A DNA stretch of 64,000 nucleotides from assembly GCA_964016885.1 (NCBI GenBank), contig OZ024742.1, positions 192,324,001 to 192,388,000 on the forward strand. Reading direction: 5' to 3'. Position 1 is the first letter of the stretch. The number at the start of each line of letters is the position of its first letter. The translations under genes were made by a program, and so were the position numbers. This DNA comes from Eledone cirrhosa. Lineage: Eukaryota. This document shows positions 1 through 64,000 of the stretch, one piece after another. The notes below the pieces were generated by a model, which saw only the letters and a program-made list of their open reading frames with translations, searched no databases and was not told where the DNA came from.

Positions 1-110
1 GTAAGGCCAACGCTCTAACCACTAAACCACGAGGAGTCGGTACGGCGACAATTGCGCGGAGGAAAACTGACAGAGAAATGACGTATAGTATGCATGTGTG
101 TGTGTGTGTG

Positions 111-155
<45 letters not shown>

Positions 156-192
156 GAGAGAGAGAGATTGAAATAAAAGAAAATATTTTTAA

Positions 193-384
193 ATGATGAA
201 GATGATAATAATTATGATAATTAAGCTAGTGATGATAGTGATAAAAACGATGATGATGATAATGATAATTATATCTATCATAGATGATGACGATGATGAT
301 GATAATCATGATTGTGATAAATGTGATAGCAACAGTGGTATGTGGGTTATCAATGTTGATGATGTGGATGATGAACATGTTAAC

Positions 385-422
<38 letters not shown>

Positions 423-700
423 GGTTGGAGATGATGATAATTATGAGAATGATGATGGTAATAGCAGCACTGGTATGTGGGGGTGGGTTGACTCTTTTCA
501 ATAACGATGCTGATGATGATGCTGTTCATGATGATGATGATGAGATAGTTTCTAGTGATGAGTATGACGAAAGTGGTAAAGATGGTAGTAGTATGAGGAT
601 AATGAGAAACGTAAACCATTATTATCATCATCTTTGTCTTAACCATCTCACTAATGAAGATAAATATACTGATGATGGTGAGGATAATGGTGATGGTGGG
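193..700. repeat. Degenerate (GAT)n microsatellite region
   Basis: Runs of gatgatgat; source of the poly-D/M/I/H ORFs. Confidence 0.9.
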
Positions 701-776
701 GAAGATATGGAAAAGTGGGGAAGGCCATGTGTTTGATCTTGCCCACCAAAGTTAACTTATCACGAAGACAGACGCA

Positions 777-897
777 CATACATACATACATACACACATA
801 CATACATACATACATACATACATACATACATACATACATACATACATACATACATACATACATACATACATACATACATACATACATACATACATAC
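777..897. repeat. (CATA)n microsatellite
   Basis: Near-perfect catacata array. Confidence 0.95.
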
Positions 898-1514
898 AGA
901 AGACATCCATGTACATAATATGAAAGAATACCGCTGGAATGTTCCAGAAAAAAACCAATAAAATGCAGGCATAACAGACCAGATATTATGATATGGGACA
1001 GGGAGAAGAAATCATGCAGAGTAATGGAAATTAGCTGCCCAGCAGATGCCAATATAATGTCAAAGATTAGTGAAAAGGAGAATATTTATGCAGAACTGAT
1101 GAGAAATCTGCAGATACTCCACCCTGATTACACCTTCAGATTTATACCTGTGATTATTGGGGCAATGGGGTATGTTAGTAACTGCCTCAATACAAATCTT
1201 TAGAAGCTAGGCTTCACAGGAACAGAAAGAACACAACTAGTTAGGAAATTACAAGTACAATCCATTAATGGAACAGAATTGTGCATCTAATAACTGCATA
1301 TACACATGTACAGATACAAAGCATATACACATGCACACATACAACTCAAAACATACACATCCACACATACAATAACATCCATATCTACACATGCATGCAT
1401 ACATATCAACCTAGTTGATGTTGTGTAAATTCCAATGAGAGAGTCTTGTGTCTATGTTAGAAACCGACTCTCTCTCTATTGGTAAAACTTTGTGAAATTA
1501 TAAAACCAGAAGAA
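898..1514 (+). mobile_element. 5'-truncated R4/Dong-like RLE non-LTR retrotransposon (endonuclease C-terminus and 3' UTR), degenerate
   Basis: Translates as EY.WNVP..KC.HNRPDIMIWDREKKSCRVMEISCPAD..EKENIYAELMRNLQILHPDYTFRFIPVIIGAMG, a PD-(D/E)xK RLE motif, with frameshifts and stops. 3' UTR hairpin ccaatgagagagtc/gactctctctctattgg at ~1432-1482. CATA repeats on both sides. Confidence 0.8.
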
Positions 1515-1918
1515 CATACATACACACATACATATATACATACATACACACACACACACATACATACACACATGCATACATACATACACACATACACACA
1601 CACACATACATACATACATACAGACAGACAGAGCAGACATACTTACATACATACTTACATACATGTATACATACATACTTACATACACATACATACACAC
1701 ATACGTACACACATACATACACACATACATACACACATACGTGTATACATACATACATAAAAACATACATACAAATATACATACGTATATACATGCATAC
1801 ATACAAACATACATACATATATGCACACACACACACACATACATACAATCATATGCATTCATTCATACATACATACATACATACATACATACATACATAC
1901 ATACATACATACATACAC

Positions 1919-2232
1919 AAGGAGGACATCTACGGACCATTGATGAGGAGTTTACAAATCCAAGATACACCTTTAGCTTCATACCCATCATTATTGGAGC
2001 TACGGTTTATATACCAACCCGCTTGGACCAAAGTATGACTGAACTTGGATTTGCGGACAAAAAGCGCAGCTCCCTAATTCATAGTCTACAAATGGCTGCG
2101 ATAGCTGGCACCTTCAAAATTTGCAAAACATTCTTGGGATTCAAGGGATGACAATTTCTTTTCTTTTACAACCTTGCCACCAGGAAGGTGGCCGGTCAAA
2201 AAAATATACTCGAAATTAAGAGAAAGAGAAAA
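1919..2232 (+). mobile_element. Second, divergent 5'-truncated R4/Dong-like RLE retrotransposon fragment
   Basis: KEDIYGPLMRSLQI / PRYTFSFIPIIIGATVYIP...LQMAAIAGTFKICKTFLGF*, homologous to the 898-1514 C-terminus. Flanked by (CATA)n. Confidence 0.78.
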
Positions 2233-2690
2233 CATACAAACATACATAATGCAAACAAATACACATACGTGCTTACACTCACACATACATACATACGTAA
2301 TTAATAGCACGCGTCCATGCATTCATACATAGATACATACACAAACACACATGAGGTTACATACATATATGTATGTGCATATGTATGTGTACATAGATTA
2401 GTAATGAATTGAAGCTTTGAAGGAATGCAAGACGGTCATTCATCCTCTATCCCCTACTCCAACTCTTCCTCATCCTCTTCCTACTCCCCCACCCCCTTAA
2501 ACAAACTTCATTCCTAGATCTGATACAACTAACAAAATGTCTGCCATGCTGTGACTATCAGTTATAAGACTTGACTTGTAAGATTACATACACAATTTGG
2601 TTGTGTTTAGACGGGATAGAAAGGGACATGACCTCATGACACTTATATGGCCTCAAAACGTTCGATATTCATTTAGATGGTAATACACAT

Positions 2691-2794
<104 letters not shown>

Positions 2795-2798
2795 AGTC

Positions 2799-2837
<39 letters not shown>

Positions 2838-3021
2838 GTGGGGTGAACCAGACAGGGCTTCGTTGTATTGGAATTTCGGTTTAACAAGAGAAGTCTTTTT
2901 TGATAAGAGAAGAGTAGAGGAATGTGAGAGCAAGTAAAGAAGAGGAGATAAGACAGGAAGAAAGTTTCACATAGGCGTTTTGTATATAGATATGTGCACA
3001 CGCACACACATATATATATAT

Positions 3022-3073
<52 letters not shown>

Positions 3074-3282
3074 ACACACACACACACACACACACATCTA
3101 TATATATATAAATATACCGAAACACAGCCACAATAAATGCTATTAACTAAAATGTATGCATTCTGAACAGCTGGCTGCAGTTGCATTACTGCAATGTGGC
3201 AAATTTATTGAATGAGCTAGATGTTGGCCAGAGACCGTTGACTTAATATCAGTATATATATATATATATATATACACACACG

Positions 3283-3316
<34 letters not shown>

Positions 3317-3318
3317 CG

Positions 3319-3518
3319 TAAAAGGTAAACAAAAAGAACAACACAGTCGGTACAGTATATGGAAGGGATATATTAGGTTAACGCTTGATATGGCAGGAAG
3401 AGGGTTATATATATATATATATATATATATAACCCTCTTCCTACTATATCAAGCGTTAACCTAATATATCCCTTCCATATACTGTACCGATTGTGTTGTT
3501 ATTTCTGTTTACCTTTTA
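3319..3518. repeat. Inverted repeat (~88-bp arms) centred on a (TA)n tract
   Basis: 3319-3406 is the reverse complement of 3431-3518 with a few substitutions; the symmetry continues into flanking (TG)n/(CA)n. Confidence 0.95.
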
Positions 3519-3519
3519 T

Positions 3520-3643
<124 letters not shown>

Positions 3644-3759
3644 GGCCGCCGAAGATAAGTAAGTGACATAGTGACTACTTTAAAACTAATAGCGAATGGT
3701 CTTCTAAATGTTTTTGATTAAACATACGGTATATTGCCAAATATACTATACATACATTC

Positions 3760-3819
<60 letters not shown>

Positions 3820-4099
3820 GTTTCTACTTTTGGCACAAGGCCAGCAATCACCCAGTACATTACTAGTGCTTTAATGGTTGAATCTTTGGAAGCCGTCAAA
3901 ATGAACGTCATATTCCAGACATGTTTATGCAATGAAATTTTAATTAAAATAATATTTAATATACAATAATCTGGGTCTCTGAATATCATTATTGAGTAAC
4001 ACGTCGTTAGTTTAATACGTTATAATACGTTAATAACTGTAAAATAAATGTTTATAACCAGCACATGTGTTTCACTCAAAAAAGTTGGCTTCAAAATCA

Positions 4100-4620
4100 T
4101 TGATAAATACATAGATATAAAAAAAGGAAGATAAAAATAAAGTTAAGTAATGAGGGAAGGGGTGAAGAAGAGCATCTGGCAGTATGGGAAAGTAGAGGAA
4201 AGGACTATAAATGCAATAAATGAGAGGAAAAGAAGGGGAAAAGGAATGGAAGAATAGGAGGGGCAATAGGCGAGGGTGATGGGCTTTGGGCCTAGGGTGG
4301 ATCGTTGTTTGGGCTGCGTCACGCGGACAAAGCTGCAAAATTGTAAAAGCATTTCCGCGGACAATGGTCAGCGACACCCGCTGCAACAGCCACATCACCT
4401 CGCAGGGCTCCTTCCTCAGACGGGCTGCTGACGTTCCAATTTTGCAGAGGAGTTCGGCAGTACTGGGTCCGAAGATCCCTTTGACCGTTGCGAAGAAGAA
4501 GCGGCTGGACAAGACCCGGTATTTGTTTGTCTTCCTGTCCTCTGCACTGAATACAGCAAACCAGTACCGTGGTTTGTGTCAATAGCGACTAAGTTGGAGG
4601 CGGAGAACGTGTCACAATAC
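4100..4620 (-). mobile_element. CRE-like RLE non-LTR retrotransposon 3' fragment, degenerate
   Basis: Minus strand reads DTFSASNL..AEDRKTNKYRVLSSRFFF..GIFGPSTAELLCKIG..EPCEVMWLLQRVSLTIVRGNAFTIL, the K..KY / G..G / QR.S...RGNA pattern of CRE-clade C-termini, followed by a pyrimidine-rich tail. Confidence 0.72.
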
Positions 4621-5403
4621 GGTAATTTTAGGTAATATACGCCAGCTATGCCAAGATTTAGATTTTATTTAAATCAGGCAAAGATAAGGAGGGGTACGAT
4701 AGCAAGGTGACTACAAAGAGCTAAAGCCATATATATTTTAGTGAGAGGTTGGGGGCACCGATGTTACTTATATATTTTGTTCTATTCCTTGCTTTCTGTG
4801 CTTACTTTGCTTTTAGTCGTATTCTGTAATTCGTATCTGTGTGTGTATATGAGCGAGTGTGTGTGCGTGTATGTGTGTATGTGTATATGAGATGTGTGTC
4901 TATGTAATTATATATATATAGAGAGAAAATTCTGGAATTCATGCTATACATAATCTGTTAAACTAGGACTGTCTGTTGAAGTTTAAATTCAGTTGTTATA
5001 GAAATTATTCCATATTTAAGTTTAATCTTCTATCAGACATATTTTGACACACAAATTACTCTAAAATGGCTGATACCAGTAGAAATAACTAAAACCTGAA
5101 TAATTTCCATACTAACTAATCTATTTTTCTTTTTTCAATTTTCTTTTTCAATATCATGCAGTAAATTATTCCACAAATTCCTCTTCGGTATTGTGTAACG
5201 AACTACTCAGTAGCTTGGTAGGATTAAAGTCTCATGTGGCTTAGTCTATGCATTGCACTGCTCTTTTCTGTTGAATACCCTCGTCTAAGTACAGTTTTTT
5301 TTATAAGCATCTGATTGTAGTTGATTGTTGATTATCTCTAAATCATTTTCTTTGCCCCCCCCCCCCTCTCTCGCTCTCTCTCTCTCTCTCTTTCTCTCTA
5401 CCC

Positions 5404-5445
<42 letters not shown>

Positions 5446-5615
5446 ATAGCAAGAGAGTGAGAGAGAGAGTGAGGGAAAAAATGAGAGAGAGAGATACACA
5501 ATTACGCACATATATACTTACGAGTATATGGATTACATGTACGTATGTAAATATATACAAACACACACTAAATAAAGGAAGGAATCAGGGAGAATATATT
5601 CCCATATACACGTTT

Positions 5616-5700
<85 letters not shown>

Positions 5701-6020
5701 TGTGTGTGTGTTTGTGTGTGTGTGTAGGCAGATAAAGCAGAACGATTATATGACTATGCAGATGAGAGAACATTATAAAGAAAAGAATATGAAAAGAAAA
5801 CATGGAAACAGAGAGTGATAGAGAGAAAGCGATCGAGGGATTGAGAGAGTGTTAAAGAGAAAGAGGGAATGAGAGAGAGAGATGCGAGTGGGATAAAATC
5901 GCAGAGAGAAGAGACTGTTGGCAAAGGAGAAAAGAAAACTAGAAAGATATATATATATATAACAATACTTGTTAATCTATATCAATTTATCTATCTGTTT
6001 GTATATATGTCTGTATGTAA

Positions 6021-6067
<47 letters not shown>

Positions 6068-6260
6068 GGAGAAAGTATGACCCGACGGCAGAGCTCAAAC
6101 CGTTTCGACGGCTATTTCTGGACTAAATAGAAACAGCCGTCGAAACGGCTTGAGCTCTGCCGTCGGGGTCATACTTTCTCCTATTACCCACACTACTACC
6201 CTAAGTATTGAGTACTCTTGTGCGTTATGGTCCATCTGGTTCCTTACCACAACTCCTTCG

Positions 6261-6261
<1 letters not shown>
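6068..6261 (+). mobile_element. (TA)n-embedded palindromic hammerhead-derived element, family P copy 1
   Basis: Inverted arms around gaaacggcttgagctctgccgtc plus ~80-bp tail ending ccttcgt; (TA)n on both sides; homologous to copies at 20849, 32091, 50547 and 62971. Confidence 0.85.
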
Positions 6262-6317
<56 letters not shown>

Positions 6318-6559
6318 CCGCGGCTGTTGGAAAATCATTTTCTACGATCTCGGTTTTTCTCAATTACTCACTCAATCAGAAATAGTTTGAAAATATACGA
6401 GAGCCAATCATTCTCAGTGTGCTAATAAAAAATATATATTTCTAATGAAGCGATTGTACGGAGATTTTTCACGAACCCAATGGGTTACTGCAAGTGCAGT
6501 CTGAACTAATAAATGCTATTCGAAATCTGCTAGTTACAGTGGCAGCATAAGTGTAACTA

Positions 6560-6644
<85 letters not shown>

Positions 6645-6956
6645 GTGACTTTTTTTTATCTTTTTTCTTTTTTTTTTCACAAAATGAAGAAAAAAAACGA
6701 GATGTCCTGCAAAGTATAAGGAAAAAAGATGAAATCGAAAATGCAACTGGAGTTTTTTTTTTTAAATATATATACATTTATTTGGTTCCTTTACCGGTTT
6801 CGCAGTACTTGTGCTTTTCAAAAGTAGAATTGAGATGGAGGGTTTGTGGTTTTCCTTATATATATATATGATTTGAATTCAGAACGCAGAGATCCGGAAC
6901 AAATAGCCACCGCTCTAACCAGCCGGATGGTTGGAACAGGTACAAGAGTACAAGAG

Positions 6957-7040
<84 letters not shown>

Positions 7041-7079
7041 GATATTAACAAATGGAAACTATATTTATAAAACCATATT

Positions 7080-7141
7080 TATTTCATTATACATATTTCA
7101 GGGATACCACATTAAATGGTATGCCTTCATCAGACAAAATA
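7080..7141 (-). ncRNA. Minimal type-I hammerhead ribozyme (Penelope-like-element type), family H1
   Basis: Minus strand: tattttgt-CTGATGA-aggcatacca(tttaatg)tggtatccct-GAAA-t(atgt)a-TA-atgaaata. Stems I and II pair, cleavage triplet AUA. Downstream tail is shared with the 26890 copy. Confidence 0.85.
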
Positions 7142-7394
7142 CAATATATAACAGTTTTACAAATAGGTTTGACGTACCCTTTAAAATACAACCATTACTT
7201 TTGGAGGCTGTCTGGATAGTGATTTGTTTATATAATAAGTCATAGTGTTAAGCGCAATTAGAAAAAGACGGAGAGAAAGAAAGAGAAAAGAACAAAGACA
7301 GAGAGAGAGAAAGAAAAGAGAAAGAAAACCTGGAGAAATATCGGAGAGAGAGAGAAATGTATGGAGAAAAGAAAGAGATAGATAAAGATAGGAG

Positions 7395-7503
<109 letters not shown>

Positions 7504-7848
7504 ACTCTTGTACTCTTGTACCTGCTCGTTAGAGCGGTGGCTATTTGTTCCGGATCTCTGCGTTCTGAATTCAAATCATGCGGAGTTCATTTTGCCATTT
7601 ATTTTTCGGGGCCGATAAAGCAAGTACCAGTCCATTTCTGGTGCAACTTTTATACTTTTATACTTTATACTTTATATGTTCATCTCCTGTATGTTCTTTT
7701 GTGTCAAGGGCGGGAGAGTGTCTCTGTTTGTTCCATATTGCAGAGGCACCTAAAACTCTTTGCGAGAAAATGATACATACTATCATGTGAAACTCAATTG
7801 TGAGTGTTGGATATAGCCTTACTTAAGTTATGTAGATATATATATATT

Positions 7849-7962
<114 letters not shown>

Positions 7963-8213
7963 AACATATATATATATGTATATATATATAAATATCTTTT
8001 TTCTCTCTCTATATCTTTCTCTGATTTCATTTCTCCTTTTTCTTTTTCTTTTTCTTTTTACTTGTTATTATTATTATTTTTCCTTTTTCTTTCTTTCTCT
8101 CCTTTATCTATCTCTCTTTCTTTCTTTTGTTCTCTCTCTATCTTTATTACTAATATTATTATTGATGCTGTAATTTGAATTTGTAGATTTGCCGGTTATA
8201 TATATTTTTAAAA

Positions 8214-8325
8214 ACAGTTTCTGATGACATGATTGAGCTAGCATCGTATTTAAAATTGAGTTGCACTGCTTCTAGTGTTCAGCAATTTTTAGACAACTCA
8301 ATCAGAGAAACAATTGTTAGACTGT
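8214..8325 (+). ncRNA. Type-I hammerhead ribozyme motif with extended stem II
   Basis: acagttt-CTGATGA-ca tgattgag...ctcaatca ga-GAAA-c(aatt)g-TT-agactgt. Palindromic loop III, GUU triplet, AATAAA immediately downstream. Two mismatches at the base of stem II. Confidence 0.7.
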
Positions 8326-8396
8326 AAATAAATTCCTCTTTTTTGTACTGTTGGCCATGTTATTCTTCACATTTTTTTCAATTTTATATATATATA

Positions 8397-8776
8397 CAGT
8401 GCATCTTCGCTTATCCGGATATCGCTTTTCCGAAATTCGATTTACCGGACGGCTATTTCTATACTACTATTAATTCATTTCTAAAAAAGTACTAACTTTT
8501 TATAGTTAGACTCAATTCAGTTTTACCAAGTTTTTAGTTATTCTTATGTTTGTTTAATAAATTTTCTTATAAATTCTAGCTGTTCTTTTGTTATTCTGAT
8601 AAATTTTCTTTACTTAGCATTTGACTTTTATTTTGACTAAAAGAAGCCAAAACATTAGAAACCACGAGCATTATGTAACAATGGGATTTTTGAATTCATT
8701 TATCCGGGTATTTCACTTAACCGGGTCTTTTTCTAATTGTTTGGTTTTGACCGTCCGGATAAGCGAAGATTCACTG
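8397..8776. mobile_element. Tc1/pogo(Tigger)-type MITE, 380 bp
   Basis: TIRs cagtgcatcttcgcttatccgga / tccggataagcgaagattcactg, TA on both sides, subterminal ccgg repeats, AT-rich non-coding interior. Confidence 0.88.
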
Positions 8777-8785
8777 TATATATAA

Positions 8786-8835
<50 letters not shown>

Positions 8836-8871
8836 TACATTTACGGTATAATACATGATGGTGTACAATGT

Positions 8872-8919
<48 letters not shown>

Positions 8920-9005
8920 CATTCCTGATGATTTCAACCGAATGAAGCAAGTATATATACATATGTGCTTCGCTTCTCTATTTGTTTTGCAAGAGTCTTG
9001 ATGTA

Positions 9006-9076
<71 letters not shown>

Positions 9077-9077
9077 C

Positions 9078-9188
<111 letters not shown>

Positions 9189-9420
9189 TGTGAGTGTGTC
9201 TGTGCGTGTGTACTGTTACTCTAATTGATGTTTCTAACAGACGAAGATGACCGATATTTAAGGTTCGGAAAATTCCGTTAAGGTTATCAAAACAATACAT
9301 ATTTCAGGGAATATTTTCTTTTCTGATTTCACCATGATGTATAAAGCGCTGCGTTGTGTGGCCTGGCTTTCTGCTGTAGCTTTAGGATAAGAGAGATTAT
9401 AGGAAGATTGTAACCCGCGG

Positions 9421-9434
9421 CACTACTACTACTC

Positions 9435-9470
<36 letters not shown>

Positions 9471-9579
9471 TTACTACTACTACTACATTCACCACTACCT
9501 CCTAGCTCTACGACCACCACTAACATAAATACCACCACCACCAATACCACGATTACTACTACTAATACTAATACACCAG

Positions 9580-9624
<45 letters not shown>

Positions 9625-9740
9625 ACTACTACTACTACTACTACTACATTCACCACTACCTCCTAGCTCTACGACCACCACTAGCATAAATACCACCACC
9701 ACCAATACCACGATTACTACTACTAATACTAATACACCAG

Positions 9741-9784
<44 letters not shown>

Positions 9785-9805
9785 ATACTACTACTACCAC
9801 CACCA

Positions 9806-9837
<32 letters not shown>

Positions 9838-9978
9838 ATACTACTACTACCACCACCACACTACTACTACTACTACTACTACAACATTCACCACTACCTC
9901 CTAGCTCTACGACCACCACTAACATAAATACCACCACCACCAATACCACGATTACTACTACTAATACTAATACACCAG

Positions 9979-10025
<47 letters not shown>

Positions 10026-10184
10026 ATACTACTACTAATACTACTACTACCACCACCACACTACTACTACTACTACTACTACTACTACAACATTCACCAC
10101 TACCTCCTAGCTCTACGACCACCACTAACATAAATACCACCACCACCAATACCACGATTACTACTACTAATACTAATACACCAG

Positions 10185-10240
<56 letters not shown>

Positions 10241-10248
10241 TTACTACT
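9421..10248. repeat. Compound minisatellite: 4 copies of a ~95-bp unit separated by variable (CTA)n
   Basis: Unit cattcaccactacctcctagctctacgacc...aatacaccagca starts at ~9486, 9647, 9885 and 10091. Confidence 0.92.
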
Positions 10249-10819
10249 TAAAAACGTGAGATATATCTGATCTATGGTTTACATATAGGAGATGTAGCTC
10301 TGTAATGTCTTTCTAGTCGGACAGGAAGGCGTGAATTAACGATAGCGAGAACTTTGTCTATGGAAGCTATTGTATATATTTATATGTATGTGCGTATAGA
10401 TGTACACGTTTGTGTGGATATTTGTATACACATACGTACTTGCATGTATATACATACATGCACATAGATAACTACGTACATACATGCATGCATATGTACG
10501 TTTAGGCATACATACATACATAGACACGTATACATATTTAAAGAGAATATATTCACATATGCACATATATGCGTGTGGGGGTGTAGGTGTGAGTGTAGGT
10601 GTGAGTGTTTGTGTGTGTGTTTGTGTGTGTGTGTGTTTGTGTGTGTGTGTGCGTGTGTGTGTGTGTGTGTGTGTTTGTGTGTGTGTGCGTGTGTGTGTGT
10701 GTTCGCGGGCGTGTGTGTGTGTTCTACTTTGCAAATATCGCACAAATGAGATAGAGCGAATCATAGACCTAGAAACATGTCTTTTTTGGGAATTAACACC
10801 TCAACAGGCTTTTGTCATG

Positions 10820-10866
<47 letters not shown>

Positions 10867-11349
10867 GCTAGTATTTATATATACATATATGTATGTATGT
10901 GTATGTGCTTGTATACTTGTACATTATGTTTATGTATGTATGTATTTATATATGTGTGTGTGCATGTTTGATTCTATATATCTATGTGTGTGTGTCTTTA
11001 TATATGTGTATATAGGAGAGTGTAGGAATAGTGAAGTGGCCAAAATGATATTTTCTGTATAGACACAACAATCGAATCGCTTATTCAGCGGCATGAAGGA
11101 TTGCTTTGTAGATATGACAAATATAGGGGTTATCATACAGTTAGTGAATTGTTGTTTAACCCATAATTTTGTCCCAGTTTTATAGACCCGTGACTCGAAA
11201 TATTTCATCTACGAATATGGTCTTTAATTTAAACCAAGTACTTAGGGTCTTTGAAGCCCCAAAATACGGCAGAGACCTTTGTCCGAATGTTGTGTTGTGT
11301 TCTTGAGCAAGACATTTCATTTCACGTTGCTTTTCATGAATGGAATGTA

Positions 11350-11615
11350 GTCCCTATCATTAAAACTCACAATGATTCTCCTGAGATGCAATCTCATAAG
11401 AAACCAGATAAACTTACACAGGCGCGAGCTTTAACAATCACAATAGGATAGGACTGGGCCTCCTATCATTAAAGCAATCAAGAAACCTCCTGTGTGACAC
11501 AATCTCGTAAGAAGCCAGCTAAACCTGTGACCTATAAAAATTATAGTATGACAGGATTGAGGCCCCTATCGTTAAAACACTTACGAAACCTCATATGAGA
11601 TAAGAAACCAGTTAA
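11350..11615. repeat. Degenerate tandem repeat, 3 x ~105 bp
   Basis: Recurrent cctatcattaaa...aagaaaccag.taaac at ~11352, 11462 and 11563. Confidence 0.6.
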
Positions 11616-11914
11616 ACATTTATAGGAGAGAGTTGTAAATTAAATATTTTATTTCATAATGGATCACCTGTTGCATTCAAAAATGGCCATTCAAATTTTT
11701 TATGAGAATCTAGTAGATGAGAAACTACAAGTAATCGAATTATTGTTTAACCACATATCAGCTTTGATCAAGTAGTCCTATGGTATTCTTGCCATGGTAA
11801 TCTAGTTCTAATGATATTCTGTATGGTGCTAATGCAGTTGATTGTATTGTGCCACGCTTGTTCTTACAACCATCGCTACACCACCACCTCACCCACAATC
11901 ATCGTCAATATCAC

Positions 11915-11973
<59 letters not shown>

Positions 11974-12097
11974 CCACCACCACCACCACCACCATTACAA
12001 TGCTGACAATTTACTGCTTGTTGTGGAAGCTATCTCCTCTGAGTGAATACTCGGCAATGTATCATCTCCAATCATACCATACATAGGTTTCCATTAT

Positions 12098-12455
12098 TGG
12101 GTAGAATGGCACTATCTGTAGAGCGTCGGACGCTCTCCTTCGTGGTATAGAGTTACAGCCCTTTCCGTTCTGATTTCAAATCCTGCCGAGGTTTGCTTTG
12201 CCTTTCATCCTTAAGAAGTCGATAAAATAAAATAAAAAAAAAAGAAAACTAATGCACTACTAGATCAGAAACCATTATTAAGTAAGGGTAGAGCGTCAGA
12301 CACCATGCTTTGCAGCGTAGTAGTTATGTCCCTTTATGTTCTGAGTTGAAATCCCAGCAGGTTAACTTTACCTTTCATCCGTACGGAGTCGATAGAATAA
12401 AGCACCGGTAATGCATTGGAGTAATTATTGGCATTGTGCCAAAAGTAGAAACATT
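12098..12455 (+). mobile_element. Two degenerate tRNA-derived SINE (family A) copies
   Basis: B-box-like gatttcaaatcc / gagttgaaatcc followed by the core ctttgcctttcatcc...gtcgata.aataaa. Confidence 0.75.
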
Positions 12456-13536
12456 GTTAAGTAACATATGCAAAACCATAATGCATGTGTCTATGAGCAT
12501 GTGTCTAGGTGCATTTTTTTGCTGTTTAATCAGGCAAAAATTGCAGAGCCCATGATCAGTTTCAGGGCTTCTATGACTGGTGAGAGAAAGGCGAAAGGCA
12601 TAATAAACTCAAACACGTTGCCCGAATAATTGCAATAAAATATACTCCGCCAAAGGCACTTAAAAGTCACGTAGTTTAACTCTTTTCTGGTCGTATTTCT
12701 ATTGAAATTAACGAAACTGTCAATTAATGAAACGTTTGAGGGATTTATTAAAATTCTTAATTATTTCATTACTAATATAGTAACTTGATATAATGTTTCA
12801 ATAGAAAATAATGTTGGGAGATTTTGATTTAAATAGGAACACTTTAAAATGGGTAGTTTTGTTTCACAGTGTCAGAGCTAAGTATGGCCGGGTTCATTTC
12901 CTAAGAGGTAAACCAGGCAACACATATTGTGAACGAAATGCCTTTGTGTTATGATTTTGCTAACAAGATGTGCACTAGAGTTGCACATTGTTAAAATGCA
13001 GCTATTAGTTTATTCTGTAATGTTAGTATCGTTAGTAAATTACATTTACTAATGGCTGACTGCATCTAAGTGCAGCAAAGCTATCATGTGACTATTATCG
13101 TGTCTCGATAGTATGAGGAATATTTAATGGTTAATTAAATACATGGCACCGTTGTCAGTAATCTTCAAATATTTTCAGGTGCAGCATTCTATAATCATCA
13201 TCATCATCATCGTCATCATTAGTATCATCAACGTCGGCATTACCATCTTTATCGTCATCATCATCATCGTCATCATAGTCATCGGAATGGCCGTTATCAT
13301 CATCATCATTATAACCACCAATAGCATCATCATTTCCTCCACCATCACCATCATCATCATCATCGCCTTCAACACCGTCATCATTGTAACTGTCATCTTC
13401 TTTGTTTGTTTGTCTGTTTTTTGTTTCTATTTTTATTTTGTTGTTGTTATTTTTGTTTCCTTTTCTTCCTCACATTCCAATCCCCACCACCTTGTGACGT
13501 CATCACTAATCCTTTCTTTCATTGTTCTATTTTCAG

Positions 13537-13608
13537 TATATTGGTACTCTCGACGTACCCAGACCCAGCAGTCGGGTAGAGATTGTAGCTGCTATGAGAA
13601 GAATTCGG
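13537..13608 (+). CDS. NOS1AP: Internal coding exon (72 bp, phase 0/0) of a NOS1AP/CAPON (DYC-1-like) PTB-domain adaptor gene
   Basis: Polypyrimidine tract and ttttcAG acceptor ending at 13536; GTGAGT donor at 13609. Translation [24 protein letters not shown] closely matches the CAPON PTB segment [24 protein letters not shown] as I recall it. Flanking exons were not found in the window. Confidence 0.93.
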
Positions 13609-13835
13609 GTGAGTAACAATAACAATAACAACAATTAAAAAAAAAAGTCATAATGGTTTCTGATTTAGGCACGAGGCCAGCAATTCTGGTGGAAGTGGAA
13701 CAGTCGATTATATCACACACCCCCTCTCCCTCACTAGTATTTAACTGGTACCGTATTTATATACTCCACAACGAGCCATAATTAAATGCCACAAAGCACC
13801 TTTGTCCAATACTAACAATTCAACCAACATAATAG

Positions 13836-14528
13836 TAATTGTTTCTACTTTAGGCACAAGGCCAGCAATTACCCCAGTGCATTACTGGTACTTTATTTTA
13901 TCGACCCCGTAAGGATGAAAGGCAAAGTCAACCTCGGCGGGATTTGAACTCAGATCGTAAAGGGACGTAACTATGCTGGAAAGCATGGCGTCCGAGCCTC
14001 CACCGATAACATAATAGTAATAATAATTGTTTCTACATTAGGCACAAGGCCAGCAATAATCCAGTGTATTACTGGTACTTTATTTTATCGACCCCGTAAG
14101 GATGAAAGGCAAAGTCAACCTCGGCGGGATTTGAACTCAGTAATAATAATGTTTCTACTTTAGGCACAAAGGCCAGCGATTTGAAGGGAAGGGGGTCAGT
14201 CGATTAAGTCAATCCCAGTGCATTACTGGTACTTTATTTTATAAACCCCGTAAGGATGAAAGGTAGAGCTAACCTCGGCGTGATTTGAACTCAGAACGTA
14301 AAGGAATAATAACAATGGTTTCTCATATAGGCACAAGGCCAGCAATTTTGGGGGAGGGGAAAGTCGATTAAATCGACCCCAGTGCGTGACTGGTACTTTA
14401 TTTTATCGACCCCGTAAGGATGAAAGGCAAAGTTAACCTCGGCGGGATTTGAACTCAGATCGTAAAGGGCAACAACTCTATACTGCAAAACATGGTGTCT
14501 GACGCTCTACTGTAACTGCCAATCCCCC
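13836..14528 (-). mobile_element. Cluster of four head-to-tail family A SINE copies
   Basis: Repeated ttgtttctac.ttaggcacaaggccagc...tttatcgaccccgtaaggatgaaaggcaaagt.aacctcggcgggatttgaactcag. Confidence 0.88.
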
Positions 14529-14888
14529 ATGATAATAATTATAGCAATGATGATGATGAGAAAGATTGCTAAAAAAAATAATTACCCTTTTCTATTATAA
14601 TATGCGCGACAAGCTAAGAGTGCAAACCCGAATGATGTAGGTAGATAAGCATGTAATACATATATGTTCATATGTTCAGTTTTCATGTATCATGTATTCA
14701 ACGTAACCTTTTGGGAGACGATGCGATTAATTGTGTACCTAATTCGAGACATTGTTTTACTTCCTAAATTTCCCCGAAATAGTTGTTAAATATCAGTTTT
14801 AGATTGTTTCCTTTTTTTCTAACTTCATAACAAAGAATTTCAATTTTGTTTTTCTTTTAAGATAGTGTATTCTCATAGATTGTGCATT

Positions 14889-16582
<1,694 letters not shown>

Positions 16583-17323
16583 TATATTTATATATATATA
16601 TATATATATATATACGTAAATAAGACCGTTGTTACTCCAACTAGCCTACTCACGTTCAGCAAAAACCCTAAACTGAACGCTAACCTGTAGCCAAGCTTTC
16701 TGAAATACAATCAGCCACTCCTTGGGTGGTACTTTATTTATCGACACCCCGAAGATGCGAAAGGCAATGTTGAGCACAGAGAGCCGGGGCAAATATCTAT
16801 GGATTTTACTCTATTCTTCAACGTCGCTGACAATCTGTCGCCAATAAATTCTGGTGTATTCAACCCTTTCTCAATAATTTCCCTTCTTTTCCTTTCTTCA
16901 TTCTTTCACTAATACAACTTTCACTTTTCCCCCTTCTCTTAGCTCCTCCTCATTGAGTTATTCTAAAGATTATTGTAACATTATGCATGTATTACCGTTA
17001 CCTTTGCGCGACATTTTGTGTTTTCTTACTACTTACCACTTATAACTACCTCGCGTTGCAGATCTGTGGGGTCGATGGGGTTACAACAACTGTAAAAGGC
17101 TCCATTACATTATGACGTGAACTAAAGCTTGCTTGGGAAGCACCTAGACTATAAACAAATAAATACTTAGAGTGACTCGGGAGTATATGGTTTCAGTCTC
17201 TATGAGCTGCAGGTGTAGAGAATTCGGGAAGAAAGGAATGTTAAAACAGAGAACAGAAATATATTTGTAAAAAAATAAGAAAGAAAATATAGTTAATGGA
17301 AGATGAAAAACACTATATATGTT

Positions 17324-17438
<115 letters not shown>

Positions 17439-19127
17439 GTGTGTGTGTCTGTCTGTGTGTGTTTGTGTGGGTGTATATGTGTGTGTATATATATATACAC
17501 TCACACAAAAATTCCTGTGTAAGTGTTCGTTTAACACCTGCTGAGTTCACATGGGATTCCATGAAAAGGTTTGCTAAAGGACCTTGAATATATTTCATCA
17601 AATGATATTTAATATAGATAGAAGTGTCTTTGTTTATACAAACTTTATATATATGTATGAGATATACTTTTCTTACATTTTACAAATTAAATATTGAATG
17701 AATTCTTGGTTCATATTTTCCCAAATTGTTTTTATTTTTTATTTTTGAATGTGCAAAATTTTGTCCCCTAACCATATTCTACAATTCATTGCTGGGTAGG
17801 ATTTATCAATATTCACCATTAAAAAGATTGTTAAACATGTCCTTATCTTCCATATTCTTTAATAATAACTGTGATACTTCTATTCCACACTTCAGACATA
17901 TTGGTGCCGGTTTTCCAGGTTTAAACACACACACACATATATATATATGTATATATATTGTTATACTTGGGGAGGGTCATATTTGTGTAATATTGCCAGA
18001 ATTAATAACAGAACACACTCACTGTTTGGTTGGTTTTTATATATATAGAGAGAGAGAGATGGATGTGTATATTGCCCACTGAGATTAACCACGACCTAGA
18101 GCAAAAAGCGAACTGACAACCAAATACAATAGACTTTCCAGAGATTTATCTCAGCTTGAGAGAGAAATCTAACAGAATTCATATACATTTATTCCGTATA
18201 TGAATAAATATAAATTACTTGAACAGGCGTAAAGATGGTATTACACGGTAAATATACGAATGAAAATCAAGGCTTGAATTCTACTAAATGTTTCGAACTT
18301 GCATATGCTTATAGTTTTTCTTATTAGAGATTATGTAGAGATTGTTGGGGAGCAAGAGTTAAGCCATCGGAAAGTGTATTGGCGACACAATTTCGATTCC
18401 GGTCGAAGTCATTGAATTTCACTGGATGTCACTAATCCTTTATTAGTCGTATAAAACTTCAGCATTTCCAAAGACTCGGATAAATGATTCCAATTTCAGT
18501 TTGTTGTTATTGATTTGTTACTTAAGTGAAAGGCTAAAAGGTTAGAGTGAATGGAAAATATTATTGTACCCCAACTAAAAGTCATTTATCCTGAGCTTGC
18601 CTCTGTCACGCTTCAATTATCTGGCAGCAAAGCAAGGCTGATTGTACTAGCGAGGTGAAACGTTACGAGAACCCGAGGAAATATTTAGTAATCTAAAGTA
18701 TCGGGTTCAAACTTTCTTATCATTGAAAGCGACCAACATTCTTGGGCGAAAGCCAATCAACGGAGGAACGAACACTTCGTTGTGTGTTTTAAATATATAT
18801 ATAATTCACTGAAAGTCACAATGAAAATGTGTGGAAAATAGATTTCAACGATACGGTGAAAATAGCTGAGGAATTTAGATTGTAAAACTTATATGATACA
18901 CGTTAATATGAGAGGATGAATATAGAACGTGATAAGTTTGCAGAGTCGTTAGAGCTGAGGATATAATAGCGTAATATATTCGTTCCTGCAATCCGAGTTC
19001 AAATCTCATCAAGTTTAACTTTGCTTTTCATCCTTTCGGGCTCAGTAAAAATAAAAGTAAAGAGTGACCGAGCAGTACCGGGATCAATTTTTCTTTCGTT
19101 CTTTCTCCACGACTTTCTTTTTCTCAG

Positions 19128-19410
19128 GCTCTGCTGCACTTCGGGTTGAGGAGGATAAACTCTCCAAATAACGGTCGCGCTCCGACAAGTTTGCGGTCGA
19201 GCCCGTAACAGAGGAGTCTTCTGGTGTCCTTGGTCCTAGGACCACCTCCCTACTCAAAACCATAGGCAGGGAGTTGGCTACCCGGAAGTTTGAGCTTCGC
19301 GAGCTGGAATCACTATTCCAATGCGTTTCCCACACCATCGTCCGGGGAAACGCCTTATCTATTCCGTCCGCCGGGACTGCGGGGTGGCCTGCACGTGGAC
19401 CCCCATTTGC
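19128..19410 (+). mobile_element. Second CRE-like RLE retrotransposon 3' fragment
   Basis: Reads SAALRVEEDKLSK*RSRSDKFAVEPVTEESSGVLGPRTTSLLKTIGRELATRKFELRELESLFQCVSHTIVRGNALSI, homologous to 4100-4620. Confidence 0.72.
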
Positions 19411-19490
19411 TTATAGATGGTGATAGATGGTGAGAGCGAGAAAGACAAAGGCAGTGACAATGGGAATTTGATTCCATTATGTTCAGACAG

Positions 19491-19678
19491 GGCGGTGAAT
19501 TGGCAGTATCAGTAGTTGGTTGTACGCCCTGCTTTCTAGCATAGTTACGTCCCTTTACGGTTTGAGTTCAAATCCTGTCGAGGTTAACTTTGCCTTTCAT
19601 CCTTACGGGGTCGATAAAATAAAGTACCAGTAATGTACTGGGTAATTGCTGGCCTTTTGCCTAAAGTAGAAACAATTA
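19491..19678 (+). mobile_element. Full-length family A tRNA-derived SINE
   Basis: A-box tggcagtatcag, B-box gagttcaaatcc, conserved core, 3' end aaagtagaaacaatta. Confidence 0.88.
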
Positions 19679-20116
19679 TGTTCAGACATAATATGTATAT
19701 ATATATTTATTTACCACGACAGTATAACAACTATTTGCGATCTAGATAATTGAAATTATATATTTTCTCCCTATAAACATCATAAATTTAGACATCGGTT
19801 GTGGCTAGACAGAGAGATAGATGGGCTCCACCAGGTATTAAAATGCCCTGGACATGGTGTATGCCACGGCGGATTAAAACATTTGTATTTTTTCTTCTTT
19901 CTTAAATACGTGGCAAAGAGTTTTTATTGGAGAATTAGGGGTTAGAGAAAAATAAATTTACTTTTTTCTATTTATTTCTGGTGTGTAGATGAATGGGGAA
20001 AGATATTAATGTTTTGTTGGTTTATAAATATATAGACATTTAGTTGCCTTCCGTTGTCGCGTCAGTCTTATCTACCTAGAGATTTTCAAAGAGATGTGTG
20101 TATGTGTATACATACA

Positions 20117-20211
<95 letters not shown>

Positions 20212-20792
20212 ACACATACATACATATCTATATCTATCTATCTATCTATATATACATGGGAGAGGGGGGGGGGGGGTAAGTAATAACCAATACGTGACTG
20301 CGTTCCAGGTGGTAAGAAGTCGGTTAGTGGCAGAACTGATAAGAGTTTCTTTGGAAGTGTCAGAATAAAAACACAGACAGACTCTATGTAGGCATCCAGA
20401 ATCTTCTAGAGAAGATATAGTGAAAACAGATGTAACGTTTATTGCATACCTCCATACAAATATAAACTACCATCAGCCTGATGAATACCATCGCCACTGC
20501 CGTCTCTTTGTCTGTCGTTAACACCAGCAGCATAACCCTATCACTATCATTATCGTAATAGCCTCTTATTGCCACAGCACCAACCATCACCAGAGGGTCA
20601 TAAAATGGGTACTTGGCTTGCTAGTAATTGTAGCCAAAGACACTTCTGTCATGGAGAAAAGACGGATAAACCGCATAATGCAGTTTTAGAAATTATTAGA
20701 AATGAGAGGATAGGCCCGAGAGACAATAGAAAGATTTCTGAATTTAATTATCAATAAGTAGTAAGTTGGTAGTGTGTTTTCGTCCCGTAAAG

Positions 20793-20848
<56 letters not shown>

Positions 20849-20849
<1 letters not shown>

Positions 20850-21002
20850 CGAAGGAAATGTGGTAAGGAACCAAGTGGACCATAACGCACCAAAGTACTC
20901 AATACTTAGGGTAGTAGAGTGGGTAATAGGAACGACGGCTAATTCTGGTCCAGAATTAGCTGTCGAAACGGCTTGAGCTCAGCCGTCGGGGTCCTACTCG
21001 TT

Positions 21003-21004
<2 letters not shown>
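20849..21004 (-). mobile_element. Family P palindromic hammerhead-derived element, copy 2 (one arm partly deleted)
   Basis: Same tail and gtcgaaacggcttgagctcagccgtcggggtcctactcgttcc motif; (TA)n on both sides. Confidence 0.85.
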
Positions 21005-21058
<54 letters not shown>

Positions 21059-21317
21059 CTTGTTTGTGTTTTTGCTGGTTCGTCCGCAGACTTGATGTGA
21101 TTTTTGTGTTAACACTGGTCTGAGGATCAGGTAGTATTGGAGTTTGGTCTGGGGGTGCCATTCCATATCACGAGCCAGCTGCTTGGGAAACATTTGTGAC
21201 CAGAATTAAGCAATACATCTCCTATGTAACATCTCCACATTCGTCAAGTATGACATTTGTAGGGAATTGTAGAAAAAAAAAATTCTACAAAGTTCATACT
21301 TGATGAATATATATATA

Positions 21318-22201
21318 CGAGGTGTGTCAGAAAAGTTCCAGGACTGATGTCACAAAAGATTTGTTTCAAACCCAAACTTCCCACTAAGAGTTTTCTCATT
21401 CAAAGTAATCACCCTGGAGTCTAATGCACTTTTTCATCCTTTTCTGCCACGCTTGCATGAACCCCTGGAAGTATTCTTCCGGGATCCTCCGCAGTTCCGT
21501 CGTCACGGCCTTTTTGATGTTGTCCACGTCTTCAAAACGGGTCCCTTCCGGGTCGTACTCGAAGATCCATGACTCACCGGTGATGACTGTCCCTAGCAAG
21601 TCTGGTTCGGTTTCAAGACGTTCGAAGATGTCCTGGCACACTTGCATGCGTCGACCCTTCTGGTCATAGTTCAGCAGTTTTGGCACCAACTTCGCGCAGA
21701 CTTTCCGCATGTCCAAATCTTCAGTGAGAATCTTCCAGACGCTGTCCCGATTCATGCCCAGCTCATTTGCCATCAGTCGAACAGTCAGCCGACGATCGCT
21801 ACGCGCCATCTGCCTGACGCGCTCAACGTTGACCTCAGTCCTGGTTGTTGAGGGCCCTTCCGCTCCTGAGGTCATCTTGCACCACTCAAAAACACGTGAG
21901 CGTGACATCGTCTCATCTCCATACACTTGCTGCAACAATCCCAGTGCTTCTGACGGAGTTTTCCCCAACTGTACCAGAAACTTCAAGTTTGTTCGTTGCT
22001 CTGTGCTCATTGCTTGACGACCTGAAACAGAGGACATGTATATAAAATTATGAAGAAAAAAGTTTGATCGCTGCAGAGAGCTAAGATTACAGTTACATAC
22101 TCCATGGGGATTACTTTGAAGGAGAAAACTCTTAGTGTGAAGTTTGGGTTTGAAATAAATCTTTTGTGACATCAGTCCTGGAACTTTTCTGACACACCTC
22201 G
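21318..22201 (-). mobile_element. Mariner-family DNA transposon, internally deleted (884 bp), ~104-bp TIRs, TA flanks
   Basis: TIRs cgaggtgtgtcagaaaagttccaggactga... / ...tcagtcctggaacttttctgacacacctcg, TA on each side; mariner transposase motifs on the minus strand. Confidence 0.95.
21396..22010 (-). pseudogene. Truncated mariner transposase (HTH retained, most of the DD34D domain deleted)
   Basis: MSTEQRTNLKF..GKTPSE..VYGDETMSRSRVFEW..RKVCAKLVPKLL..VITG(D)ESWIFEYDPE joined directly to GTRFEDV..GDYFE; the catalytic aspartate region is missing. Confidence 0.9.
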
Positions 22202-22499
22202 TATATATATATATACATATAGAATTTATCGATGTGCTATTCGGACGATAGCAACGCAGTTTATGTCACGTATCCTGGAATTCATTGTTTCAGTATAGCC
22301 TATAATGATTTGATTTTGAAAAGGTTGGGAATAGAAGACGAAGGCAACGTGGTAACCACATACAGATGACAACAAACAAACACACACAATATATATATAT
22401 ATTAAAGGACGATCGACTTTCGTCAAATCGGACCGAGGGAACAATGTTTCCGTTGGTCTTTCAAATTGCTAATACTATCTATCGGTCGCAACTCCAGGT

Positions 22500-23286
<787 letters not shown>

Positions 23287-23364
23287 GTGTAAGTTTATCC
23301 CGGGTTCAATCGGGGGTAAACACAGTAAGTAAGGTACTGAATACATAACAGAGAATAAACATTT

Positions 23365-23461
23365 GATATAGAAATGGCTTTTACATGACTAGAACTCTTT
23401 CATTCAGGAGAAATCCTCCAAAATGAAACAGCTCTAGTCCTGAAGAAGTCATTTCTATATC
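23365..23461. repeat. Inverted repeat, 46-bp arms with a 5-nt loop
   Basis: 23365-23410 vs 23416-23461, 8 mismatches by manual alignment; the right arm contains gaaacagctctagtc. Confidence 0.85.
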
Positions 23462-23558
23462 CTGTAGAACCCACATCTGTACTACTGAAAATAATCACTT
23501 TGTATCATAATTCGGTGATAGAATATACTAAAATGTCTTATTACCTTCTATTACTTTT

Positions 23559-23740
23559 GGATTGGCAGTATCGGTAGAGGGTCGGACGCCATGCTTTCCA
23601 ACATAGTTACGTCCCTTTACGATCTGAGTTCAAATCCCGCCGAGGTTGACTTTGCCTTTCATCCTTACGGGGTCGATAAAATAAAGTAACAGTAATGTAC
23701 TGGGTAATTGCTGGCCTTGTGCCTAAAGTAGAAACAATTA
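23559..23740 (+). mobile_element. Full-length family A tRNA-derived SINE (reference-like copy)
   Basis: ggattggcagtatcggtagag...gagttcaaatcccgccgaggttgactttgcctttcatccttacggggtcgataaaataaag...aaagtagaaacaatta. Confidence 0.92.
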
Positions 23741-25072
23741 CTTTCTATTAAACAGCCTCAGCAACAAAATGATTCCTGTGGTGGTCTCTCTGAGACTCGG
23801 ATTTAGGTAATGTAACACAGATACCAAACTTGGTTCAGTAATATGTGGCGATGAACACTATTCTGTTATGAAAGCAGGGAACTACGAGAAGACACTAGAA
23901 CAAGTATATATGAATATATGTATATCTAACTCAATTTTAGAGATATTAAACTCACATTAAATTATAGATTGTTCTTGTTTTCCGTTTGATATTCATGGTC
24001 TGATTTTATTGTAAATTTCTAACCAGATGAAATTTTACGTGCTGATTACTGATGTCACATTACCCCCCCCCCCCTCTTTTTTTTTGAGAAAGAAATAAAA
24101 AAATTTACAGCTCTTTAAATACTGAATTTTTAAACTAATTTGAGTCAAATAGATTTATCCACACTTTACACATCACCTATAACAAAAGAGATCTATTTTA
24201 TGGAGAAAACTACAAGAAATTCAAACCATGTGTGTTAACACCTTCGTTACCATATTTCTAATGAATGACACAGCTTATGTGTTTCAATATCTTCTTAAAT
24301 AAGCATAAATTTTCAGAGGAAGTTAATAATGCAATTACATTTCACATTATTAAATTGCTGTTCGGAAGATAATTCAATAAATGTTCTCATATTAATTATT
24401 ATAGCTTTTTAAATGAAGATGAACACTTTAAAATGGGCAATTTGCTATCATGAAACTAGTGGCAATTTTAGGCAGTTTGGTATCAAATTATTAAATGGAA
24501 AATAGGCCTTGGTAGCAGTTTTGTTGTAACGGAGAGGGAAAAGGCTTGAACGGAAGAAAAAAAAAACGTAAAGACTTGAGCTAAAAATAAAACAATTCTA
24601 AAAACTCGAATCAAAATTACATTAGACTTATCTTCGACTTTACATTGTTCACTACTACATAACAAGAACAAAATTATATATTTGTGTGTGGTTTGTATAT
24701 ATGTGATTATCTGGCAGTTGTTTTGCACGGTATTACTTTCGGTCTACGCAGGGGTAAATTATTACATTAACTTTTTCACTACTCTATAACAAAATTAGTA
24801 ACATGAACAATATCATCATCACCACCACCACCACCACCACCACCGCCACCAATAGTAACAGCGATAACAACATTGACAGCAATAAAAGAAAAAAAGTTGC
24901 CAATATCTGTGTATGTATGATGTGAGGATCAATTCAGCAATGTTTTCCATGCTAAGACTTTCGTTCTGGACAGGGACAAATTATAATTTTACTTAGGTCG
25001 TTACTACACACCAGTAACAAAAACAACTGGATGTGTGGGATTTGTGAGTGTATGTGTGTTGTGTGTGTGTGA

Positions 25073-25171
<99 letters not shown>

Positions 25172-25289
25172 AGTGTGTGTATGTGTGTGTGTGTGCATAG
25201 TTATCTCGCAATCGAATTGTTTTGTGTTACTATCTGTAAATGGACACATTTTTTTAAATTACTTTGTTCGTTACTAAATTTCATGGGGA

Positions 25290-25525
25290 GGTGTGTGGCC
25301 TAATGGTAAGGGTGCTGGACTTACGATTCCTGAGCTGGGTTGCGTTCTTGAGCAAAACAACTCATTTCCCATTGCTTCAGTATACTCAGCTGAAAATGAG
25401 TACCAGCAATAACTGTGGGTTTAAACCTGACATCCTGTCCAGTGGCGGTGAGAATTTTATTCTCATTCGCTTCACTCCAAGGAAACCGGGTTAAGCACTG
25501 GCCTGATAAGCCTCCGAGTTCGAGA
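25290..25525 (+). mobile_element. tRNA-derived SINE family B, degenerate
   Basis: ggtgtgtggcctaatggtaaggg...ttcttgagcaaaacaac...actcagctgaaaatgagtacc. Confidence 0.7.
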
Positions 25526-25980
25526 CCGATTTAAGACTTTCAAAATAACATGTGAAGGGACGTGATTTGATGGGTTAGGTGTTCGTCTCCCAATCGTAAG
25601 AGGATGAGTTCAATTATTTGTTCAATGCTTTATTGCACTTTACTCCAGTCCACTCTGCTGGCATAAACGAGTTGTATTTGCTATTCAAAGGCTCGGATAT
25701 GTCATTCACTTGGGCATGCTGAATCTCTTCGACAACTACGTCATTGGTGCATGAGTTTATATAATTCTTCGTCACTTTTATTTTATCTTTCCCAATCCTT
25801 TATTTCACTAGCCGTGTATAAATTTAAAATATAAAAAAATGTGCATAAAATAAAAATGTATGATACACTATTTACAAAGAAGAGAATAAAAAGTACTTAG
25901 AATGGAATGAAGTGGTTCATTATTGAGAACGTGCTAATCAGGCTAGTGGGGCCATTGAGAATGTTGATACCCCCCCCCCC

Positions 25981-26011
<31 letters not shown>

Positions 26012-26370
26012 TATCATACTTTTCATGAGGGCCTTTAAAAGAAGTTAATTTAACGAGCAGGCTATTAGGTTCTTCGAACAACTGGGAGACTCGTTGGCGT
26101 AACAGATGAGGGTCCAACACTACATATCAATAATGTGTGTATGTGTGTATGTGTGTATGTGTGTATGTGCGTATGATTACCTGGTATTTGTTTTACTTGG
26201 TGTTATGATGTAAATGTTGTCTTCACACTAAAAGTATTCCACATCATTCAACTTTCCAATTGGCCTGAAGAACACATCATTAATGAAATAACAAGAGTCG
26301 AGCACCATTTGTATGTGTATGTGTGTGCATCTCTCTGTCTCCTCCTCCTCTCTCTCTCTCTCTCTCTCTC

Positions 26371-26452
<82 letters not shown>

Positions 26453-26577
26453 TCTCTCCCTCTCATCTCTCTCTCTTTCTCTCTCTCTGACACATAGGCA
26501 TATATATGTGTATATTCCTATGTTGTAAACACTTGGAGTAATAATAAATCAGGAAATATAATAATAAATTGCGAGAA

Positions 26578-26685
26578 TGCTCCGATGAACTGACTGGTTA
26601 TAACTTTGTATTGGCGATCGAGTAACGTGAAAATAAGCGGATAGCGATCTCTAGACCTACCAGTTCAGAGAAACAATTGTCAGCA
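26578..26685 (+). ncRNA. Type-I hammerhead motif, CCGAUGA core variant, extended stem II
   Basis: tgct-CCGATGA-a ctgactggt...accagttcag a-GAAA-c(aatt)g-TC-agca; palindromic loop III, GUC triplet. Confidence 0.65.
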
Positions 26686-26752
26686 ATGAGATTAAAAACC
26701 TATTTTGTATAGCAAACCGTGTCACTCTTCTTTCCTAATTTATATATATATA

Positions 26753-26891
26753 TACAATGTGTGTTTTATAAATTTTGACATAGCCAAGGAACATACCTTA
26801 ACGGTTGAAGTTTTCCTTGGATAACTTCAAACGTTAAGGTATGTTCCTTGGCTATGTCAATATTTATAAAATTTATAAAACACACTTTGTA
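26753..26891. repeat. Fold-back inverted repeat immediately 5' of hammerhead 26890
   Basis: 26753-26812 is the reverse complement of 26823-26891 (one 9-bp indel); starts at a (TA)n tract. Confidence 0.9.
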
Positions 26892-26951
26892 TTTTATCTG
26901 ATGAAAGCGTACCAAAGTTTTTGGTACCCTTGAAATATATATAATAGAATA
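26890..26951 (+). ncRNA. Minimal type-I hammerhead ribozyme, family H1
   Basis: tattttat-CTGATGA-aagcgtaccaaa(gttt)tttggtaccctt-like stem II-GAAA-t(atat)a-TA-atagaata. Palindromic tetraloop, predicted cleavage after 26943, overlapping AATAAA. Confidence 0.88.
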
Positions 26952-27087
26952 AATATGGTTTTATAAATATAGTTTCCATTTATTTAATATCATTGAATAT
27001 TATACTCCAGTAAATATGTCGAGTGCTCTGAATCAGTTATAAACATTTATATTTGTTGAATTACCAACAAATTGAATATCCCTTCTG

Positions 27088-27156
<69 letters not shown>

Positions 27157-27535
27157 TCTTGGAGCAACGGATATGAACTTCCCGATATAAGGTTTTGATT
27201 CTCTTTGTTTATTTTTATATATGAACATTGATTGTTTATTGTATCTCATTCTGTTATTTTGCCCGAGAAAATATCTATGTGTGTCATCAAATGATGTACA
27301 CATATGTGTATTTTTTCAAATTCCAATTGAGTTCTAGCACGTGGCTTGAATTCCTTTTAGAATTCATTGTCCTGCGCATGTCTTGTTTTTTGGCGGTAAT
27401 TCTCCTTCCTCTTTTTTTGAGACAGTATGAGAATTTCTTTAGAACTGCTGGGCTAGCAACCTAACAGCTACCTCAAGCACTGATGGTGATTATCGCTAAA
27501 TATTGATGTTGATTCAATATTAATATTATAGGGCA

Positions 27536-27662
27536 CCCACTGAAGAATTATAAGAGCTCACTTGAATAAGTATCTGTTGATCTTATACAAGCTTCTACAT
27601 AAATTGGTATAATTTCACCTAACTTGTAGGAATCTTATAATGAAACGAGACGTCCGTCTGGG
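27536..27662 (+). ncRNA. Type-I hammerhead motif with extended stem II
   Basis: ccca-CTGAAGA-attataaga...tcttataat-GAAA-cg(agacgtc)cg-TC-tggg. Perfect 9-bp base of stem II, palindrome GACGTC in loop III, GUC triplet. Confidence 0.75.
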
Positions 27663-27832
27663 AAGAGATATATTTGATATATCTCATATGAAATAATACA
27701 GCCAATTTTCCACACAATACAATTAGTTAGCACCCCGAACGTTTAATTAGGAATATACTCACTTATTTCCTAATGTTTGTTGAGTGAGTTGGGATTTGGT
27801 CGGAGTATCGCTATTAGCTTTCTCCGATAATG

Positions 27833-27872
<40 letters not shown>

Positions 27873-27896
27873 TGTATGTATGTATATATATATGTA

Positions 27897-27975
<79 letters not shown>

Positions 27976-28015
27976 GCCATGACTGAATTTAGTCAAGGTA
28001 TGTCATGCATCATCT

Positions 28016-28082
28016 TATTTTATCTGATGAGGACATACTGTTGAAGATAGCTCAGTACCTCTGAAATATGTATAATAAAATA
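28016..28082 (+). ncRNA. Minimal type-I hammerhead ribozyme, H1-related
   Basis: tattttat-CTGATGA-ggacatactg...cagtacctct-GAAA-t(atgt)a-TA-ataaaata. Perfect 8-bp stem I, predicted cleavage after 28074. Confidence 0.82.
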
Positions 28083-28339
28083 TATATGATCACACGAATG
28101 TCTATATTTGCTAATATTTTGAATTAATATATATATATTTATATATATATATATATATAAATATAATACAGAACACCCGCCTTCCCTAAGTACAAAGCGA
28201 AACCTACAGTCAGTAGGCACCTCTAACAAAAATACACCCCCGTCCCACTACCCCCACCCCATCCACACCACCCCTTTCGATGTAAAGTTATGTTGGTACC
28301 ACAACATCCAGTCCGAAATAAATGAGGTCGTGTAGGTGT

Positions 28340-28566
28340 CACGACAAAAAAACACACAGTCCACGCTGTAATGTGGCCGTGTAGGTAACACGGTAAAAAC
28401 CTCCCAGTCCACTCTGTAAACGTGGTTGGTGTTAGGAAGGGCATCCAGCCGTAGAAAACCCGCCAGACAGTCCTATACGAGCAAGACAACCAATCTTGCC
28501 TCAAGTGGGAAAATTCCCGTCCAAACCCATGCAAGCGTGGAAGATGGACGTTAAACGATGATGATG

Positions 28567-28568
<2 letters not shown>
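28340..28568 (+). mobile_element. RTE-type LINE/SINE 3' tail
   Basis: ggttggtgttaggaagggcatccagccgtagaaaacc...gatggacgttaaac followed by (GAT)n; resembles RTE 3' UTRs from memory. Confidence 0.55.
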
Positions 28569-28609
<41 letters not shown>

Positions 28610-28945
28610 CATATGTCTGTGTCAGAGAGAGATGTGTGTGTGTGCGTGTGCTTATATGTCTATATATATACACATATGTATGTGTGTCAGAGAGAGAGAT
28701 GAGAGAAAGAGAGAGAGAAAGATGTGTGTGTGCGTGTGCTTATATGTCTATATATGTATACATATGTGTCTATGTATGTTGTTGAATGTGCACACGCACA
28801 ATACATAGATGTTTGTATAAGGTACATCATAGAGATATAGACACACCCATATGTTATGGAAGGGAAGGTGGGAAGGAGATTAAGCCAAACACTCAACTAC
28901 ATGCTTTAGGAAAAACCTATTTTAAAGTTTTATACTAATAATGTC

Positions 28946-28977
<32 letters not shown>

Positions 28978-28978
28978 A

Positions 28979-29035
<57 letters not shown>

Positions 29036-29232
29036 GATGTATATATATATATACATATATATCAGATAAATATAACTTCTTGTTTTGTTGGGCAGATTAG
29101 TTCTTGATTTAAATAGTTGTGTTGGTGTTTCACAACCACTTTAGTGTTAAAATATAACCAACTAATGTAGCTATAGTATTTTTTTTATATCTTAATTGGC
29201 ATAGCATATATGTATATATATGTATATATACA

Positions 29233-29272
<40 letters not shown>

Positions 29273-29484
29273 GTATATATATGTAAATGTATATGTATAT
29301 ATATATAAGTTGAAATAGAATGAAACGAAATTTCATTTCTCACTCTTAGTACGGCACTTACTTATCGTTTTCGGTGCGCCTGGCCGACTGAACTCACTCG
29401 ATATGCAAATTAGGCTGCTCAGCCGTTAATTTTCATAAGGAAAGTATATACTTTCGAACGGTCAACCATCTGGCAGAAGGGTAT

Positions 29485-29527
29485 ACGGTGCTGATGATAG
29501 CTAAGAAGCTTGAAACTAGTACATCGT
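29485..29527 (+). ncRNA. Minimal type-I hammerhead ribozyme (43 nt)
   Basis: acggtg-CTGATGA-t agct(aaga)agct t-GAAA-(ctag)-TA-catcgt. Palindromic CUAG loop, GUA triplet, one U.U mismatch at the base of stem II. Confidence 0.8.
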
Positions 29528-29756
29528 TCCTGTGTCAGTGTTGAACAAAAAGGTGACGTGGTTGCCTTAACACCGTACGGCATAAATCAGGCTGTCCGTT
29601 TGTTTACAAACGGACAAAGCGGGCGTTATAATAAACGTCCGCTAAACTGATACGTACATATATATATGTGTACCTGTATGTATATATATATATATATATA
29701 TATGCATACTACTGTACGTCTGTATACATATATGTATGTACGTATACATACATACT

Positions 29757-29813
<57 letters not shown>

Positions 29814-29822
29814 GTATATATG

Positions 29823-29869
<47 letters not shown>

Positions 29870-29874
29870 GTGTG

Positions 29875-29943
<69 letters not shown>

Positions 29944-30070
29944 ATGTGTGTGAAAAATTGGTATTAGTAAGGTTATTTTAGTGTGTACATAGTAATAAGG
30001 TAGTGTGCATATGTATGTATATATGGATATGTACTAGTATATACATGCATACATACATATATACACACAC

Positions 30071-30141
<71 letters not shown>

Positions 30142-30150
30142 GATATATAT

Positions 30151-30193
<43 letters not shown>

Positions 30194-30412
30194 ACTGCAA
30201 TAATCTGCATATGGTTATGTCTTCAAGGCTGGACTCGCGTTGTATATACGGGTTAGCAAGTAAGCCGATTAATGTGTTTCTGCGTGTATATGAATGTATG
30301 TATATGTGAGTGTGTGTGTGTTCATTATTTATAACTGTGTCTATATGTGTATGCAGATGAGTCAGGGAGGCACTTATGGTTGGTTGGTGATTCAGATAGT
30401 GAAGGACATACA

Positions 30413-30477
<65 letters not shown>

Positions 30478-30479
30478 GT

Positions 30480-30558
<79 letters not shown>

Positions 30559-30628
30559 CATGTATATATATATATATATATATGCATATATATATATATA
30601 TATTTATAAATATATATATATGTATATA

Positions 30629-30733
<105 letters not shown>

Positions 30734-30814
30734 ATATACATATATATATATGCATATATATATATATTAATATATATATATATGTATATATATATATATG
30801 TATATATATACATG

Positions 30815-30882
<68 letters not shown>

Positions 30883-31235
30883 CATACATACATATATATA
30901 TATATATATGTATGTATGTATATATATATATATACATATGAGTGAGTGTATACTATATAGTATATAGTATATAGTATGGTGTACGTGAAATGTAACAATA
31001 TTTGTTATTAATATCAATATAGATATCAACATGGGTTGGAGAATTATCAAAACAAACGTGTGAAGCTATGTAGTGTAAGAGAGAGAGGGAGAGAGAAGGA
31101 GAATGAGTGAGAAGGCGGGGGGAGAGAAGGCGGAGGAGAGTGGCAGGGTTACATGCCTCCGTATAGTATGAGTGGTGGTTAGAGACAGGAAGACAGATTA
31201 ACATGGAGACGTCTGCACAGATCTGTGTCTTTGTC

Positions 31236-31376
<141 letters not shown>

Positions 31377-32025
31377 CTCTCTCTTTCTCTCACTCTCTCC
31401 CTCTCTCTCTATCTTCCCCTATCTCTCTCTCTTCCCCCATCTCTTTCTCTCTCTCTCCCTCTCTCTCTCTCTCTTCCCCCATCTCTTTCTCTCTCCCTCT
31501 CTCTCTTTCTTCCCCCATCTCTCTCTCACTCTCCCCATCTCTCTCTCTCTCTCACTCTCTCTCTCTCTCACTCTCCCTCTCCCTCTCTCTCTCTGTATGT
31601 GTGTGTGGTAGAATGTATAGTCTTAGAGCATAAAATCAGTGAAAAAATATGAGGTGGAGGAGGAGGGAGAGATTGAATGAAAGATAAGGGGGGGGGGGCG
31701 TGAATGAAACTTGGTGAAAATGGATTATGAAAGATAAGGATTGAAAGAAAGAAGGAGTAAGAATAAGAAAGAAAGAGAGAGAGATAGGGGGAGGGGGAGA
31801 TGGTAGTGAGGGAATATCGGAGACGATGGTGACTAAAGTGAGATATAAGATAGGTTATGGTGTAGGAACGACTGGTGAAGGTGGGAGCATTGCTAGTTGT
31901 TAGTAGTGGAGGTTTGGGTGTTTGGTGAGTGTCGGAATGTTTGGCAGCAGCGAAAAACTGGGTCCATTGTTCCTGGTGAAACACTTTGGATAAATTACAT
32001 ATTTTAGAAGACACCTAGACACACA

Positions 32026-32090
<65 letters not shown>

Positions 32091-32091
<1 letters not shown>

Positions 32092-32232
32092 ACGAAGGAA
32101 ATGTGGTAAGGAACCAGGTGGACCATAACGCACCAAAGTACTCAATACTTAGGGTAGTAGAGTGGGTAATAGGAACGAGTAGGACCCCGACAGCTGAGCT
32201 TAAGCCGTTTCGACGGCTAATTCTGGACTAAA
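32091..32232 (-). mobile_element. Family P copy 3 (ends at the palindrome axis)
   Basis: Tail plus one arm ending ...aattctggactaaa; preceded by (TA)n. Confidence 0.85.
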
Positions 32233-32258
32233 TGATTCTTTGCTTAAACTTTAATCTG

Positions 32259-32313
<55 letters not shown>

Positions 32314-33364
32314 TATATATATATATTTATATATATATAGATGTGTGTGTGTGTGAACATATACTCGATCGGGTTCCGAGTAGTTTCCATTTACCAAACT
32401 TCACACAAATTATTTGTCAGTCCCACGCTTCTACAGAACTAACTTGATCATGCAGTTAGATAGAACTCTAAACTGCGTGGTTCTGAATCGAAATTCTAAA
32501 TCACACAAATATTGCTGTACTATTTTTCTTTCGTATAAAATAGTTTATTTATCTGTGACCTAGTTCTAAGGCTGCCAAAATATTTGCTTGTTGTGTAGAA
32601 AAGTCCGTTCATTATATTGGAACAAAGGAAACATCTTTTTATTCGTCATTCCATTGCTGATACTGTCTGCTGGGTGCAGCTTCTTGCTAAATCGCCAACA
32701 CTTTTCTGGTGATAAAATGCAGAAGGTACAGAGCTCGAACAGATATTGTAGTACATTCTATCCAGCGCTTTGAAATCATTAGGTCCCGGGTTCGATCTAT
32801 TTCCTTTATATCTTGGGTAAATATCATTTACCATAGCCTCAGGTCAGCACATGACATGGGAGGGAAATTGGGTGGATGGAAACTGTTTGGAAGACCACCC
32901 TATACATTCCTTTTGTAATTCCAAGAGCCAGCCTTGTCACTCTCAAAATGATATAATAATATATACAATGGAATGCTAAAAGCTACAATCAATGTATTTT
33001 CACTGTGACAACTCAAATATCTGGACGGTTAGAGAAATATTATCTTCCTGGAAGTAATAAGTAACTGACAATATACTTTTATGCCATAGTTTTTCTCAAT
33101 GCAAAGTGGTGCCCAGTGAAGAAATAACCCACTTTTGTCATAACCCAACCACTTTTAATTGTTTGACAGAGACCCAAGGGGGTCCCTGTTGCCTCGTACG
33201 AGGGATTTAGTCACACAAGGGTATACGACATATTTAAGCATGCCGAAGATATTTGACACTCTGAGTTTTCTATTAGTGTATGAATGTGTGTGTGTGTGTA
33301 TATACATCATATTTACATGCCTTTGCCTTCTTGTTTGCATGTCTAAGCATGTATATATATATAT

Positions 33365-33421
<57 letters not shown>

Positions 33422-33648
33422 TGCGTGTAACACCCGCCCTACACCTAATGGTTGTCGAGATGGAATGACAAGTGCTGTAAGTAGTAGCATGGAAGATAAT
33501 CACCGGAAGTATTCGCAAGATGTCACCGATACAGGGCTATATTTCCGCACGCGACGGCACCACGCCAACTGCAATATGTATATTATCATTATTCCATCAC
33601 ACTTTTATCTCATACTAAATGAATATTTCATTATTTACTGTTTATGAG

Positions 33649-33717
<69 letters not shown>

Positions 33718-33954
33718 GTGTGTGACAGAAAGTGAGTGGGTTTGTGACGAAGGTTGTTGATGCTGTTGTTACGGCGTAGGTTTCTATGATTTTACATAAC
33801 ATGGGAGTAGTTTCCTATTATGGTAGGGGACCCCTAATCCTAACATGTAACAGTAGGTGTGATTTGAACGTTCCAGAGGTAACTGAATTATTAGCTCGTT
33901 GTTCTGAAGACTCGACTAAATATTACTAAAGAATAGAACTGAAGATCACGATAT

Positions 33955-34103
33955 AATGGTTTCTTATATAGACACAAGGCCAGTTATTTTGTGGGAGGGG
34001 AAAGTCGATTAAAATCGATCCCAGTGCGTGACTGCTACTTTATTTTATCGACCCCGTAAGGATGAAAGGCAAAGTTAACCTCGGCGGGATTTGAACTCAG
34101 ATC
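33955..34103 (-). mobile_element. Family A SINE, 5'-truncated
   Basis: Core tttatcgaccccgtaaggatgaaaggcaaagttaacctcggcgggatttgaactcag. Confidence 0.85.
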
Positions 34104-34949
34104 ACAACCACTACTCACAACCACTATCTCTTTTTCTCTATCTTCCTATCTCTCTATTTATGAAGGTTCCAGGATAAAAAAAACCCGAATCTCGGGAACG
34201 CGTGCCCCGATTTACACGAAACTTGTTTTATTTCATTTGTATACACATTTCAGGGGCAATTTCCTTTCAAAGTATTTTCCAACTATGTACCGTTTTGGCT
34301 GTATTAAATTACAGATAAGCATACAATCACGGAGTTTTAGTAGTATATAGATATATGCTGCGCTCTATGCTATTAAATAGTTCGTTACTACATTTTTAAT
34401 GATTTTAAAATCATTATTTATATGACCAAGAATTAGGAGGGACTTAGTGCTATATCTTATTATTTATCTATTGTTTGAAGCATAATTTAACAAGAGTTTT
34501 ATATAAACTTATGATGGAAGGTTTATATAAATATAATCACTTCAAATAACAGTTATTCATCATATGGCATGAAAGGGTTTCAGGTAGTTTAGTATCAAAG
34601 GGTTGAAATAACTAAATATTATGTCTCAGTATTTCATAATGGATAATTGCAATAATCATTTAAAAGCCGTATCTCCGTATATAATGTTCATTACAAAATC
34701 ATAATAGGTTTATTGTATTTTGTATTATCATGGTTTCTCTAATTATTAAACGCAATAAGGAAACCTTGGCAATACAGAACTAGTATTACAAGATAGAAAC
34801 GAACAGAGTCCATATCTTTATAGATTCATATCTAAAAGTAATATATACTTTGTTCTTTGAAATATAGCCAAACATAGGTTACACGGACATTATCTATTCA
34901 AATTGTGTATCATCTGAACAAGATATCAAAATCCTGTGGAAATATATGC

Positions 34950-35091
34950 ACAGGCATGGCTTTGTGGTTAAGGAGGTTGCATTGGAACTACATAATTTCA
35001 GGTTCACTCCAACGGAGTGACACATTGTGAATGCCTTTTTACTATAGCCTTGTGAGTGATATTTTTTAGACTGAAACTGCGAGGAAATCCG

Positions 35092-35093
<2 letters not shown>
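34950..35093 (+). mobile_element. tRNA-derived SINE family C (related copy on - at ~32360-32515)
   Basis: ggcatggctttgtggttaagg...caggttcactcc...ttagactgaaactg..gg.aatccgtc ending in (TA)n. Confidence 0.55.
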
Positions 35094-35170
<77 letters not shown>

Positions 35171-35270
35171 GAGAGAGAGAGATTTGTGTCACTGTCTGCT
35201 CTTAGGTTTACTGTTTGTTGCATATATCTAATAACTTAGCTGTTGGACAAAAGGAAATCTATAAAATAAC

Positions 35271-35392
35271 TGTAATCTGAGTTTTTCGAATATTACTAAT
35301 AACATTCGATTCGTTTGCAATTATGTAAAATTGAGGCTTGTTTGCATAATTGCAAACGAATCGAATGTTATTATTAATAAACTCAGATTACA
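35271..35392. repeat. Fold-back inverted repeat; same arm family as 63321-63512
   Basis: tgtaatctgagttt...ttcgtttgcaattatg / cataattgcaaacgaa...aaactcagattaca. Confidence 0.88.
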
Positions 35393-36214
35393 TTTATTGT
35401 ATTCAGCTATGTAGAACGAAATTTTTCTTTTTTATATGAAATAACTACTAAACCTAAAATAATAAGTATGACAAATGAATAAAATAATTTTCATTTGCCA
35501 CACTGTGTAACTTTAACTAGATTGTAGCTGCTCTCATTTTTTTTTCTTTGTATATAATGGTTAAAAATGAATTTGAATTACTGAAGAACATATAAAAAGG
35601 TTCTTTTACGTGACTTTTATTTCAAATTATGAAGAGTTAATTGTTAATTGGTCTATTAGTTTTATTTTTGTTGAAAATTTAAACAGTGTTAAACTAATTG
35701 TAACATAGAAATTAGTCATATGCCAATGCATTTAAAAGTTTTGCAAAATCAGAGGCGTTTTTTTAAAAGTAGTCGAGTCTGTTATTATTACAACGTCTAT
35801 AAAGAGAAAGCGAGCATCATTGGTAATGGAAATGAGATTTTACAGCATCTGACTCCTTGTGAAAAGGGATCAAAGATTTCGACAAACGTACATCACTGGA
35901 AAACTTATTAAATAAAAAACCTCAATAAGCGTTCTATTTTTTATTATTTTTTACGTAATTATATTTAGTAAGGTTTCCATTATTCATTCATCAATCTTTA
36001 TCAATTCTCTTCTGTTTCCATTTATCCTATTGGTATGCTGGTATATTAACACCGACTGTTTCTCACGTTTTCATTAAGACACAAGAAAAAATCTTTCTCA
36101 AAAGCACTAGTGTTGTGTCTCGCCCAAGGATATATATCAGAACGGTGGGGAAGGAGATGGAAGTCAGAATCTCTTTACATTTTGAGTTCAAATTCTGCTG
36201 AAGTTAGCTATGAT

Positions 36215-37258
36215 TTGTGGATTGACAGAATCGGTAGGGCGTTGGACAACATGCTTTGTGGCACATAGTTACGTCCCTTTACGTTCTGAGTTCAATTCCT
36301 GTCGAGGCTAGCTTTGACTTTCATCCTTATGAGGTCGATAAAAAAGTACCAGTAATACACCGAGATCGATTTAATCGACTTTCCACTTCCACAAAATTGC
36401 TGGCCTTGTGCCTAAATCAGAAACGATCATTATGTAGAGCAATATATTATAGACGATAAATTTTTCAGATGTTTAATTAACGGAACAGCTTGATAGTGAA
36501 ATTAAAGTATAAGTGAAATGTATGTGCAAGGCCACTTTTACCTGGAATTTGGTTCTCAGAGAGATTCCGCGTGGCGTGATTTGACAAGAATGGCTTTTCG
36601 AATTAGACGTAAACTCAGATTTGCCTAGTAGCCCGGGCCAACGAGAAATAAAATATCTTCCTCGTGGCTAAAGTGCGTCCCCGTGAATCGAATTCACAAT
36701 TTTATGATCTTGAGCCTAAACTTGACCCTAACTACTAATCCAATTCCCTTCACGACTATTCAAGAACTGGCGTAGATATAATCGACTTCCCTCACTTCCA
36801 AACGGCTAACCTTGTACCTAAATTAGAAAATAATAATTGTTTCTACTTTTGGCACAAGACCAGCAATTATTCCAGTGCATTACTGGTGCTTTATTTTATC
36901 GACCCCGTAAGGATGAAAGGCAAAGTGAACTTCAGCAGGATTTGAACTCTGACCGTAAAGGGCCATAACTCTATGCTGCAAAGCATGGCGTCCGGCCACT
37001 CTACCGATACTGCCAATCCACCTAAAATAATAATGAGGGCAGAGGATTGGCAATGTCATCGATGAATCGTGGGACAACATGTTTAGTCTTATGTAGTTAC
37101 GAAGTTCTACGTTCTGATTTTAAATGAGGCCGAGGTCAACTTTGCTTCCTCTAGTTTCGGGGTCGATAATATAAAGTACTAATTAAGTACTAGGGTTCAA
37201 TATAATCGATATTCCCTTCTCCCAAATTGCTGGCCTTGTTTCAATGCTAGAAATAGTT
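36215..37258. mobile_element. Cluster of family A SINE copies (36215-36430 +, 36833-37022 -, 37038-37258 +)
   Basis: Each carries the A/B-box head and/or the ctttcatcc..gtcgataa core. Confidence 0.75.
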
Positions 37259-37404
37259 ATTGGTAAATAGATTAAACAATGTATTATGTTTTTGCGTACT
37301 TTTAGAGAAGGAAAATAACAATTTATACAAAATGTGGGGGAATTCCAGCAAATATAAAACTAAAACGTGTCATTGGGGTGCCTTGCTTAATTAAGCTGTT
37401 CAGT

Positions 37405-37486
<82 letters not shown>

Positions 37487-39947
37487 TACGTGACATGATC
37501 ACGTGATGGTGTTTCATTAAAAATTCAATTGATATTTTTTTTAGTCAGAATTTCCTTATCACATTTATCTGTACTTAGTCATTCTATTATCTTATCTGTT
37601 TTTTTTTTTGTTGTTTCTTTTTCTCTCCCCTCAACCTTATTCCCTCTGTCACCTCCCTTCTTCCACCCCCGCCACAATTTAGTCTATCCCTTTTTATATA
37701 TCACACTTTCTATCTATCTATATATCTATCCATCTCTTTTCTACATAGCTATCTTTCTTCTTTTTTTCTATCTATCACTATCTAACTCTATCCATCTGCT
37801 TATCATTTTTGTCAGTCAAAAAGTGAGTTATCATCAACACTTCATTTTTATAATAACCGGAAGAATGTGAAGGGTGTCCCTGTAAGGGAATGAATTTTAA
37901 AGGGAGTCAAAATAAGTAGATATATATCTTTATGGCACAGAACAAAACAGTGCAGAACAGCACAGCACAGCAAAATGACAATACAAGAATAGTACTTACA
38001 ACAACAAAGAAAAAAATAACAACCACTACTACTACAAAAACCTTAATAATAATAACAAAAATCAACGGTAGTAACAATACAATACGGAAACTAATTATTT
38101 ATTTTTCGAGTGTGAACAGTGCTCACACATAAACATACACACATACACACACACTGTCTTTCCCCTACACACACATACACATATACCCCCCCCCACACAC
38201 ATACACATACAAACTCACATATACATTCACTCGCTCTCCCCACACACATACAAACACATACACACACACATTGTCTCTCTCTCTATCTCTCTCCCACAAA
38301 CACACACTCACAAAAACATACGTAAAAAATCGTGGTAAAATATTTCGAGTGTTTTCGCTCATGTTCATGTTTTCATTCTCGCTTTTACTTTTATTATTTT
38401 TTTGTTACCATTCTTACCATTTTCCCCGTTTTATGTTCTTGTTGTAATTATTATTATTGTCGTTGTTCTTGTTGTTATTGAATTGTTATTGTTACAATTG
38501 TAACTCTTATCATTCTTTCTTCGAAACCATCAGTTTGGTCATTTGTTTTTTGGTTTTTTGGTTTATGTGTGGTGTCGTAGTTGTTATTATTGCTGTTGTC
38601 AATATTGTTGTTCTTTTCATCAGTTTCGTTGTTGTTATTGTCCTTGTCGTCGTTGTTGCCGCTGTTTCTCTTATCTTTTTTATTATTTTTTCTTCTTTCA
38701 AATGCAAATTTCCATAGAAAATATTGGCACGTTTTGACACGGTTACAATGAAAGCATAACAATCAGACAAGTTAGATTTTTTTCTCCCAAAAATGATTTG
38801 AAAGGTGTCAGAAATTGTGTTATTTTACAGCTTTAGTTTATTTTATTTTAATTTTTTGTATTACTTTAGATTTATTTATTTATTTTGTTTAATATTCCAT
38901 TTATATTGTACAGTTAAAGTTTATCTTTGATCCTGTTGCACTCAGAATATCTCTTCTAATATCAAAGTATCTATTCTAAAATCTAAAATCTAATTCACGG
39001 AAAAAAGAAAAAGTAAGTCACCTCTAAACTCAAAGAGCTTTCGAAAAACCGTTCACTATAAATGAATCAATATAGAAATAAATAGAGATAAGTGAAATAA
39101 GAGTACACACTTGCACCTTTACACAAGTATACACATACTCTCGTAGATAAAGACACACACATGTATTTGAATGTATTCAACTTTTTACAACGAGACTTAT
39201 AATTTAAAACACCAGTTATCATTCAGTATGAATGTTCGACTACAGTAACAGCCGAGTACATCTCTTCTTCGCCTAGTACACCGTTCGTAATCATTTGTAG
39301 TTCCATTCACACGTGTGTGTGGTTTATGTATGTGTGGTGTATGCGTTTGTGCTTATTTGTGTGTGTATGTAAACAATGGGTTTGAGATTTTAAACTTTAG
39401 ACGGAGTTTGAACTCGAAATACTTGAACAGACACCACAAATAAAGAGATTCGGCGCTGTAACAATACAACTAATGTTCTATTATGGACTAGTATATTATT
39501 ATATCGACCCTGAATGGATGAAAGGCAAAAATTGACCCAGGTTGGATATAAACATAGAGTTCATAAACTGGAACAAATACCACCAATGTTCTACTATGGA
39601 GTGGCATCATATTATATCGACCGAGAATGGATGAAAGGCAAAATTAACCCAGGTTATATTTAACCTCAGAGCGCAGAAAGCTGGAACCAGACGATATTTT
39701 ATCGCGCCAATGAATCTACTAATTTATCGTAGTTATAACTACATTAATTTTATACAATTTTTAAAATATGTGTTACCTTGTACATAAATAGTTATTATTT
39801 AATTAATCTTGTCGCCAATAATTGCATGCTAAGTTAATTGGAAGAATTATTTCTCTTGAGTTCTGGTTTTCGCAGACAAAACAACTTCATTCCATATTCG
39901 TTAGTGTATAAATATTTAATGGTACAGACGTATAAAAAGTGAATCTT

Positions 39948-40456
39948 TAAATAATAATTGTTTCTACTTCTGGCACAAGGCCAGCAATTACCCAGTGCAT
40001 TACTGGTACTTTATTTTATCGACCCCGTAAGGATGAAAGGCAAAGTTAACCTCGACGGGATTTGAACTCAGACCGTAAAGGGACGTAACTATGCTGGAAA
40101 GCATGGCGTCCGACTTTCTAGCGATACTGCCAAATCACTTTAAATAATAATTGTTTCTACTTTTGGCACAAGGCCAGCAATTACCCAGTGCATTACTGGT
40201 ACTTCATTTTATCGACCCCGTAGGGATGAAAGGCAAAGTTAACCTCGACGGGATTTGAACTCAGACCGTAAAGGGACGTAACTATGCTGGAAAGCATGGC
40301 GTCCGACTTTCTAGCGATACTGCCAAATCACCTTAAATAATAATTGTTTCTACTTTTGGCACAAGGCCAGCAATTACCCAGTGCATTACTGGTACTTTAT
40401 TTTATCGACCCCGTAAGGATGAAAGGCAAAGTTAACCTCGACGGGATTTGAACTCA
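39948..40456 (-). mobile_element. Tandem array of family A SINE, period 193 bp (2.6 units)
   Basis: Units start at 39948, 40141 and 40334 and are nearly identical. Confidence 0.93.
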
Positions 40457-41151
40457 ATACTTAATCATACAAAATACATTATTTGTGTTCTTATTTCTTG
40501 GAAAATGTAGTCAGTCTGTTGCAGGAATTGTTGAGTCATTTCTTATATATGGTTACTGACACTAACTTTAGAATTTTGATCTGGACAGACAAAGCAGCAA
40601 GTATGTTGGCAATCAAACCAAATATAGAAATTGAAAAAAAACACTTATCTTTGGATCTTGTAATATACCTTGTCTGTCGCTTTCGATATATTTGTGTTAT
40701 AACATATGGCAGCCATATCAACAATAAATAATGGTTTAATAATTAGATAAAATATATTAAAGCAAAATATGTTAGTTCTATGTCATAAAGAAATGGTGTT
40801 GTTCTATTGCATATGGCTGTCATCTTATGAGGTTTTCCAGAATATAGCACCCAACATTTTGTCCCAAGTTTTTGTTTGATCAAGGGAACTCCAGTTGTGA
40901 CGAATGGGTGGTATGAATTCGGAGTGAACTTCTTAAATATGAAATTACTCTTGTTGGGCGGTAATATGACAGAGTCGTTAGGATAGTGGATTATAGGTTT
41001 CGGTATTTGTTCCGGCTCAATATGATTTAAGTTCAAATACCACAGAGGTCAACTTTGACTTTCAGTCTTTCGGGGTCGATAAATAATGTATCAGTCAAGT
41101 ATATTATATATATTTATATAGATGTGCGTGTAGACACACGCACACACACAC

Positions 41152-42614
<1,463 letters not shown>

Positions 42615-42718
42615 CGGCTCGGAAATCTCTTTCCTAGAGCTATTTTATTGTAAGAGACTATTTTGAGTTTCTAACTCAATATATACCTTTGATATATATA
42701 TATATGTGTGTGTGTGTG

Positions 42719-42769
<51 letters not shown>

Positions 42770-42813
42770 TGTGTGTGTAACAAAATATCATATATTTTCA
42801 CAAGCTCTGATAG

Positions 42814-42895
42814 TTGGCAGGTAAACAGTAAACTGCACCGATGAAGGGGTAATCACTCAGAAACATTAGTATCTGCAGTTCTGTTTACATGCCAA
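42814..42895 (+). ncRNA. Degenerate type-I hammerhead motif with long stem I, CCGAUGA core
   Basis: ttggcaggtaaacag.aaactgca-CCGATGA-aggggtaatcactca-GAAA-c(atta)g-TA-tctgcagttctgtttacatgccaa; stem II is poorly paired. Confidence 0.5.
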
Positions 42896-42956
42896 TACAA
42901 GAGCAAGAATGATGGGCTCATTCTACTGACATGGCTTAAAAGAGGATGTTTGCATG

Positions 42957-42990
<34 letters not shown>

Positions 42991-44239
42991 CATTGTTTTC
43001 ATATCCACCGTAGAATAAGCTCAAAGATTAGATCCGAGCATTACATATCAATTAGAAATAGATTGACATATATATATATAAAATAAATACATGAAACAAT
43101 CACAGGCAATAATTTGTAAAGAATGTAGGCACACATAGCTAGGTAGGTATCTAATTAAAGTTTGACTAGAACTTCAAATATTAAAATGATTAATCTCCTT
43201 TGTATATATTTCTTTAAGTAAGAAATATATTTCACCTATTAATCCGTAAATCACAGCAGTTAAATTCTTGGATGTTCACCAAAGGAGAAGGAAAAATAAC
43301 CATCTGTGTTTACAAAGCAAGTGCAAATCTGTGAATGATTCGAACCGCGTGTTGCATTTTTTTTAAAATACACTCGTTGAACAACGTCATCCCAGTGGCG
43401 TGAATAGGACCATCGACAGCCAGAAATAGCAGCCGAGCCTATTCAACTGAATTAGCTCAACAATCAAGGGGCCGTATATATATATCCAAATTTAAGGGTT
43501 GTCATGTCTGAGAGACATGCGCCATATCCACCGTAGAGATATATATATAGAGTTTTTTTCGGAATGTTTTTGACTGGTGTTTCATGTAAACAGACATTCG
43601 TCTCATTCTGACGTCACCAGCCCTGTCTCTACATGTGCGTTTTTCTTCATAATTACGCATGATGTTGAACTAGCCTGCTTTTAAAATTCCCTTTTTGGCA
43701 TATTATAAACAGTGGAACTTTGGTTATCGTGTCTTTGAGCTCTGCTGATGATCGATTCCAACCGTAACCATCCCCACTGAAAGTTTCGTGAAATAGTCTT
43801 TAAGACTATACAGAGCATTGCAGATTTTCCAAATTGAAGGATGAGTATTTTAAACTTTATTTTATTCTGAGTTAAGGCTCTATTGATTTTTCCCAGGATT
43901 TCACCAAATTCTGTGGATGAATCTATATCCTGATTCTTTTTGAATTGAGATTGAATTATTTTCCCACATCTTACGTTAACTATTTTTCAATTTTGACGCT
44001 ATAGTCACTTATATATTATGGAATACTGTTAGCTTCTTGCTACAATAATTTCTATACTTTTCATTTATATATATATATATATATATATATAACATTGATA
44101 ACTTTGATAGGAGTTGGCCAGTATTAGCCCAGACTGTGTCTAACTTATAGCACCACCTCTCGAAGTCTTTCATGTCATGTTTCACATATTAATGTTGTAG
44201 TCACAATTGACAACTACATTAAAGAGTTACTGTTGTCGG

Positions 44240-44720
44240 AGATTTATCCGAGTGTCTTAGGTTTATCCATTATTTCTTGGAGGAATATGTCTAGGGAACT
44301 TTTGAATCTTATGGGACATTCTATTGATATATGTGTATCTGATATTGAGAAGAACATGACCAGTGAATGTGAGATAGTTGTGTTATAATGTTGACATGAT
44401 CTCAAGATTGATATGTGTAGTGCCTGGGCAGCACATGGACTAAGCATTGGTGAATTTTAATGTCGATGCTGACATCATCTGGGTATTGTTAATGGAATAT
44501 TTTCCATATCATATAAATGACGTACTGCTCACGGTGATGTTCGAGAGAGCAGTGTTGGAGTTTTTCTAGTCGAATACAATGGTCAAAATCGATCATGTCT
44601 ATCGTTTTGTAATTGACCTCTGCGTTGCTTCAATTTCCATATTCCATTGTTTGTGTTGGGAGATATCAGCGGGCAATAGTACTAAAGTGGCAGTCTAACA
44701 AAAGTAGAGAAATCTTGTCT
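44240..44720 (-). mobile_element. CR1/L2-group LINE ORF2 3' fragment, degenerate
   Basis: Minus strand, across frameshifts: FVRLPL*YYCPLISP..IEATQRSITKR..RLEKLQHCSLEHHREQYVIYMIWKI..FKSSLDIFLQEIMDKP, matching the CR1 C-terminal pattern. Confidence 0.75.
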
Positions 44721-44779
44721 TTTGAGCCTGTGAAAGCACAAGTGAAACTCTAGTGTATGTTTGTGTGCGTAATATCATA

Positions 44780-45590
44780 AATTATATTATATTATACTAT
44801 ATTATATTATATAGTATAATATAATATATTATAATATATTATATTATATTATATTATATTATATTATATTATATTATATTATATTATATTATATTATATT
44901 ATATTATAATATATTGTATTATATTATAGAGAGTCGGACACCAAGCTTCGCGGCAAAGCATTACGTCCTGCCAAGGTTAACTTTGCCTTTCATCCTTGCG
45001 CGGTCGATAAAATAAAGTACCAGTACCGCTCTGGGGTCGATGTATTCGATTTTCCGTTTCCACAAAATTGTTAGCTTTGTGCCTAAATCAGAAACCATTC
45101 TATTATACTATATTATATTATATTATATTATATTATATCATATTATATTATATTATATCATATTATATTATATTATATTACATTCTGGCCTTGTGCCAAA
45201 AAGTAGAAACAATTATATTACATTCTCGGTGGGGCCTGAGTTCAAATCCCACGAGGTTAACTTTGCTTTTCATCCTTACGGGGTCGATAAAATAAAGTAC
45301 CAGTAATATACTGGGATAATTACTGGCCTTGTGCCAAAATTAGAAACAATTATATTACATTATATTACATTATATTATATTATATTATATTGTGGATTGG
45401 CAGTATCGGTAGAGGGTCGGACGCCATGCTTTCCAGCATAGTCACGTCCCTTTGCGGTCTGAGTTCAAATACCGCCGAGCTTAACTTTGCCTTTCATCCT
45501 TACGGGGTCGATAAAATAAAGTACCAGTAATGTACTGGCTAATTGATGGCCTTGTGCCAAAAGTAGAAATAATTATATTATATTATATCA
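44780..45590 (+). mobile_element. Three family A SINE pieces interleaved with (ATATT)n pentamer microsatellite
   Basis: SINE cores at ~44930-45095, 45235-45352 and 45392-45575, separated by attatattat repeats. Confidence 0.82.
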
Positions 45591-46388
45591 CACTATATAC
45601 ATGCAGGCAACGGGCAACACTAAAATCATCAATAGTATGCCATTACAAAAAGCAGTTGCTGACTCTTAGTCTATATGTACCTGTCCTGTGTAAATGTTAC
45701 AATTTACATCCTGGAGAGTCTAAACGTTTGTTATTTGAAATACCAAAGTATGCAGTTTACAGACGGTAAGGTGCGTTTGTTGTTGGCCACTTGCAGTCTG
45801 AGACTGAGAGGTATATATATCATTGGGATAATTTTTTTAACAAATCATTAGTGCTTTTAATTCTCTTTCGGATGATAAAAGGAAACAGCTCTGACCTTTC
45901 CAGAGATATTTTTTTGTTCGGAAATGTCAGCGATTTCATGTACTTTAGACACGCGAAAGACAAAAACTTCCTGTCATTTTTCAAGCAGCGCTGGTTTAGG
46001 AATTAGCTCGGTGGTTACACGCCAGATCAGCAACCAGAATTACTTCTACGGTCAATCTAGTACGCTATATTCAATTGACGACATTTTCAGTGAAATCAAA
46101 AGAATAACGAACCATTCAGTCATTAGTGTATAACTTCTGATCTTAACATTTTCCTGTTCTTGACACAGTCTCCTATATTGTCTTCCGTATACGTGGCCTT
46201 TTGTTAAGATAATGAAATATATTCCACCACTAACGTAGGTATGGCTATCGTGATAAATGAATGGAATTTAGTAGACAGAAACTAAATGGAAGCCCGTCAG
46301 TTGGATTATACCTAGAGATTGATGGTCCAAGAGATCGAAAATTCATATTGTTAAAACCGGTAGAGAATATATATATGTGTGTGTGTGA

Positions 46389-46640
46389 AGGCGCATGGCT
46401 TAGTGGTTAAAGCATTGGGCTTGCAATCGAAAGGTTGTGAGTTCAATTCTCGGACCGGGTGATGTGCTGTTTCTTTCAGCAAGACACTTTATTTCACGTT
46501 GTTCCAGTTTACTCAGCTGCAGAAATTAGTACCGGCCTGCCCGTCCAGCCAGTGGGATGGCGTTATCTTATGGCTAAAACAGCACGACGTGCTGTGACCA
46601 GCGGCGCCGAGTGGCGCCCGACAGACTGGTCGGTCAAGGT
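46389..46640 (+). mobile_element. tRNA-derived SINE family B
   Basis: ggcgcatggcttagtggttaaag...gagttcaattc...agcaagacactttatttcacgttgttccagtttactcagctg. Confidence 0.8.
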
Positions 46641-46849
46641 GATCAAGGTGATATATATATATGTATACATACTTGTATATATATATGTATACATACTTCT
46701 GTATATTGATATTTTGATCACGAATCGTATATATACATGAATAAGGAATCAATCAGTACTATTTTATATACACAGTAGATCTCCAGTTTGATATACTTAC
46801 TTAGAGACACAGACATACACACACACATACACATATATGTATATTCCTA

Positions 46850-47468
<619 letters not shown>

Positions 47469-48030
47469 GGAAGAGTGAGGGATGTATGTATATATTTATA
47501 TAAACATGCATACATGCTCACACAGAGGTACAATTTCCGTTATTGTCGACGGTTTTGAGTCACGACAAGATGGCGGTGTTGTTAAGCAATTAGTATTTGA
47601 CCTACATTACTACATACTCTGTAGGTGAACCCCCACCCTCCCAATGCAAGCAACACTGCACTTTCGCGGCCTGGCGCTTTTTTATGCTACTGTTGTTGTT
47701 GTTGAGTGACCATTGTCTAGTCTGCTTTTAACAATGTGTCCCTAGAACGGATGATGCTTTGGTGTGTTTTTGTACGTATCTTCATGTGTGTATGTGAATG
47801 TGTATGTGTATGTGAGTTTTTTGTGTGTATCTTCGTGTGTGAATGTGTATGTGTATGTTTGTGCACTGCTGGAATGTTTGTCGGTGTGCATATACATGTG
47901 TTTGGTTGTGTGTCTGACTCATTGAGTGTGGCTGTGTGTGTATGTGTGTGTGTGTGTGTGCGTGTGCGCGTAGCTTAATGTGTGATATTGTCTCCTGCTC
48001 GTATGTTTGTCAACATACATAGTTACATTC

Positions 48031-48095
<65 letters not shown>

Positions 48096-48283
48096 TAGAT
48101 AGATAGATAGATATGTTTCTTTTATTTGCCACAAGGGCATCAAAAGTGGGACAAGTACGATGGGGGGAGTTTACAAAACAAGGCCTCCTCAATAAGGAGG
48201 AGGCAATAACAATATATAAAAATAAAATAAAATATAACAAAAAATAGAATTATAACAAAATCCTCAATAGAGGATTTTGTTAG

Positions 48284-48388
<105 letters not shown>

Positions 48389-48819
48389 TTTATATATAAA
48401 TCTATATATACAGTATATATATATATATATAAAATAATAATATTATATAGAGATAAAGAGAGAGAGAGAGGGGGGGCCGCGTTGTATGTGTATGTGTATA
48501 TTTACGGGGCTTTGTATTCTGTCGCGCTACACGGCATTTTGCGCAAATGTCTTATACCATAGTCTCGGGTTGACCAGTCCCTTGTGTGTGCATATATGCA
48601 TACATTTATTAATATGTATAGATAGATAGAGATAATGAGAAAGAGAGTGAGATACTTATAACGTTGATATGTGAGATATATTCATATGAAAATAAGAATG
48701 CACTGATATAATACATGAAAGAAGATATGCACTAGTAAACAACACATATCTGCACTCATTGCCATCTTAAGAATGGAAATGTGGGCAGGGTGTTAAACGT
48801 TATTATTTTATTATTATTT

Positions 48820-50436
48820 AGGTCTGGCAGTTTTAGAAAAGCGTCGGATAGCTTGCTCTTCGGCATATGGTTACGGCCCTTTACTTTCTGAGTTTAAGTT
48901 CCACTGAGTTTAGCTTTGCCTTTACTCCTTACTGGGTGGATAAAATATCGCCTCTGTAACGGGTTGGGGTCGATTTGATCGGCATACCCCGGCCGAAAAA
49001 AGTTGGCCTTGTGCCTAACATATTATCATCATTGGGGGATTGGCAGTATCGGTAGAGAGTCGGACGCCATGCTATGCAGCATAGAGTTATGGCCCTTTAT
49101 GATCTGAGTTCAAATCCCGCCAAGGTTAACTTTGCCTTTCATCTTCACGGTGTCCATAACATAAAGTACCAGTCAAGCACTGGGGTCGATTTAATCGACT
49201 TTCCCCTCTCCCAAAATTGCTGGCCTTGTGCCTTTATAAGAAATCATTATTATTTTTTCCGTATCGGTAGAGGGTCGGATACCATGCTTTGAAGCATAGA
49301 GTTACCTCCCTGTATGATCTGAGTTCAAATCCCGCCGAGGTTAACTTTGCCTTTCATCCTTCCGGGGTAGATAAAATAAAGTACCAGTAATGCATTGAGT
49401 ATTTGCTGGCCTTGTGCCAAAAGTAGAAACAATTATTATTTCTTCCGTAGTTTCATGTGTTACTTCTGCATTATCTGGTACATAGGGCGGTGGATTGGCA
49501 GTATCAGTAGAGTGTCGGGTGCCATGCTTTGCAGCAAAGAGTTACGGCCCTTGCCATTCTGAGTTCAAATCCCACCGAGGTTAACTTTGCTTTTCATCGT
49601 TACGGGGTCTATAAAATAAAGTACCAGTAATACACTGGTAAATTGCTGGCCTAGTGCCAAATGTAGAAACAATTATCTAATACACATTAGATTTCCTGAG
49701 ATGTGTGCAGTAGTGCATGTTCTTATATTTGTGCTGCATCACTGTTGTTTTATGTTTATATATTCAGACTTGTTAAAGGCTAATCAAGCGGACATGATGA
49801 GATCGCCTCCTTATGTTGGCTGCACCTTCTGCATTTAGTGTTATTATCTGATTTAAATATATTGTAATTATAGCTATTTGTAGTCAGACACTAGGTTTTC
49901 CATTTCTGCTTTTAGTTCGGAATTCTTGGTCAATTGTTGACTTTTCCTTTGGCTTATTTCGTTCTGTTCAGTTTGGAATGGTATTAGCCGTTGACTGGTT
50001 TTGCTTTCCAATTTTTATTCGGTATGATTTGTAATTATTATTTTATGGTGGATTGGCAGTATCGGTAGAGGGTCGGACACCATGCTTTCCAGCATAGTTA
50101 CGTCCCTTTACGATCTGAGTTCAAATCCCGCCGAGGTTGACTTTGCCTTTCATCCTTACGGGGTTGATAAAATAAAGTACCAGTAATGAACTGGGTATTT
50201 GCTGGCCTTGTGCCTAAAATAGAAACAATTATTTTATAATGCAAGTCAGCGGTGAATTGGCAGTATCGGTAGAGGGTTGGATGCCATGCTTTCTAGCATA
50301 GTTACGTCCCTTTACATTCTGAGTTCAAATCCCGCCGAGGTTAACTTTGCCTTTCATCCTTACGGGGGTCGATAAAATAAAGTACCAGTAATATACTGGA
50401 TAATTGCTGGCCTTGTGCCAAAAGTAGAAACAATTA
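48820..50436 (+). mobile_element. Cluster of six family A SINE copies
   Basis: Copies at ~48820-49020, 49034-49250, 49260-49437, 49486-49676, 50046-50232 and 50249-50436. Confidence 0.88.
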
Positions 50437-50501
50437 TTTTATAATGCAAGTGGAGCTACAATAGATTTTCCCTACACTGAAGTAATCTAGAAACATGAGG
50501 A

Positions 50502-50546
<45 letters not shown>

Positions 50547-50547
<1 letters not shown>

Positions 50548-50742
50548 CGAAGGAAATGTGGTAAGGAACCAGGTGGACCATAACGCACCAAAGTAAATAC
50601 TTAGGGTAGTAGAGTGGGTAATAGGAACGAGTAGGACCCCGACGGCTGAGCTCAAGCCGTTTCGACGGCTAATTCTGGACTAAATTAGTCCAGAATTAGC
50701 CGTCGAAACGGCTTGAGCTCAGCCGTCGGGGTCCTACTCGTT

Positions 50743-50744
<2 letters not shown>
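50547..50744 (-). mobile_element. Family P copy 4, containing a perfect 127-bp palindrome (50621-50747)
   Basis: 63-bp arms around the single A at 50684; (TA)n on both sides. Confidence 0.9.
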
Positions 50745-50833
<89 letters not shown>

Positions 50834-50924
50834 TTACAGATTTGCTCTACGGTTCTTATATATTTGATATATATTTATCCTTATCGAGCCCTCTTTGGAT
50901 TTTAGTCTTCAAATTTATTATTAT

Positions 50925-50978
<54 letters not shown>

Positions 50979-51147
50979 GTGTGTGTGATTAAAACAAAAA
51001 TGTGTATATGGAGGCCTATGCATTGTTCTTCCTTCATTACCGAAGATAAGCATTACTTCCTAGACGTATAGTGGAAGAAATGCTTGTAAGGCTAAATTTC
51101 GCTTTGAATAGCCGAGGCTAATGAGGGCATGTAATTTAATATCATTG

Positions 51148-51179
<32 letters not shown>

Positions 51180-51465
51180 GTATTAAGGATACTATTTATG
51201 GTTATGTATATACTAAAACCTTTTATAGTTATATATATTTTAAACCCTAAATAGTGAAAGACAGTAATTTATTATTATCTTATTACTAGTAAGATAAATA
51301 GCTCAATGTAATAACATCAGTTGTTTTACAGAGCAGTTATATAGAAATTACACGAATCAAAGTTCTGTTTAAATCATTTATTTGCTTACAATTGTTTCTT
51401 CCAAACCGAGGTTTGGAAGAGGTGTTGAAAAGGAGGTCATGTATGTAAAAAAAATCACTGAATAA

Positions 51466-51514
51466 TTGCTCCGAAGACTCCAAACCTCGGTTTGGAAGAA
51501 ACAATTGTAAGCAA
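51466..51514 (+). ncRNA. Minimal type-I hammerhead motif, CCGAAGA core, inside inverted repeat 51343-51553
   Basis: ttgct-CCGAAGA-c tccaaacc(tc)ggtttgga a-GAAA-c(aatt)g-TA-agcaa, then ATAAA. 51343-51417 is the reverse complement of 51479-51553. Confidence 0.72.
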
Positions 51515-51844
51515 ATAAATGATTTAAACAGAACTTTGATTCATGTAATTTCTCTATATATATATAGAGAGAGAGAAAGGATAAAAAGGACGATTGATCA
51601 CTCCTCCATTGCATTCATTGATAGGTGACGCGCCCTTCGCCACTGATCAGCTCAAGGCTCGATCTATATCGATCCTACCCGACTCAATAATCCGCAGCTC
51701 GACGGACCCTCCCACAATGCACTTTCTTATCTTTTGCTTTTATAGTTTCTTCTTTTCTCCTGCGTTTGTTGACATTTATTCCCTGGAGAAAAATGGCGCC
51801 AAACTTTTCCCTTTATATATATATATATGTATATATATATATAC

Positions 51845-51892
<48 letters not shown>

Positions 51893-51904
51893 TATATATA
51901 TATG

Positions 51905-52006
<102 letters not shown>

Positions 52007-52010
52007 CATA

Positions 52011-52188
<178 letters not shown>

Positions 52189-52349
52189 CATTCCTCATGT
52201 TTCTAGATTACTTCAGTGTAGGGAAAATCTATTGTAGCTTCACTCACTTGCATTATAAAATAATTGTTTCTACTTTTGGCACAAGGCCAGCAATGACCCA
52301 GTATATTACTGGTACTTTATTTTATCGACCCCCGTAAGGATGAAAGGCA

Positions 52350-52421
<72 letters not shown>

Positions 52422-52789
52422 GTATGCGTGTATATGTGTGTAATTATGTGTTGGTATTTTTGTATATATGTTAAAATGTGTACGTATGTTTGCGTTCATG
52501 ATGGAATACATGCAAGCAACATACATACATACATATGTACATACATATGTACATACATATATGCATACATTCACACACTCACACATACGTATACACACCA
52601 AAGACACCAGTCCCCCATCTCCAAATACCTAAAGTTTCGATTAGCGCTGTTTTAGCGGTAATTGTTGTCTTGGTGTGGCACACGTCGGCGGTTCTAATCA
52701 CAATCATAGATGGAGATGGTGGCGAATGTGATGGTGATGGTGATGGTGTTGGTGTTGTTGAAGTATTGATGATGATGTCGATGGAGGTG

Positions 52790-53620
52790 GTGTTGGTTGT
52801 GTTGAAGTACTGATGATGGTGATGGTGGTGGTGGTGGTAGTTGTGTTGAAGTACTGGGGATGGTGGTAGTGGTGGTGGTGTTGAAGTACTGATGATGGTG
52901 GTGGTGGTGGTGGTGTCGTTGGTGGTGGTGAAAGTACTGGCGATGGTGATGGTGGTGGTGGTGTTGAAAGTACTGGTGATGGTGGTGGTGGTGGTGGTGG
53001 TGTTGAAAGTACTGGTGGTGGTGGTGGTGTTGAAAGTACTGGTGGTGGTGGTGGTGTTGAAAGTACTGGTGATGGTGGTGGTGGTGGTGGTGGTGTTGAA
53101 AGTACTGGTGGTGGTGGTGGTGTTGAAAGTACTGGTGGTGGTGGTGGTGTTGAAAGTACTGGTGGTGGTGGTGGTGGTGTTGAAAGTACTGGTGATGGTG
53201 GTGGTGTTGAAAGTACTGGTGGTGGTGGTGGTGGTGTTGAAAGTACTGGTGGTGGTGGTGGTGTTGAAAGTACTGGTGGTGGTGGTGGTGGTGTTGAAAG
53301 TACTGGTGGTGGTGGTGGTGTTGAAAGTACTGGTGGTGGTGGTGGTGTTGAAAGTACTGGTGATGGTGGTGGTGGTGGTGTTGAAAGTACTGGCGATGTT
53401 GGTGGTGGTGGTGGTGTTGAAAGTACTGGTGATGGTGGTGGTGGTGGTGTTGAAAGTACTGGTGATGGTGGTGGTGGTGGTGGTGTTGAAAGTACTGGCG
53501 ATGTTGGTGGTGGTGGTGGTGTTGAAAGTACTGGTGATGGTGGTGGTGGTGGTGGTGTTGAAAGTACTGGTGATGGTGGTGGTGGTGGTGGTGTTGAAAG
53601 TACAGGTGATGGTGGTGGTG
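52790..53620. repeat. Minisatellite (GTG)n-TTGAAAGTACTG, ~24-39-bp units
   Basis: Repeated gtgttgaaagtactg separated by variable (GTG)n. Confidence 0.95.
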
Positions 53621-53829
53621 GTGGTGATGTAGACCGTAGTTATGGTGGTAATGATTATGGTAATGGTGGTTGTGAGGATGATAGTGATGTTAGGGTTGTA
53701 GATTTTGATTGTGATGATTATGACGGTACTGATGGTGATAATAGTGGTGGTGGTGGTGGTCTTGGTGGTAGTAGGGGTGGTGCTGGTGGTGGTTGTGGTT
53801 TAGGTGATAGTGTTGTTAGTTTCAATGGT

Positions 53830-56450
53830 TGTGATTATAGTGGCGGTATTTTTGGTGATGATAGTGGTGGTAGTGATAGTGATGATAGAGTGGTAGTGGT
53901 GATGGTGGTGGTGGTAGTGCTGATGGTGACGATGGGGGTCGTGGTGGGGGATGTTGATGATAATGGTGGTGATGGTGATGTTTGTGGTGTTGGTGGTGGT
54001 GATGGGGATGGTGATGGTTGTAGTGCTGATGGTGACGATGGGGGTCGTGGTGGGGATGTTGATGATAATGGTGGTGATGGTGATGTTTGTGGTGTTGATG
54101 GTGGTGATGGGGATGGTGATGGTTGTAGTGCTGATGGTGACGATGGGGGTCGTGGTGGGGATGTTGACGGTAATGGTGGTGATGGTGATGTTTGTGGTGG
54201 TGGTGGGGATGGTGATGGTTGTAGTGCTGATGGTGACGATGGGGCTAGTGGCGGTGATGTTGATGATAGTGGTGGTAGTGATAGTGATGATAGTGGTAGT
54301 GGTGATGGTGATGGTTGTAGTGCTGATGGTGACGATAGTGGTGGTGATGGTGGTGGTGGTGACGATAGTGGCGGTGGTGGTGACGATAGTGGTGGTGATG
54401 GTGGTGGTGATGGTGGTGGTGGTGACGATAGTGGCGGTGGTGGTGATGATAGTGGTGGTGATGGTGATGATAGTGGTGGTGAAGGTGACGATAGTGGTGG
54501 TAGTGATAGTGATGATAGTGGTAGTGCTGATGGTGACGATAGTGGTGGTGATGGTGATGATAGTGGTGGTGAAGGTGACGATAGTGGTGGTGGTGGTGGT
54601 GACGATAGTGGTGGTGATGGTGACGATAGTGGTGGTGGTGGTGGTGACGATAGTGGTGGTGATGGTGACGATAGTGGTGGTGATGGTGGAGTTATGTGGA
54701 AAGAAATAACAAAAAAGGGGGTCAAATAAATAAATAACTAATATCCTAGATCTATAGGGAGGGATGAAGGGGATTATTGGGACCAAAGTAGGTCATGTAA
54801 GAATGAGGGGGGAGGAGGGCTCACTACTGTATATGATGATCAAAGAGAGAGTAGTGTTTGTGGTGGTAGAGGAGGTCGTGTTGATGGGGGTGGGTGGCAG
54901 TGGTGGTTGTGGTGGAGTTTGTGGAGGTGGTGGTGGTGATGTTGTTGGTAGTGATGGTTGGGGTGGTGGTTGTGGTGGAGTTTGTGGAGGTGGTGGTGGT
55001 GATGTTGTTGATGGTGGTGGTTGTGGTGGAGTTTGTGGAGGTGGTGGTGGTGATGTTGTTGATGGTGGTGGTTGTGGTGGAGTTTGTGGAGGTGGTGGTG
55101 GTGATGTTGTTGATGGTGGTGGTTGTGGTGGAGTTGGTGGTGGTGGTGGTGGTGATGTTGTTGATGGTGGTGGTTGTGGTGGAGTTGGTGGTGGTGGTGA
55201 TGTTGTTGGTGGTGATGGTTGGGGTGGTGGTTGTGGTGGAGTTTGTGGAGGTGGTGGTGGTGATGTTGTTGATGGTGGTGGTTGTGGTGGAGTTGGTGGA
55301 GGTGGTGGTGGTGATGTTGTTGGTGGTGGTGGTTGGGGTGGTGGTTGTGGTGGAGTTTGTGGAAGTGGTGGTGGTGATGTTGTTGGTGGTGGTGGTTGTG
55401 GTGGTAGTTGTGGTGGAGTTTGTGGAGGTGGTGGTGGTGATGTTGTTGGTGGTGGTGGTTGTGGTGGTAGTTGTGGTGGAGTTTGTGGAGGTGGTGGTGG
55501 TGATGTTGTTGGTGGTTGTGGTGGTGGTTGTGGTGGAGTTTGTGGAGGTGGTGGTGGTGGTGAAGCTGGTGACCGTGGTGGTGGTTGGTGTGGTGGTGGT
55601 GATATTGTTGGTGGTAGAAAACGTTGTGTTGGTGGTGGCGGTGGCGGTGGCGGAGGTGGTGGTGGTAGTGATGAAGTTGCTGATGGCGGTGGTGGTGATG
55701 TTCTTGGAGGTGGTGGTGGTGGTGGTATCGGTGGTAGTGATGGAGCTGGTGATGGCGGTGGTGGTTGTGGTGCAGTTTGTAGAGGTGGTGGTGGTGAAGC
55801 TGGTGACCGTGGTGGTGGTTGGGGTGGTGGTGGTGATGTTGTTGGTGGTAGAAAACGTTGTTGTTGGTGGTGTAGTTGGTGATGTTGGTGTTGTCGGTGG
55901 TAGTGATGGAGCTGGTGATGGCGGTGGTGGTTGTGGTGCAGTTTGTGGAGGTGGTGGTGAAGCTGGTGACGGTGGTGGTTGTGGTGAAGCTGGTGACCGT
56001 GGTGGTGGCTGGGGTGGTGGCGAAGCTGGTGACGGTGGTGGTGGTTGGGGTGGCGGTTGTGGTGCAGTTTGTGGAGGTGGTGGTGGCGGTGAAGCTGGTG
56101 ACCGTGGTGGTGGTTGGGTTGGTGGTTGTGGAGGTGGTGTTGATGATGTAAGTGGAGGTGATGGCGCTGTAGATGGTGATGTTGGTGGTATTGGTGGTAG
56201 TGATGGGGCTGATGATGGCAGTGGTGGTTGTGGTGCAGTTTGTGGAGGTGGTGGTGAAGCTGGTGACGGTGGTGGTTGTTGTGAAGTTTGTGGAGGTGAT
56301 GTTGACGGTGGAAGTGGAGGTAGTGATGGCGGTGTTGGTTGTGGTGGAGGTGGTAGTGATCGTGATGTTGTTGGTGGTGGAGACGGTAGTGACGAAGCTG
56401 GCGGTGGTGTTTGTGGAGGTGGCGGTTGTGGTGGAATCAGTGGGGGGGGG
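53830..56450. repeat. GGT-rich low-complexity compound tandem repeats
   Basis: Higher-order units such as ggttgtggtggagtttgtggaggtggtggtggtgatgttgtt; source of the poly-G/V/T/P ORFs. Confidence 0.9.
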
Positions 56451-56769
56451 ATGGAATCAGTGGAGGTGGCGGTTGTGGTAGTGTTGGCTGAAGTAGTGTG
56501 GATGGTGAAGCTTGTGGTGGTGATGGCTGTGGTGGAGGTTATAGTAGTGATGTTGGTGATATTAGTGGCGGCGGTAGTGATTGAGGCGATGATGGCGGTG
56601 GTGGGGTTAGTTGAGGTGGCGGTGATGGTGGAACGTGGGGGCGGTGAGGGGTTGGTGGGTCTTAAGCATTGTTGAGGGAAAATATTGAAAGATGGTGACG
56701 TATAGGTAATAGGAAGGGGGAGGTGCGGTGTATGTATGTGTATATCTGTGTCTGTGTGTGTGTATGTGC

Positions 56770-56921
56770 GTGAACAAGTGATTGTATGTATGTGGGTGAG
56801 AGTGATGTGTTGGTAGTAGGAAGAGGTGCCGTGTGTGTGTGTGTGTGTGTGTATGTGTGTGTGAACAAGTGATTGTATGTATGTGGGTGAGAGTGATGTG
56901 TTGGTAGTAGGAAGAGGTGCC

Positions 56922-56952
<31 letters not shown>

Positions 56953-57289
56953 TGTGAACAAGTGAGTGTATGTATGTGAGTGAGAGTGATGTGTTGGTAG
57001 TCGGAAGATGTGCCGTGTGTGTGTGTGTGTGTGTGTGAACAAGTGAGTGTATGTATGTGAGTGAGAGTGATGTGTTGGTAGTAGGAAGAGGTGCCGTGTG
57101 TGTGTGTATGTGTGTGTGTGTCTGTGTGTGTGTATGTGTGTGTGAACAAGTGAGTGTATGTATGTGAGTGAGAGTGATGTGTTGGTAGTAGGAAGATGTG
57201 CCGTGTGTGTGTGTGTGTGTGTATGTGTGTGTGAACAAGTGAGTGTATGTATGTGAGTGAGAGTGATGTGTTGGTAGTAGGAAGAGGTG

Positions 57290-57340
<51 letters not shown>

Positions 57341-58072
57341 TGTGAACAAGTGATTGTATGTATGTGAGTGAGAGTGATGTGTTGGTAGTAGGAAGAGGTG
57401 CCGTGTGTGTGTGTGTTTGTGTGTGTGAACAAGTGATTGTATGTATGTGAGTGAGAGTGATGTGTTGGTAGTAGGAAGATGTGCCGTGTGTGTGTGTGTG
57501 TATGTGTGTGTGAACAAGTGAGTGTATGTATGTGGGTGAGAGTGATGTGTTGGTAGTAGGAAGAGGTGCCGTGTGTGTGTGTGTGTGTGTGTGTGTGAAC
57601 AAGTGATTGTATGTATGTGAGTGAGAGTGATGTGTTGGTAGTAGGAAGAGGTGCCGTGTGTATGTGTGTGTGTGTGTGTGTGTGTATGTGTGTGTGAACA
57701 AGTGAGTGTATGTATGTGGGTGAGAGTGATGTGTTGGTAGTAGGAAGATGTGCCGTGTGTGTGTGTGTGTGTGAACAAGTGATTGTATGTATGTGGGTGA
57801 GAGTGATGTGTTGGTAGTAGGAAGAGGTGCCGTGTGTGTGTGTGTGTGTATGTGTGTGTGAACAAGTGAGTGTATGTATGTGGGTGAGAGTGATGTGTTG
57901 GTAGTAGGAAGATGTGCCGTGTGTGTGTATGTGTGTGAACAAGTGAGTGTATGTATGTGGGTGAGAGTGATGTGTTGGTAGTAGGAAGAGGTGCCGCGTG
58001 TGTGTGTATGTGTGTGAACAAGTGAGTGTATGTATGTGGGTGAGAGTGATGTGTTGGTAGTATGAAGAGGTG

Positions 58073-58113
<41 letters not shown>

Positions 58114-58175
58114 TGTGAACAAGTGATTGTATGTATGTGAGTGAGAGTGATGTGTTGGTAGTAGGAAGATGTGCC

Positions 58176-58208
<33 letters not shown>

Positions 58209-58520
58209 TGTGAACAAGTGAGTGTATGTATGTGGGTGAGAGTGGTGTGTTGGTAGTAGGAAGATGTGCCGTGTGTGTGTGTATGTGTGTGTGAACAAGT
58301 GAGTGTATGTATGTGGGTGAGAGTGATGTGTTGGTAGTAGGAAGATGTGCCGTGTGTGTGTGTGTGAACATGTGAGTGTATGTATGTGGGTGAGAGTGAT
58401 GTGTTGGTAGTAGGAAGTGGTGCCGTATATGTGTGTGGGATTCAGTTATTGTGTGAGTATGTGATAATATGTGATTATGTGAATGTGTGTGTGTGTGTGT
58501 GTGTGTGAACAAGTGATTGT
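56770..58520. repeat. Minisatellite: ~19 copies of a constant ~59-bp block separated by variable (GT)n
   Basis: gaacaagtga(g/t)tgtatgtatgtg(g/a)gtgagagtgatgtgttggtagtaggaaga(g/t)gtgcc followed by (GT)n. Confidence 0.95.
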
Positions 58521-58699
58521 GAGTGCGTGTACATGATTTTTTTCAGTATATGTATGTGATTGTATATATGTGGAGGATTATGAGTGGGAGTCAAGGGCAG
58601 AGAGAAGGGGCTATAGGTGTGTGTGTAAGGGGGGGGGGTCATGTGGAGGATCACATTCATAATAATGATGTCGATGATGATGATGATAGTAGTAGTAGT

Positions 58700-59940
58700 G
58701 GTATTAGTAGTGATAGTGGTGGTGGTGTCGTGACGGTGTGGGGCTGGCGTGGTGCTGGTGGTGGCGGTGTCGTGAGGGTGTGGAGGTAGTAGTTGTGGTG
58801 TGGTGGGGGTAGTTGTGGTGGTGTCGTGACGGTGTGGGACTGGCGTGGTGCTGGTGGTGGCGGTGTCGTGGTGGTGTCGTGAGGGTATGGAGGTAGTTGT
58901 GGTGTGGTGGGGGTAGTTGTGGTGGTGTGGTGGTGGTGTGGTTGTGGTGTCGTGGGAGTAGTTGTGGTGGTGTGGTGGTGGTGGTGTGGTTGTGGTGTCG
59001 TGAGGGTGTGGAGGTAGTTGTGGTGTGGTGGGGGTAGTTGTGGTGGTGTGGTGGTGGTGGTGTGGTTGTGGTGTCGTGGGAGTAGTTGTGGTGGTGTGGT
59101 GGTGGTGGTGGTGTGGTTGTGGTGTCGTGAGGGTGTGGAGGTAGTTGCTGTGGTGTGGTGGGGGTAGTTGTGGTGGTGTGGTGGTGTGGTTGTGGTGTCG
59201 TGGGAGTAGTTGTGGTGGTGTGGTGGTGGTGGTGGTGGTGGTGTGGTTGTGGTGCCGTGAGGGTGTGGCGGTAGTTGTGGTGGTGGTGTGGTGTATGTGT
59301 AGGGGTGGCGGTGTGGTGGGTGTGGGGGTAGTTGTGGCCACGATATTGATCATGGAGTTCTTGTTAGTGGTGGTTTGTTACTGTAATGGCGGTGACGTGA
59401 TAGTGATTTTTTTCTGATAATAATTGTAGTTAAGGCGGTGTTGTGGGTGGGAGGTGAGCTCTTAGTAGTGGTGGTAGTGATGATGATGATGGTGGTGGTA
59501 GTGGTGATGGTGGTATTGGTTTGGGTGGTGGTAGTGGAGGTGGTGGTCATAGTGATGGGGTGGTTTTGGTGGTGGTAGTGGTGGTGGTGGCCGTAGTGAT
59601 GGGGGTGGTTTTGGTGGTGGTAATGGTGGTGGTGGTCGTAGTGATGGGGGTGGTGGTCGTAGTGATGGGGGTGGTAGTGGTGGTGGGGGTGGTAGTGGTG
59701 GTGGTCGTCGTAGTGGTGGTGGTCGTAGTGATGGGGGTGGTCGTCGTAGTGATGGGGGTGGTAGTGGTGGTGGTGGTGGTCGTAGTGATGGGGATGGTAG
59801 TGGTGGTGGTGGTGGTCGTAGTGATGGGGGTGGTGGTCGTAGTGATGGGGGTGGTAGTGGTGGTGGTGGTGGTCGTAGTGATGGGGGTGGTAGTGGTGCT
59901 GGTGGTCGTCGTAGTGATGGGGGTGGTAGTGGTGGTGTAT
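58700..59940. repeat. GT-rich low-complexity tandem repeats
   Basis: Units such as ggtcgtagtgatgggggtggtagtggt. Confidence 0.88.
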
Positions 59941-59974
59941 CACCCTCAATAAATGTAATATCTCCACTATCCAG

Positions 59975-60066
59975 GAAGCCCCAACCGTTAGGGTTGTCTT
60001 TTTTTCCGCGTATGTCAATATTTATTTATAAAACAAATTTGTATTTTATCTGATGAAAGCGCACCA
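59975..60066 (+). mobile_element. Family H1 fragment truncated within hammerhead stem II
   Basis: tatgtcaatattta...ttataaaacaaatttgtattttatCTGATGAaagcgcacca then (TA)n; matches 26853-26915. Confidence 0.7.
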
Positions 60067-60101
60067 TATATGTATATATATATATATATATGTATATATA
60101 T

Positions 60102-60164
<63 letters not shown>

Positions 60165-60423
60165 GCGTGCGCGCGCGTGTGTGTATATTCTCAGCGTTTG
60201 ATATCAGTAAATTTGCCTTCGTACATTGTTTCAATACGGATGTCTGTCTGTTAATATGTCTGCCAGCCTGCTGGCAACTGGAATCTGTTGTCCAGTAAAC
60301 TAGTTAAAATGACGGAAAAGGTGTAAGTTAATGAGATCTTATTGTTCCTAATACCAAACTAGGACATTAATAAAGACTAATGTTTATTATCATTGTTTAT
60401 TAACCCTTACAGTAAACACAAAG

Positions 60424-60463
<40 letters not shown>

Positions 60464-60689
60464 ACACCAGGTTCGAATACAGAGCAGCCGAACTCCCACT
60501 ATCATCGCTTCCATCACTCTTGTCAACAGAGTTTTTTTTTTTATTTTGAACTATAAACTTCTTCTCTAGACCACTCTGAAGCTCTTGCTGGACATTCATG
60601 TGGACCTCGGTGACGAACAAACGTCCAGATAAATTGGACATCAAGCCACTCACGGAAAGTGTGTGCAAAATGAAGAGGAGCCTCATCTA

Positions 60690-60873
60690 GTTTGGCAGTA
60701 TCAGTGGATGGTCGGACGCCATGCTTTCCAGCATAGAGTTATGTCCCTTTACGGTCTGAGTTCAAATCACGTTGAGGTTAGCTTTGCCTTTCATCCTTAC
60801 GGGGTCGATGAAATAAAGTACCAGTAATGTACTGGGTAATTGCCGGCCTTGTGCCAAAAGTAGAAACAATTAT
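60690..60873 (+). mobile_element. Family A SINE
   Basis: Full head, core and 3' end. Confidence 0.88.
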
Positions 60874-61028
60874 TATGGGGTCATTGATGTTATTCCAAGT
60901 GATGACATTTTCAATTTTCAATAGGGAGTTTCTTTCCATCCACCCTATGTGTAAGTCTGTATGTGTGAGTGACTGTGTGTGTGTGTGAAAGAGAGAGAGA
61001 TAGATAGAGGGGGAGAGAGAGAGAGAGA

Positions 61029-61122
<94 letters not shown>

Positions 61123-61662
61123 CAACAAATGGATGAGAATAAGGAAAACAGGGCTCGTTCTAGTGTAGGAGAGCTGATATATTTATTTGTTAAGTTCATA
61201 CACAGAATATGAAAGGCCCTAACTTGGCCTTCAAGATCCAGTCATGTTTATCTACCCACAGTGTAAGGTTTTGCAAAATGCGTGTAGAAGCAATCAGAAA
61301 GCTGACCTAGTCATCAGGTGTTGTACTACCTAAGTCATGGTTCTTATCGCATCTCTACACATCATGCACCACTATGCACTATCTCCGGAAATGCACGTAA
61401 CTGGACTTGAGACTTAAGATAACACTATTCTGCGCCTGAACATGAATACTGTAAATTATATACATATGTATATATGTGTGGTTGCATATGTACTGCATAT
61501 AGATATATATATGTTCATATTACATCGTTATTTCAGAGCACCAATCCTAATACCTAATTTTTGCTGGACCGGCAATCGCTCTGTATAATCAGCTCCTGAT
61601 TATTACTGGAATTCTATAAGAATCCAGCTTCTATGATTTTCGGCAAAGGCTGGGATTACGTT

Positions 61663-61703
61663 GCTCTGATGATCACCAACAGTGTGAAACAGACTCTGTT
61701 AGC
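61663..61703 (+). ncRNA. Type-I hammerhead motif upstream of a repeated tail (61733-61831)
   Basis: gct-CTGATGA-t cac(caaca)gtg t-GAAA-cag(act)ctg-TT-agc; short stems. The tail recurs at 3661-3760 and, inverted, at 63194-63287. Confidence 0.6.
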
Positions 61704-61831
61704 TTCTCTCCCTTCTTTTGCTGGAAAAAAAGAAGTGACATAGTCACTGCTTTAAAAATGATAGCGCAAGGTCTTCAAAATTTGTTTAATTATACATACG
61801 GTATATTGCCAAATATACTATACATACATTC

Positions 61832-62970
<1,139 letters not shown>

Positions 62971-62972
<2 letters not shown>

Positions 62973-63176
62973 AACGAGTAGGACCACGACGGCTGAGCTC
63001 AAGCCGTCGAAACGGCTTGAGCTCAGCCGTCGGGGTCCTACTCGTTCCTATTACCCACTCTACTACCCTAAGTATTGTCGGGGTCCTACTCGTTCCTATT
63101 ACCCACTCTACTACCCTAAGTATTGAGTACTTTGGTGCGTTATGGTCCACCTGGTTCCTTACCACATTTCCTTCGT
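62971..63176 (+). mobile_element. Family P copy 5, with a shortened palindrome centre and a 48-bp tandem duplication
   Basis: Same motifs; 63029-63076 is repeated at 63077-63124; (TA)n on both sides. Confidence 0.88.
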
Positions 63177-63320
63177 TATATATATATATATATGAATGTA
63201 TGTATAGTATATTTGGCAATATACCGTATGTGTAATTAAACAAATTTTGAAGACCTGGCGCTATCATTTTTAAAGCAGTGTCTATGTTAAATAGTTCATT
63301 GCTTTACATAGCTATATACA

Positions 63321-63512
63321 ATAAATGTAACCTGAGTTTTTCGAATATTAATAATAATATTTGATTCGTTTGCAATTATCTAAACAGCCTTTCTGAGCCA
63401 TGTCAGTAGTATGACCCCAACCATTCTTGTTCTTGTGTTGGCATATAAATTGTATAATTGCAAACGAATTGAATAATATTATTAATATTCGAAAAACTCA
63501 GATTACATTTAT
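63321..63512. repeat. Fold-back inverted repeat; same arm family as 35271-35392
   Basis: 63321-63379 vs 63454-63512 with a 74-bp spacer. Confidence 0.88.
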
Positions 63513-63819
63513 ATGTTTACATATATAGAGACACACACATAATTATACGAACCTCCATGTGTATATAGAATGTATATTGAACCTCTATGTATATATAGAA
63601 TGCATATTGTTTTGATTCTCTTAATGCATGCGCTCGTGCACGCGTGCGTATGTATAAGCAGGGAGTGTGGGGGGGGGGGGGGGGGCAAAGAGAGTTAGAC
63701 AGACAGAAAGAAGAAAAGATATAGAAAGACATTCCCTTACACCCATCTTTTAAGTCGATGAGTCAGTAACCTGTCTTCTAATGAATTAATTCGATTCTCC
63801 AGAGGAAACTTTCAAAATA

Positions 63820-63981
63820 TAATTGTTTCTACTTTAGGCACAAGGCCAACAATTGCCCAGTGTATTACTGGTACTTCATTTTATCGACCCCGTAAGGATG
63901 AAAGGCAAAGTCAACCTCGGCGGGATTTGAACTCAGATCGTAAAGCATGGTGTCCGACTCTCTACCGATACTGCCAATCCA
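63820..63981 (-). mobile_element. Family A SINE with a small internal deletion
   Basis: Core and head on the minus strand. Confidence 0.88.
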
Positions 63982-64000
63982 CAGCCTCAAAATAAAATGA

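Follow-up and report, generated by a model that had tools for sequence, protein, structure and literature searches.

Five hammerhead motifs within 3 kb of Eledone cirrhosa DNA are best explained, with a probability that we place at about 85%, as five separate insertions. Three of these (families A, B and D) would be truncated ends of Hydra-clade Penelope-like elements and two (families C and E) closed units that were likely mobilised in trans, with DNA copying likely primed at two sites.

Results

Hammerhead motifs and repeat families of the cluster

An initial annotation of the 64-kb stretch of DNA that we analysed (the window) had placed five plus-strand hammerhead motifs at 26578, 26890, 27536, 28016 and 29485, and all five were found to start at these positions. 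A relaxed descriptor identified 8 motifs in the window, compared to a mean of 0.02 (maximum 1) in 100 local dinucleotide shuffles of it; a stricter descriptor identified 3, compared to 0.04 in shuffles. Covariation of stem II was observed across a group of B, D and 7080-like motifs, with 10 of 21 pairs altered on both sides, a number equalled by 1 of 500 shuffles, in a set chosen by a descriptor that itself requires pairing. On the basis of core boxes, three helices and covarying stems, we classify the five motifs as type I hammerheads and putative ribozymes. The palindromic loop III described for most motifs was recovered as a wholly self-complementary 15.1-16.1 segment (G-U allowed) in four of the five, motif 27536 reaching 62%; a palindromic helix III fits putative cleavage as a dimer. 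The minimum-energy fold of the monomer contained all three hammerhead helices in 0 of 5 motifs, and fold stability was clearly above that of shuffles in only two of the five (z about -2 and -2.5). An Rfam scan returned no hammerhead family among the best 150 of 337 matches, these being microRNA-like hairpins. The downstream AATAAA reported for several motifs was present after 4 of 8 and overlapped or abutted stem I in three; because of this position, and because copies terminate in (TA)n and not in poly(A), a role as poly(A) signal is unsupported.

Additional motifs had been proposed outside the cluster. Those at 7080(-) and 51466 satisfied the relaxed descriptor, as did one at 43739-43816 that had been overlooked. 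At 8214 and 42814 core boxes were visible by eye but did not satisfy the descriptor, a complete relative of the 42814 motif being present in locus L076, and at 61663 the first core box was found without a complete motif. The supposed weaker variant at 6789(-) matches the U3-A8 core variant of Cervera and de la Pena 2014 (PMC4209133) and is part of a Neptune-type element, whose regular 3' end, as defined from PF01541 loci, occupies 6560-6860(-).

The five motifs had been assigned to at least three families; there are indeed several, and the number is corrected to five. In a genome-wide search each cassette proved to be a separate dispersed repeat with fixed ends mostly in (TA)n and relatives 90-99% identical, the first-look candidates numbering 2,230 for A, 2,525 for B, 3,551 for C, 1,715 for D and 2,098 for E. 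The features of the cluster are listed below; S1 denotes the inner, tail-less 3' end, S2 the outer one, and the tail is the interval between them.

26509..26556, minus strand: family A inverted 5' arm, a 3'-end remnant plus about 35 nt of tail (97.9% identical to that of the L152 coding copy)
26578..26743, plus strand: family A sense arm, assigned as pLTR/3' end of a Hydra-clade element; ends at tail-less S1 in (TA)n; 97% to the L152 pLTRs
26578..26685, plus strand: putative type I hammerhead A; CCGAUGA core, long stem II, helix III ACAAUUGU
26752..26823, minus strand: family B inverted 5' arm, forming a long hairpin (95.8% to L233)
26819..27089, plus strand: family B sense arm, assigned as 3' end of a second Hydra-clade family; tail about 26996-27089, ends at S2 in (TA)33
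26890..26951, plus strand: putative type I hammerhead B; found by both descriptors, stem II covariation
27157..27835, plus strand: family C closed non-coding unit of about 700 bp, one nearly whole copy
27536..27662, plus strand: putative type I hammerhead C; CUGAAGA core, long stem II
27974..28130, plus strand: family D, assigned to a third Hydra-clade family as its 5'-truncated 3' end; ends at S1 in (TA)n
28016..28082, plus strand: putative type I hammerhead D; found by both descriptors, stem II covariation
29306..29364, minus strand: family E inverted 5' arm, equal to the tail (query 1-59 reversed beside the unit start in many copies)
29360..29759, plus strand: family E, a non-coding closed unit of about 480 bp including the tail; internal (TA)n, ends at S1 in (TA)n
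29485..29527, plus strand: putative type I hammerhead E; helix III ACUAGU

The cassettes had been described as separated by (TA)n, which holds with two qualifications: one tract (about 29680-29703) is internal to the family E unit, and about 1.2 kb of other repeats separate the fourth and fifth cassettes.

Families A, B and D and the Hydra clade

A Penelope-like origin had been suggested for the cassettes, and A, B and D could be linked to Hydra-clade Penelope-like coding sequence. For family A, the full-length partners that the initial annotation proposed to look for were present as whole pLTR-ORF-pLTR copies (L146, L147, L148 and L153), in which one ORF lies between direct pLTRs. Coding remnants upstream of long A copies provided the route to the Hydra link, and in 27 of 30 loci containing the endonuclease C-terminus the A cassette followed downstream on the same strand at a distance of 0.7-1.2 kb. 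The 806-aa ORF of L146 carries RWK, DKT in place of DKG, CxCx5C, and CxxC and CxH on either side of E/N; one linker cysteine is changed in the L148 ORF. These motifs are kept in 73-78 of 78 aligned sequences, and CCHH is absent from the conserved columns, as inspected by eye. The predicted model (pLDDT 86) ranked telomerase reverse transcriptases at the top (E 2.6e-9), and the GIY-YIG call is based on motifs and a weak likeness to the Neptune endonuclease (E 0.008). A Pfam search of the L146 ORF gave no match, nor did a sequence search of solved structures with the family A ORF or its profile. The tail leads into the ORF start. A CCGA(A/U)GA core is typical of the whole family (54 of 61 matches, with overlapping loci unmerged), the C at position 4 being found throughout. 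By its motifs, its pLTR-ORF-pLTR layout and its predicted telomerase-like fold, we assign family A to the Hydra clade of Penelope-like elements.

As had been stated, the window itself contains no reverse transcriptase or GIY-YIG sequence, tblastn with Hydra, Neptune and Poseidon-type proteins of the same genome giving no match at E<1e-3. A genome search with the Pfam GIY-YIG family returned Neptune and Poseidon-type elements, which are not parental to the cassettes; a Neptune-type parent (DKG / CX2-5CxxC) was rejected, as 0 of 35 PF01541 loci carried one of the cassettes as a regular 3' end.

Of 30 family B loci picked by pattern, 6 had a same-strand endonuclease 1.1-1.4 kb upstream, as had 6 of 20 family D stretches at 1.3-2.2 kb. 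The endonucleases linked to B and D carry CxCx5C and CxxC..CxH. Family B copies showed RWR, DKT and YRDD in inverted arms only, and RWK/DKT was not seen for D in stretches that did not reach the ORF N-terminus. Neither B nor D was encountered as a whole element among the loci examined, and the links come from broken, partial ORFs; both families continue unbroken through long 3' UTRs into Hydra endonuclease sequence. Judged by these linked partial endonuclease ORFs, B and D are the putative truncated 3' ends of two further Hydra-clade families, and a hammerhead within the pLTR together with insertion into (TA)n appears to hold for A, B and D alike. Family B had also been considered as a short fixed hairpin element, a reading that was rejected as a product of ranking with a query that included the hairpin: by eye, about 23 of the 30 copies picked by pattern extend into a common long upstream region.

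Two fixed 3' ends and the pairing of tails

Matches ended at S1 or S2 in 70 of 75 cases for A, 97 of 100 for B, 58 of 60 for D and 78 of 83 for E, and TA repeats followed the 3' end in 65 of 75, 85 of 100, 53 of 60 and 43 of 83, respectively. The proposed targeting of (TA)n was borne out in the genome, with (TA)5+ found no more than 350 nt downstream of 31 of 33 end-blind motifs compared to 27% of random positions. Hydra-clade elements of this genome have tails of about 55-170 nt and 3' UTRs of 0.8-2.2 kb. For inverted insertions we compared the two ends, excluding ends that lacked following TA repeats or lay less than 30 nt from the locus edge. End-blind loci (n=41) yielded 34 S1/S2, 5 S1/S1 and 0 S2/S2 pairs and 2 with another end, which differs from 50:50 (p=2e-6); end-containing queries (n=39) yielded 37, 1, 0 and 1. 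The exceptions to a rule of one tail per insertion are thus six S1/S1 pairs. The longer arm was the tail-less one in 29 cases and the tailed one in 11, with 8 equal and 7 unresolved (n=55), arm lengths being biased by the queries and by ruler gaps. The inverted copies point to two DNA copies per insertion, likely begun at separate fixed sites.

According to this model, the GIY-YIG endonuclease would likely cut both strands of a (TA)n tract, and the telomerase-like reverse transcriptase would copy RNA from each cut strand, the first copy beginning at S1 and the second at S2. The two copies would halt at variable points and join head to head through microhomology, giving an inverted insertion with exactly one tail; single-arm or head-to-tail copies may reflect survival of one arm or a tandem or circular template. 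TA repeats would remain on both sides of each insertion, so that later elements could land in the same patch. The hammerheads may cleave the multimeric transcript slowly, probably as dimers by way of the palindromic helix III or with help from protein.

It is possible, though we consider it less probable, that the same elements became inverted when one template (antisense RNA, for instance) primed itself or folded back, with the endonuclease trimming one end at S1 as the intermediate was resolved. Fold-back was put forward for rotifer Penelope elements with palindromic junctions (PMC3846280), the tail has been attributed to endonuclease-mediated resolution (PMC8557442), and one tail per insertion is likewise predicted. 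Private changes are often common to both arms in family B (L006, L010 and L013), but these would also be expected from a single source locus or from conversion within the palindrome. Simple fold-back, moreover, fixes the longer arm to one end type, whereas both orders were found (29 versus 11), so that a single-start fold-back cannot account for them; nor can copying of a tail-less cDNA generate a tail. Against priming at two sites, the bulk Poseidon assay of PMC11167929 gave a start site without strand difference.

Families C and E as closed non-coding units

Family C has 321 exact 21-nt matches in the genome; its own 3' end precedes 13 of 30 pattern-picked copies, and TA repeats terminate 24 of the 30. 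Family E has 4,948 exact 23-nt matches and is preceded by its own tail in 10 of 30 pattern-picked copies, and a related family (76%) builds a 422-bp tandem array in L297. A search for a coding partner of C or E gave no match in 26 coding-copy stretches, except for separate E-like insertions in L193; two C matches lay near an endonuclease, with the end of another element intervening. C and E, which measure a few hundred bases, carry a type I hammerhead and form head-to-tail repeats, correspond by sequence to the closed non-coding units termed retrozymes. They look non-autonomous, and were likely mobilised in trans by Hydra-clade Penelope-like elements.

C and E could instead terminate coding elements, the copies with an ORF having escaped sampling, which we regard as rather unlikely. 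The exact matches looked at were just 30 of 321 for C and 30 of 4,948 for E, and A, B and D turned out to be ends of this type. Their tails, however, lead straight into their own unit start (13/30 and 10/30), that of A leading into an ORF start, and a relative of E makes a long tandem array. A parent coding family of C and E may still exist.

The initial annotation had taken all five cassettes for non-autonomous, retrozyme-like families, which applies to C and E but not to A, B and D as ends of coding Hydra-clade elements. The lack of an ORF in the window, the shortness of the majority of copies and the closed units of C and E agree with this proposal; nevertheless, it is quite improbable given that family A flanks whole ORFs at both ends and that B and D are continuous with Hydra endonuclease sequence.

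Genome-wide density

End-blind genome samples totalling 400 kb contained 48 motifs. Clusters of 4 motifs per 10 kb occurred in 3 of 40 end-blind stretches, and one 10-kb stretch (L297) held an array of 15, which is omitted from the lower density estimate. From this 400-kb sample the genome-wide total is estimated at 150,000-370,000 motifs. There were 48,069 first-look candidates for one endonuclease C-terminus, and 56 endonuclease pieces formed 18 groups at 75% identity, an upper bound as frameshifted copies split off. TA tracts numbered 3.3 per kb in the window compared to 1.4 in the samples. The 3-kb cluster is ordinary for this genome. That selection maintains it as a co-transcribed array of ribozymes serving the host is highly improbable: five same-strand motifs within 3 kb would suit such an array, but this arrangement has a chance of 1 in 16, co-orientation was uninformative (29 same-strand versus 25 opposite neighbour pairs in genome samples), and the cassettes have ordinary insertion ends and 90-99% identical dispersed relatives.

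Discussion

The Hydra clade, its targeting of TA and one octopus family were known already. The clade, to which Hydra-1_Obim of Octopus bimaculoides belongs, was described by Craig et al. 2021 (PMC8557442) and is characterized in section 11 of that paper by RWK, DKT, CxCx5C, CxxC and CxH. The elements described here resemble it in these motifs, with CxCx5C in the linker, and in the C-terminal GIY-YIG domain, the canonical pLTR hammerhead, (TA)n insertion, partial tandems, 5' inverted copies and optional tail. They differ from Hydra-1_oBim in that, by eye, its hammerhead as listed in file S2 corresponds to none of the five motifs, a comparison of less than the full sequence. In common with minimal Penelope hammerheads (PMC4209133) they have a short helix I, palindromic 15.2-16.2 and loop 3, covarying families, and head-to-head pairs 100-700 bp apart.

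C and E resemble animal non-LTR retrozymes (Cervera and de la Pena 2020, PMC7229834) in being non-coding, a few hundred bases long and equipped with one type I hammerhead. They share with the retrozymes of PMC7229834 and of a preprint by Li et al. 2026 (10.64898/2026.07.22.740005) head-to-tail junctions, dimers and arrays, a low G+C content, and a position beside Penelope-like elements. Unlike retrozymes, C and E occur mostly as dispersed 1.x-mers or as inverted pairs that have tails and fixed ends of the Penelope type in (TA)n, and a parent pLTR was not found. In the preprint, 8 of 9 retrozyme dimers tested were uncleaved.

An Anolis Poseidon element, a member of another clade, has been studied in vitro (Frangieh et al. 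2024, PMC11167929). Both strands of an AT-rich target were cut and extended, two start sites bounded the tail, and the hammerhead required protein and was dispensable for insertion; start-site pairing per insertion does not figure in the parts considered, and inverted products are not addressed. Earlier papers (PMC8557442, PMC3846280) treat the tail as optional at one inverted end. We see an even chance that Penelope-like integration is paired and asymmetric, with strands primed at S1 and S2, which would explain the single tail and the inversions, and that this genome, in which many families of Hydra-clade elements and their retrozyme-like passengers would have undergone a burst, carries hammerheads on the order of 250,000, or one per 12 kb. 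This number is above the counts in the cited papers, which report thousands of hammerheads per genome, about 9,000 in Xenopus tropicalis (PMC4209133), and 126,247 canonical motifs in axolotl (PMC7229834), but it was obtained with a different descriptor and from 400 kb of sampled sequence. In the giant squid paper 235 hammerheads are listed, and the words 'ribozyme' and 'Hydra' do not occur in the main text of the O. vulgaris repeat paper.

The additions made here are the genome-wide motif estimate and the one-tail rule. The origin of the inverted repeats and tails of Penelope-like elements is named as open in PMC8557442 and PMC11167929; thousands of young copies in four families make the pairing of tails countable, and the near-strict pairing of tailed with tail-less ends leads to a clear-cut prediction for in vitro work. 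In addition, the genome supplies intact ORFs of the Hydra clade, which is known from few families and is without a sequence match among solved structures, and its hammerhead families include coding and non-coding ones next to each other. Should the density estimate be borne out, a large part of such genomes would escape standard annotation, whether of repeats or with Rfam.

Hammerhead Motifs of the Window

A descriptor scan recovered eight type I hammerhead motifs in the window, whereas 100 local dinucleotide shuffles averaged 0.02. The five motifs around which the initial annotation was built were all found where it had placed them, and the repeats that carry them are referred to here as families A to E. 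The features of the window are as follows.

26578, 26890, 27536, 28016 and 29485 (+): type I hammerhead motifs of cassettes A, B, C, D and E, respectively (descriptor)
43739 and 51466 (+): type I hammerhead motifs (descriptor)
7141-7080 (−): type I hammerhead motif (descriptor)
43548-44091 (+): another repeat bearing a hammerhead (motif 43739-43816) whose helix III is long and stable; 86% to a copy in locus L093
7040-7420 (−): family F, a relative of B and D
6560-6860 (−): 3' end of a Neptune-type (Penelope-like) element, of the family of L081, L082 and L087 (RT and GIY-YIG)
3372-3465: almost perfect hairpin, its loop formed by (TA)n
21396-22265 (−): open frame of 289 aa that weakly matches the Mos1 transposase HTH, below cut-off (PF17906, E 2e-4); likely a mariner remnant

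The motif at 43739-43816 had been overlooked initially. Family F was the commonest window cassette in a 400-kb sample of the genome (10 matches); the Neptune-type end, whose hammerhead has a U3/A8 core, gave five.

Stem covariation was examined in 16 natural motifs resembling B, D and that at 7080. Ten of the 21 pairs were changed on both sides, a count reached by 1 of 500 shuffles, although the set was chosen by a descriptor that demands pairing and so biases the test in favour. Five of the double-sided changes fall in inner stem II, and the core is invariant except at N7. Four of the five motifs have a self-complementary 15.1-16.1 segment, and the fifth a partly self-complementary one. The three-helix form was absent from the monomer folds of all five, as expected for motifs with a weak helix III; equally, this gives no support for activity.

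The Cassettes Are Dispersed Repeats with Two Fixed Ends

Searches of the 3.0-Gb genome with each cassette gave 1,715 to 3,551 first-look candidates, 40 of which were scored (best at 87–99% identity), indicating dispersed repeats and not single-copy sequences. Copies terminate at one of two fixed sites: an inner site, S1, without a tail, or an outer site, S2, with a tail of approximately 55–170 nt. Matches ended at S1 or S2 in 70/75 cases for A, 97/100 for B, 58/60 for D and 78/83 for E, and TA repeats followed in 65/75, 85/100, 53/60 and 43/83, respectively. Of the 40 E matches lacking TA repeats, 37 end with the tail and may represent head-to-tail junctions. TA repeats also terminate 24 of 30 pattern-picked copies of family C.

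Family A and, Probably, Families B and D Are Ends of Hydra-Clade Elements

The cassettes had been interpreted as non-autonomous families. This appears to apply to C and E, which are closed units, but not to A, B and D, which are ends of coding Penelope-like elements, of the Hydra clade in the case of A and probably of that clade in the case of B and D. Long family A copies contain an upstream coding remnant. An 83-aa piece of it gave 48,069 candidates in a loose first look at the genome, and cassette A lay 0.7–1.2 kb downstream on the same strand in 27 of the 30 best loci. At four loci (L146, L147, L148 and L153) a long ORF is flanked by cassette A on both sides. That of L146 (806 aa) carries YRDD together with RWK, DKT, CxCx5C, CxxC and CxH, which the accessible text of PMC8557442 gives as traits defining the Hydra clade; these traits are kept in 73–78 of 78 aligned sequences. 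Pfam gave no match for this ORF, and telomerase reverse transcriptases were the top-ranked matches of its model (pLDDT 86).

In 6 of 20 stretches, family D continues across as much as 2.2 kb of 3' UTR and reaches a second Hydra-type endonuclease. Family B reaches yet another one, in 6 of the 30 loci picked by pattern, and N-terminal RT pieces sit in the inverted arms of its copies. No whole B or D element, and no coding partner of C or E, was found among the loci examined. Reading by eye showed that further Hydra families terminate, 3' of the ORFs in L085 and L010/L096/L099, in hammerhead-like motifs whose variant cores (CAGAAGA; CUGAGGA, the latter having a short stem II) escape the descriptor.

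Families C and E Are Closed Units

Exact pattern matches numbered 321 for C (21-nt) and 4,948 for E (23-nt), with none for the reversed controls. Among 30 pattern-picked copies of C, 13 are preceded by the family's own 3' end, 4 otherwise reach the unit start and 13 are truncated; the corresponding numbers for E are 10, 3 and 17. A relative of E (76%) fills all 10 kb of L297 (G000:C28:110000001-110010000) with a tandem array of 422-bp period, a classic retrozyme-like satellite. At the DNA level, families C and E resemble the animal non-LTR retrozymes described in the available portion of PMC7229834. They also fit the retrozymes that a 2026 preprint, in the part accessible, derives from pLTRs, the terminal repeats of Penelope-like elements.

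Inverted Copies Mostly Carry One Tail

Many insertions consist of head-to-head pairs. Pairing was counted only in inverted insertions that TA repeats flank on either side. At 41 loci picked without regard to element ends, 34 pairs joined a tailed to a tail-less arm, 5 had two tail-less arms, none had two tails and 2 had another end; loci from end-containing queries gave 37, 1, 0 and 1. The longer arm among 55 pairs, in a comparison biased by the queries, was the tail-less one in 29 and the tailed one in 11 (8 equal, 7 unresolved). Many junctions between arms abut with a 0–6 nt overlap. In the window, the copies of A and E have the tail on the inverted arm and S1 on the sense arm; in that of B, the tail belongs to the sense arm and the inverted arm is short.

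In the accessible text of PMC8557442 and PMC3846280 the tail is described only as optional at one inverted end. PMC11167929, in the portion available, reports that two start sites bound the tail and that both strands are cut and extended, and predicts a dimer. The simplest joint reading of that work and the pairing data, we infer, is that each of the two cut target strands would prime at a site of its own, after which their cDNAs would unite through microhomology. Fold-back with endonuclease trimming, which would also give inverted one-tail copies, remains a rival to different priming sites.

The Five-Motif Cluster Is Ordinary for This Genome

Forty 10-kb stretches were sampled at round-number positions, the four largest contigs supplying 24. 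Together they contained 48 motifs compared with 0–2 in ten shuffles. Three stretches carry four motifs each and one carries 15. Bootstrapping over stretches extrapolates to 180,000–610,000 motifs in the genome, or 146,000–369,000 (median 253,000) without the 15-motif array, counts in which the descriptor overlooks some families and includes decayed copies. The five-motif cluster is ordinary for Eledone cirrhosa. The expected enrichment of (TA)n was confirmed, a (TA)5+ tract lying within 350 nt downstream of 31 of 33 motifs compared with 27% of random positions. TA tracts number 3.3 per kb in the window and 1.4 in the samples, a difference consistent with nesting by elements that seek TA. Neighbouring motifs from different families were on the same strand in 29 cases and on opposite strands in 25.

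A non-hammerhead repeat between D and E (28150-28560) recurs beside cassette copies in L007, L038 and L110. Many cassette copies (L015, L016, L029, L041, L163 and others) adjoin a small palindromic element of approximately 170 bp in (TA)n, in which no hammerhead was seen. The hairpin at 3372-3465 may represent two element ends joined tail to tail.

Relation to Published Work

The motifs are real and their carriers belong to known kinds: three are ends of Hydra-clade elements, probably so for B and D, and two are retrozyme-like units. Published work already covers Hydra-clade elements together with the hammerheads they carry and their targeting of (TA)n, with an Octopus bimaculoides family in a supplement. 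The available parts of three further papers cover minimal palindromic hammerheads and the U3-A8 variant (PMC4209133), Penelope expansions in coleoids (PMC8967140) and 235 hammerheads listed for giant squid (PMC6962438). A literature search covering few subscription papers found no report of a many-family Hydra expansion, of a cephalopod hammerhead count of this order or of a counted one-tail rule. The weight of the finding lies in its scale and in a testable pairing rule, not in the five-motif cluster.

Follow-up and report, generated by a model that had tools for sequence, protein, structure and literature searches.

The insertion at 50545-50747 of the window, the 64-kb stretch of Eledone cirrhosa DNA analysed here, carries twice what is probably the 3' half of a hammerhead ribozyme, in two arms facing each other between (TA)n tracts. 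How such an inverted pair is made is the question that this locus raises. The initial annotation assigned it to a family of five copies (family P) and proposed that the nascent cDNA folds back on the self-complementary stem II of the ribozyme, primes itself and overwrites the catalytic core, and that this is how the inverted ends of Penelope-like elements (PLEs) originate.

Family P copies in the window

BLAST of the copy at 50545-50747 (c4) on the 64-kb window detected five copies at E<1e-5 and none further. The insertions of this family are just 160-210 nt long. Positions of ends, arm limits and joints are given in the coordinates of copy c3.

6065-6263, plus strand: copy c1, short arm 6065-6128 and long arm 6129-6263, a subfamily variant
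20847-21007, minus strand: copy c2, long arm with a 35-nt deletion, the block being retained in the short arm
32090-32233, minus strand: copy c3, one long arm, with end A at 32090 and end B at 32169
32188/32189: predicted ribozyme cut of copy c3
50545-50747, sense on the minus strand: copy c4, whole insertion, tailed long arm and inverted short arm
62968-63178, plus strand: copy c5, turning at an intrinsic 6-bp hairpin around GAAA

The five copies do lie next to (TA)n, as annotated. An alternating-AT run of 16-53 nt adjoins all ten outer ends, which is the (TA)n or AT-rich target type of PLEs, whereas 6% of random positions lie beside a run of at least 10 nt. The layout of the two-armed copies is (TA)n, a long arm from end A, a short arm of opposite orientation from end B, and again (TA)n. 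In c4 this layout is composed of the following parts.

50506-50544: left (TA)n target
50545-50685, minus strand: long arm, putative cDNA primed at end A
50545-50620, minus strand: tail, from end A (50545) to the end B position, 76 nt
50598-50611, minus strand: tail hairpin with AC-rich loop
50621-50747: perfect palindrome, 63+1+63, axis at 50684
50635-50670, minus strand: hammerhead 3' half of the long arm, predicted fold
50685-50747, plus strand: short arm, putative cDNA primed at end B
50698-50733, plus strand: hammerhead 3' half of the short arm, fold predicted from the sequence
50705-50708: GAAA of the short arm
50725-50727: GUC triplet
50728-50733: 3' strand of helix I
50748-50777: right (TA)n target

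The c4 palindrome is thus exactly as described before, and together with that of c5 it accounts for two of the only three perfect palindromes in the window (arms of at least 14 nt, arm GC above 20%). The second, reverse-complementary arm is present in four copies; c3 has a single arm, and its remaining 31 nt are another repeat.

Public reads and contigs

Out of eight public runs, four (X1, X2, X5 and X6; three samples from three studies) were compared with 32090-32264. X1 and X2 are a single sample, which may be the window's own, and X5 carries another organism label. This 175-nt stretch was matched by 16,147 of the 16.3 million contigs of X1 and by 24,436 reads of X6, which makes family P very abundant, and by 40 contigs of X5. 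End B is family-wide, since (TA)n stands directly before 32169 in 3045 reads of X6, and also in 27 contigs of X1 and 28 of X2.

Eleven opposite-strand joints were listed in reads and contigs, ten of them within family P. The ten have an asymmetry of 37-98 nt and 0-3 nt fitting both sides; one arm ends inside the tail in seven, and one side is located at 32226-32233 in eight. The joint table is without the end of each arm and probably misses symmetric turns. The eleventh joint (32234/32234) was left out as it likely connects two copies of a second family (family Q, see below), its short side having the length of the family Q piece. Two other signals were discarded: at 32222 and 32233 in X6, ends and loose ends pile up on AATT sites and are likely RAD restriction ends and ligation chimeras, and the slopes of read depth at both edges of the stretch are an edge effect. 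Taken over window and reads, an inverted 5'-truncated neighbour copy, as known from PLEs, is found in four of the five copies and in the ten family joints.

Copy c3 is followed by a piece of different origin.

32234-32264, plus strand: family Q piece, 31 nt, joined by its truncated end to that of c3, outer end at (TA)n

From 32234, 2525 reads of X6 continue upstream into different sequence (agreement 0.86), and only 11 reads span this position versus 1714 and 3214 on either side. As the reads diverge here, c3 is a truncated family P end joined head-to-head to a truncated family Q end. The 31 nt were also considered as the parent of family P, which is ruled out by the reads showing a separate high-copy repeat. 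The join of c3 to family Q was met only once, and a deletion between two adjacent insertions could have produced it. Upstream, the family Q reads show a short hairpin and then GAAA, with a first core half deviating from CUGANGA, a candidate ribozyme; the 32234/32234 joint suggests that Q also forms perfect head-to-head palindromes.

The hammerhead motif

Family P contains the components of a type I hammerhead 3' half in the right order, which are a helix II strand, GAAA, helix III with a palindromic loop, GUC and a helix I strand. The part of the annotation that places such a 3' half at the end of a likely Penelope-like element is supported. Of 27 changes present at 2% or more in X1 none affects GAAA or the UC of the cleavage site, and 2 of 37 sites are polymorphic in the block from helix II to helix I versus 18 of 93 in tail and spacer (p=0.06), so that conservation of the ribozyme block is suggestive only.

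The other half of the core, CTGANGA, is absent from all five copies on both strands. Beyond 32233, the loose ends of contigs agree in register in X1, X2 and X5, and their final 8 letters, about 39 nt upstream, complement the helix II strand and would be its missing 5' partner. The complement was matched to the strand of the 32220 variant; by chance it is expected with a probability of about 3e-4 over all 8 letters and about 1e-2 over a core of 5. The loose-end consensus, drawn from 39, 27 and 2 contigs of X1, X2 and X5 with an agreement of 0.59-0.8, comprises 30 letters; it ends about 3 nt before the expected start of CUGANGA, a motif not seen within it. X5 lists no inverted joint at 32233, and therefore at least one of its two contigs continues unlike the inverted arm. 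The parental form with more upstream sequence that had been predicted is in line with these extensions, which suggest a linear parent whose helix II closes a loop of 33-39 nt.

Such a loop II is far beyond the 3-10 nt of the minimal hammerhead descriptor. A minimal-hammerhead scan of the window gave no site; it was too strict, missing even the good motif at 29491, and was disregarded. Rfam reported no hammerhead on c3 at E values up to 10 (searched in 26700-32400), and in the lowest-energy fold of truncated c4 the strand of helix II is paired to that of helix III. With up to 3 mismatches allowed, the upstream motif was not matched anywhere in the window, and exact family patterns have no match in metagenome contigs and in viral contigs. 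The hammerhead in family P is probably real.

Fixed ends, tail and arm limits

The outer ends A and B are separated by 79 nt, and the predicted ribozyme cut is 20 nt from B and 99 nt from A. The short arms begin at the same base, B, in all four two-armed copies. At the truncated side the arms reach the following positions.

c1: long arm 32224, short arm 32233 (9 nt further 5')
c2: long arm 32226, short arm 32228
c4: long arm 32233, short arm 32231
c5: long arm 32218, short arm 32208

The long arm of c2 has lost 32179-32213 at a 3-nt microhomology, and with it the block from GAAA to helix I. The long arm of c5 contains a direct duplication of about 46 nt, the only candidate among the copies for the partial tandems that form the pLTRs of PLEs. 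In two of the four copies the short arm has letters which the long arm lacks, 9 nt in c1 and 35 nt in c2. The arms are separated by spacers of 9, 1, 1 and 4 nt.

The four axes all differ. Three are within the predicted loop II, and the view that inversion axes are non-random is supported; c5 turns at GAAA, at a 6-bp hairpin of -6.7 kcal/mol as DNA. A few self-complementary letters are found at the c4 apex. As it was drawn, the axis argument was circular, because the "stem II" and "loop II" of the annotation are the palindrome itself. At 32191, the foot of helix III, one piece of c5 and one read joint (X1, X6) both stop; these stops and the deletion in c2, which skips helix III, could possibly reflect pausing of the reverse transcriptase (RT) at the ribozyme.

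The family P tail is one-sided and has a fixed boundary. Its 79 nt compare with 30-40 nt in described PLEs, and the c4 tail is shorter than that of the family by a 3-nt deletion. The tail hairpin starts 6 nt past B; its variants in X1 fall in none of 16 stem positions versus 4 of 8 in loop and bulge (p=0.007), and one pair is broken in c1. A coding role for the tail was set aside, since the c1 changes are mostly non-synonymous in the sole open frame (judged by eye).

Other features of the window

The window is animal-like, rich in microsatellites and contains a mariner remnant. A second hammerhead family is present at 7133 (minus strand), 26898 (plus), 28024 (plus) and 60050 (plus, truncated), with an intact CTGATGA core, a long helix II, GAAA, a 4-nt AT-rich loop III and a weak helix I (2 of 5 pairs). 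Two of its copies terminate in (TA)n some 60-65 nt past the predicted cut, and the copy at 26898 has a head-to-head inverted arm at 26754-26880. A complete minimal type I hammerhead with 5 of 5 pairs in helix I and a palindromic loop III is located at 29477-29539 (plus; weak Rfam HH9 match, E=1.1).

Further inverted repeats include the near-perfect one at 3319-3518, which has a (TA)13 centre and a geometry opposite to family P, a MITE-like AT-rich inverted-repeat element present twice with different spacers (35261-35402 and 63321-63512), and those at 51343-51553, 42384-42603 and 23365-23461, whose arms measure 40-85 nt and whose spacers are unrelated. At 21396-22265 (minus) there is a decayed mariner-type transposase frame, matching the Mos1 HTH at E=2e-4, below the curated cut-off. 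At gathering level, Rfam recognised in the window only a weak tRNA match, a tRNA-like stretch at 46396-46453 (plus), probably the head of a SINE. Simple repeats, GGT-rich and GT-rich and strongly skewed in GC, fill the region 52500-60050 (about 7.5 kb).

Element class

PLEs are characterised by inverted 5'-truncated copies, tails of 30-40 bp and (TA)n targets (PMC8557442). Membership of family P is judged from this layout because no PLE protein was found; RT and GIY-YIG domains gave no match in 125 of 127 window frames scanned, and all five copies are short truncations. Shared with described PLEs are the head-to-head inverted 5' copy, the optional one-sided tail, junction palindromes, (TA)n targets and a probable hammerhead near the 3' end. 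Differences are, besides the length of the tail and the small size of the insertions, that no reading frame or pLTR pair was seen and that one copy has a partner from another family. We consider a PLE origin of family P likely.

Other classes fit less well. Ends A and B are not complementary and the axes vary, so there are neither terminal inverted repeats nor a constant internal structure, and the exclusion of a MITE holds. Tandem units that each hold a complete type I hammerhead, which a non-LTR retrozyme would have, do not occur among the five copies. Non-LTR retrozymes themselves derive from PLE ends (10.64898/2026.07.22.740005), and PLE hammerheads are described, including opposite-strand pairs which in Schistosoma are 100-700 bp apart (PMC4209133). 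With the type I hammerheads of both groups family P has in common GAAA, the palindromic loop III, an NUH triplet and the 3' strand of helix I (PMC4209133; 10.64898/2026.07.22.740005), and its stable helix III of 4-5 bp is as in fungal and protist PLEs (same sources). It differs from them in a loop II of probably 33-39 nt and in the lack of tandem full units.

The structure is one already known, and family P is a real and abundant repeat with the known end layout of PLEs. Its motifs were not found in one supplement file of PMC8557442 or in the searched part of the supplements of PMC4209133; other repeat libraries may already contain it. For cephalopods, recently active PLE families are reported from Octopus (PMC13282606).

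Proposed joining of two separately primed cDNAs

Family P shows two fixed outer ends at (TA)n targets, arms arranged head-to-head, sequence that reads through the cut site, and arm ends that cluster in the predicted loop II. The reading we favour, with somewhat better than even confidence, is that the copies are back-to-back 3' ends of a hammerhead-bearing PLE, derived from two separately primed cDNAs joined head-to-head. The endonuclease of the element would cut both strands of a (TA)n tract. One strand would prime RT at RNA site A, the end of the tail, and the other at RNA site B, which lies 79 nt further upstream and matches the target over 3 nt. Both cDNAs would pass the uncleaved 3' half of the ribozyme and in most cases come to a halt in loop II, short of the CUGANGA half and 12-25 nt beyond GAAA. 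Their 3' ends would then be linked, either by end-joining or through annealing of short self-complementary stretches. From two cDNAs of one family a palindrome with a one-sided tail would result, and from cDNAs of two different families an insertion like c3. On this reading, 5' truncation accounts for the missing core.

Each enzymatic step of such a scheme is supported by the in vitro work on PAc, the protein of a Poseidon PLE of Anolis carolinensis (PMC11167929). PAc, a predicted dimer, nicks and extends both strands on a template of uncleaved RNA, and its two start sites bound the tail, with an AC-rich stem-loop near them (PMC11167929). Family P resembles it in two putative RT starts bounding the tail, the AC-rich stem-loop, the AT-rich target and the read-through of the ribozyme, and the 99 nt from end A to the cut compare with 85-92 nt from the first start of PAc (PMC11167929). 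The main text of PMC11167929 does not tie two-strand priming to inverted copies. A related process is the twin priming of L1 (Ostertag and Kazazian 2001, as cited in 10.1101/2024.12.14.628481), where both ends of one break prime cDNA, followed by inverted joining; the citing preprint also reports extension of the two ends along different mRNAs. Two-ended priming at one break and the inverted join would be what the two have in common.

The strongest competitor, in our view unlikely, is a single cDNA primed at A which snaps back at a small hairpin at its 3' end and copies itself up to B, the apex being eroded by later deletions. c4 and c5 fit this equally well and count against two cDNAs: c5 turns at its intrinsic hairpin, the c4 apex has its self-complementary letters, and the tail hairpin just past B could stop the polymerase. 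Self-priming was proposed for PLE junction palindromes in 2013 (PMC3846280), and self-annealing of small hairpins gives inverted duplications at L1 breaks (10.1101/2024.12.14.628481). Snapping back requires later deletions in two of the four copies, and a subsequent loss of bases, from the apex or from one of the arms, could indeed have turned palindromes into c1 and c2. It cannot make c3, however, the ten read joints are far from symmetric with little microhomology, and the tail boundary coincides with an RT start site in PAc, the sole PLE tested in vitro (PMC11167929).

The mirrored substitutions of c1 had been taken as private changes showing that its arms were copied from each other. They are indeed common to both arms, at six sites, and as such agree with a cDNA that copied itself. 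They are mostly not private: five of the six are polymorphisms present at 4-30% in X1, and hence mark a subfamily. Since the common haplotype includes an allele found at only 4% in X1, the two arms share a template lineage. Copying of the short arm from the long arm is hard to reconcile with the extra letters that it holds in c1 and c2. Mirrored changes are expected under both models if one master supplied both arms.

That family P comes from the 3' end of a different retroelement, one that targets (TA)n and twin-primes, and resembles a hammerhead by accident, appears improbable. The missing core, the lack of an Rfam hammerhead match and of a PLE protein, and the fold of truncated c4 would agree with this. 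The ordered and nearly invariant GAAA, helix III, GUC and helix I strand and the upstream helix II partner in the contigs argue against it, as does the geometry of the arms. In L1-type twin priming the arms do not overlap but represent separate parts of one RNA, and the position of the second start varies; the family P arms overlap fully, the second start is fixed and both arms copy the same part.

Slightly less probable still is a palindromic master unit, MITE-like or non-autonomous, which is copied whole and whose copies then lose different bases at the unstable apex. A narrow stop zone, with eight of ten joints having one side at 32226-32233, and the mirrored changes in c1 would be expected of it. 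Its termini should then be mutual inverted repeats, which they are not, the tail being one-sided; four different axes, contigs that go on upstream into non-palindromic sequence and the foreign partner of c3 speak against it as well.

The originally proposed mechanism is very improbable and already largely refuted within the window: for it speak the probable parental helix II, three axes inside the predicted loop II and the missing core, but folding on stem II would keep the whole 33-39-nt loop as a spacer, which none of the four copies does, no joint with about 25 letters between at helix II is among those listed, c5 turns at GAAA, and the hammerhead family at 26754-26995 is head-to-head with an intact core and its axis about 80 nt upstream of it, so that an inversion can arise without helix II and without the core being lost. 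The core was not overwritten, its loss being ordinary 5' truncation, and self-priming on the ribozyme as the origin of PLE inverted ends fails on its own predictions, namely the spacers, the extra letters of the short arms and the foreign partner of c3.

Implications for Penelope-like elements

The origin of the inverted ends and tails of PLEs has been called undefined (PMC8557442), and self-priming is the sole model for the inverted ends met in the literature searched (PMC3846280). Their formation from two cDNAs was not found in that literature, which covered few subscription papers, nor in the main text of PMC11167929. Extended from family P to PLEs in general, two-cDNA joining would mean that a dimer uses both strands of a single break to prime two cDNAs at two fixed RNA sites, that the tail is the offset between these sites, that a long-looped hammerhead sets the stall and that different families can be joined in one insertion; we put this forward tentatively, holding it somewhat less probable than its contrary. 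Family P is suited to the mapping of junctions, being abundant, short enough to be spanned by reads and provided with two fixed ends and subfamily markers, and a junction map of one assembly would separate fold-back from the joining of two cDNAs. Its value is thus that of a test set for the formation of PLE inverted ends, and not that of a new kind of element.
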